Of a stretch of 64,000 nt of DNA, positions 1 to 64,000 are shown piece after piece; position 1 is the first letter of the stretch, and each line of letters begins with the position of its first letter. The stretch lies in contig NC_083409.1 in NCBI RefSeq assembly GCF_020745735.1, forward strand, positions 9,227,534 through 9,291,533. Reading direction: 5' to 3'. The translations under genes and the position numbers were made by a program. The stretch comes from Hemiscyllium ocellatum. Its lineage: Eukaryota. Under the pieces are notes generated by a model that was given only the letters and a program-made list of their open reading frames with translations, did not search any database and was not told the DNA's origin.

Positions 1-10789: not shown

Positions 10790-12900
10790 GAGTCATAGAG
10801 ATATACAATGAGGAAACAAACCTTCCGGTCTCACTCGTCCATGCCGACCAGATATCCCAACCCAATCTCGTCCCAGCTGCCAGCACCTGGCCCATATCCC
10901 TCCAAACCCTTCCTATTCACATACCCATCCAGATGCCTTTTAAATGTTGTAATTGTACCAGCCTCCATCACTTCCTCCGGCAGCTCATTCCATAAACGCA
11001 CCACCCGCTGTGCAAAACAGTTGCCCCTTAAGTCTCTTTTATATCTTTCCCCTCTCACCCTAAACCTATGCGCTCCAGTTCTGGGCTCTGCTACCCCAGG
11101 GAAAAGTCTTTGTCTATCTATCCTATCCAAGCTCCTCATAATTTTATAAACCTCTATAAGGCTACTCCTCAACCTACAACCTTCCAGGGAGAATAGCCCT
11201 GGCCTACTTAACCTCTCCCTGTAGCTCAAACCCTCCAACCCTGGCAACATTCTTTTAAATCTTCTCTGAATCTTTTCAAGTTTCACAACTTCTGATAGGA
11301 GGGAAAAGAGAATTCTACACAATATTCCAAAACTGGCCGAACCAATGTCCTGTTCAGCCACAACATGACCTCCCAACTCCTGGACTCAATACTCTGAACA
11401 ATAACGGAAAGCATACCAAGCGGCTTCTTCACTATCCCATCTGCCTGCGATTCTACTTTCAAGGAACTCCAATGTCTTTTTGTTCAGCAACTCTCTCTCA
11501 GACCTTGCCATTAAGTGTATCAGTCCTGCTAAGATTTGCTTTCCCAGAATGCAGCATTTATCTAAATCAAACTCCACCTGCCACTCCTCAGCCCATTGGC
11601 TCATCTGATCATGATCCTGTTGTAATCTTGAGATTTAAATTAGATTATTTTACAGCATGGAAACAGGCCCTTCAACCCAGACCCATTTCCACTACATTTA
11701 CCTCACGCTATGGGCAATTTAGCATAGCCAATTCACCTAACATGAACATTTTTAGAATGTGGGAGGAAACTGGAGCACCAGGAGGAAACCCACGCAGACA
11801 AGGGGAGAATGTGCAGACTCCACGCAGTCAGTCGCCTGAGGCAGGAATTGACCCTGGGTCTCTGGTGCTGTGAGGAAACAGTGCTAACCACTGTGCCACC
11901 GTGCCGTCCACCAATCTGAGGTAACCTTCCTCGCTGTCCACTACACCTCCAATTTTGGTGTCATCTGAAGCACCTCTTAGCCACCCATCCAAATCGTTTA
12001 TATAAATGACGAAAAGTAGTCGTCCCAGCACTGATCCTTTTGGCACTCCACTGGTCACAGGCCTCCAATCTGCAAAACAACCCTCCATCACCACTCTCTG
12101 TCTTCTACCTTTGAGCCAGTTCTATATCCAAATGGCTCACTCTCCATGAGATCTAACCTTGCTCACCAGTCTCCCATGGGCAATCTTGTTGAATGCCTTA
12201 CTGAAGTTCATATAGATTATGTCTACCATTCTGCCCTCATCAATCCTCTTTGTTACTTCTTCAATAAACTCAATCAAGTTTGTGAGACATGATTTCCCAC
12301 ACGCAAAGGCATGTTGACTATCCATAATCAGTCTTTGCCTTTCCAAATATATGTACATCCTGTCCATCAGAATTCCCTCCAACAACTTGCCCACCACTGA
12401 CATCAGGCTCACTGGTCTATAGTTCCCTGGCTTGTCCTTACCACCTTTCTTCAACTGTGGCACCACATTAGCCAACTTCCATACTTCCAGCACCTCACCT
12501 GTGACTATTGATGATACAATTATCTCAGCAAGAGGCCCAGCAATTACTTCCCTAGCTTCCCACAGAGTTCTAGGGGACACCCGATCAGATCCAGGTGGAT
12601 TCATACATTTTCGTGCATTTCTCGACATCCAGCACTTCCTCCTCTGTAATATCAACATTTTTCGATGTGTCACCATCTATTTCCCTCCTTTCTAAATCAT
12701 CCATTTCCTTTTCCACAGAAAACACTGATGCAAAATACTCATTCAGTATCTCCCCCATCTCCTGCAGCTCCAAACAAAGGCTGCCTAACTGATCTTTGAG
12801 GGACCTAATCTCTCCCTAGTTACCCTTTTGTCCTTAATGTATTTATAAAGTCCCTTTGGATCTTACTCAACCTTTGCTCGGTAAATTCCAAATTGTCTGA
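10790..12900 (-). mobile_element. CR1-like LINE RT and 3' end, interrupted by a SINE (about 11640-11907)
   Basis: ORF 12137-12676 (PGNYRPVSLMSVVGKLLE…KSCLTNLIEF…FSKAFNKI), FADDTKI-like motif, 3' ORF 10831-11376. Confidence 0.9.
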
Positions 12901-13660
12901 AACAGACTAGTCCATTCTCTTTCCCACACCAAGGAGGAGATGGACAGATTATCCATCAATAATGATTAGGAGGTCATGGGGGGGTGGTCAGAATTGATCA
13001 AACAGATGATGGTTCCTGCAGTTGAATATCCTGCTGGCAGGCTCCAGCCTTTTACACACAGAATGGGGGAAGTATGTACGGTAGGGTGTATATTGTCGGG
13101 CTCCTTGTAATGATCCCTCAGCATCAAGTATCCCTCAGGAGAGGGGAGAGAATGTTTAGGGTCATGAGCTCCATTTCCCAGCCCAGGCAGTTTGTCTCCC
13201 AGTGAATGAATGAGATGCCAATTTGGAATCCAGGTTAGGACAGTCTCTGCTGTGGACCCAGGTCTACAAAAGGCAATTAGAGGTCGAGCTGAAAAGAAAA
13301 ATGATTTGCTGAGAGAGGGGCAGTGGGATTAATTGGATCACTCACAGACATGATGGGCTGAATGGTCTCCTCCTGTGCTAGGGGGAGCAGGTTTAGGACT
13401 GAATTGAGAAGGGACTTCTTCACCCAGAGGGTGGTAAATCTATGGAATTCCCTGCTCAGCGAAGTGGTTGAGGCTTCCTCAGTAAATGTTTTAAAGCTAA
13501 GACAGGTAATTTTTTGAACAGTAAATGAATTAAGCGTTATAGAGAGAGGGTGAGTAGTGGGAGGAGAGGCCATGAAAAGATCCGCCATGATCTTATTGAA
13601 TGGTGGAGTGGGCTTGAGGGGCCAGATTGCCTACTCCTGCTTCTAGTTCTTATGTTCTTA

Positions 13661-14015
13661 TGTGCTGTCAGATTCTGGGGAGTGCAGACCATTCACAGTT
13701 TTCTCCCGTCTCAGTAACAAACGTCCAGCTGCTCCGAGCTCCTTCTTTCACTTCCTCTCTTGGTGAAGTTTCAACCTTGCGATCTGACAGTCTTTGCAGT
13801 TATTTTTTACACTGGGGCTTTCTGCTGTGGTCAGAATCTCTAAAAATAAGTGTCCGATCAGTGACAATCACAGCAGCTAAGAGCAGTCAGGACTGAGGAG
13901 CCAGGCTCACTGGGAAACACATTGGGAAGATCAAAGCCATTCCTCTTCAGCTCCCGGTACAAACTCCATCCCTCTCCCTGAGCACCGTCTGCTGTTCAAC
14001 CAGACTCTTTACAGA
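13661..14015 (-). promoter_or_regulatory. Candidate upstream B-cell enhancer, cluster 1 (RUNX, EICE, E-box)
   Basis: TTTCACTTCC (GGAAGTGAAA on the gene strand) at 13746-13755, CAGCTG at 13726-13731, TGTGGT at 13826-13831; inverted homolog of 38324-38673. Confidence 0.6.
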
Positions 14016-16979
14016 AACAGGATACCTCAGCAGGTCTGGGCGCAGCTGGCGAAAGAAATCAGAGTTAACCTTTTGGGTCGAGTGACCCTTCCTCAGAACA
14101 GTTCTGAAGAATGTTCACGTGTCCCAAAATTTTAACTCTGCTTTCTCTCTGCAGATGGTGCCAGATCTGCCAAGCTTTTCCTGCAATTTCTGTTTTTGTT
14201 TCTCATTTATAACAACCACAGCTTTTTCAGCTTTTATTTAGTATGAGACTCCTTTCAATCTTGGCCTCATCTTTGAGGCTGATGTGAGCCCCAAACCCTC
14301 CACATCACAGAGATTACTCACTGAAAATCTCAGCGATTGCTTTGGGACCCCAAACATGATCATTCTAATGTTATCCTGGGACACATCACAGCCATGCCCA
14401 CTGTAAACTTCAGCTCATCCCAAACTCTGCTGCCTGTATCCAAACTCGCACCAAATCCCATCTACATCCCCCACCGTCCTCACTGAGCGACATTGGCTCC
14501 CAGTCCATCAACACCTCAATTTTCAAATCTTCCTCCTTGTTCTGAAGTCCCTCCCTGACCATCCACCCTCCCCATCTCTGTAACCTCCTCCCAGCTAGCT
14601 CAATCAGTGTGGTCAGCAATCTTGGATATATGGCTCTCTATTCCTTCATCCAAATCATTGAGAAATACTGTGGAATGCTAAAGTCCCAGGATGGATCCCT
14701 GGGCACTCCACTATTCACCTCTTGCTCTTTGGAGGACATAAACATTGTCCCTCAACTATGTCTCCTATCTCCAAACTAATTCCTAACACAAGGCAAATGT
14801 GTTTCCTACTTCAATATGTTTCCACGTTGATGAACAGCCTCTTAAACAGAGAAACTCGGAGCAGAAGTATGCCGTTCAGCCCTTCGAGCCTGTTCCACCA
14901 TTCAATATGATCATGGCTGATCAACCAACTCAGTTGCCTGTTCCTGCTTTCTCCCCATAACCTTTGATCCCTTTCATCCTGAGAAAAATATCGTGCCCTT
15001 TCTGGAAAATATCCAGTGATTTGGGCTCAACTGCTTTCAGTGACAGAAACTTCTACAGGCTTCCCACTCACTGAATGAAAACATTTCTCTCCATCTCAGC
15101 CCTAAATGTCCTTTCCTGTATCCTTAAACTGTAATCCTTGGTTCTGGACTCCCTCGTCATCAGGAACATCCTGCCTTGTCCTGTTACAATTTTAGAGTTT
15201 TCAATGTTAGTCCCCTCAATCTTCTAACCTTCAGTGAATATAATCCTAACTGATCCAGTTTCTCATCAGTGCTAATGTGCTAAGTGCTGTCATCCCAGGA
15301 ATCAGTCTGGTAAACCTTCGCTGCCCTCCCTCCACAGCCAGAACATCCTTCCTCAGATAAGGAGACCAAAACTGCACACAATACAATCATAAAATCACAC
15401 AGTACAGAAGAGGCCCTTCGGCCCATTCAACCTGTACCAGCCAAACTACGATAAACCTGCAATCATCCAACTTTCCAACACAAGGCCCATAGCGTTAAAT
15501 ATTATGATATGTCAAGGGTTCATCCAAGTACTTTTTAAAGGTAATCTCACTACCATCCCAGACAATGCAAACCAGACACCCACCACCCTCTGAGTGAAAA
15601 CCTGCTCTTCAAATCCCCTCTAAAGCCTTTCATAGTGAATGTGTGCCAACTCTGAGTAAGGGGAACACCTGCTTTCTATTCATTCAGTTCATTCCCCTCG
15701 TACCCTTATACATCTCTATCAGGTTCCCCTTTCAACTTCTCTGCTTCAGGAAAACAACCCGAGTTTATCCAGCCTATCTTCATCGCTGAAATGCTTCATC
15801 CCAAGCAACATCCTGGTGACTATCCTCTGCACCCCCTCCAGTACAATCCCATCCTTCCGATTGCGTGGTGACCAGAACTGCACACAGTACTCCAGCTGTG
15901 GCCTAACCAAAGTTCTGTACAGCTCCAACATATCCTCCCTGGTCTTCTCATCTGTACCTGAAATGATAAATGCAAGTGTCCCATATAACTTCATAAATAC
16001 CTTATTCATCTGTTACATCTTCCAAAGTTCATCACCTCACATTTATCAGGGGTAAGTTCCATCTGACTCTGATCTGCCTATCTGACCAATCCAGTTAGAT
16101 CCTCCTGTAACCTAAGACCTTCTTCCTCACTGTCAACCATCTGCCAAACCTCGTGCCATCTACAAACTCAGTCATCATCCACTCACCCCCACCCCTCACC
16201 TCTCACATTCTCATCTTCATTGTTTGAATATATCCTGAAAAATAAGGGACCCAGCACTGATCCCTGTGGTATCCCACTGCACACTGGACCCAGTCACAAA
16301 AACAAATTTCTGCCTCCACCCACTGTCTTCCGTCACTGAACCAGTTTTGGTTTGAATATTCCAGGTGTGGACTCACTAAGGCCCCATACAATTACAGCAA
16401 GACATCCCTGATCCTGTACTCAAATCCTCTCACTATAAAGGTAACATCTCATTTACCTTCTGCACTGCCTGCTGCACCTGCACGCTGACTTTCAGTGACT
16501 GGTATACACGGACACAGGCATCTCTGCATCTTCTTCACAGCTCCCCCTCCCACCCAGCTTTGTGTCATCTGCAAACTTGGAGATATTACTCTTAAGTTCC
16601 CTCATCTAAACCATGAACAAATACTGTGAATAGCTGGATCCAGGCCTGTGGTATCCTTTCAGAAAAGAGGTCAGTTTATTTTTACACTTTGTTTCCTGCC
16701 TGCCAACCAGTTCTCTATCCATGTCAGTACACTGCCCACAGTCCCAGGAGTCTTACTTTTATATGCTAATTTCTACTGTGGGAGTTAATAAAAGACTTCT
16801 GAATGTTCCAAATAAATCACATCCATTGTCGCCCTGTCAAATCCACTCATTACATCCTCAAACAATTCCAGTCAATTTGTTCTGCATGATTTCCCTTTCC
16901 ACAAATCATGCTGACTCTGTCTAATCCTATCACTGTCTTCCACGTGCTCAGTGATTAAATCTTTCAAAACGAACTTGTT

Positions 16980-18535
16980 TGGCTGAACTGGTCCTCACCC
17001 TTAACGATTTCTCCTTCGAATCCTCCCACTTCCTCCAGAACAAAGGGGTAGCCCATGGGCACCCATATGGGCCCCAGCTATGCCTGTCTCTTTGTTAGCT
17101 ACGTAGAACAGTCCACCTTCCGTAGTTACACAGGCATCACTCCCCATCTCTTCCTCCGCTACATTGATGACTACATTGGCACCACCTCATGCTCCTGAGA
17201 GGAGGTTGAGCATTTCATCAACTTTACAAACACATTTCACCCCGACCTTAAATTTACCTGGACCATCTCTGACACCTCCCTCCCCTTCCTGGACCTCTCC
17301 ATCTCCATTAATGACAACCGACTGGACACTGACATCTTTTACAATCCCACCAACACCCACAGCTACCTGGATTACACCTCTTCCCACCATACCTCCTGCA
17401 AAAATGTCATCCTGTATTCCCAATTCCTCCGCCTCTGCCATATCTGGTCCCAGGAGGACCAGTTGCACCACAGAACACAACAGATGGCCTGCTTCTTTAG
17501 AGACCACAACTTCTCTTCCCACATGTGTAACGATGCCCTCCAACGCATCTCGTCCACATCCCACACCTCCGCCCTCAAACCCCTCCCCTCCAACCGTAAC
17601 AAGGACAGAACGCCCCTGGTGCTCACCTTCTACCCTACCAACCTTCGCATAAACCACATCATCCGATGACATTTCCGCCACCTCCATATGGACCCCACCA
17701 CCAGGGATATATTTCCCTCCCCACACCTTTCCGCCTTCCGCAAAGACAGTTCCTCCGTGACTATCTGGTCTACCTACGCCCCTCAAAAATCCATCATCCC
17801 TTTCTGGCACGCTCCTCTGCCACCGCAGGAATTGCAAAACTTGCGCACACACATCCTCCCTCACCTCCATCTAAGGCCCCAAAAGAGCCTTCCACATCTA
17901 TCAAATTTTTATCAGCACAGCCACCAATATCATTTATTGTATCCGTTGCTCCCGATGCAGTCTCCTCTATACTGGGGAGACTGGACACCTCCTTGCAGAG
18001 CGCTTTAGGGAACATCTCTGGAACAACCACACCAATCAGCCCCACTGCCCTGAGGCCTAACATTTCAACTCCCCCTCCCACTTTGCCAAGGACATCAAGT
18101 CCTAGGCCTCCTCCACCGCCGCTCCCTCACCACTGGATGCTGTAGGAACAATGCCTCATCTTCCACCTCGGAACACTTCATCCCCTTGGTATCAATATGG
18201 ATTTCAGCAGTTTTTTCATTTCCCCTTCTCCCACCTCACCCCAGCTCCAACTTTCCAGCTCAGCACCGTCCCCATGACCTGTCCAACCTGCCTATTTTCG
18301 TTTCCACCTATCTACTCCACACTCCTCTCTGACTTATCACATCCATCCCACCCTCATTCACGTATTGTATTCTGCGCTACTTTCTGCCCACCCCCACCCC
18401 TCTCTCATTTATCTCTCCACTCTGCAGACACCCTGCCTCTATTACTGATGAAGGGCTTTTGCCCGAAATGATGATTTTCCTGCTCCTTGGTTGCTGCCTG
18501 ACCTGCTGTGCTTTTCCAGCACCACTCTAATCTAG
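16980..18535 (+). mobile_element. Penelope-like element: RT C-terminal part, GIY-YIG and terminus; frameshifted
   Basis: Fragments reading FLRYIDD-like, RNKDRTPLVLTFYPTNLRINHII and a YTGETG-like motif; terminus with CTGATGAAGGGCTTTTGCCCGAAA at about 18446-18469. Confidence 0.85.
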
Positions 18536-19479
18536 ACTTGAGTATTTTGCCCAATACCAACATCAGGCTGACTGGGATAAGATGCCCAGTTACCTCGCTC
18601 CCTCCAATTTTAAATAGTGATGTCACATTAGCAACTCTCCAGTCACTGGGAACTGTTCCAGAATCGATAGAATCTTGAACACCATCTTGGCAATTCCTGA
18701 AGTAATCTGAAGTGTAGGTTATTGGTCCCTGCTGATTTATCAAACTCTAATACCATAAATTTTCGTAAACCATTTCCCTAATAAAACTACTTTTCTTCAG
18801 TTCTGCCCTCTGTCTATACCCTGTCGTCCCAACATGCTTCGAATGTTTTTGAGTTTTCCATTGTGTACAAAGATCGAGAATGCAGCAAAGGCAGAAATTT
18901 CCTTGCCTCTTGTCAGCGATACTTGTCAATATACTTTCATCAAATCAATTTTCGATAGGAATGACGCACTACCCACTATTTCAATGCAAAATTCTGACCT
19001 GGGAATAGGGTACAAATCCATCTTTGTAACTACATTCACTTTCCTATAGTGCACACAGAATTGAATTGAAACATCTGGCTGAGGCACCAAACAAGGGAAT
19101 CTAATTACTCTTACAGTTCAATCAGGGTACCCTCTCTTGTTTGTGATCAGTAATTTGCTGATTTTTAGGTAGTTTGAATAATCCCCAGATCCCTGGTTCT
19201 GCAAATGGGCTTATTTAAAAATGTGAAATGAAGAAAGCAGTCGACAGATTCAGGACAAAAGAATCTCTGTGTTTATTCAATACAAAATGTAAGTATAATA
19301 CAAGAACAAATGCAAATGTAGCAAACAGCAAAACTAACACTATCAATTATACAGAAGACAATAATGAAATACACTGTCAAAATAAACACTGGTAGAAGTG
19401 TTACTAAATTAAACACAGGACGGTAATTAAATACAGTATAAAATTAAACACTGGTTAAACACTATTAGAAGTTAGAGTC

Positions 19480-20135
19480 AAAAAGTGTGGTGCTGGAAAA
19501 GCACAGCAGGTCAGGCAGCATTTGAGGAAAATGAGAATTGATGTTTTGGGCATAAGCCCTTCATCAGGAATATTGAGGCTGGGGAAGGAGGCTGGGAGAC
19601 AAATAGAAGGGTTGGGTGTGGGGATGGAGGGAAGGTAGCTTAGAAGGCGATAGGCCAATACAGGTGAGGGGTGCTAGTGATAAAGTGGAGAGGAGGGTGG
19701 AGAGGATAGGTGGGAATGTTGATTGGAGGATTGGATGTGGGTTGAGGTGGAGAAAGGCGAGATGAGGAGACTGGTGAGGTCGATGTTGATGCCATGTGAT
19801 TGGAGGGTCCCAAGGCGAAAGATAAGGCGTTCTTCTTCCAGTCATTGGATAGCTTTGATTTGGCAGTGGAACAGGCCCAGCATGTCTTTGCATGTCTTTG
19901 GGGGAGTGAGAGCGGGAGTTGAAGTGGCCAGCCACAGGGCAGTGGGGTTATTTAGTGCATGTGACACAGAGATGTTCTCTGAAACGTTTTGTGTGTCCTC
20001 CACTGTCCCCCTCACTACATTCCTGATGAAGAGCTTATGCCCAAAAAGTCATTTCTCCTGTTTCTCGGACCTGCTGTGCTTTTCCAGTGCCACACTTTCC
20101 AACACTGATCTCCAGCATTTGCAGTCCTCACTTTC
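19480..20135 (-). mobile_element. Penelope-like 3' fragment bounded by inverted termini
   Basis: Terminus on the minus strand at about 19480-19570 and an opposite-orientation terminus at about 20015-20135, around a GIY-YIG C-terminal fragment. Confidence 0.75.
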
Positions 20136-20580
20136 TACAATCATAAGCAAAATGGTTTTAATCACAGAAACTTTAATTAGGCTTCCTACCCTTGGGGTCC
20201 GAATACACTGTCACCACCCACCATCCCCTCCCGGCGAGCTCAGAGGGAAACTTTCGGGTCTCAGGATTTTCAGCTCACCACTGAGGAAAGTACAGGTTTA
20301 AAATGTGTCCTGTTGCTTAGGTTCTCATTGTTGGTTCTCTTGGCTCAGAACAGGCCTGTGTCTGGATGGTCTTGTTCAGAGATCGTTTGGTTGGTGTTCC
20401 CACTCTCGGGTGTCCTTTGTTACGATAATGCTCTTGGTTTGGTGCCTGGATTCAGCTTCTGTGTTCGGCCTCTGTTGTTCTTGGTTTTAAAGCTGCTTGT
20501 TGGTAGTGTGTGTTAGTAGGCCGAGGTTGTAAAAGTTAGTTTCAGTCAAGAGAATGTGATCTGGTTGGTGTCCCTTTCAG

Positions 20581-20887
20581 ATTAGATTACTTACAGTGTG
20601 GAAACAGGCCCTTCGGCCCAACAAGTCCACACCGACCCGCCGAAGCGCAACCCACCCATACCCCTACATTACCCATTACCTAACACTACGGGCAAATTAG
20701 CATGGCCAATTCACCTGACCCGCACATCTTTGGACTGTGGGAGGAAACTGGAGCACCCGGAGGAAACCCACGCAGACACGGGGAGAACGTGCAAACTCCA
20801 CACAATCAGTCGCCTGAGTCGGGAATTGAACCCGGGTCTCAGGCGCTGTGAGGCAGCAGTGCTAACCACTGTGCCACCGTGCCGCCC
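20581..20887 (-). mobile_element. Young tRNA-derived SINE (HE1-type); older copies near 9635-9978, 11640-11907, 57340-57630, 58040-58380, 60365-60680 and 60965-61290
   Basis: Reverse complement is nearly identical to 58503-58818, including the A and B boxes. Confidence 0.9.
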
Positions 20888-21924
20888 CAAAGTTGAGGTA
20901 TGAACTGGAATTCCAGGCAGAACAATAGTTCCAGGCAGCCATTTTTTTACAAAAAAATCCAAGGTTTTAGATGATAGTGACTTTAGCTCAATCCTACACA
21001 AGAGAACTCCAATTACGCTGGCAGCTCAATCAATTGATTCTCCAACAAATATTGAACTTCATTTGTTACTTTGGCTTGTTTCTCTGGTTTTAACCAAAAT
21101 GGGTTTTGTTTTATTGGGTCTGAATAACCTACATCCACATCATGTTCGATTAATCTGGGACACCTAAATGTATCTTTTAAAGACCATGTATCAGTGCAGA
21201 GTTAGGCCATTCAGCCCATCACATCTGCTCTGCCATTTGATCATAATTGATTTGTTTGTCAACCCTATTCTCCTGCCTTTTCTCCATTACCCTTGATCCC
21301 TTTAGCAATCAAGAACCTATCTATCTCTGTCTTAAATACACTCAATGACTTGGCCTCCGCAGCATTCTGCGACGATGATTTATGCACAGATTAACCACTC
21401 TCTGGATGAAAAGACTCCTCCTCATCTCCGTTCTAAAGCATGGTCCCTTCACTCTGAGGCTGTGCCCTCAGGTCCCAGTCTCTCTGCCAAGTGGAAACAT
21501 CTTCTCCATGTCTACTCTGTCCAGGCCTCTCAGTATACTGTATGTTTCACTGAGATTCCCACTCATCCTTCCAATCTCCATTGAGTACAGACCGAATACT
21601 GGCCCCAACCACTCCTCATACAAAGTTCTTTGTATTACTGAGCAATCTCACTCTGTCCCTCTGTTGATCTTCCTCCAGATGCAAAAATGCAGTGTCTGAA
21701 TTCTCTAATATCTCTGAATTTGTTCACCTCATAAGAGGAAGTTCACTTTGGAAATTGTCCAATTGTCTTTAGATCTCATGCTTTTTCTCATCCCCTCCTC
21801 CATTATACTCACTAATTGACACACCTGTACACGACTGAATGGTTCCTCAAAAACTGGGAGAGGAATTAAGGATGCTGGTTCAATCACATGTCGAAGTTTA
21901 CCTATAACTTGACGAGTGTTTTTT

Positions 21925-23090
21925 AAAAATTATTCATTTTGTGTAATGTGAGCATCACTGGCTGGCCAGCATTTATTGCTCATCCCCAGTTCAAATCTTT
22001 TGTCCATGTTTGAACCAATCTGTAATGAAACGAGGAGCTGAGTGACCCTGGTGGAACCCAAGCTGGGCATCACTGAGCAGGTTATTGCTGAGCAGGTGCT
22101 GATTGATAGCACTGTTGATGACACGTTCCATCACTTTTCTGATGACTGAGAAGAGACTGATGGGGCGGTAACTGGCTGGCTTGGATTTGTCCTGCTTTGT
22201 ATGTACAAGACATACTTGGACAACTTTCCACATTGTTGGGCAGATGCCATTGTTATAGCTTTCCTGGAACAGCTTGGCTAGAGAAGTAGCAAGTTCTGGA
22301 GGACAAGTCTTCAGTACCATTACCAGAATGTTGTCAGGGTCCATAGCCTTTGCAGTGCCCAGTGCCTCCAACCATTTCTTGATAACACGTGGAGTGAATC
22401 GAATTGATTGAAAATAGTTATCTTTAATGCTGAGGAACACTGTAGGAGGCCAAAATGGATCATGCACTCAGAACTTCTGGCTGAAGATTTCTGCAAAATC
22501 TTCTGCCTTGTTTTTTTTTCCTGATGTGTTGGACTCTTCCATCATTGAAGATGGGGATACTTGTGGAGCCCGCTCAACCAGTGAGATGTTTGATCGTCTA
22601 CCAGTACTCATGACTGGATGTGACAGGACTGCAGAGCTTAGACCTGATCCATTGGTTGTGGGTTGTTTAATACTGTCTATGACTTGCTGCTTCTGCTGCT
22701 TGGCCTGCAAGTAGTCCTGTTTGATGACTTCACCAGGTAAATAACTCATCCTAATGAATGACTGGTGCTGCTCCTGGCATGCCCTCCTGAATTCTCCATT
22801 GAATCAGTGTTGATCCCCTGGTTTGATGATAATGGTTGAGCCGGGGCTGGGGCACAATTCTGCTGCTGTTGATGTCCCAAAGTGCCTCATGGATGCCTAG
22901 TCGTGAGTTGTGAGATTGGTTGTAAGTCTGTCCCAGTTAGCGTGGTGATAGTGCCACACAACGCGATGGAGACTATTCTCAAAGTGAAAGCGGATGTTGG
23001 TCTTCACAAAGACTGTGCAGTGGTCACCCTTACTGATACTGACATGGACAGAAGCATCTGCAGTAGGCAGATTGGTAAAGATGAGTTCAA
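21925..23090 (-). mobile_element. Non-LTR retrotransposon (CR1/L2 group), internally deleted EN+RT with 3' tail
   Basis: ORF 21991-22467: KAMDPDNI…WKVVQVCLVH…YRPISLFSVIRKVME…LLSDAQLGF; tail GCAATAAATGCTGGCCAGCCAGTGATGC. Confidence 0.8.
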
Positions 23091-23099
23091 GTATGTTAC

Positions 23100-24910
23100 A
23101 TTTATAAAACTGCGCCACATCTTGGAATAATTTTGGCTCAATAAAACACCTGATTCTGGATGCCTGTGTTTTCCAAATCCCCATGGTCCTGTTATGGAAA
23201 TCTGATGTGCTCCTCACAATATCTCCCTGTGATAGCTGGGTAGTACCACTAGATGATGTCTAAACGACCATTCTTCATCGGTGGGTCCATGGGGGGTGTG
23301 GGGTCTCCACTTACTAATTAGCGCTCCATTCTGAAGTTAACAGCATTCTGAAATCCCTCCAGCCTCGACCTCAGTGTGAGCTGACTGTGCTCATTTATTT
23401 CATTCAGGATCTGCTTTTTGGATTTGCTGTAATTAGTGACATACCAAACACTCCACCCGGGATTATCTTCACCCTTTCGGAAAGTTTCAGCGATCCTTTC
23501 ATTTGCTGTGGTGTCACATCAACCCTTATTGATGGATTTTGTTTAACCATTGCCCTGGTTACCTCACACGAAGGAGAGAGACCAGGAACCTGTTCCTGTC
23601 ATTGTTCTGTTTCTTGGCCCTCCTTTGGACATTCTGTAATTATCGGGGAAGTTACTGCCTTTAGTCCTGACAAACCATTCCCCAAAAGGAAATCAATTCC
23701 ATCAACAGGGAATGTTTTCCCATTCCGATAATTACTTCCCCTGATAACAAATCACTTTCCAGTTGTACTTTATTTAGTGCAAGTAAAATATATTCTCCAC
23801 CAATCCCATTGATGAATATCTTAGATCCCATCGAGCTGTCTGGAGGGAAAATCAATTTTTTTCCTGTAAAAGTGATTGTGTTGCCCCTGTATCTCTCAGT
23901 TTGATTCCGGGTTTCGCTGAAGAAAAAGGAGTCACCAGGAGTCACCATTCCTTTTGATAAAAATCCTGTCCACCTCTCATCTACCTTTCAACTTCTTTTA
24001 CTAATGACAGAATTCACCTCCAGCCTTTTTGTTATAGTTACAGCTACAACCTGCTCTGTGGGATTATCTGCTTGTGTTCCCTCCTCTGGCTCATTTTTAT
24101 TAACTCCCATAAATCCCTTGGGTCTACCTCACAGCTTCCAACATTCCATACGCACATGGCCCACCTTTTTCCAAGAGAAACATTTAAGCTTCTGAGCATC
24201 ACTTCCACCCTCAGCAATTTCCTTCTTAATCTGAGGAGGAGTTCTCGGCCTGGTCCCTCCTGTCCATTCTCTCCCCTGGCTACCTGCCTTCCACACACAC
24301 TCCCAATTTTTATTTTTCTCCCATTTCTGGGCCTGATGGGAAAAAGGTTTCTGGATCAGTCTCCCATCAGGTGACTTCTCCACCTCCTGTTGCTGCTTGG
24401 CTTGTTGTGCTCTTCCAGCCTCCTGTTTGTCTACTTTGGATTCCAGCACCTGCAGGGTTTTGGCTTTAATGAAGTCTACAATCATAAGCCATTATAGCTA
24501 CTTGTCTTACTGTTGTTCCCCTTCAGTCTTCTACATGAATTCTGTTTCTAGAAGGGAAGGAAGGTTTAAAGTCTTCTCAAAGAATAATTTCTCCGACAGC
24601 ATTGTAAGTATTCTGAGGCTTTAATTCTCTTATTCACCTGTCAACATTATTTTGTTGAACTCTCTCAAACTCTGTAGAAGTTCATGGAGGCTGTTTCTGT
24701 AAGTTCTGAAACATCTGTCTGTATGTTTCTGGGATCAATGCATATGTGCTTTTCACCTTTTAACTTCCTCATGATCCTGAGAATTTTCCTCTGGCCCGGA
24801 TATAGAAACCTCTTGTGCTTCCCAAGTTCATTTTGCATGGACAAACTCCATTGTTTTTCCTCGCCTCACTTGTTTAAATATCCTCTCAAAAGACATGAAA
24901 AATGTCTCCA
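23100..24910 (-). mobile_element. Gypsy LTR-retrotransposon remnant (Gmr1-like): gag, protease, integrase N-terminus
   Basis: Degenerate gag (EKDVETFFMSFE…, PETYRQMFQNL…), CCHC knuckle KCFSWKKVGHVRMEC, protease-like IFINGIGGE…LESDLLSGEVIIG, then a KWRPH…LVVLP/integrase zinc-domain-like segment with no RT between. Confidence 0.75.
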
Positions 24911-26475
24911 CGTCCTTCTCTTCATAGTCATAGAGTCATAAAGCAAACAAACAGGCCCTTCTGCCCACCATGTTGATGCTGATCAGTAAACACCAAACTG
25001 CACTAATCCCATTTACCTGCACTTGGTCCATAGCCTTCCATGCCCTGGCAATTTATGTGCTCATCTGGATGTGTCTTAAATGTTGTGAGAGGTGCTGCCT
25101 CCATCAGCTTCTCAGGCAGCACATTCTATATTTGTACCACCCTCTGGGGTAAAAAAAATCCTCAATTCCCCTCTCAACCACCTTTTCATCACATTAAGTT
25201 TATTCCCTCCGGTCATAGACATGTCTGCCATGGGGAAAAGATGATCACAATTGACTTTGTCTATGTCCCTCGGAATTTTGTATATCTTAATCAGATTCAC
25301 CACACACTTCCACCACGCCACCTCCCCCCGCACCCCTACACTCTTCATCTGCTCCACAGGAAACAAACCCAGTTGATCAAGTCTCTCTCCTCATAACTAA
25401 GACTTTCCATACCAAGCAACATCCTGGTGAATCTCCTCTACACCCTCTCCAGTCAATCAACATCTTCCAACAGTGTTATGACCAGAACTGTACAGTGTTC
25501 CAGAAACGGCCAAACCAATGCTCTGTAAATTATCAACGAGACTTCCTTACTCCGATATTCTACACCCTGGCTAATGATGCCTTCTTCACCACCCTGTCTA
25601 GCTGTGCTGATACCTTCTGGGATCGATGGAGTTGTACACCAAGGTCCCTTTGTTCCTCACTACTCCCAAGGAACATAAGAACTAGGAGCAGGAGTAGGCC
25701 GGCTGGCTCTTCGAGCCTGCTCCACTGTGCAATAAGATCATGGCTGATTTTTTCCTGGACTCAACTCCACATACCTGCGCTCTCATCTTATCTCTTAATT
25801 CCTTTATTTTTCAAAAAAAAATCTGAGCTCTAAAAATGTTTACAGAAGAAGGATCAACTACTTAATTGGGCAAGGAATTTCATAGATTTATGGCCCTCTG
25901 GGTGAAGAAGTTCCTTCTCAATTCAATCCTAAAACTGCACCCCTTAATTTTGAGCGATGCCCTCTTGTCCAAGTTTCACCTGCCAGTGGAAATATTCTCT
26001 CTTCTTCATATTTTTATATGTTTCTATAAGATCCCCCCTCATTCTTCTAAGTTCCAATGAATATATGCCAGTCTACTCAGTCTCTCCTCATAAGCCAACT
26101 CCCTCAACCCTGGAATCAACCCTCTCTGCACCCCTTCTAGTGCCAGTACATCCTTTCTCAAGTAAGGAGACCAAAACTGCACAAAGTACTCCAGATGTGG
26201 CCTCACCAGCACCCTGTAAAGCTGCAGCATAACCTCTCTGCTTTTTAAACTGAATCCCTTTAGCAATGAAGGACAAAATTCCATTTGCCTTCCTAATTGC
26301 TTGTTGTACCTGCAGACCAACCCTCTGTGATTCATGCATAAGAACACTCAAGGCACATGCCTTTCATTGTGTATATCCTTCCCTTATTAAACCTCCCAAA
26401 TTGGATCACCTTACACTTGTCAGGATTAAATTCCATCTGTCATTGTTCGTCCCAATTACCAGCTGACCAATATCA

Positions 26476-27252
26476 GACTGTAGCCTGAGACCCAGTAATC
26501 CAAGATGGCAGCAGAGTAGGACTCTTCAGACCAAGTTCATCTGCTCCGTCTGTTTCCTTTTTTGCTTTTTCTTCCACTGGTTTTTATTTTCTTTTGTGCT
26601 TTTCTTTTGTCGTTCTCTCTTCTTTTCTCTCCCAGCCAAGGACTCCCAGCCTCACTCGCCAGACGTCTGACCAGTGCAGCCCCAGTGTTGCGGCCTCTTG
26701 ACTTGGTGTGGCAGAGTCCTGACCTGGCAGAGAGACCTCCCAGCTCGGTGAGGCAAACTCTCGGTCTGACGTGTTGGGCTCTCAGTTTAATGTGGTGGCC
26801 TCTCGGCTCAGAATGCTCGACTGTCACTCCAGCGTGACGAACTCTCAGCCTAGCATGGCGATCTCTCAATTGCCCAGCGTGGTTGTCTCTCGGCCCACAG
26901 GATGGTCTTTTGCTGTATATAGTGGTCTTTAAGACCAGCACAGCCTCAACTTGCCTTCCAGTCTCGAAGGGATTGATTCAAAGTATGATCCCATGGTAGC
27001 CAAGCGCTTAAGAAAGACTGGAATGATTGAACTTCCAGATTTATTTCTTTATTTTATTCTTAAAACTAAAAAGGTCAAGAAGTCTGTAACTTGTAACTTT
27101 TAAATTTATTCTTTCTTTATACCTTGTTTTTAAGATTCTGTACTTTGGTCCTTGTTCCTAAGATGGCTCCTTCCAAGGTGACATCACATACTTTTCACTA
27201 CACTCCAATACTTTTGTACTTGAGTCCATGTAACAATAAAATAAAATAAAAT
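26476..27252 (+). mobile_element. Non-autonomous retroposon with (AATAA)n tail and 8-bp TSD
   Basis: CAATATCA at 26468-26475 and 27253-27260; 5' CAAGATGGC motif; 3' …GTAACAATAAAATAAAATAAAAT; interrupts a CR1 fragment; no convincing coding frame. Confidence 0.7.
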
Positions 27253-28117
27253 CAATATCAACAACACCACCAATTTATGTGGCATCTGAAAACTTTCTAA
27301 TTATACAATCACAGTCAATTCATTAAGGTACATTACAAACAGAAATGGTCGCAGCCCCAATTCCTGACATACACCACTGGTCACAGGCTTCCAATTACGA
27401 AGACAACCCTTCGCCAACTTGTCAACTTGCCTTGGATCCCATGGGCTCTGACCATCTGGACCAGCCTTCCATGTGGGGCCTTTGTCAAACAAATCAATAC
27501 TGGCATCCCTCCCTCTCCAAGTATTGCTTAATCCTGTACTTCAGGATTTTTTCTAATAATGTCCTTCACATTGACATCAGACTAACTGGTCTGGAATTGC
27601 CTGGCCTATCCCTGCTGCCCTTCTTGAACAAAAGAACCACATTGACAATCCTCCAGTCTGACACTTCACCTGTGGCCAGCGAAGTATTAATCAAGGAAAA
27701 GGCAATCAAATTTTCAAGACAATGAAATGAAAACTACAGTTAAGTTAATCCTAAAGATGCGTTAGAGAAATGAACCCTTTCTCCCTGTTAGTTAAGTACA
27801 ATAAAGCAATAATGTTAGAATAGAAAGGATTTTATTTTGCCGTGTTTTGAAATCTTTTGAAATTGTGTTTTCTGTCAGTATGTTTTATTTTATATTCATT
27901 TCTTTTGTGCACTGAGGTCTTATTATTCAATCTAAATCATCAGCATTGCGTACTTATGCTCTACAGCTGCTGCAGACCAACTGCATTTCTTCAGCAGTTT
28001 TGGGGTTTGTTTCAGTCTGAGATCTGTGTTGTCCAAATAATACCAGCAGTTGGGATGGGAATAGTTGGCTAGCATCATGATTGTCACTCTAATTAGAAAT
28101 TGACACTTCGTATTTGA

Positions 28118-29231
28118 TGAATCCAACAAACCCTTACACTGTTTTCACATCTGTCAATCACCACGTCACTGCCACCGCTCTTACCTTTCCAGAATCCAGG
28201 CAAATCCTTTTGCTCTCAGTGTGTGACTTGTGTACTTAACTTGGGCATCTTTAATTGCAAATTTTCTTGTTCAGCTTAATGACTCTTTCTTTCTTGTTCA
28301 GCTCCTGACAAGCTACACCCAGCAGGCCACTAGATGATAATTGTGGTCAGCAATGCTTTGTATCTAGAATAGCCCACTTTGTCCCCATATCCTTCTCACT
28401 CACACTCTCAACTGATTACCTGGGCATCGCGGCAGGTCGCCGTGTTTGACTCGAAATTGACTCGAAATTGAATCAACTGTTGGTATTTCATGTGGCCATT
28501 CAATTGAAAAACAAGTATATTTACACTGAAGTTAATAAATTATAAATGTATAATAATTGGACAGAATGATATATTACATTTTGCAGCATTTGAGGGATAT
28601 AACTTTTGCCGGTTTGTCAAGAAACCCCTTTCATAAGGTACAGGTTACAACAACGTTTGCTGCGCATCTTTTATAATGGACTCCCGTATTTCTCCCACCA
28701 CTGATGTCAAGCTAACTGGTCGACAAAAACCACTGTGTTCTCTCTGTCTTCCTTCTTAAATAGTGGGGTTATGTTAGCCACTTTCCAGTCCATAGGAACT
28801 GTTCCTGAGTCTAGATTTCTGAAAGATGACGATGCCTGCATCTATTCTTTCTAATGCCACTTTCCTAAGTATTCTGGGATGAGGGGATCAGGCTGCCAAA
28901 GATATTTTATGGCTCCTCCTTGTCCTCCTATTCTTTAAGCACCTCCCCACACTTTCTCTTCTCCTGAAGGGTCTCCCTCTCTTTGATGCTCTGTACTTGG
29001 TATGTGCTTATTCCTTATCTTTCTTAAACTATGTCGCTTGTCAGGAGCTGAACAAGAAAGAAAGAGTCATTAAGCTGAACAAGAAAGTTTGCAATTAAAG
29101 ATGCCCAAGTTAAGTACATCAGTCACATACTGAGAGCAAAAGGATTTGCCTGGATTCTGGAAAGGTAAGAGCGGTGGCAGTGATGTGGTGACTGACAGAT
29201 GTGAAAACAGTGTAAGGGTTTGTTGGATTCA
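28118..29231. repeat. 200-bp inverted repeat pair (28118-28317 and 29032-29231) with 714-bp spacer
   Basis: About 7 mismatches in 200 nt by hand alignment; no TSD seen. Confidence 0.9.
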
Positions 29232-30066
29232 GGAGCAGCTGTCCTTGCCTTTATTTCTAAGCTGGCCTTGAACTACATTAAAAAGATCCCCACTTTCCAA
29301 ATGTAGACTGACTTCCAAGTAATTGCTCCCAGTCTATATTTGCCAGATCCTGTCTAATGAAATTGAAATTGGCCTTGCCTCACTTTAGACACAACTTCTG
29401 CGCTACCCTTATTCCTTTCCATAATAATAAGGAAACGTACGGAGTTATGTTCCCTGTCTCCAAAATGCTCACCCATTGACTCTTCAACAATTTGACATTA
29501 CCTCGGATTGAGCCCAGCACTGCCCATGTCTACGTACTGGCACCAAAAGCTCTCCTGGATGGACTTTAAAAATTCCATTCACATGAAGTCAAACATAAAG
29601 TTTATGTTAGATAAGTTGAAATTCCTTGCTAATATAGCCCTATTCCTCTCACGCCTCTCAGTGATTTGCCGACATATCTGCTCCTCTCTCTCCAACTGAC
29701 TATTGGGGAGCCTGTAGTATAATCCCCGCAAAGTGATTGTCCTTTTGTCTCGCTCTACCCAGACGGCGTCATTTGAAGACCCTTCCAAGAAATGCCCCTT
29801 CAGTAGCAATACTGCAGTCATGGTTTCTTTTATCAATAATGCAACACACCCACCTCTCTTGCACCCTGTCTATCCCACCTCAGACTTGTCTACCCTGGAA
29901 TGTTGAGCATCCAGTCCTATCTTTGTTCAATCTTGTCTCAGCAATTGCAACAATATGATATTCCAAAAAGACAATGCAACAGCATATGAAATAGCATAAG
30001 AGATATGGTTAGTAAGTTTTCAGATGACACCAAAGTTGGAGGCGGAGTGGACAGCAAAGAAGGTTA

Positions 30067-30203
30067 GGAGAAAGTGAGGACTGCAGATGCTGGAGATCAG
30101 AGCTTAAAATGTGTTGCTGGAAAAGCGCAGCAGGTCAGGCAGCATCAAAGGAGCAGGTGAATCGACGTTTCGGGCATAAGCCCTTCTTCAGGGATTTATT
30201 TTA
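30067..30203 (-). mobile_element. 137-bp non-autonomous Penelope-terminus-derived element with 14-bp TSD
   Basis: AGCAAAGAAGGTTA duplicated at 30053-30066 and 30204-30217, interrupting a CR1 RT region; the insert matches the 3' termini of the larger Penelope-like copies in the window. Confidence 0.85.
30160..30195 (-). ncRNA. Minimal type I hammerhead ribozyme motif
   Basis: Minus strand CUGAAGA-A-GGGC-UUAU-GCCC-GAAA-C-GUC-GAUU: CUGANGA core, 4-bp stem II, GAAA, palindromic ACGU in place of helix III, GUC cleavage triplet. Stem I is weak. Confidence 0.6.
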
Positions 30204-31199
30204 AGCAAAGAAGGTTACCTCAGATTACAACTGGATCTGGATCAGATGGGCCAATGGGCTGAGAAGTGGCAGATGGAGTTTAATTCAGATAAATGCGAGG
30301 TGATGCATTTTGGGAAAGCAAACCTTAACAGGACTATATACTTAATGGTAAGGTCCGAGAGAGTGTTGCTGAACAAAGAGACCTTGGAGTGCAGGTTCAT
30401 AGCTCCTTGAAAGTGGATTCACATGTAGACAGGATAGTGAAGAAGGTATTTGCTATGCTTTCCTTTATTGTTCAGAGTATCGAGTACAGGAGTTGGGAGG
30501 TCATGTTGTGGCTGTATAGGACATTGGTGAGGCCACTGTTGAAATATTCTGGTCTCCTTCCTATTGGAAAGATGTTGTGAAACTTGAAAGTGTTCAAAAA
30601 AGATTTACTAGTACGTTGCCAGGGTTGGAGGATTTGAGCTAAAATGAGAGGCTGAACAGGCTGGGGCTGTTTTCCCTGGAGCGGCAGAGGCTGAGGGTGA
30701 CCTTATAGAGGTTTACAAAATTATAAGGGGCATGGATAGGATAAATGGACAAAGTCTTTTCCCTGGGTTTGGGGAGTCCAGAACTAGAGGGCATAGGTTT
30801 AGGATGGGAGGGAAAAGATATAAAAGAGATGTAAGGGGCAACTTTTTCACGCAGAGGATGGTACGTGTACGGAAAGAGCTGCCAGAGGAAGTGGTGGAGG
30901 CTGGTACAATTGCAACAATTAAAAGGCATTTGGATGCACACATGAATAAAAAAGGGTTTGGAGGGATGTGGGCCGGGTGCTGGCAGGTGGGACTAGAATT
31001 GGGTTGGGACATCTGGTCGGCATGGACAGGTTGGACCAAAGGGTTTTTTTCCAGGCTGTACATCTCTATGTCTCGATGACTCTATATTCCCATGTGCCAT
31101 TCAATGCTCTCAGTTCAACCACATTACTGGTCAAGCTCCTTACATTGAAATCGATACAGTTTAGCTTTCTGGATCGTGTATTCTGGATCGTGTCCTAGT

Positions 31200-31723
31200 G
31201 GTTATTGTGTGCAGTTTTGGTCGCCATACTACAGGAAGGATGTGGAAGCTTTAGAACGAGTGCAGAGGAGGTTTACCAGGATGTTGCCTGGAATGGTAGG
31301 AAAATCTTATGAGGAAAGGCTGAGGCACTTGGGGCTGTTCTCATTGGAGAAGAGAAGGTTTAGGGGAGATCTGATAGAAGTGTATAAGATGATTAGGGGT
31401 TTAGATAGGGTAGATACTAAGAACCTTTTACCGCTAATGGAGTCAGGTGTTACTAGGGGACATAGCTTTAAATTAAGGGGTGGTAGGTATAGGACAGATG
31501 TTAGGGGTAGATTCTTCACACAGCGGGTTGTGAGTTCATGGAATGCCCTGCCCGTATCAGTGGTGAACTCTCCTTCTTTATGTTCATTTAAGCGGGCATT
31601 GGATAGGCATTTGGAAGTTATTGGGCTAGTATAGGTTAGGTAGGATTCGGTCGGCGCAACATCGAGGGCCGAAGGGCCTGTACTGCGCTGTATCCTTCTA
31701 TGTTCTATGTTCTATGTTCTATG
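31200..31723 (+). mobile_element. Young 5'-truncated CR1 3' end with (TTCTATG)n tail
   Basis: Uninterrupted ORF 31176-31634 and a clean heptamer microsatellite tail. Confidence 0.88.
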
Positions 31724-31899
31724 GTCACTCAGTGGTTTTCTGTGTAGCCCTTACTTTCCCATGAAGGGAAACGTTGAGCATTAACTTAAGGGAATTTTAT
31801 ACCAATTAGTCGGACTTCAGCAGTGGAGAAAAAGCCTCAAATTCATTATAAAATATTTTATAGCTTAGCACTGAGAAAACAGTGACAGAATTGGATAGA

Positions 31900-34800
31900 G
31901 TCAGCATGGATGATCAAAAGAAAAATCATGCTTAACAAAAGACTGGACTTGTTTTAGGATGTAGTGAGTGGATTTGACAAGGGGGAGCCAGCGGATGTGG
32001 TTTATTTGGACTTTGTAAGGGGAATAGATAGGTGGTTCTGTAGTCAAAAACGTGACTCCAGAATAGCTCTGAAGGGGGAGGGTGAACAGATAGCTGTGAT
32101 GGTGCATGTAGGCCACAATGATATATGTAATAAACGGGATGAGGTTCAACATGCAGAATTTAGGGAGTTAGGAACCACATTAAAAACAAGGACCTCAGAG
32201 GTAGTAATCTCACGATTGCAACCAGTGCCGCGAATTAGTCAGAATAGACATGGAAGAATAGGCAGGATGAACGAGTGGCTTGAGAGATGGCGCAGCGGGG
32301 AGGGTTTCAGATTTTTGAGACATTGGGATTGGTTCTGGGGGAGGTGGGACTATTACAAATCAAGAATGCCTGCACCTGGGCAGGACTGGAACCAATGTCC
32401 TCCAGGCTACTTTTGCTCACGTTCTTGGAGATGGTTCAAAATAATGTAGCAGAGTGATGGGAACCAAATGAGGAGGTTAGTGGACAGTAAGGAGGTAGTA
32501 ACTAAAGCCTGTAAGGAACTAAGTAATGAAATCAGCGTGACTAAGGGTAAGAATAGGTAGATGATGAACGCAAAGGAACAGGTGGTCTGAGAATCATTTG
32601 TTTTAATGCAAAAATTATAGTAGGTAAGGCAGAGGATTTTAGGGCTTGGATTTGTACCTGGTAGTATGATGTTATTGAAATTACTGAGATGTGGCTGAGG
32701 GAAAGGCAAGATTGGCAACTAAATATCCCAGGATACAGATGTATCAGATGTGTTCGAGAGGGGGGTAAAAGGGGTAAAGGAGTGGCATTACTGGTCAGAG
32801 AGGATATCACAGCTGTGCTGAAGGAAGGCACTATGGAGGACTTGAGCAGAGGGGCAATTTGGGCAGACCTCAGAAACAGGAAGGGTACAGTAACAATGCT
32901 GTGGCTGTACTATAGTGCTCCCAACAGCCAGCACAAGATAGCGGTCAAATATGTAAACAGATCATGGAAGATGTAAGAGCAACAGGGTGGTGGCGATGGG
33001 AGATTTTAATTTTCTCAACATTGACGGGGATTCACTTAAAGTTACAGGTTTAGACAGAGCAAAATTTGTAAGGAACACCCAGCAGGATTTTACATAGTAT
33101 GTAAATAGTTCAACTCAGGAAGGGGCCATACCGGACCTGGTGTTGGGGAATGAGCGCAGCCAGGTGGTTGAAATCTCAATCGGGGATTACTTTGGGAACA
33201 GTGATCACAATTCCGTAAGTTTTTAGAATGCTAATGGACAAAGACGAGAGTGGTCCGAAAGGAAGAGGGCTAAACTGGGGGAAAGACCAACTATACCAAA
33301 ATTCGGCAGAAGCTGGGGAATGTGGATTGGGAGCAGCTGTTTGAGGGTAAATCCACATTTGATATGAAAGAGAGTTTGATTAGAATGCAGGACAGACATG
33401 TCCCTGTGACAATGAGGGATTGCAATGGCAAGATTAGGGAACCCTGGATGACAGGTGAAATTGTGAGACTAGCTAAGAGGTAAAAGGATGCATACATAAG
33501 GTCTAGGTAGCTGACAACTAGCAAAGCGTTGGAAGAATACTGGGAAACTAGGACCGATCTGAAATTAGGAATTAAAAGGGCTAAAGGGGGTCACAAAACA
33601 TCATTATCAAAATGGGTTAAAGAAATCCCAAAGCCTTTTATTCATATATAAGGAGCAAGAGGGTGACTAGAGAAAGGGTTGGCCCACTCAAGGACAGAGG
33701 AAATTTAAGCATGGAGTTAGGGAAAATGGGAGAGATTCTTAATGAGTGGTTTGTTTTGGTACTCACAAAGGATAGGGTAAAGCTGGACATTAAAGTTGGA
33801 GATAGATGTTTGATTACTCTTGGTCAAGTTGGTTTAAGGCGGGATAAAGTGTTAAGTATTCTAAAAGGCATTAAGGTGGACAGGTCCCCAGGTCAGGATG
33901 GAATCTATCCCCGGGTACTGTGGGAAGCAAGAGAGGAGATAGCTGGGGCCTTAAGAGATATCTATGTAGCAATCTTGAACATGGGTGAGGTCCCAGAGGA
34001 CTGGAGAATAGCTAATGTTGTCCCCTTGTATAAAAAGAGTAGCAAAGATAATCCAGGTAATTATCAAACGGTGAGCCTGACGTCAGTGGAAGGGAAGCTG
34101 ATGAAGCAGATACTGACTTGGAAGAAAATGGATGTATCAGTGATAGGCAACATGATTTTGTGCAGGGAATTTCATGTCTTACCTACTTCATAGAATTTTT
34201 TGAAGAAGTGACAAAGTTGATAGATTAGGGAAGAGCTGTAGATGTCATACACATGGACTTCAGTAAGGTGTTTGATAACATTCCCATGTAGCCTGATAGA
34301 GAAATTAAAGTCGCATGGGGTCCAGGGTGTTCTAGCTAGATGGATAGAGAACAGGCTGGGCAACAGGAGACAGAGAGTAGTAGTGGAAGGGAGTTTCTCA
34401 AAATGGAGAACAGGAATATGTGCTGAGAACACTCTTGTTTATATTATATATTTAAATGATCTGGAAGAAGGTATAGGTGGTCTGATTAACAAGTTTGCAG
34501 ATGACACTAAGATTGGTGAGTAGCAGGTAGTGAAGGGGACTGTCAGAGAATACAGCGGAATATAGATAGATTGGAGAGTTGGGCAGAGAAACGGACAGAT
34601 GGAGTTCAATCCGGCCAAATGTGATCTGATGAATTTTGGAAGATCCAATTCTAGAGTAAACTATATGCTGAATAGAAAGCCCTGGAGAAAATTGATGCAC
34701 AGAGAGATCTGGATGTTCGGGTCCATTGTACCCTGAAGGTGGTAATGCAGGTTGATAGAGTGGTCCAGAAGGCAGATGGCATGCTTTCCTTCATCGGTTG

Positions 34801-35400
34801 GGGTACAAGAGTAGGCAGGTCATGTTAGAATTGTATCAGAATTTGGCTTGACCACATTTGGAATACTGCATACAGTTCTGGTCGCCACATTACCAGAAGG
34901 ATGTGGATGCTTTGGAGACGGTGCAGAGGAGCTTAACCAGGATTGTCTCATATGGAGGGGCATGAGCTATGAAGAGAGGTTGAATAGCTTAGCATCATTT
35001 TCAATAGAAAGTTGAAGATTGAGGGAGGACCTGCTAGAGGTCTACAAAATCATGAGAGCTATAAACATGATGGATAGCAAGAAGATTTTTCCCAGAGTGA
35101 GGGGTTCAATTGCTAGGGACCATGGGTTCAAGGTGAGAGAAGAAAGGTTTAAGGGAGATATTACTGCGTGGAAAGTTCTTTACGCAGAGAGTGGTTGGTA
35201 CCTGGAACACGTTGGCAGCGGAAGTGGTAGAGGCGGGCATGATAGCATCATTAAAGATGTATCGAGATAGATGCATGAATGGGCAGGCAACAGAGGGATA
35301 CAGATCCTTGGAAAATTGATGATAGGTCGAGAATGAAGCTATGGATCAGTGCAGGCTTGGAGGGCTGAAGGGCCTGTTCCTGTTTTGTAATTTTCTTTGT
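31900..35400 (+). mobile_element. Degenerate near-full-length CR1-like LINE
   Basis: Esterase ORF1 (AVMVHVGHNDI), EN fragments (ETWL, DFNF), RT fragments (NYQTVSLTS, FADDTKIG). Confidence 0.85.
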
Positions 35401-35439
35401 CCCTTGTTCTTGGTCCTGAGAAAGCTCAAAGGAACAGAG

Positions 35440-37780
35440 TGATCTTGGGGTACTTGTCCACTGATCCCCGAATGTGGCAAGACAGGTTAACAGAGGACAC
35501 TTGCCTTGGTCATGGCAGGTATTGGTTATAAAAGCAGGAGGATATGCTGCAGTTAAGCAGAACATTGGTGAGGCCACAGCTGGAGTACTGTGTGCAGTTC
35601 AGGTCACCACACTGTAGGAAGGATGTGATTGCACTGGATGGGGTGCAGAGGGGAATCACCAGGATGTTGTGTGGGACGGAGCCTCTCAGTGATGAAGAGA
35701 AATTGGATCAGCTCGGTATGTTTTCTTCAGAGCACAGAAGGTGGAGGGGGACCTGATCGAAGTGTATAAGGTTATGAGAGGAATGGACAGGGAGGAGAGG
35801 AAGCAGCTGTTCTTCTTCATGGGAGGGTAATAAAAAGTTGGTTTACATTCATTGTGAAAGATAGGAAGTTTCAAGATGTTTTGAGGAAAATGTTTTTTTA
35901 GCCAGAGGGTGGTGGGTGTCTGGAACGCACAGCCTGGGAGAGCAGTTGACGTGAGAAAGCTCACAAACTTTAAAAAGTACTTGGGTGAGCAGTTGAAATG
36001 TCATAACATTCTAGCTATGGGCTCATATTGGAAAGTGGGATTGGTGCAGGTTTAGTGTAGTTTGGCTGGTACACAGTTAATGGGCTGAAGGGCCTGTTCT
36101 GTACTGTGTGATTTTGTGATTGTATTGTGTACAGTTTTGGTCTCCTTATCTGAGAAAGGATGTTCTGGTTGTGGAGGGAGGACAGCGAAAGTTTACCAGA
36201 CTGATTCCTGGGACGACAGCACTTAGATGTGTTGAGAAACTGGATCAGTTAGGATTATATTCACTGGAGGTTAGAAGATTGAGAGGAATCACGTTGGAAC
36301 CTTTAAAATCCTAACAGGACAAGACCGGAAAAACACAGGAAGTATGTTCCGGATCATTGGAGAATCCAGAACCAGGAATTACAGTTTAAAGAAAAGGGAA
36401 AAGTTATTTCAGACTGAGCTGAGGAGACATTTCTTTAGTCAGAGAGTGGGAAGCTCATGGAATATTCTATCACAGAAAGCAGTTGAGACCAAAACATTAA
36501 AAGTTGTCAAGAAGGAGATAGGTCTAAAGGGACTTAGGACGAAAGGGATTAAGGTTATGGGAAAAAAGTGGGAACAGGGGACTAAGTTGAATGATCAGCC
36601 ATGGTCATATTTAATGGCAGACCCCACTCGAAGGGCTGAATGGCCTACTCCTGCTGTTCGTTCCTTTGTTTCTGCTTTTGAGAGACTGTCCATAAACATG
36701 GAAACATATGGAATTATAGAGTCAAAGAGTCATCGAGTCCGACAGCACAGAGACAGGCTTTTTGGTCCACACTGGTCCATGCTGACCAAAATGTCCATCC
36801 ATGCTAACCCCATTTCCCTGCACTTGGCCCATATCCTTCGGAGCCTTTCCTATCCATGCATTTGTCCAAATGCCTTTTTAAAGTTGTTAATATACCCGCC
36901 TCAATCACTTCCACTGGCATATCATTCCATACGTGTGCCACCCTCTGTGTAAACAAGTTGTCCCTCAGGTTCCCTTTTATTCTTTCTCCTCTAACCTAAA
37001 ACCCCTCTCATCCTCAATTCCCCAACACTGGGAAAAAAGACTGAGTGCATTTACCCTATCCATGTCTCTCAAGGTCTTATACACTTCTAAAAAAAAAACC
37101 CTCAGTCTCCTACACTCTCCGAAAAAAGTCCTAGCTTGTCCAACTTCTCACAAAAACTCAGACTGTTGAGTCCTGGCAACATGCTTGTACATTTCCTCTG
37201 AACTCGTTCCAGTTTAATAATGTCCTTCCTATAACAAGGTGACCAAATACTCCAAGTGCGACTTCACCAATGTTCTGTACAATGGTAACATAACTTCTCA
37301 ACTTCTATACTCAATGCCCTGACTGATGAAGGCCAGTGTGTCAAAAGCCTTCCTCACTGCCCTGTCGAACTGTGACTCAACTTCCAGAGAACCGTGTACC
37401 TGAACTCCAAGATCTCTCTGTTTCACTACAGTCCTTAGGCCTTACCATTCACCATGGTACTCCCATCTCGATTAAACTTCCGAAAGTGCAAGACCTCACA
37501 ATTATCTCTCTGAACTCATTTTGTCGTTTCTCTGCCCATTTCTCCAGCTGATCAAGGTCCTGCTGCAATTTCTGATAACCTCCCTCAATGTCTACTGTAA
37601 TGTCATCTGCAAACTTACCAATCATGCCTTGCAGATTCTCATCCAAATTATTGATGTAGATAGCAAAGAGTAATGGAAACAGGACCGAGCCCTGAGGCAC
37701 TCCTCTAGACACAGGCCTCTAGTCTGACAAGCATCCTTCCACTGTTACCCACTGCTTCGTACCATCAAGCCAATCAAAGA
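35440..37780. mobile_element. Cluster of CR1-like 3' fragments (two plus-strand, one minus-strand)
   Basis: Repeated LVRPQLEYCVQFW-type peptides and tails; GKFADD motif at 37449-37712 on the minus strand. Confidence 0.75.
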
Positions 37781-38323
37781 AAAGTATTTGTCTTTGGTCA
37801 GGAATTAGTTTGGAGGTAGGAGGCAGAGAGGAAGAATAGTGAGTGCATCCTCCAGTGAGGAAGATGTGAATAGTGGTATCCCCAGGGATCTGTGCTGCGA
37901 GCTCAGCTTTTTAAGATATTTCTCAATGACTTGGATGAAGAAACAGAGAGCTGTACATCCAAGATTGCTGATCACACTGACTGAGGCAGCTTGGAGGAGG
38001 TTACAGAGATAGGGAGGGTGGAGGGCAGAGAGAGTTTTGCGAACAGGAATGAGAACTTGACAATCAAGGAGTTGCTGGAAAGGAGCCAATGTAGAAACAG
38101 GGTGCAGGGGGTTGGGGGAACAGGACTTGATGCAAGTTTGGATACAGGCATCAGAATTTGGAATGAACTGAAGGTTATGGAGGGCGATTGCTGTGATGTG
38201 TGCGAGCACAACATTGGAATGGTCATGTTTGGAGTCCCCAGACATGATTGAGATTTTCAGTGGCTGGTATGTATAATATGGAGAATATGGGGCTCAGATC
38301 ATTCTCAGAGATGTGGCCACATT

Positions 38324-38673
38324 TGTAAAGAGTCTGGTTGTGCAGCAGACCCCCAGGGAGAGGGATGGAGTTTAGACCAGGAGATGAAGAGGATGACTTT
38401 GATCTTCCCAATATGTTTCACAGTGAGTCCGGGCTTCTCAGTCCTGACTGCTCTTAGCTGCTGTGATTGTCACTGACTGGACACTTATTATTAGATATTC
38501 TGACCACAGCAGAAAGCCCCAGTGTAAAAAATAGTTGCAAAGGCTGTCAGAGCACAAGGTTGAAACTTCACCAAAAGAGGAAGTGAAAGAAGGAGCTCGG
38601 AGCAGCTGGGTGTTTGTTACTGATATGGGAGAAAACTGTGAACTGTCTGCTCTCCCTGGAACCTGACAGCACA
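38324..38673 (+). promoter_or_regulatory. Candidate upstream B-cell enhancer, cluster 2 (RUNX, EICE, E-box)
   Basis: ACCACA at 38503-38508, AAAAGA-GGAAGTGAAA with the EICE at 38579-38588, CAGCTG at 38603-38608; spacing identical to the cluster 1 copy. Confidence 0.6.
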
Positions 38674-40619
38674 GGAGGCGGGTCTGGGATTCTTCTTTTC
38701 AGAAACAGCACAGTGATGGAAAAAGTGTCAGTCACTCTCTCACAAACACACACGCCTGCACTTGGAGATTAGAAACAGAATCCAGCAGCAGCTCTTCTCC
38801 AAGCTGTGAAACCTGCACAGAATTGTTCCCTCATTCAGTTTTAACTGGCAGGATAGACTAAGCAGGGGAAGCAACACAGTTGTGTGTACAGTCAGAAGGG
38901 AGTTGCCCTGGGAGTGCTCACCATTAACTATGGAACACATGAAGCCTCATGACAGCAGGTCAAACATGGGGAAGGAAACCTCCTGCTGATTACCACATAG
39001 CACCGCCCTCCCCTCCAACCTCAACTGAGCAGTCAGTCCTCCTCCATGTTTGACAACACTTGGAGGGAGCATTGAGGGATGGAAGGACGCAGGATATACC
39101 CTGAGTAAGGGACTTCAAAGTCCACCATCAAGAGCTGCTCAGAATCATCACTACTGAGCAAGCTGGTCAGGTTCCACCTGATTCAGCTGCTAGACTGGAC
39201 CTGGGGCAGGTGGTGAGGGAACCAACAAGAGGGAACAACATACTCACTATCACCCTCACCAACCTGCCTGCTGCTGGTGTATCTGTCAATGACAGTATCA
39301 GTAAGGGTGACCACCGCACAGTCCGTGTGGAGACAAAATCCCATCTTCACATTCAAGTTACCTTACATTTTGTTGGGCAAGAGTTTCGGGATGTCAGGAA
39401 GAACTTTGTTTTGAACAGCAATTGGTAATGACTTGGAAATTAGTGCCATTTAGGTGAGGCAGGTGAAGAGACTCAGTGATTGCAATGGCAGATTGGATGG
39501 GCTCTTGATGGAAATAAACCTGCAAGGCTCTGGGGGTCGAGTAGGGATTGCTCCATGAAATGACAGCATTTCCCTGACAGGCTGAATGTTCTCCCCCTGT
39601 GCTGGAAATAGGTCTAACTCAATGAGGGGTTCACAATTAGAGAGTTTGGATGCAGTAAATACAGGACAAATTGTTTCTCCAGGCAGGAGGGTCAGTAACC
39701 AGAGGGCACACATTTCAGAAAGGGTCTGAAGAACAAGAGAGAAGATAGGAACATTTTTATCCAGCGAGTTTATGATGTCTGTCTGCAAGGTGAGTGGGAG
39801 TGGATTCAACAGCAACTTTCAAAAGGGCCTTTGGAGAAATAGCTGTAAAGGAAACAATTGCAGGGTTATACAGGAAGGGCTGGGTAAATGGGACTAATTG
39901 GACTAATTTGTCTAACTGTCACAATAGGCCCAATGACCTCTGTCTGTGCTGTATAAGAACTTACACACACTTAGTCTCACCTTTACACAAAGACTAGGAG
40001 AAACAGACAACCCAGTTTACAAAAGAATGCTTTCTCAAACACTCTTGAACCAACTCAGGGAACAGGCCCAGACTAGATTTACTAGAGTAAGTCAGCAAAT
40101 CAATGACAAGGGAACAGTAAACCAAAAGCAATGGGACTGAACAATATATTCAGTAACACAACAATCGAGAGGAGGAGGGATGAAGGGCAGGAGGTCAGAG
40201 AGCATGCTGTAGGGGCCTGAAGGCTCTGCTGTCAATGGTGGGATGGAGGAAGCAGCAATGGACAGGAGACTAGAGACAGAAGATGGAAAGGGGAGGAAGG
40301 GAATGGAAGCAGCAGGACACAGATTGAGGGAGGAGGGAGGCCATGGAGGCAATTGGTTGGCAGTGAGCTCATTCTTGAACGACTTCAGATGTCAGACAAG
40401 GAAGGGACCACTCCATATCAGACAAGTTGGGGTTTATGGAATGTGACTTCAGGAAGCTGGGAGAGGACATTAGAATCAATAGTTAGGACAAGCAGGAATT
40501 AGTGTTTCTGTGGCCAGGGGACTGAAGTCGTGCAGAGACAGACAGTGTTGTTGAGACTGAAATAAGGGACCTTCATGATGGAGTGGATTTTGGGTTTGCA
40601 GCTCAAGTACTGGACAGTC

Positions 40620-42260
40620 CAGTGGGAAGGAGGCCCATGTTTACTGGTCTCTCCTGAAGCATCCAGTGAGAAGGAAGTCCATGTTTATTGGTGTCTGTTG
40701 GAGGTTCCAGTGGGACGGAGGTCCATGTTTACTGGTTCTATGGGAAGGTGGCTCATATGTACATCATCATAGAGTCATAGAGGTTTACAGCATGGCATCA
40801 GGTCCTTCAGCCCAACTCATCCATGCTGACCAAGTTTCCAAAATTGAACGAATCCTATTTGCCTGTGTTTGGCCCAAATCACTCTGAAGCCTTCCTATCC
40901 ATGTTGCTGTAAAAATCTCCTTGAAATGTAGTAACTGTACTCCCCTCTACCACTTCCTCTGGCAGCTCATTACACATACACACCAACCTCTGTGTGAAAA
41001 GGTTGTCTCTCAGTTTCCTTTTAATCCTTTCCCCCCTCAACTTAAACCTATTCCTTCTAGTACTGGATTCTCCTACCCTGGGGAAAAGACTTTGGCTATT
41101 TACCTTATCTATGACCCTCATGATTCTATAAACCTATATAAGGTCACCCCTCAATCTCCTGCATTCCCTGGAAAAAACATCTTGGCATATCCATCTTCGC
41201 CTTATAATTCAAACCCTCCAATCCTGGTAACATCCCTGTTAATCTTTCTTTTATTCAAACCAGCGTAATGACTTCCTTCCTATAGCAGGGTGAGCAGAAA
41301 TGTACACAGTGACCAAATGTGGCCTTACCGATGCCTTATACAGCTGTAACATGATGTCCCAGCTCCTGTACTCCCTGCTTTGACCAGTGAAGGTGCGCAT
41401 GCCAAATACCTTCTTCACCACCCTGTCTACCTGTGACACCATTTTCCAGGAACTATGTACCTGTACCCCTCGGTCTCTCTGTTCAACAACACTCCCCATG
41501 GCTGTACCATTAATTGTGTAATTCCTGCCCTGGTTTGCCTTACCAAAATGTAACTCCTTCCATTTATCAGAATTTCCATCTGGATTTGTTGACCCACTGG
41601 CCCAGTTGATGATGATGACATTGCACTCTTCGATAACCTTCTTCCCTGTCCACGATGCCAACAATTTTAATGTCAGCCATAAACTTCCTGACCATTCCTG
41701 CTATTTTCTCTCCAAATTGTTCATATAAATGATGAACAACAGTGGATCCAGGATCGATTCTTGTGACAGACGGCTGGTCACTGGCCTCCAGTCTGAAGAA
41801 CAACCCTCTCTCACCAGCCTCTGCTTCCTACCATCAGGCCAATTTTATATCCAATTGGCTCGCTCTCCTTGGATCCTATGTGATATAATATTACTGAGCA
41901 ATCTACCGTGAGGAACCTTGTCTAAGGCCTTGCTAAAGTCCAAGTAGACAGAGTGTACTGCTCTACCTTTATCTAAGTTTGTGATAACTTCTTCAAAAAC
42001 TCAGTCATCTACTTGTCTGAATCGGTAAGTCCAATGAATAGGAGGCCCATGTTTACTGATCTCTCTTGGAGGATCAAATCAGAAGTAGGCCAATGTTTAC
42101 TGGTCTCTGTTGGAGGTTCCAGCAGGAAGGAGCTCATGTTTACTGGTCTCTTCTGGGAACTTCAGTGGGAAGGAGGCCCATGTCTCTATATCGATCAGCC
42201 TTGTGTACTAAATTCCATGTTTAGTGGACTCTGTTGGAGAGTCCAGTACGTCATGAACAC
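40620..42260 (+). repeat. Degenerate 44-bp tandem repeat (CAGTGGGAAGGAGGCCCATGTTTACTGGTCTC…), split by a CR1; inverted homolog at about 8350-8540 and 10440-10660
   Basis: TGTTTA(C/T) at 40638, 40682, 40726 and at 42050, 42094, 42137 (43-44 nt period). Confidence 0.8.
40765..41990 (-). mobile_element. CR1-like LINE 3' part inserted into the 44-bp repeat array
   Basis: KFMADIKIVG, ELHFGKANQGR and FTQRLVCMCNELP fragments; ATAGAGTCATAGAG tail. Confidence 0.85.
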
Positions 42261-44191
42261 ATGGTGGGTATGTAGTCAGTTCCTTTCTGTTGTAACTGTG
42301 TGATGCTCCAGCGCTCATCCCAGTCAAAAAGCCTGATTCAGAGACTGATCATGGAAGGGGAAGGAAAGGGAAAAGGATTGGAATATGTTGTGGATGGACA
42401 GGCTGGGTCACTGGGTCAGAAATTGTCCTGTCCCTCCAGCTCACACTGATGGCCTGAGGATCTCCTCTCTCTCTGCTGGGCCTTCATGGAATGAGGTTTG
42501 TGTCCAAACCAGTCCCCAGTGAGAATAGGCCAACAGAACAGAACTCCCCTTCATTTGACAAGAATCTGTCCATCGTCCTGAATGAGGTCAATCCCTGGTC
42601 AATGTGAGAAATGGGGAGTTACTCCAAGAAAAGACATGCTTTTGGGTCAAGGGTTAACATCCATTAGTGGGGCAGAGCAGAGGGAGATTTATCCTGAATT
42701 CAACTTTCACCACCTGGGACACTGTGAGAAAGATAGAGAAGCAAGACAAAGAGAGAGGTAAAGGCAAATTGTGTGTGTGATCGAGTGATTGAGGGAGGGG
42801 CATCTGAGACAGTGTGTGATATGTGAAGGGGCCAAGAGAGAGGTAGAGGGAGGTAGACGTGGTGTGATTGAGGGATAGAGAGAGAGAAACAAGATGTGAC
42901 TGATCAGGATGGATAGAGAAAAGAGTGATACCAAGAGTGAAGAGAATCAATAGAGAATGGGTAGGGTTGAGTGTGAGAGAGAGAGAGACATGAGTATGTT
43001 AAGAGACAGAATGACAGAGAAGGAGGGAGAGAGACTGTAGATTGGAGTGCAGAGAGGGAGGGAGAGACAGAGAGAAGAATAGAGAGGAGCAATTAACATT
43101 TGGAGGTTTTCAATTGAAGCGAGCAATGGAGCGAGTGATGGTGAAAGAGAAAGATGCAGAAATAGAGATTATGAGACGGAGTGAGGAAGTGTAAGTTGGA
43201 GAGAGTGGCTTTGAGACAGAGTGAGAGAGAAAGAGAGAGACAGAGAGAGACAGAGGGACAAGTCCTGGTCACCACATTCTTGGAAGGACGTGATTGTACT
43301 TGAGAGGGTGCAGAGATTTACCAGGATGCTGCCTGGGATGGAGGGTCAGCTGTGGAGAAAGATTGGAATGGTTGGGGTTGTTTTCCTTGCAGCAGTGAAG
43401 GCTGAGAGGGGACCTGATAGAGGGGGATAAGATTATTCAGGGCAGTGATAGGGGGAGTAGGAAGGCACTTTTTACAAGAGTCAAGGACTCAATAACCAGG
43501 GACAGAGATTGAAGGAAAAATAGACATGGACACAAAGAAAGTGCTGCAGGAGTAGGCCATTCGGCCCTTTGAGACTGTTCTGTCATTCAGTATGATCATG
43601 GCTGATCCTCTCTCTTGAAGTCACCTTCCTACTTTCTCCCCATTCCCTTCATGCTGTTAAAATGCAAAACAAATATCTCTCTCTTTCTCTTGAATATATT
43701 CAGTTCCTTGTCCTCCATAGCCTTCAGTGGAAGATAATTCCACAGATTAACCATCCTCTGAGTGAAGAAATGTTTCCTCATCTCAGTCTGAAATGGTCTT
43801 TCCCATATCCCCCTGACACTGTCCCCCTGGTTCCAGACTCCCCAACCAGGGGAAACCTCCTCCCTGCCCTGCCCTGTTAGAATATTATACATTTCAATCA
43901 GATCCCCTCTTATCCTTCTGAGTCCAGGCCCAATCGAGTTGGAGAGTGAGAGAAGAGTTAGGGGGAAATGTTTCCACCCAGAGGGTGGTGGGAGTCTGGA
44001 ACTCACTGCCTGAAAGGCTGGTTGAGTCACAAACTCTTGTGACATTGGAGCAGTGTTTAGATATTCCCTTGTGTTGCTGTAGCCCCAGGGTAATGGGCCA
44101 AGAGCTGGAGGATCATCAGATCTTTGTTTACCAGCACAGACACAATGGGCCAAATGGCCTCATTCAGTGCTGTCCACATCAATGATTCTCT

Positions 44192-44220
<29 letters not shown>

Positions 44221-44228
<8 letters not shown>

Positions 44229-44321
44229 AAGTGTGAGGGGCTGACGTGGCTCTCTCTGCCTGATGCCATTTACACACTGAGGAACACCCAGTCAGACTCT
44301 CACAGGCTGCTGCTTTATAAA
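44221..44321 (+). promoter_or_regulatory. V promoter, cluster 2, with destroyed octamer
   Basis: GAGGAAGTG Ets site (44224-44232) and TATAAA (44316-44321) retained; octamer position reads ATTTACAC (44268-44275) instead of ATTTGCAT. Confidence 0.85.
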
Positions 44322-44381
44322 GCAGAGCCCAATGAAGGGAGAGTTTATCAGGAACCAGGCACAGGGACAGGAGCACACACC

Positions 44382-44430
44382 ATGATTTCACACATCCAGC
44401 TGATCTGGCCCCTGGCATTCTGTGTCGCAG
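44382..44430 (+). pseudogene. IGKV: Leader exon of cluster 2 kappa light-chain pseudogene
   Basis: Same peptide as the cluster 1 leader (one synonymous difference); GT donor at 44431; 186-nt intron to an AG at 44615-44616. Confidence 0.93.
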
Positions 44431-44616
44431 GTACAAATCTCTCTCCTTCCACCTTGAATCTTTAGCTGCTCTCCATTTCACTCCAGTTCCACTGACTTGT
44501 GATTGAAGGGAAAATGCTGAAACCAGAGGAATGCTCAGTGTCTCCAACAATCTCTCATTTGATCGGCTCTTTCTGTGAAAGTTCTGACTTCACTGTGTTT
44601 CTCTCTGATCCCTCAG

Positions 44617-44935
44617 GTATCGGTGAGGACATCATCATGACCTAGTCTCCCCCACTGCTGTCAGTGGGACTGGGCCAGACTGCAACCATCACCTGTAGGG
44701 CCATTAGCAGCTACCTTGCTTGGTACCACTAGCGAGAAGGTCAGAAACCCTCTCTCCTGATCTATGCTGCAGCAACTCAACTCACAGGAATCTCCGAGTG
44801 ATTCACCGGCAGTGGATCAGGGACCAGTTTCACCCTGACAATCAGCAACGTTCATAATGAGGATGTCGCTGACTGTTACTGTCAGCAGCATTACAGCTGG
44901 CCTTACTTTCGGTAAAGGAACCAAGCTCAGACTGA
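44617..44935 (+). pseudogene. IGKV: Germline-joined VJ exon, cluster 2, pseudogenised
   Basis: DIIMT*SPP...CRAISSYLAWYH*RE...[15 protein letters not shown]...[11 protein letters not shown] fused to [10 protein letters not shown]. Stops at 44643-45 (TAG), 44730-32 (TAG), 44799-801 (TGA). CDR1 is 9 nt shorter than in cluster 1. Junction is +1 out of frame. Donor reads GGAAGT (44936) instead of GTAAGT. Confidence 0.95.
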
Positions 44936-47199
44936 GGAAGTAAACCTCAATCCTCTGTTATTAACCCTTTCAATCTCTAAACACAATTTATAAAACACAA
45001 ATACTGAATTGTTGAAGTGTTGCAGTGAAGGAAATGTTTGATTGAGGAACACCGCGTCCCATACGGTGTACATCTGTATTTCGTTAGTCCTATAACCCCA
45101 TTAAACAGCAAGATATAAGTCAGTAAGTTTTACTCATCGTGTGGAGGAGCTCTGTCCATTTGCAGCCTGTGGTCCCATTCCTGCAACATGGAGTGAATTC
45201 AATGAGTAGCCTCCTGCCAGTCTCAGTGTGACGGACACGGGCAGAGTTTATGTGAGTTCTGGTTCCCTGTCCCAGTCTCTGATCTCACTGACCTCAGCAG
45301 CAGCAGCAGCAGCAGCAGCACAGTGAGACACCGAGCTCCCACCTCCCCCAGCTTTAACTCTGCTCAATCACATAATCACAGAATTGTCACATTGCACAAG
45401 GAGGCCATTCTGCCCATCCTGTCTGGACTGGCTCTCCGAATGAGCAATTCACTGAGTGTCATTCTCCTACCTTCTCCCTGTCACCCTGAACATTGTTGCT
45501 TTTCAAATAACAGTCTCATTCCCTTTGGAATGTTTTAATTGAAGCTGCCTCCACCACACTCTCAGGCAGTGCATTCCACACCTTAACCATCCACTGGCCA
45601 AAATGTTGTTCCCCATCTCACTTTTGTGACTTTTCCCAATTGCCTTCAATCTGTGGTCTCTCGGTCTCAATCCTTTCTCTTGGGAACATTTTCTCCCTAT
45701 TTACTGTATCCAGGCCCCTCCTGATTTTAATTCCTCCAACAAATCTCCTCTCAGCCTTCTCCAAAGAAGTCAGTCCCAAATTGTCCAAACTATCTTAATA
45801 ACTGATGTTCCTCATCCCTGGAATGATCTTTGGGAATATTTTTGCCATTTCTACAAAATTTCACCTGCTTCCTGAATGATTTACATTATCTATGTCCCTC
45901 ATGATTTTATAAACCTCTATAAGGTCACTCCTCAGACTCTTACACTAGAGGGAAAAAAGTCTCAGCTTTTCCAGTCCCTCATAGTCATGGAGTCATACAG
46001 TGTGGAAACAGACATTTCAGTCCAACTTGCCTGTGTTAACCAGATATCCTAAATGACCTCATCCCATTTGCCAGCATTTGGCTTACATCCCTCTAAACCC
46101 TTCCTATCCATGTTCCCATCCCAACGTGTTTTAAATGTTGTAATTTTATCCGCCTCCAACGCTTTCTCTAGCAGCTCGATCCAGACACACACCACCCACT
46201 GCGTGACAGGTTACCACTCAGGTCCCTTTTGAATCTTTTGCCTCTCACCTTAAACCTATGCCCTCTTGTTTTGGACTCCCGTTCCCAAGGAAAAGACCTT
46301 GGATATACACCTTGTCCATGCCCTTCATGATTTTCTGCACATCCATAAGGTCACCTCGAGGCCTTAGATGCTGCAGGGAAAATAGGCCCATTTCTTCAGC
46401 CTCTCCCGACAGCGGAAACTCTCCAATTCCTGGCCACATCCTTGTAAATCTTTTCCGCTGCCTTTTAAGTTTAACAACATCCTTCCTATCTCAGGATGAT
46501 CAGAATTGTTCACATTATTCCCAAAGTGGCGTCACCAACTGCTGTACCACTGCAACATCATGTCCCAACTCCTTTACTCAATGCAGTGACCAATAAAAGT
46601 AAGCATACCCAACACCTTCTTCATCTCCCTGTCTACCTGTGACTCCACTGTCAAGGAATAATGCACCTGCACCTGCACCTTCACCACTCAGTCTCTTTGT
46701 TCAGCAACACTCCGCAGGGCCCTACCATTAACCGTAAAAGTCCTGCCTTGGTTTGGCTTTGCAAAGTACAGAACTCACATTTATCTGAATTCAACTCCAT
46801 CTGCCATTCCTCAGCCCACTGGCCCAGTTGGTCAAGATCCCATTGTACTCTTAGACAGCCTTCTTCACTGGCCACGATGCCACCTGAAAATTCACCTGAA
46901 CAGACTCTCACAACTCTGGCCCCTCCCTGCCTGTTACACTGCTACTACCCCAGTCTATATTCAAAAATTAAAGAACCATTTATAATGACTCTATCATGTT
47001 TGCAGATATCTGTAAATTCCTTGCATTTGTATTCCTCTGCATCTTTCCCATTGGGTGGTGATTTGTTGACTGTTCTGAGGATTCTGTGGTCCTTGGTGTT
47101 CCTCTCTGTTATTCCCTCCTGGCTCCCACAGCCCTGCCAAGTTAGTTTAAACCCTCACCAACTGCACTAGTAAATCACCCCAAAGGAACTCAGTCCCAG

Positions 47200-48140
47200 C
47201 TCAGTTCAGGAACAACGCTGTATGGTCTGTCCAGGTCCCATCTCCCCCAGACCCAGTCTCAAGGTCCCAAGAATCTAAAGTCCTCCAACTTGGATCGTCT
47301 TTCCAGCTTCACATTCACCTGTGTTATCCTCCTGTTCCTATTCTCACTTGGGTGGGGCACTGGGAGAAATCCGGAGATTCTAACTTTTGAGATCCCAGTG
47401 CTAATTCCCTCCAGAGCCCCCTAAATTCTGACTGCAGGACCACATCCCTTTTCTCCCTCTGTCACAGGGACCATTGTGGACCACGACTGCTGCCTCTTCC
47501 CCCTCTCCCCTCAGGGTGGTTTGCAGCCGCTCAGAGACATCGTTGACCCTGGCACCAGGGAGACAACACACCATCCTGGATTCCCATCTGCAACTGCAGA
47601 AACACCTATCGATTGCCCTCACTCTCGAATCTCCTCTCGCTCTCCCTCTTCCTTGTACCCCCTGTACAGCTGAGCCCCCCGTGGTGCCATGGGCTTGGCT
47701 CTGGCTGCACTCCCCAGATGAACCATCATTCTCATCAGGATTCTGAACTGAATCCTGGTTGGAGAGTGCGATGCACTCAGGGGATTCCTCTACTAGCTGC
47801 CTGGTCCTTTTAGACTGTCTGCTGCTCCCCCATTCCCTCTCACCCTGCATTCGCTGAAGCTGAAGAGTGACCACATCTAGAAACGTGCTCTCCATGGAGC
47901 TCTCAGCCTCACGGACGCTCCGAACTGACACCAGCTGCTGCTCAAGCTCCGAAACCCGGAGTTCCAACTGCTGTCACTGACCACACTTTCTGTTCTCATG
48001 GTATTCCAGGAGCTAGGAAGCATTCTGAAGTTCCCACCTAAATGCACACTCTCTTCACCCTTTGGTTGTCTCTTGGCAAAGTTCTGATGACAAACAGCTC
48101 CAGCAGGGCTCACAGTCCAGTGGGTTAAGTGTTCCAGGGT
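47200..48140 (-). mobile_element. CR1 ORF1 (esterase-type) fragment, orthologous to 700-1600
   Basis: ORF 47401-47967 is nearly the same peptide as 866-1138 plus 1269-1589, at the same position and orientation in the J-C intron. Confidence 0.85.
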
Positions 48141-48849
48141 TTTGGGGAAACTCTCCAGAAGACTTTAAGAAATAGGAGCAGAAATCAGCCATTCAGCCCG
48201 TTGAATCTGCTCTGCCAGTTGATCTTGGCAGATATGCTTCTCACCCCCATTCTCTGCTTGATCCACAGGAACGTTCGATCCCCTTAACTATCACAAACTA
48301 TCTACCTCTGTCTTAAATACACTCAGTGACTTGGCCTCCACTGCCCTCTGTAGCAATACATTCCACAGATTCACCACCCTCTGGCTGAAGAAATTCCTCC
48401 TCATCTCAGCTCGAAAGGGCCAGCCCTTCATACTGAGGGTGTGCCTTGGTTACCGACTCTCTCCTGTTTTTGGAAACATCTTTTTCACATCCACTCTATC
48501 CAGGTTGATCAGTATTCAGTAAATTTCAAAAAGATCCCTCCTCATCTTTCTAAAGTCCATTGAGTACAGACCCAGAGTCCTCAAGCACATCTGATACGAT
48601 AAGTCCTTCATCACCAAGATCATTGTTGTAAACCCCTCCAATGCCAGCACATTGTTTCTTAGAATATGGGTCCCAAATCTGCTCACAATATTCCAAATGC
48701 AGTCTGACCAGAGCCTTACACAGCCTCAGCAGTACATCTCTGCTCTTGTATTCTGGCCCTACTGAAATGAATGCTATCATTTCATTTGCCTTCCCAAGCA
48801 CAAACTGGACCTGCCTGTTAACCTGAAGGGAAACCCGAATGAGGTTCGT

Positions 48850-50760
48850 GCTTTAGATTTCCAAAAGATTTTCTTATTTAGAAAATAGTCTTTGCATCTC
48901 TTCTTCCTCCCAAAGTGCACACCTTCACACTGTAACACATTGTATTCTATCTGCCACTTCTTTGTCCACTCTCCGAGCCTATCCAGGAGCTTTTACATTC
49001 TTCCCACTTCCTCAACACTACCTGTCCCTCCACCTATCTCATGTCATCTGCAAACTTAGCAACAATGTCTTCACTTCCTCCATCCAGATTGTTAATGTAT
49101 AACGTGAATAGTTATGGTCCCAACATTGACCCCTACATGACTCTACCAGTCACAAACGGCCATTTTTCCTCACTCTCTGCTTTATGCCAACCTGCCAGTC
49201 CTTAGTCCATGCCAGTGCCTCGGCCCTCACACTGTATGCTCTTATCTAATGTCAAAGGCCTTCCAGAAATCCAAATACATTACTTCCTTTGACTCTCCTT
49301 TGTCTGACTGGCTCATTGCCTCCTCAAAGAATTCTAACAGATTTGCCAGGCATGACCTCCCCTTGATGAAGCCGTGTTGACTCAGCCCTAGTTTACAATT
49401 GCACCTCCAAATCCTCTGCAATTTCATCCTTAAATTGAAGTCTAAAACCTTACCAACAACTGGGTCTAGGCTAACTGGCCTATAATTTCCCATCTTCTCC
49501 CTCCTCCCTCCCTTCTTAAACAGGGCTGTTATGTGAGCCACTTTCCAGTCCCTTGCCCCCATCAGATCCCTGTCCACCACACTGTCATACCCTGACTCCA
49601 TCGATTCCTGAAAGATCATCTCCAATACCTCCATAATTTACTCAGTGATCTCCTTCAGAACACACTCATGTTGTTCATCTAGTCTGGGTGAGTTATCCAC
49701 ATTCAACCTTTCAGCTTCGATTCAATTCCTCTGCTATTTCTTCACTTCCTATAATACTTTCTCCAGCCTCATTTTCCAATGTCTATTTTTGCCTTCCTCT
49801 TCCTTTTTATACATCTGATAAAACTCGTGCAATCTTCTTTTGTATTACCGGCTAACTTACCCCCACATTTCCCCTTCTCCACCTTTAATGCTTTTTTATT
49901 TATCCTCTCCAGGTTTTTAAAGGCTTCCTAACCCTCTGGCTTCCCACTTTTCTCTACCACATTGTGCATTTTTTTCTTTTGCTTTTATGCTGTCCGTGAC
50001 TTCCCTCACCAGCCATGGTTGCCTTGTCCTCCCCTTAGTATGTTTCTTCTTTTTTCGGATGAATTCCTGCTCTGCTTCCTGAATTATGCCCAGAAACCCT
50101 GCTGTTTGCTGCCCCACCATCTTACCTGCTCGGCTCCCCTTCCAACCAACTCTGGTCAACTCCTTCCTCATGTCTTTATTGTTCCCTTTACTCAACTGAA
50201 ATACAGATCCATCTGATTGCAGCTTCTCCCTCTCAAACTACAGGGGGAATTCTATCATATTATGATCATTTTTCCAGAAGGATACTTTCACCTTCAGCTC
50301 ATTAATCAAGTTTGCCTCATTCCACATCACTGAATCCAGAACTGCCTGTTCCATAATGGCTCAACCACAAGCTGCTCCAAAAACGATCTTGTAGACATCC
50401 ATGAAAACCTTTTCTTGAGACGCGCTACCCAGTCCACCTATCCATTGAGGTCTGCCCTGACATTTTGTATACGGCTTTTCTGTCTCCTGATTGATTTCCT
50501 TCTCCACACCCTGATTACTGCTTGGAGATCTGGACATAACTTGCATCATATTCTTTATTTCTTGCGGTTCCTCAACTCTACCCACACACATTCTACACCT
50601 TTTGACTCTATCTCACTTCTTGCTTTGATTTAATTTAATATCGTACTAACAAGGCAACTCTTCCCCCTCTGTCCATCTGCCTGTTCTTTTGATGGGACAT
50701 ATATCCTTGGATATTTAGTTCCCAGCCCGGATCCCCTTACAGCCATGTCTCTGTGATACC
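48850..50760 (-). mobile_element. CR1-like LINE EN/RT fragments in the J-C intron
   Basis: GNYRPVSL…SQHGFIKGRSCLANLLEFFE…YLDFWKAFD (49242-49634). Confidence 0.8.
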
Positions 50761-53224
50761 CACAACATCGTACCTGCCAGTTTCAATCTGCACTACCAGC
50801 TCATTGCGTATACTGTGTGCTTTTAAGTCCAACACCTTCAGTCCTGCATTGACTGCCCTCCTTCTCATCATTATCCTCTTATCTGCTGTGCTTGATGCTC
50901 GACTCTTGTTCCTTTCTGTACTCTCTCTCCTGGTATGCCTTCTAGAAACCGAATAGCCTCTCTTGAGACCTCCTCCACTTTAACTAGTTTAAATTCCTTG
51001 GAAACTCAATTTACCTCGATTTATGGCATCACTTTGTCTGCCTTACTCGGAATGCTTCGTGCATTTAGATACAAACCCTTTAAGTTTGTTCTATTGTTTG
51101 TTTTCCCTGCACTTTTATGGTTCCTTTAAAATTCAAAAATTCTATCCCTTCCTTTTATTTTCTGGTAACAATCAATCCCATCACTAACCAGCAATCCTAC
51201 CTACTCCTTTACCTTCCATTTTCTCATTTTCCATCCAACGGAACCAAATTCCTTTCTCTTTGGGTTGAGTTCAGGACAATATTTATCCTTGGACCAACAT
51301 CATGAAAAATGCTCTTTGATCTCATTGCTTCTAGTGGGATCTTGCTGTGTAGAAATTGGCTGCCCCTTTCCTGACATTGCAACAGTGACTTGTTTTAAAA
51401 CAAAATGTAAATGTCTTTGGGAGAGCCTGAGGTGTTAGGGGCTCGATTGAAATACAATTACAGTTATGGAGATGTACAGCAGAGAAACTGACCCTTCAGT
51501 CCAAGTCATCCATCCTGACCAGATACCCTAAATTAATCTAGTCCCATTTGCCAGCATGAGGCCCATGTCGCTCTCAACCCTTCCTATACATATACCCATC
51601 CAGATGGCTTTTTAAATATTGTAATCATACCAGCCTCCACCACTCCCTCTGGCAGCCCATTCCAAAAATGTACGACCCTCTGCATGAAAACGTTGCACCT
51701 TAGGTCCTTTTTAAATCTTTCCCCTGTCACCTTCAACCTATGCCCTCTAGTTCTGGACTCCCCCACTCTGAAGAAAAGATCTACTCTATTCACCGTATCT
51801 ATACCCCTCATGATTTTATAAACCACTGTGTGGTCACCCCTCAGCCTCCAACAATCCAGGGAAAATAGTCTCAGTCTATTCAGCTTCCTCCGATAGCTCA
51901 AACTCTCCAACCTTGGTAACACACTTAAAAAACTTTTCTGAAGCATTTTAAGGTTCACAATATTGTTCCTACAGCAGGGAGACCAGAATTACACACCGTA
52001 TTCCAAAACTGACCAATGTCTGGCACAACCACAACAGCTCCCAACTCCAATACTCAATGCGCTGCCCAATAAAGGAAACCATACCAAGTTACTTCGTCAC
52101 TCCCCTACCTACCTGCAACTCCACTTGCACGGAACTTTTTTTTTGGTTGAACTGGGAGTCTTTCAGATGTGAAAGGTGCCATTTCATGGCACTGTTGGAT
52201 GAAGAGCAGGCAGTTCCTTCTGGTGTACCTGGTCACTATTTATCCCCCAATAAAAATCACTAAAAATCTATTTCTCTGCTAATTATCATACTGTGTTTGG
52301 GATCTCACTGCACAAAGTCTGCTGGAAAGAGCCATTGGGACATCCTGAGCTGGGGACAGGTGCTACACAAATGCAGGTCTTTCTTTAAGGTTAGAGTCTC
52401 TTGATCCTGAACCTCACCCATTGTCTGCGCACTCTCACCGTCCAGGAGGCATGAGGTCATTAGGAGCCGTGACCCTGCCTGACCCCAGGTCACTGAGACT
52501 CTTTGCAGCCTCACCCTTGATCTCAGCCCAGTGGTGTGCAGCAAGGTTTGAAATGTATTCAAGAGCATTCTACACAGACACGCCAATGTGACTCCTTCCC
52601 GAAATGTTTGGATCCAAGTCTGCTCCAATGTTCTCGGATAAAGTTCTCCTCATCTGTGGGTAATCCGAGGTTTGTTAAAGAGGGATCGAGCTCCATCCCA
52701 CTCTCCAGCTCTTGCTCCATAGCTCTGGATGTTTCGCTGTTCCAAGTGAATATCCAAGTGTTTTTTTTCAATGTGATGAGGGTTTCTGCATCTCCCAACC
52801 TTTCAGACAGTGAGTCCCAGATCCCATCAGCCTCTGGGTGAAAACAATTACTCCTCAATTCACCTCGAACCCTGTCCCCAATTCATTTCAATCTCTCCCC
52901 ATGGTTATTGCCCTCTCTGCTGATGGAAATCAGTCCTTCCTACCAATTCTATCTTGGCCCTCATCAGTTTACATACCTTGATCAAATCTCCCCTCAGCCT
53001 TCTCTGTTCCAAAGAAAACAGTCCCAGCCAAACCAATCATTCCTCAAAACTAAAACTCCCCATTCCTGACAAAATCCTCCACTGTCCCCATCACTCAGGG
53101 GATCATATCCTTCCTGTAATGTGGTGACCAGAACTGTACCCTGTTCTCTCACTGTGCTCTAACTGGGGTTTGATAAAGTTACAGAATAAACAAATTTCTT
53201 GCTTTCACTCTCAACCAAAAATGA

Positions 53225-53570
53225 GATAAGGGAGGTGATGGCCTAATAGTATTATTGCTGACCTGTTAATCCAGAGATCCAGATTAATGTTCTAGGGACC
53301 AGGGCAGAATCCTGCCACAGCAGATGGTGGAATTTGAATTCAATTTAAAAAATCTGGAATTAAGTGTCTGATGATGACCATGAAACAATTGTTGATTGTC
53401 AGGAAAAAAAGCCATCTGATTCCCTAATGTCCTTTAGGGAAGGAAACTGCCATCCTTCCCATGTGACTCCAGACCCACAGCAATGTGGTTGACTCTAAAA
53501 TGCCCTCTGGAGATTTGCGATGGGCAATAAATGCTGCCGATCCAGCAATGCCCTCATTCCATCAAGGGAA
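53225..53570 (+). mobile_element. Old SINE, tentatively SacSINE1/DeuSINE-like
   Basis: CCCACAGCAATGTGGTTGACTCT central motif and a GGGCAATAAATGCTG tail shared with the LINE at 21925-23090; family name is from recall only. Confidence 0.45.
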
Positions 53571-54884
53571 AAAGAAAAACTGTTTATCCCATGTGTCTTC
53601 TGAACCACCTCACTGACCTGCATTCATTAATCACCATGGCCACATCTTCCAGCTCCACACACATCTGACTTCCAGCCTCAAGCTGACGACAAACATTCCT
53701 TCATTATCTGAGAAACGGACAGAAACATCAAACACAGGAGCAGCAGTAGGCCATTCGGCCCCTCAAGCCTGCTCCACCATTCAATATGATCATGGCCGAT
53801 CATCCAACACTGTCCCCTGTTCCTGCTCGCTCCCCACATTCTTTGAACTCATTAATCTTAAGAACTGTATCTAATTCCTTCTTGAACACATACCGCATTT
53901 AATTCTCTCATGCTGGTAAATTGATGAGAAGTATTGAGTTGTTTTTTGACACAATGATCCGTTGGGCCTTTTGGGTCTCTCTGACTCTGACTCTATTATT
54001 ATATATTATGAATAACTGGGTACCAAGGACTGATCCCTGTGGTACCCCAACTGGTAAATATCTGCCATTCAGAAAAAAGACTCGCCCTTCCTGTCCTGTC
54101 TGCCAAACAGTTCTCAATCCATGTCAGTACCTGACCCCCATACTCTTGTTTGTTGGGATTTCTTTGATTCAGTTGGACACAGTTAATCCTGTCTTTGCCT
54201 TCCTCAGGTCCTGTTCAATGTCACCCCTGCATTTTCGATCCTCCTCTGGGCTTTCTGCAGATAACTCCAGATAACCAACATCACCTTCCCTGTTTAATCT
54301 TCCCTACTCTGGCTGCCTTTTGACATCCCAGGCTGAGAGTCTAGATTTGGGAGTCCCACCCTTACTCATTGTGGGAAAAGATTCTGAACAATCTCTGTCT
54401 TTTCTTTTGAGGGATCCCACTGCCCTGGCATTGATTTCACATGATGGCGTTGGTTCCAGTCCACTTTTACTAAATCATCGCACAGTTTAGTAAAATAATT
54501 CATTCCCAAGTGAAAACGTTAACACTTGCTCCATGGTTCTCCATTTCCATCCCTACTCTCAATCTCACTGAGTTCTGGTCACTGTCACTAAACTTATCCC
54601 CCATTGAGAACTCTTCCAACTGCCCACATTCATTCCCTAAACAAGGGTCCAAACTTGTTCCTTGTCTTTCCCCATCACCTTCTCTGGGAAATTAGGGATG
54701 AGAAATAAATGCTGGCTCTGCTAGTGACACTCACTCCCAAGAAGCAATTTAAACAATACCTGTTCTTTTTTGTCGGGATTGGTAGGTATTGTATACAAAT
54801 GTTCAAACATTGTACCAGTGAATGTTCTGAGAGTTGAAGTTTCTTCAAAAGGCAGGGATTAAAATTGTTTCTCTTGTCTTTCTG

Positions 54885-55213
54885 GCCGTGAGAACTCTCA
54901 GCCCAAGCTGACCCTGCTGCCCCCCTCCCCGGAGCAGGTCAATGCCAAGGGCACTGCCACCCTGGTGTGCCTTGCCAATCACTTCTATCCCGATGAGCTG
55001 GAGGTGCAGTGGAAGAAGGATGGTGCAGTCATTTCGGACGGGGTTCAGACCAGCAACTACCTGCGAGCTTCGGACAGCACCTACAGTGTCAGCAGCCTGC
55101 TGACCCTCTCTGGGTCTGACTGGGAGTCCAACGCTCGCTTCTCCTGTGCCCTCACCCACGTGACCCTCCCCTCTCCCCTCAGCAAGACCATCAGAAGATC
55201 AGAATGTGTGTAG
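54885..55213 (+). CDS. IGKC: Ig kappa-type (NS4-like) light-chain constant exon; ORF intact but splice acceptor reads TG
   Basis: (S)RENSQPKLTLLPPSPEQVNAKGTATLVCLANHFYPDELEVQWKKDG...FSCALTHVTLPSPLSKTIRRSECV*: C1-set Cys/Trp/Cys plus terminal interchain Cys. A polypyrimidine tract precedes TTTCTG|GCCGT, so AG is absent at 54883-54884. Confidence 0.93.
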
Positions 55214-55737
55214 AGTGTGTGAGACAATCCACAGAGGAGACACAACTTTAAATAGAACAGGGCTGAGCTGGAAGGACAAAGGTCATTGTCAGCACTAAAT
55301 GTCAACGCTCCTCCTTCTCAGGACTGGCCTAGGGGATACTTATGAGGTTCAGGAGTTAAGGCAGTTCATTGGGACAGCGTAGAGAGAGCTTTATCCTATG
55401 TAAAACCTCATGCTGTCCTTGTCCTGGGAGCGTTTGACAGGTCAGGGTTGACTTGTGATGCTAAGTAAAATCTCTTGAAGATGCTGAAAAGTGCCAGCTG
55501 TACAAAACAATGTGAACCTCAGAAGTCTCTGCTTCAGTAAACCAGATCTCCTTCCTGCTCAGCCACCAGTTCCAATTCAAGGTTTTTATCACTGTTTAAA
55601 GGGACAGGATTCTCATGTTACTGAGAAAACCTCCACAAGTGTTTTCCTCAAGCACCATTGTGGCTGTGAATTTGAGCAGCTTCCTCTGTCTGGGCTGTTA
55701 ATTTTAGTGTTTATTCTCCCAAAGCCAATCAAATCAG

Positions 55738-55780
55738 ATTAAAGTTGAAGAAGATTCAGTCTCTGTTTCTGTGTGCTTTG
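55738..55780 (+). terminator. Candidate polyadenylation signal for the C exon
   Basis: ATTAAA at 55738-55743 followed by a GT/T-rich tract (TCTCTGTTTCTGTGTGCTTT); I saw no AATAAA closer to the stop. Confidence 0.4.
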
Positions 55781-56094
55781 GAAATGGATCACTCCCTTCA
55801 GCTGATTGGATGCATTTCAGCACAGCATTGTCACAATTGGCTGTTTGGTCTGTCAATCAGTAAGACTTTCATTGTAGTATGGACTGACAGCTAATCATTA
55901 ATCATTTTCAAATGATCCCTTTGATTTCAAAACTGTGGAGGTTATAGTTTCCAAACAAAACAGAAACTGAAAGTTGTTGGGACTCAGTAATTACAATCTG
56001 AGGCATTCCCTCTTCACTCTTTTGATCCAGGTAGAGTTGCTGGGATAGTACTGTGCGCTCTCTGCTGCATGCTGGATAGTACCTGTAATGTTCT

Positions 56095-56670
56095 TAGGCC
56101 AGTCACTGAGAATGGAGGCTGTGTGTCTCTCTGAGTGTGAGTGTGAGTGTGCATGTATTACATAATGCTGCCTGAGGTGTCACTGTGAGTGTGGGTGTGT
56201 TATTCAGAAACACCGACATGCAGCACTGAGTAACATGTTCACACTCAGAGAGACACCTCCAGGCAGCATGGACTGTGAGCATGTTACTCAGTGCTCAGAG
56301 AGTGTGGTGATGGAAAAGCATAGCAGGTCAGGCAACATCCGAGGAGCAGGAGAATCAATGCCTTCATCAGGAAAATTCCTTCATCAGGAAAATTCCTTCA
56401 TCAGGATGTCCAAAGCGTTGATTTTGCTGCTGCTCAGATGCTGCCTGACCTGCTGTGCTTTTCAAGTACCACACTCTCGACTCTAAGCTCCAGCATCTGC
56501 AGTCCTCACTTTTGTCTTGTTACTCAGTGCTGCCTGGCACTCTGAGTGTGTGTGTTACTCAGTGTTGCCTGTAGATATCTCTCTGAGTGTGTATGTTATT
56601 CTGTACTGCCTGTCAGTATCTCATTGAGTGCGAATGTGTTACTCTGTGCTGCCTGTAGGTGTCTCTGAGG
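56095..56670. repeat. Degenerate minisatellite of roughly 47 bp (TTACTCAGTGCTGCCTG…CTCTGAGTGTG) downstream of C, with an inverted unit
   Basis: Recurring units at 56100-56200 and 56520-56670; a reverse-complement unit at about 56220-56270. Confidence 0.65.
56275..56515. mobile_element. Palindromic pair of Penelope termini
   Basis: Left arm is the reverse complement of the right arm; the centre carries CCTTCATCAGGA three times at a 17-bp period. Confidence 0.7.
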
Positions 56671-58502
56671 TATTTGTCTCTGATGGAAATTGAATGGGCT
56701 TTGTGATGGGAATTGAAGATTTGGCTTTAATCGTCTCAAATCATGAATGAAAAACAATTCAGTCTGAAATGGCGCCTCAGTGAGACGGGCAAAGTTAAAA
56801 ATCACACAACACCAGGTTATAGTCCAACAGGTTTCTTTGGAAGTACACGCTTTCAGAGCTCCTTCATCAGGCAGCTAGTGGGGCAGGATCATAGTTGACA
56901 GAATTTACAGTGAAATTGAGATGGCAACTGAGAAAGGTGAATACTGAGAGTGTGTTCTCAGTAAGGGAGGGATTTCAGAGGCAGTGGGCACTGTGCTCCC
57001 TAATGTGTTGCCTGATTACAAGGGGATTTTTTGGATCCAGGGTCATTGCAGTTGTGGCTGCCTGCCCAGCCAGTGCTGACTACCCATAGTCATATTTCAA
57101 TGGTCAATTAGCTCTAAACTAGGTGCAGTAATATTACATTACAGAGAGGGGAGCTGTCTGAACGAGGGTGGTTGAATTCTTGCAGCCCCAAGGGGGGTTG
57201 CAGTGGATTAATGAAGGGCTCTACCAACATGAAGGTGCCACCTTCTCTCCCCCTGCCTCAGCTGTGGTGACCCTTGGATTAAACTCACCACCATTTGGCT
57301 CTGTCTGTAATGAGTGAGTGGGACTACGCTCCTCTGGGATTAGATTAGATTAGATTACCTACAGTGTGGAAACAGGCCTTTCGGCCCAAACAATCCACAC
57401 CGACCCTCCAAACAGTAATCCAACCCATTTCCCTCTGACTAATGCACCTAACACTATGGGCAATTTAACATGGCCAATTCACCTGATTTGCACATCTTTG
57501 GACTGTGGGAGGAAACCAGGGCACCCGGAGGAAACCCAGGCAGACACAAGGAGAATGTGCAAACTCCACACAGACATTCACCCGAGGCTGGAATCGAACC
57601 TGGGAACCTGGCGCTGTGAGGCAGCAGTGCTAGCAGGGATGATGACCACGTTGCTGGGTGATGGAGGGAAGGTCAACCTCACCCAAAGGCAGCACAAGCT
57701 GGACTGAAGGGGTATCAAGAGTAAGTATGAGGAGATTGAGGGTAACAGAAGGAGGGGGTTGGTTGGCAGGTTGTTATTCAGAGTCAGGTACCAGAGTATC
57801 AGTCCTTCTGACACTCCCCTTTTTATCTGTCAGCCAGGGCTCCGTGATTGGACAAGGTTAAACCCCATCAGGGACTCATATTTAATCAGAAAAAAAATGA
57901 ACACTTATCGAACAAGGAGCGCAAGAGCTAAAGGACACTGAACAATATGAATGGTTTGAAAGATTCCTTTACGAACATCGCAAATGAGATTTGGGAAAGT
58001 AACTCTTTCACTCAGAGGGTGATGGGAATCTGGAATGGACTGTCATAGAATCCCTACAGTGTGGAAACAGGCCATTTGGTGCAACACGTCCCGACCAATC
58101 CTCCGAAGAGAAATTCACCCAAGATCCACTCCCCTTGGCTATTTCCCCTGACTAACACACCTAACTAACACATCCCTGAACACTATGGGCAATTTTAGAA
58201 TGGCCAGTTCACCTAACCTGCACATCTTTGGATTGTGGGGAGGAAACTGGAGCATACAGAGGAAAAACACCCAGACACGGGGAGACTGTGCAAACTCCAC
58301 ACAGATACCCGGGGCTGGAATCGACCCGGGTCCCTAGTGCTGTGAGGCAGCAGTACTAACCACTGAGCCACCATGCCACCCATAAAAAAGCCCAGAGAGT
58401 TGAGATTTCATTCAGCTCCAAGAGTCTGATGTGACACAAACTATAAACTCGCAACCCTCTGTCAGGGAAGGTAGTGGAGGGTAGAGACTTTACAACCTTA
58501 GT

Positions 58503-58818
58503 GGGCGGCACGGTGGCACAGTGGTTAGCACTGCTGTCTCACAGCGCCTGAGACCCGGGTTCAATTCCCGATTCAGGCGACTGACTGTGTGGAGTTTGCA
58601 CGTTCTCCCCGTGACTGCGTGGGTTTCCTCTGGGTGCTCCGGTTTCCTCCCACAGTCCAAAGATGTGCTGGTCAGGTGAATTGGCCATGCTAAATTGCCC
58701 GTAGTGTTAGGTAGGGGTAAATATAGGGGTATGGGTGGGTTGCCCTTCGGTGGTCGGTGTGGACTTGTTGGGCCGAAGGGCCTGTTTCCACACTGTAAGT
58801 AATCTAATCTAAAAAAAA
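58503..58818 (+). mobile_element. Young tRNA-derived SINE (HE1-type)
   Basis: Pol III A box TGGCACAGTGG (58514-58524), B box GGTTCAATTCC (58558-58568), CR1-like tail ending TAATCTAATCT-polyA. Confidence 0.9.
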
Positions 58819-61800
58819 CCTTGAATATCATAACATTCATGGATTTGGGACACCGGCACGATATTCGGTTGTAATTATGTTCGTGCAGACTCAATGGGCC
58901 AAAATGCCTTTTCTATGCTGTATCTATGCTGAGAGGGCTGTGCAGGTTAATGGTGACTACTATCGAAGGTGTCGAAGGTGGCAAATACATGATCAAGGGT
59001 CAGAGGAAATGGTTCAAGCTTCAGTGAAGGCCCAAGTAGGAGCTTGGAAGGAGGGTCAAGACTAATGGAGGCAAGGCCAATGGAGACTGAGCGAGGGCAC
59101 AGAGTGCTGGCTGGCATCTCCAGGGGTTGTCGTGAGGAATATGGGGACAAGAGGGGAGTACAGTTTCAGATGAAATGCGACCTTTGCCAGCAGCATGACC
59201 TTCAGCACCAGGGGGTGCCCCTGACTGTGTCAGGCTCACTGACTGCTCTCTGTGTGATTCCACACAGCCACTCGTCTGGTCACCATGCAAAGTCTAGCAC
59301 ATGTTTATACTACAGGCTACAGCACAGTCTGCACCCAGCATCTGCATCTTCTGTCGATGCCACTGTCTATACACACCGTCTGCACCCTCCGTTTACACCC
59401 CATGTCCAAACCCACTGTCTACACCGTTGTCTGCACCCTCCATCCACACCTCCCATCTTTCTGCTGTTGTCAGATTGTATTCAATGATTCCATTGAGCTT
59501 ACTGCAACAGAAGCCTGAATTTTAGAACTGGCAATGACTGTCCTCTCACCCTGACCTTCAACGTCTGTCTTCCATGATGCGGTGATTAATATTAATGACT
59601 GAATGCCATTTGATTTCTGTGAAGGCAGGACTGATGTATAAAGAGAGGTTGAGTTGGTGAGGATTGTGTTCATTGGAGTTTAGAAGAATGAAGGAAGGGA
59701 ATCTTGTACAAAGGTATAAAATTGGAACAGGACGAGACATGTTAGATGGAGGAAGGATGTTCCAAATGGTGGGGAAGTCCAGAACCAGGCTCATAGTTTA
59801 AGGTTAAGGGGTAAACTCTATAGGATAGAGATGAGGAAAAATGTTTTCACCCAGGGAGTGGTGAGCCTGTGGAATTCTCTGTCACAGAAAGTTGTTGAGG
59901 CCAAAACATTATGTTTTCAAGAACGGGGTAGAGATAGCTCTTGTGGCTGAAGATTCAAGGGATATGGGGTAGGGAGGGATTACAGTGTAGTGCTCGATGA
60001 TCAGCCATGACCATAGATAGATTCTTGATGACTGAAGGGATGAAACATTATCAGAGAATGTAGAATTGAGGTTAAAATCAGATCAGCCATAAGGGCCGAG
60101 TGGCCTACTTTTGTTCCTTGCCCATATGTTGCCTCATACACTTTCACACAATCGAAGACTGTCATTTGTATATTCTACCTGCAGATTAAGCTGCATGTGC
60201 AATAGGCCTCATCTGTACAGTGTTTTCTCCAGCCTTTCACCATGATATAGTTAAGATAATGGTCCCATAATCAATCCATTAACTTTGTAAGTTAGTTTAT
60301 TTAAAGCAAAAAAACACATTACAAGTCGTGAAGCAGACATTACAGCAAGCAAGAATGGACTGCACTGAGGCTCAGTGGTCAGCACTGCTGTCCCACAGCG
60401 CCAGGGACCCAGGTTCGATTCCAGCCTCGGGCAACTGTCTGTTTGGAGTTTGCACATTCTCCCCGTGTCTGTGGGTTTCCTCTGGATGTTCCGGTTTCTT
60501 CCCACAGTCAAAAGATGTGCAGGTTCGGTGAATTGGCCAAACTAAATTGTCCATGGTGTTCAGGGATGTGTGGGTTAGGTGCAGTAGTCAGGGAATATGT
60601 AGAGTAATGGGGTGGAGGAGTGGGATGCTCTTTGGAGGGTCAGTGTGGAGGCCTATTTCCACACTGTAGGGATTCTGTGAATTGATCTTGGTCTGTGCAG
60701 CTTGCAGGCTCACAGATGACTAACTGGTGGGTAGAATTCAACACCGTACATACACAGGGTTGGATTTTCTTAAAGGTAATGTGTGCACACAGCACACAGC
60801 TACTGAACATCAAGGCAAGATAGTTACATTCTCTCTTGTTGGAGACAGTCATTGCCTGGCAGCTGTGTGGCACAAATGTAACCTTATTCATGTTCCAAAC
60901 CCACATCTCTATCAATAAAATGCTTTGGAACATCCTCAGGTAACAAAAAGTGCTATACATTTGGGGTGGCACGATGGCTCAGTGGTTGGCACTGCTGCCT
61001 CACAGCGTCAGGGACCCGCCTCAGGCAAGTCTGTGTGGAGTTTTCACGTTCTCCCTGTATCTGTGTGAGCTTCCGCCAGGAACTCTGGCTTCCTCCCACG
61101 GTCCTAAAGATCTGCAGGCTGGTAAATTGGCCATGCTAAATTGCCTACAGTGTCCAGGGATGAGCAGGCTATGTGGATTAGCCATTGGAAAATACAGGCA
61201 TAGCATCTGGGTCTGGATGGAATGCTCTTCAGAGGGGTGGTGTGGACTCGATAGGCTGAATGACCTACTTCCACACTATATGGATTCTGTGATACAAATG
61301 AAAGTTACTTCTTTCCATTCTAGCCCTGTAGCATGCAAGTGGTTCTGTCTCATATCCACTCAAGATATGGCAACTCTTTGAAGAAAGGAGCAGCCTCTAT
61401 TCTTTTGGAAATTACTTCTTCCAATCTGTGTCCTTCACAGCCTTGTAGACAGCAACAATGAGATCGGGAAATAACCCAAAGATATAATCTTCTGGACTCT
61501 TCATTAAACTGTGGAACCTGAAAAGTACAATTAATGTCCAAGTCAATGAAGATATTTCTCAGCAATCCTTAAATACTGAGGTTTAGTACTCAGCAGGCCC
61601 CAGGAGTCAAAATAACCGAGTAGATCATTGCTCTGAATTGCTCATAGATGTTACCTTCACATTTCTGGAGGCTTTGATCAAAAAGGTTGCTTACTCCTCT
61701 CCAATATACAGCTTAAAATCAGCTCCAACTCCCAACCATCCAGCTGAGAGCGGAGCCCTGTACAAACTGGAACCTGGTCAGTGGGAGCACTGTCACCTCT

Positions 61801-61839
61801 GTCTCAGAAGCTTTGTCTATTTAAACCAGTGTCTTAGTC

Positions 61840-62640
61840 AGAGAGTCATTCAGCACGGAAACAGACCCTTCGGTTCAACTCATCCGTGCCAACCAGACAT
61901 CCTAATCTAATTCCATTTGCCATGATTTAGCCCTTATCCCTCTAAACCCTTCCCATTCATGGACCCATATAAATTGTACCAGCTTCCACCACTTCCACTG
62001 GCAGCTCATTCCGTGCATGCACCATCCTCTGCATGAAAAGTTGCCCCTTAGTTCCCTTACAAATTCTTCCTCTATTACCTTAAACCTATATCCTCTAGTT
62101 TTGGACTGACATACCCTGGGAAACAGACCTTGGATATTCACCTTATCGATGCCCCTCATGATTTTATAAACCTCCAGAAGTGCACCCCTCAACCTTCAAC
62201 GCTGCAGGGAAAGTAGCCCCAATCTATTCAGCCTCTCCCTGTAGCTCAAGCCCTCCAATCCCGGCAACATCCTTGCAAATCTTTTTTTGCCCCCTTTCAA
62301 GTTTAAGAACATTATTCTGATAGTAGGAAGACCAGAACTGAGCCTTGTATTCTCAAGGTGTCTTCACCAATGGTCACTTTGGTGGACAGCCAGAACATGA
62401 CATCCCAACTCCTTTACTCAACGCACAGACCAATAAAGGCAAGTGTACCAATCACCTTCGTCACTACCCTATCTATCCATTGCTTCACTTTCAAGGAACT
62501 GTGAGCCTGCACTCCAAGATTTCGTTGCTCAGCAACACTCTCCAGGAACCTGCCCTGATTTGCCTTCCCAAAAAGCAATGCCTTACACTTATCTAAATTA
62601 AACTCCATCTCCCACTCCTTGTCCATTGGCCCATCTGAAC
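61840..62640 (-). mobile_element. CR1-like LINE 3' end
   Basis: ORFs 61902-62192 and 62414-62653 with CR1 C-terminal motifs. Confidence 0.8.
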
Positions 62641-64000
62641 ACGCATTGATCATACATTACAAACCAGAACATATGGAAGACATATGTGAGACACAACTGC
62701 AGAATTGTGTCCAATTGTGGTCTGCTTATTAGATTAGATTACTTATAGTATGGAAACAGGCCCCTCGACCCAACAAGTCCTCACTGACCCTCCCAAGAGC
62801 AACCCACCCAAACACATTCCCTTACACCTAACACCATTTGAGGAAGGATGTGGTGGCACTGGAGGCTGTTCAGAGGATGTTCCCCAGACTGATTCCAGGG
62901 ATGAAAGGGCTGTCCTATGAGGAGCAGTTAAATAGCTTGGGCTTGTACTCACTGGAGTTCAAAAGAATGAAGAAGGATCTGATTGAGGGATAGAAAATGT
63001 GAAAAGGGATTGAGAAGGTGGATATTGAATAGATGCCTCCCCCCTTGCGGGACAGTCTGGAACAAGAGGTCATCGATATAGAGTGAGAGGCGGTAGGTTC
63101 AAAACTGAAATGAGGAGAAACGACTTCTCCCAGAGGGTTGTGAATCTGTGAAACTCAATGCCCCAGAGTGCAGTGGAGGCAGAATCAATCAACAGGTTCA
63201 AGAACGATGTGTTCCTGATGAAACGTGAGATAAAGAGCGATGGGGAGCAGGCAGGAGAGTGGAGTTGAGACCAGGATAAGATCAGCCACAGTCATGTTAA
63301 ATGGCGGAGCGGGGTTGAAGGGCTGAATTGCCTCCTCCTGCCCCGAATTCCTATGTTGAGCATACAGTCAAGGATGACACTGCAAAACTGAGGGAGCTGT
63401 TGTCTTTCAGGTGAGGTACAAAACAGAGATCCTGCCTCAATATATCGAACTGTACTATATCCCCCCGTGTGACAAATGCTGGAATTTAAATTCAAATCAC
63501 AAAGCAAGCCTCATTAATGTGACAACGATAATGATCCCTGATTGCTGTCCAGCCTCAGCCTTCCCCAGTCTGGACTTCATTGGACTCCAGCCCCACAGCA
63601 ATCTGGTTAACTCTAGGTGCCTTCTGAGAGGCCACAGCAAGGCCAGCAGTTCAAGGGCAATTAGTCTTGGGTAACAAATGCTGATCGATGCCAGTGACAC
63701 CCACCTCCCAGAAAACAGAATGCAACAGAGATTGGTGTCAGCCAAAATTGTCAGATCAGACTCCCAATGAGATGGGGAGATGGTTCAAATGAATTCAGCT
63801 CAGTATGGAACAGGTCCCCACTTGTTAGCACATCATCACTGACAAAATAAGGGGAGAAAACAGAAAAATAAAGGTGAGAACACTCGAATGTCGGAATATC
63901 ACTGAGAATTCAGGCAACTGAAGGAAGATATGAAGACCTGCAAAGGAAGACAAAAAGGAAGCAAGAGTTAAAAAAAATGATTGAGAAAGAGACCTGCAAG

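What the first reader, a model, noticed from the sequence alone, without database searches (positions are those of the whole stretch)
13661..14015. Candidate cluster-autonomous upstream enhancer of shark kappa genes: EICE + E-box + RUNX with invariant spacing
Seen: about 8.2 kb upstream of V1 and 5.8 kb upstream of V2 (38324-38673), in the same orientation relative to each gene, lies a roughly 350-bp block. The 30 nt GGAAGTGAAAGAAGGAGCTCGGAGCAGCTG are identical in both. RUNX (ACCACA) sits 70 nt before the EICE and the E-box 14 nt after it in both copies. The RUNX-EICE spacer differs at 6 of 70 nt, while adjacent LINE-derived flank is only about 80% identical by eye. Known: GGAAnnGAAA is the PU.1/Spi-B-IRF4/8 composite element of mammalian kappa 3' and lambda enhancers (the lambda-B core is GGAAGTGAAA), acting with E2A E-boxes. 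Inference: each shark cluster has its own B-cell enhancer 5' of V rather than 3' of C, which could explain cluster-autonomous activation. I am not aware of such an element being described.
Basis: partly seen in the sequence, partly recalled or inferred. Interest (0 to 1): 0.82.

Follow-up and report, generated by a model that had tools for sequence, protein, structure and literature searches.

The report
Conserved upstream module of shark kappa clusters
A 350-base non-coding block lies a few kilobases upstream of shark antibody kappa light-chain genes, is kept far better than its surroundings, and carries the binding-site set of mammalian light-chain enhancers, so it is a credible but untested candidate for the first antibody-gene enhancer in cartilaginous fish.

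Summary
Blocks 13661-14013 (-) and 38324-38673 (+) are 89.3% identical (316/354). They occur only twice in the window. Each lies 8.1 or 5.7 kb 5' of a kappa VJ gene, in that gene's orientation, inside a large inverted segmental duplication whose other non-coding parts are 75-81% identical. EICE, E-box and RUNX sites and their spacings are as described.

The 30-nt identical run is not evidence by itself: at 89% identity such a run is expected (P=0.75).

Stronger evidence comes from Chiloscyllium punctatum kappa loci that I fetched. The counterpart of cluster 1 has the block 6.4 kb 5' of V at 96.0% identity, against 87.0% background (p=3e-8). A distant paralogous cluster with a full V-J-C gene model has it 4.7 kb 5' of V. 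CAGCTG and its 14-nt distance from the EICE are invariant in all five copies.

The copy beside the dead V2 gene took 22 lineage-specific changes against 7 for the other copy. There is no RNA-family match, RNA structure or coding signal.

Caveats:
- One pseudogene cluster lacks the block in assembled sequence.
- Both local VJ genes are defective.
- No chromatin or expression data exist.
- RUNX spacing is not invariant.

Seventeen other first-reader notes in this genome describe the same module near other kappa genes. Verdict: a selected cis-regulatory module, probably a B-cell enhancer, with function untested.

The parts
13661..14013 (-). Block copy 1, 8.1 kb 5' of the V1 leader. It is bounded by later transposon insertions (LINE tail 13379-13657, SINE-like 14014-14245).
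   Evidence: It is 96.0% identical to the C. punctatum counterpart L002 3268-3615.
38324..38673 (+). Block copy 2, 5.7 kb 5' of the V2 pseudogene leader.
   Evidence: It shows 22 lineage-specific changes against 7 in copy 1.
38437..38642 (+). Best-conserved core of the module across four paralogous lineages.
   Evidence: Identical runs of 40, 37 and 34 nt. 13-16 of 20 columns are invariant in sliding windows. The BLAST core against L001a is 82.8% over query positions 117-337.
38579..38588 (+). EICE GGAAGTGAAA (copy 1: 13746-13755 on the minus strand), identical to the mouse lambda-B core.
   Evidence: Intact in 4 of 5 copies; L001b reads GGAAATGAAG.
38603..38608 (+). E-box CAGCTG, 14 nt 3' of the EICE (copy 1: 13726-13731).
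   Evidence: Sequence and spacing are invariant in all 5 copies.
38503..38508 (+). RUNX-type site ACCACA (copy 1: 13826-13831).
   Evidence: Intact in 4 of 5 copies; L001b reads ACCAGA. Spacing to the EICE is 70, 70, 70, 68 and 78 nt.
38511..38520 (-). kappaB-like site GGGGCTTTCT, read on the minus strand (copy 1: 13814-13823).
   Evidence: Consensus scan; present in 4 of 5 copies and in the best-conserved 40 nt.
38485..38494 (+). MEF2-consensus site TTATTATTAG (copy 1: 13840-13849, TTATTTTTAG).
   Evidence: Consensus scan; present in 3 of 5 copies. It accounts for 2 of only 4 such sites in the 64-kb window.
5020..5695 (-). V1 gene: octamer (5688-5695 on the plus strand), leader, and germline-joined VJ with the V and J frames offset by one base.
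44270..44930 (+). V2 gene: mutated octamer (ATTTACAC), leader, and germline-joined VJ pseudogene with three in-frame stops.
54863..55210 (+). Open kappa C-domain exon (ORF span), 9.9 kb 3' of V2J2.
   Evidence: It is 96% identical to the L005 C exon.
36717..37785 (-). LINE fragment inserted in cluster 2 after the duplication. It separates two ancestral flank pieces.
   Evidence: The collinearity break 14798/14807 against 37786/36716; reverse-transcriptase ORFs.

Best explanation
The block is a conserved non-coding module that belongs to the repeating unit of shark Ig kappa clusters. It sits 4.7-8.1 kb 5' of the V leader and points the same way as V. The most likely reading is a B-lineage cis-regulatory module of the enhancer type. 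In this model an Ets factor of the PU.1/Spi-B group binds with IRF4/8 at the EICE, and an E-protein binds CAGCTG 14 nt away. RUNX, an NF-kappaB-like site and a MEF2 site 60-95 nt upstream would add input. The assembled complex would act on the octamer-bearing V promoter of its own cluster, opening it for transcription and, in split clusters, for RAG. Shown here: the element's presence, its linkage to kappa clusters in two species, conservation above background, faster decay beside a dead V gene, motif content, and the absence of coding or structured-RNA signal. Inferred: factor binding, enhancer activity, B-cell specificity and action restricted to one cluster.
For: 1. Across species, the block is 96.0% identical (337/351) against 87.0% for 11,193 background columns (Fisher p=3e-8). 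It is the second-best 353-column window in 15 kb, after the V promoter/leader at 97.2%.
2. Among paralogs, the block is 89% identical against 75-81% for collinear non-coding pieces and 84% for the piece holding the VJ genes. Against the distant clusters L001a and L001b the core is 75-83% identical, against 67-73% for the flanks.
3. All recovered copies lie in kappa-cluster DNA, with fixed orientation and similar distance to V.
4. W_copy1 is closer to L002 (96%) than to W_copy2 (90%). This is slow evolution, not within-genome homogenisation.
5. Polarised substitutions number 22 on the lineage beside the V2 pseudogene and 7 beside V1.
6. The EICE-plus-CAGCTG composite occurs only in the blocks, with 0 hits in shuffles. 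The two blocks are the only 350-bp windows in 64 kb with 8 of 10 lymphoid motif types, and the same is true in L002.
7. The EICE equals the lambda-B core. Mammalian 3'E-kappa and Ed bind PU.1, IRF and E2A (review PMC13639285).
8. There is no Rfam match, RNA folding z-scores are +0.5 and -0.05, and 1-nt indels among the copies argue against coding.
Against: There are no chromatin, transcript or reporter data, and no RNA run was shown to hold the block. Conservation is spread over about 200 bp, and the EICE/E-box segment is not its single peak. The most divergent copy (L001b) has a degenerate EICE and RUNX site. L005, the counterpart of cluster 2, lacks the block in its assembled upstream sequence, although its V is a pseudogene and a satellite array with an N gap lies there. 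Both VJ genes next to the window's blocks are defective, yet copy 2 keeps all the motifs. The motif list was partly chosen after seeing the block. Summed read depth over the block is 4-8 times that of the flanks, so copies outside kappa clusters cannot be excluded. EICEs also serve myeloid and dendritic-cell enhancers.
Confidence: 0.5

Rival explanations
1. The block is a selected regulatory element of another type. It could be the promoter of an upstream sterile or non-coding transcript, a silencer, or a boundary element placed between head-to-head clusters.
For: The same conservation and linkage evidence applies. In the window and in L001 the blocks face each other between two inverted clusters, 24 kb and 3.7 kb apart. 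A/T-rich TATA-like stretches lie in the core.
Against: No CTCF-like core was seen when reading the sequence. No RNA run holds the block. Reviews state that shark Ig promoters appear to be associated only with V segments (PMC5192425). The motif set is that of activating lymphoid enhancers.
Confidence: 0.2
2. The block is a functionless passenger of the cluster repeat unit. It would be an old transposon piece or ordinary spacer that looks conserved because of gene conversion, a local mutation cold spot, or chance, and the motifs would be coincidental.
For: It is co-duplicated with the clusters, so linkage alone proves nothing. The 30-nt identical run is expected by chance. Depth over the block is 4-8 times that of the flanks in three runs. 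The block is retained next to a dead V2. L005 lacks it.
Against: Gene conversion cannot explain 96% against 87% between species, nor why the cross-species counterparts group together. The threefold asymmetry of change between the two copies argues against a cold spot. Homology to L001a and L001b runs on into the flanks, so no transposon termini coincide with the block. No transposon ORF or further copy exists in the window. The EICE-plus-E-box composite and the count of 8 of 10 motif types are unique in 64 kb.
Confidence: 0.17
3. The block is an unannotated exon or a small non-coding RNA gene carried by each cluster.
For: It is conserved at about the level of the V leader region. Short ORFs overlap it.
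Against: One-nucleotide indels among the copies and no conserved frame. No Rfam match at E<=1. Folding is no better than for shuffled sequence on either strand. No RNA contigs hold it.
Confidence: 0.05

Closest known systems
Mouse and human Ig lambda enhancers (E-lambda2-4, E-lambda3-1) with the lambda-B PU.1/IRF4 composite site
   Same: The EICE core GGAAGTGAAA is identical (lambda-B sequence in PMC4872103). An E-box lies nearby and a MEF2-consensus site sits upstream. From my own knowledge, lambda-A is a MEF2 site. The elements serve a light-chain gene.
   Different: The mammalian elements lie 3' of the C genes, whereas this block is 5' of V. No sequence homology beyond the motifs was tested. 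Here there appears to be one element per small V-J-C cluster. Activity is untested.
Mammalian Ig kappa 3' enhancer (3'E-kappa) and Ed
   Same: These are kappa-locus elements bound by PU.1, IRF4 and E2A (PMC13639285), that is, the same EICE-plus-E-box logic.
   Different: They lie downstream of C-kappa in a translocon locus and serve many V genes. Their EICE reads GGAACTGAAA (from my own knowledge). This block is upstream of V and repeated with each cluster.
Ordinary lineage-specific conserved non-coding elements found by phylogenetic footprinting
   Same: The block was detected the same way: a peak of identity in orthologous and paralogous alignments with no coding or RNA signal.
   Different: It is a multi-copy element that travels with a tandemly and invertedly duplicated immune gene family. 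Conservation has so far been shown only within orectolobiform sharks.

Membership tests
EICE-dependent Ig light-chain enhancers (3'E-kappa, E-lambda type) | An Ets-IRF composite element GGAANNGAAA | tested here: met
   GGAAGTGAAA at 38579-38588 and 13746-13755. It is intact in 4 of 5 copies and equals the lambda-B core.
EICE-dependent Ig light-chain enhancers (3'E-kappa, E-lambda type) | A nearby E-protein (E2A) site | tested here: met
   CAGCTG lies 14 nt 3' of the EICE. Sequence and spacing are invariant in 5 of 5 copies. This is a sequence-level test only.
EICE-dependent Ig light-chain enhancers (3'E-kappa, E-lambda type) | Cooperative binding of PU.1/Spi-B with IRF4/8 | not testable with these tools
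   This needs EMSA, ChIP or CUT&RUN with shark factors.
EICE-dependent Ig light-chain enhancers (3'E-kappa, E-lambda type) | B-cell-specific, position-independent activation of an Ig promoter | not testable with these tools
   No reporter or chromatin data are available. No RNA run holds the block.
EICE-dependent Ig light-chain enhancers (3'E-kappa, E-lambda type) | Location 3' of the C gene | tested here: not met
   The block is 4.7-8.1 kb 5' of V in all four cases where V is in view.
Conserved non-coding element under purifying selection | Identity above the neutral background between species | tested here: met
   96.0% against 87.0%, Fisher p=3e-8. It is the second-best window in 15 kb.
Conserved non-coding element under purifying selection | No coding frame and no structured RNA | tested here: met
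   One-nucleotide indels; Rfam gives no match; folding z-scores are +0.5 and -0.05.
Conserved non-coding element under purifying selection | Relaxed constraint when the target is lost | tested here: inconclusive
   22 changes against 7 beside the dead V2 compared with V1. This is a single pair, and V1 is itself out of frame in this genome.
Dispersed transposable element | Many copies unlinked to a host gene family | tested here: inconclusive
   5 of 5 recovered copies are in kappa clusters. Summed depth is 4-8 times that of the flanks, but depth is not a copy number, and an 80% threshold recruits more paralogs for a better-conserved piece.
Dispersed transposable element | Defined termini, target-site duplications or transposon ORFs | tested here: not met
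   Homology to the paralogs runs through both block edges. The edges in copy 1 are set by other transposon insertions. There is no transposon ORF.

The most novel reading that the evidence does not exclude
This is the first Ig enhancer of a cartilaginous fish: a module with the same kinds of sites as mammalian lambda enhancers (MEF2, RUNX, kappaB-like, EICE identical to lambda-B, E-box), carried once per kappa cluster and placed 5' of V. That would mean the PU.1/IRF-E2A light-chain enhancer logic predates the split of cartilaginous and bony vertebrates. It would also mean each shark cluster owns a private switch, giving a physical basis for cluster-by-cluster (stochastic) activation and light-chain exclusion.
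Probability: 0.4. Interest if true: 0.8.

Novelty: new variant of a known kind. Interest (0 to 1): 0.6.

Why it matters
Sharks carry tens of separate V-J-C light-chain clusters; about 50-60 kappa genes are estimated in nurse shark (PMC2193156, PMC5192425). How a B cell activates only a few of them is an open question. The proposal for heavy chains is rare formation of a promoter-enhancer complex under limiting factors (PMC2435157). However, my full-text searches found no enhancer described for any cartilaginous-fish Ig cluster. A defined core of about 200 bp, with a lambda-B-identical EICE and an E-box at a fixed distance, gives that model a concrete and mutable target. It can be tested by ATAC-seq, CUT&RUN and reporter assays. 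It also allows a test of whether the mammalian light-chain enhancer code is ancestral to jawed vertebrates.

Tried and rejected
1. Chromosome-level shark assemblies (Hemiscyllium, Cetorhinus, Heterodontus, Scyliorhinus, new C. punctatum) could not be read: the file or the gene range was too large. Only five C. punctatum draft contigs were usable, and two of them (L003, L004) have under 3 kb upstream of V.
2. Copy number from read depth is ambiguous. Block depth is 4-8 times flank depth, but the whole region is multi-copy and the 80% cut-off favours conserved pieces.
3. RNA evidence: no RNA run holds the block. Runs X1-X4, of unknown kind, show the same depth profile as DNA run X6, so I treat them as DNA.
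4. Structured RNA and known RNA families are rejected.
5. An exon reading is rejected because of 1-nt indels.
6. A CTCF-type insulator was considered; only a poor match was seen when reading the sequence, and no matrix scan was available.
7. An EBF site is present in copy 2 only, so it is not conserved.
8. The '30 identical nt' argument is rejected as evidence of motif-specific constraint.
9. Gene conversion as the cause of the high identity is rejected because of the cross-species grouping.
10. I looked for other host genes between the two blocks (16-35.5 kb) and found only transposon-like ORFs.

Full report
**Anatomy of the window**

The window holds two kappa-type light-chain V genes in opposite orientation.
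- V1 (minus strand, about 5020-5695) has an intact octamer, a leader and a germline-joined VJ whose V and J frames are offset by one base.
- V2 (plus strand, about 44270-44930) is a germline-joined VJ with three in-frame stops and a mutated octamer.
- The only C-domain exon is at 54863-55210 (+), 9.9 kb 3' of V2J2. The C exon of V1 would lie beyond the window's start.

Self-BLAST shows that the two genes sit in a large inverted segmental duplication with these collinear pieces:

| Piece in arm 1 | Piece in arm 2 | Identity |
|---|---|---|
| 17-1765 | 48842-47078 | 78% |
| 4039-5751 (holds the VJ genes) | 45899-44212 | 84% |
| 6851-7235 | 42739-42340 | 80.5% |
| 13661-14013 (the block) | 38673-38324 | 89.3% |
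| 14246-14798 | 38335-37786 | 75% |
| 14807-15981 | 36716-35495 | 74.7% |

Later transposon insertions explain the unequal distances. A LINE tail (13379-13657) and a SINE-like piece (14014-14245) were inserted in arm 1, and a LINE (36717-37785) in arm 2. ORFs between the two blocks look transposon-derived only.

**Check of the observation**

Every stated detail holds: coordinates, orientation, the identical 30 nt, the 70-nt and 14-nt spacings, and the 6 of 70 spacer differences. The flank is 75% identical rather than about 80%.

The identical 30 nt are not significant in themselves. With 38 differences in 354 columns, a run of at least 30 occurs in 75% of permutations, and two longer runs (40 and 37 nt) lie elsewhere in the block.

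What exceeds chance is the block as a whole. It is the best-kept piece of the duplicated unit, better than the piece holding the VJ genes. The composite GGAANNGAAA-N(0-30)-CAGCTG occurs nowhere else in 64 kb and in none of 100 shuffles. The EICE pattern alone is not enriched (6 hits against 4.3 expected).

**Related loci**

The V1 ORF finds kappa chains of orectolobiform and other sharks. The best hits are from Chiloscyllium punctatum, at 87%. Chromosome-level assemblies could not be read, but five C. punctatum draft contigs could.
- **L002** is collinear with cluster 1 over 15 kb and shares its transposon insertions, so it is an ortholog or a very close counterpart. The block lies at L002 3268-3615, 6.4 kb 5' of V in the same orientation.
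- **L001** carries a full V-J-C gene model (P0022). It has one block copy 4.7 kb 5' of V in the same orientation (L001a). A second, inverted copy lies 3.7 kb further up (L001b), presumably facing a neighbouring inverted cluster. This mirrors the head-to-head layout in the window.
- **L003 and L004** have under 3 kb of upstream sequence and cannot be scored.
- **L005** is collinear with cluster 2 from window position 38788 onward, which is 115 bp past the block. A transposon, a LINE, a satellite array and an N gap lie upstream of that point, and the block is not found. Its V is a pseudogene: mutated octamer, a frameshift and a CDR1-FR2 deletion.

Five block copies in about 160 kb of kappa DNA would not be expected from a repeat scattered at random, even one with a few hundred genomic copies. 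That argument is inference, not a measurement.

**Conservation**

In the global alignment of cluster 1 with L002, the block is 96.0% identical (337/351). The 11,193 background columns are 87.0% identical (Fisher p=3e-8). Among all 353-column windows (mean 87.6%, sd 3.5%), only the V promoter/leader/FR1 window is higher, at 97.2%.

Copy 1 is closer to L002 (96%) than to copy 2 (90%). The high identity is therefore slow change, not homogenisation within a genome. Against the distant paralogs L001a and L001b the block is 75-78% identical, with a core at 83%, while the flanks are 67-73%.

Using L001a and L001b as outgroups, 22 differences fall on the copy-2 lineage (beside the dead V2) and 7 on the copy-1 lineage; 9 are ambiguous. 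At several of those positions the other genomic copies seen in reads carry the inferred ancestral base. This fits relaxed constraint after the neighbouring gene died. It rests on one pair only.

**Content of the block**

Across the five copies:
- CAGCTG and its 14-nt distance from the EICE are invariant.
- The EICE and RUNX sites are intact in four copies. L001b reads GGAAATGAAG and ACCAGA.
- RUNX-EICE spacing is 70, 70, 70, 68 and 78 nt, so it is not invariant.

Conservation forms a plateau from about 38437 to 38642. The highest stretch covers RUNX and an adjacent kappaB-like site (GGGGCTTTCT on the minus strand). The EICE/E-box region comes close behind.

A consensus scan also finds a MEF2 site (38485), an Ikaros/CCAAT overlap (38405) and a MYB site that copy 2 has lost. 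The two blocks are the only 350-bp windows in the 64 kb with 8 of 10 lymphoid motif types; windows that do not overlap the blocks reach 5 at most. The block is likewise the top window in L002. The motif list was partly assembled after seeing the block, so this result is descriptive.

The EICE equals the lambda-B core. Mammalian 3'E-kappa and Ed bind PU.1, IRF and E2A.

**Other readings tested**

There is no Rfam match at E<=1. RNA folding is no better than for shuffled sequence on either strand. One-nucleotide indels rule out a coding exon. No RNA run holds the block.

Read laying shows that the whole 37.8-40.5 kb region is multi-copy in the source species and in a relative. Summed depth over the block is 4-8 times that of the non-LINE flanks. 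The tool warns that this is not a copy number. At an 80% cut-off a better-conserved segment also recruits more paralogous clusters. The result therefore fits 'one block per kappa cluster' but does not exclude further copies elsewhere. A contig from a second species spans flank plus block (record 28). Four other organism labels share 9-18% of the block's sampled 31-mers.

**Literature and earlier notes**

Full-text searches found no enhancer described for any cartilaginous-fish Ig cluster. A review states that shark Ig promoters appear associated only with V segments and gives about 60 kappa genes in nurse shark. An earlier paper estimates about 50, of which roughly 10% are germline-joined.

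Seventeen other first-reader notes in this same genome describe the same EICE/E-box/RUNX module about 5 kb 5' of other kappa V genes, on this chromosome and on other pieces. These notes are unchecked and are not independent proof. They agree with what I verified in C. punctatum.

**Verdict**

The block is a selected non-coding module of the kappa cluster unit. The enhancer reading is the best-supported mechanism (about 0.5), and other regulatory roles come next. Function, factor binding and cluster autonomy remain inferences. The claim that sharks use this element instead of a 3' enhancer is not established.

Noticed in passing
window 5045-5047 and 44897-44902; L002 10535-11221; L005 14799-15322: Both VJ genes in the window are germline-joined. 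Their collinear C. punctatum counterparts are split, with about 686 bp and 520 bp between V and J. The joins are precise excisions of the V-J spacer. This implies either two separate germline joining events or transfer of a joined VJ between clusters.
   Followed up: partly
window 44270-44930; L005 14127-14799: V2 and its C. punctatum counterpart both carry a G-to-A change in the promoter octamer (ATTTACAC and ATTTACAT), and both are pseudogenes. This cluster may have been dead before the species split.
   Followed up: partly
L005 1142-5543: A large tandem, satellite-like array interrupted by an 884-bp N gap lies upstream of a kappa cluster, exactly where the conserved block would be expected. 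It may reflect a rearrangement or an assembly problem.
   Followed up: no
L002 8229; L004 764: A second EICE-type motif (GGAAGGGAAAT, in a shared context) recurs 1.8-1.9 kb 5' of V in two C. punctatum kappa contigs. It is absent at the matching place in the window.
   Followed up: no
window 14014-14245: A roughly 232-bp SINE-like insertion with an internal self-complementary stretch (14030-14170) is present in cluster 1 and in L002 but not in cluster 2. It dates the insertion to after the cluster duplication and before the two species diverged.
   Followed up: partly
window 37700-40500: Read-contig depth suggests that even the parts of this stretch that are unique within the window exist in tens of near-identical copies in the source species and in a relative. 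This fits a recently amplified family of kappa clusters.
   Followed up: partly
window 4453-4806: The segment just 3' of J1 is the third-best conserved window against L002 (93.5% against a mean of 87.6%). It is a weak candidate for a second, intronic regulatory island.
   Followed up: no
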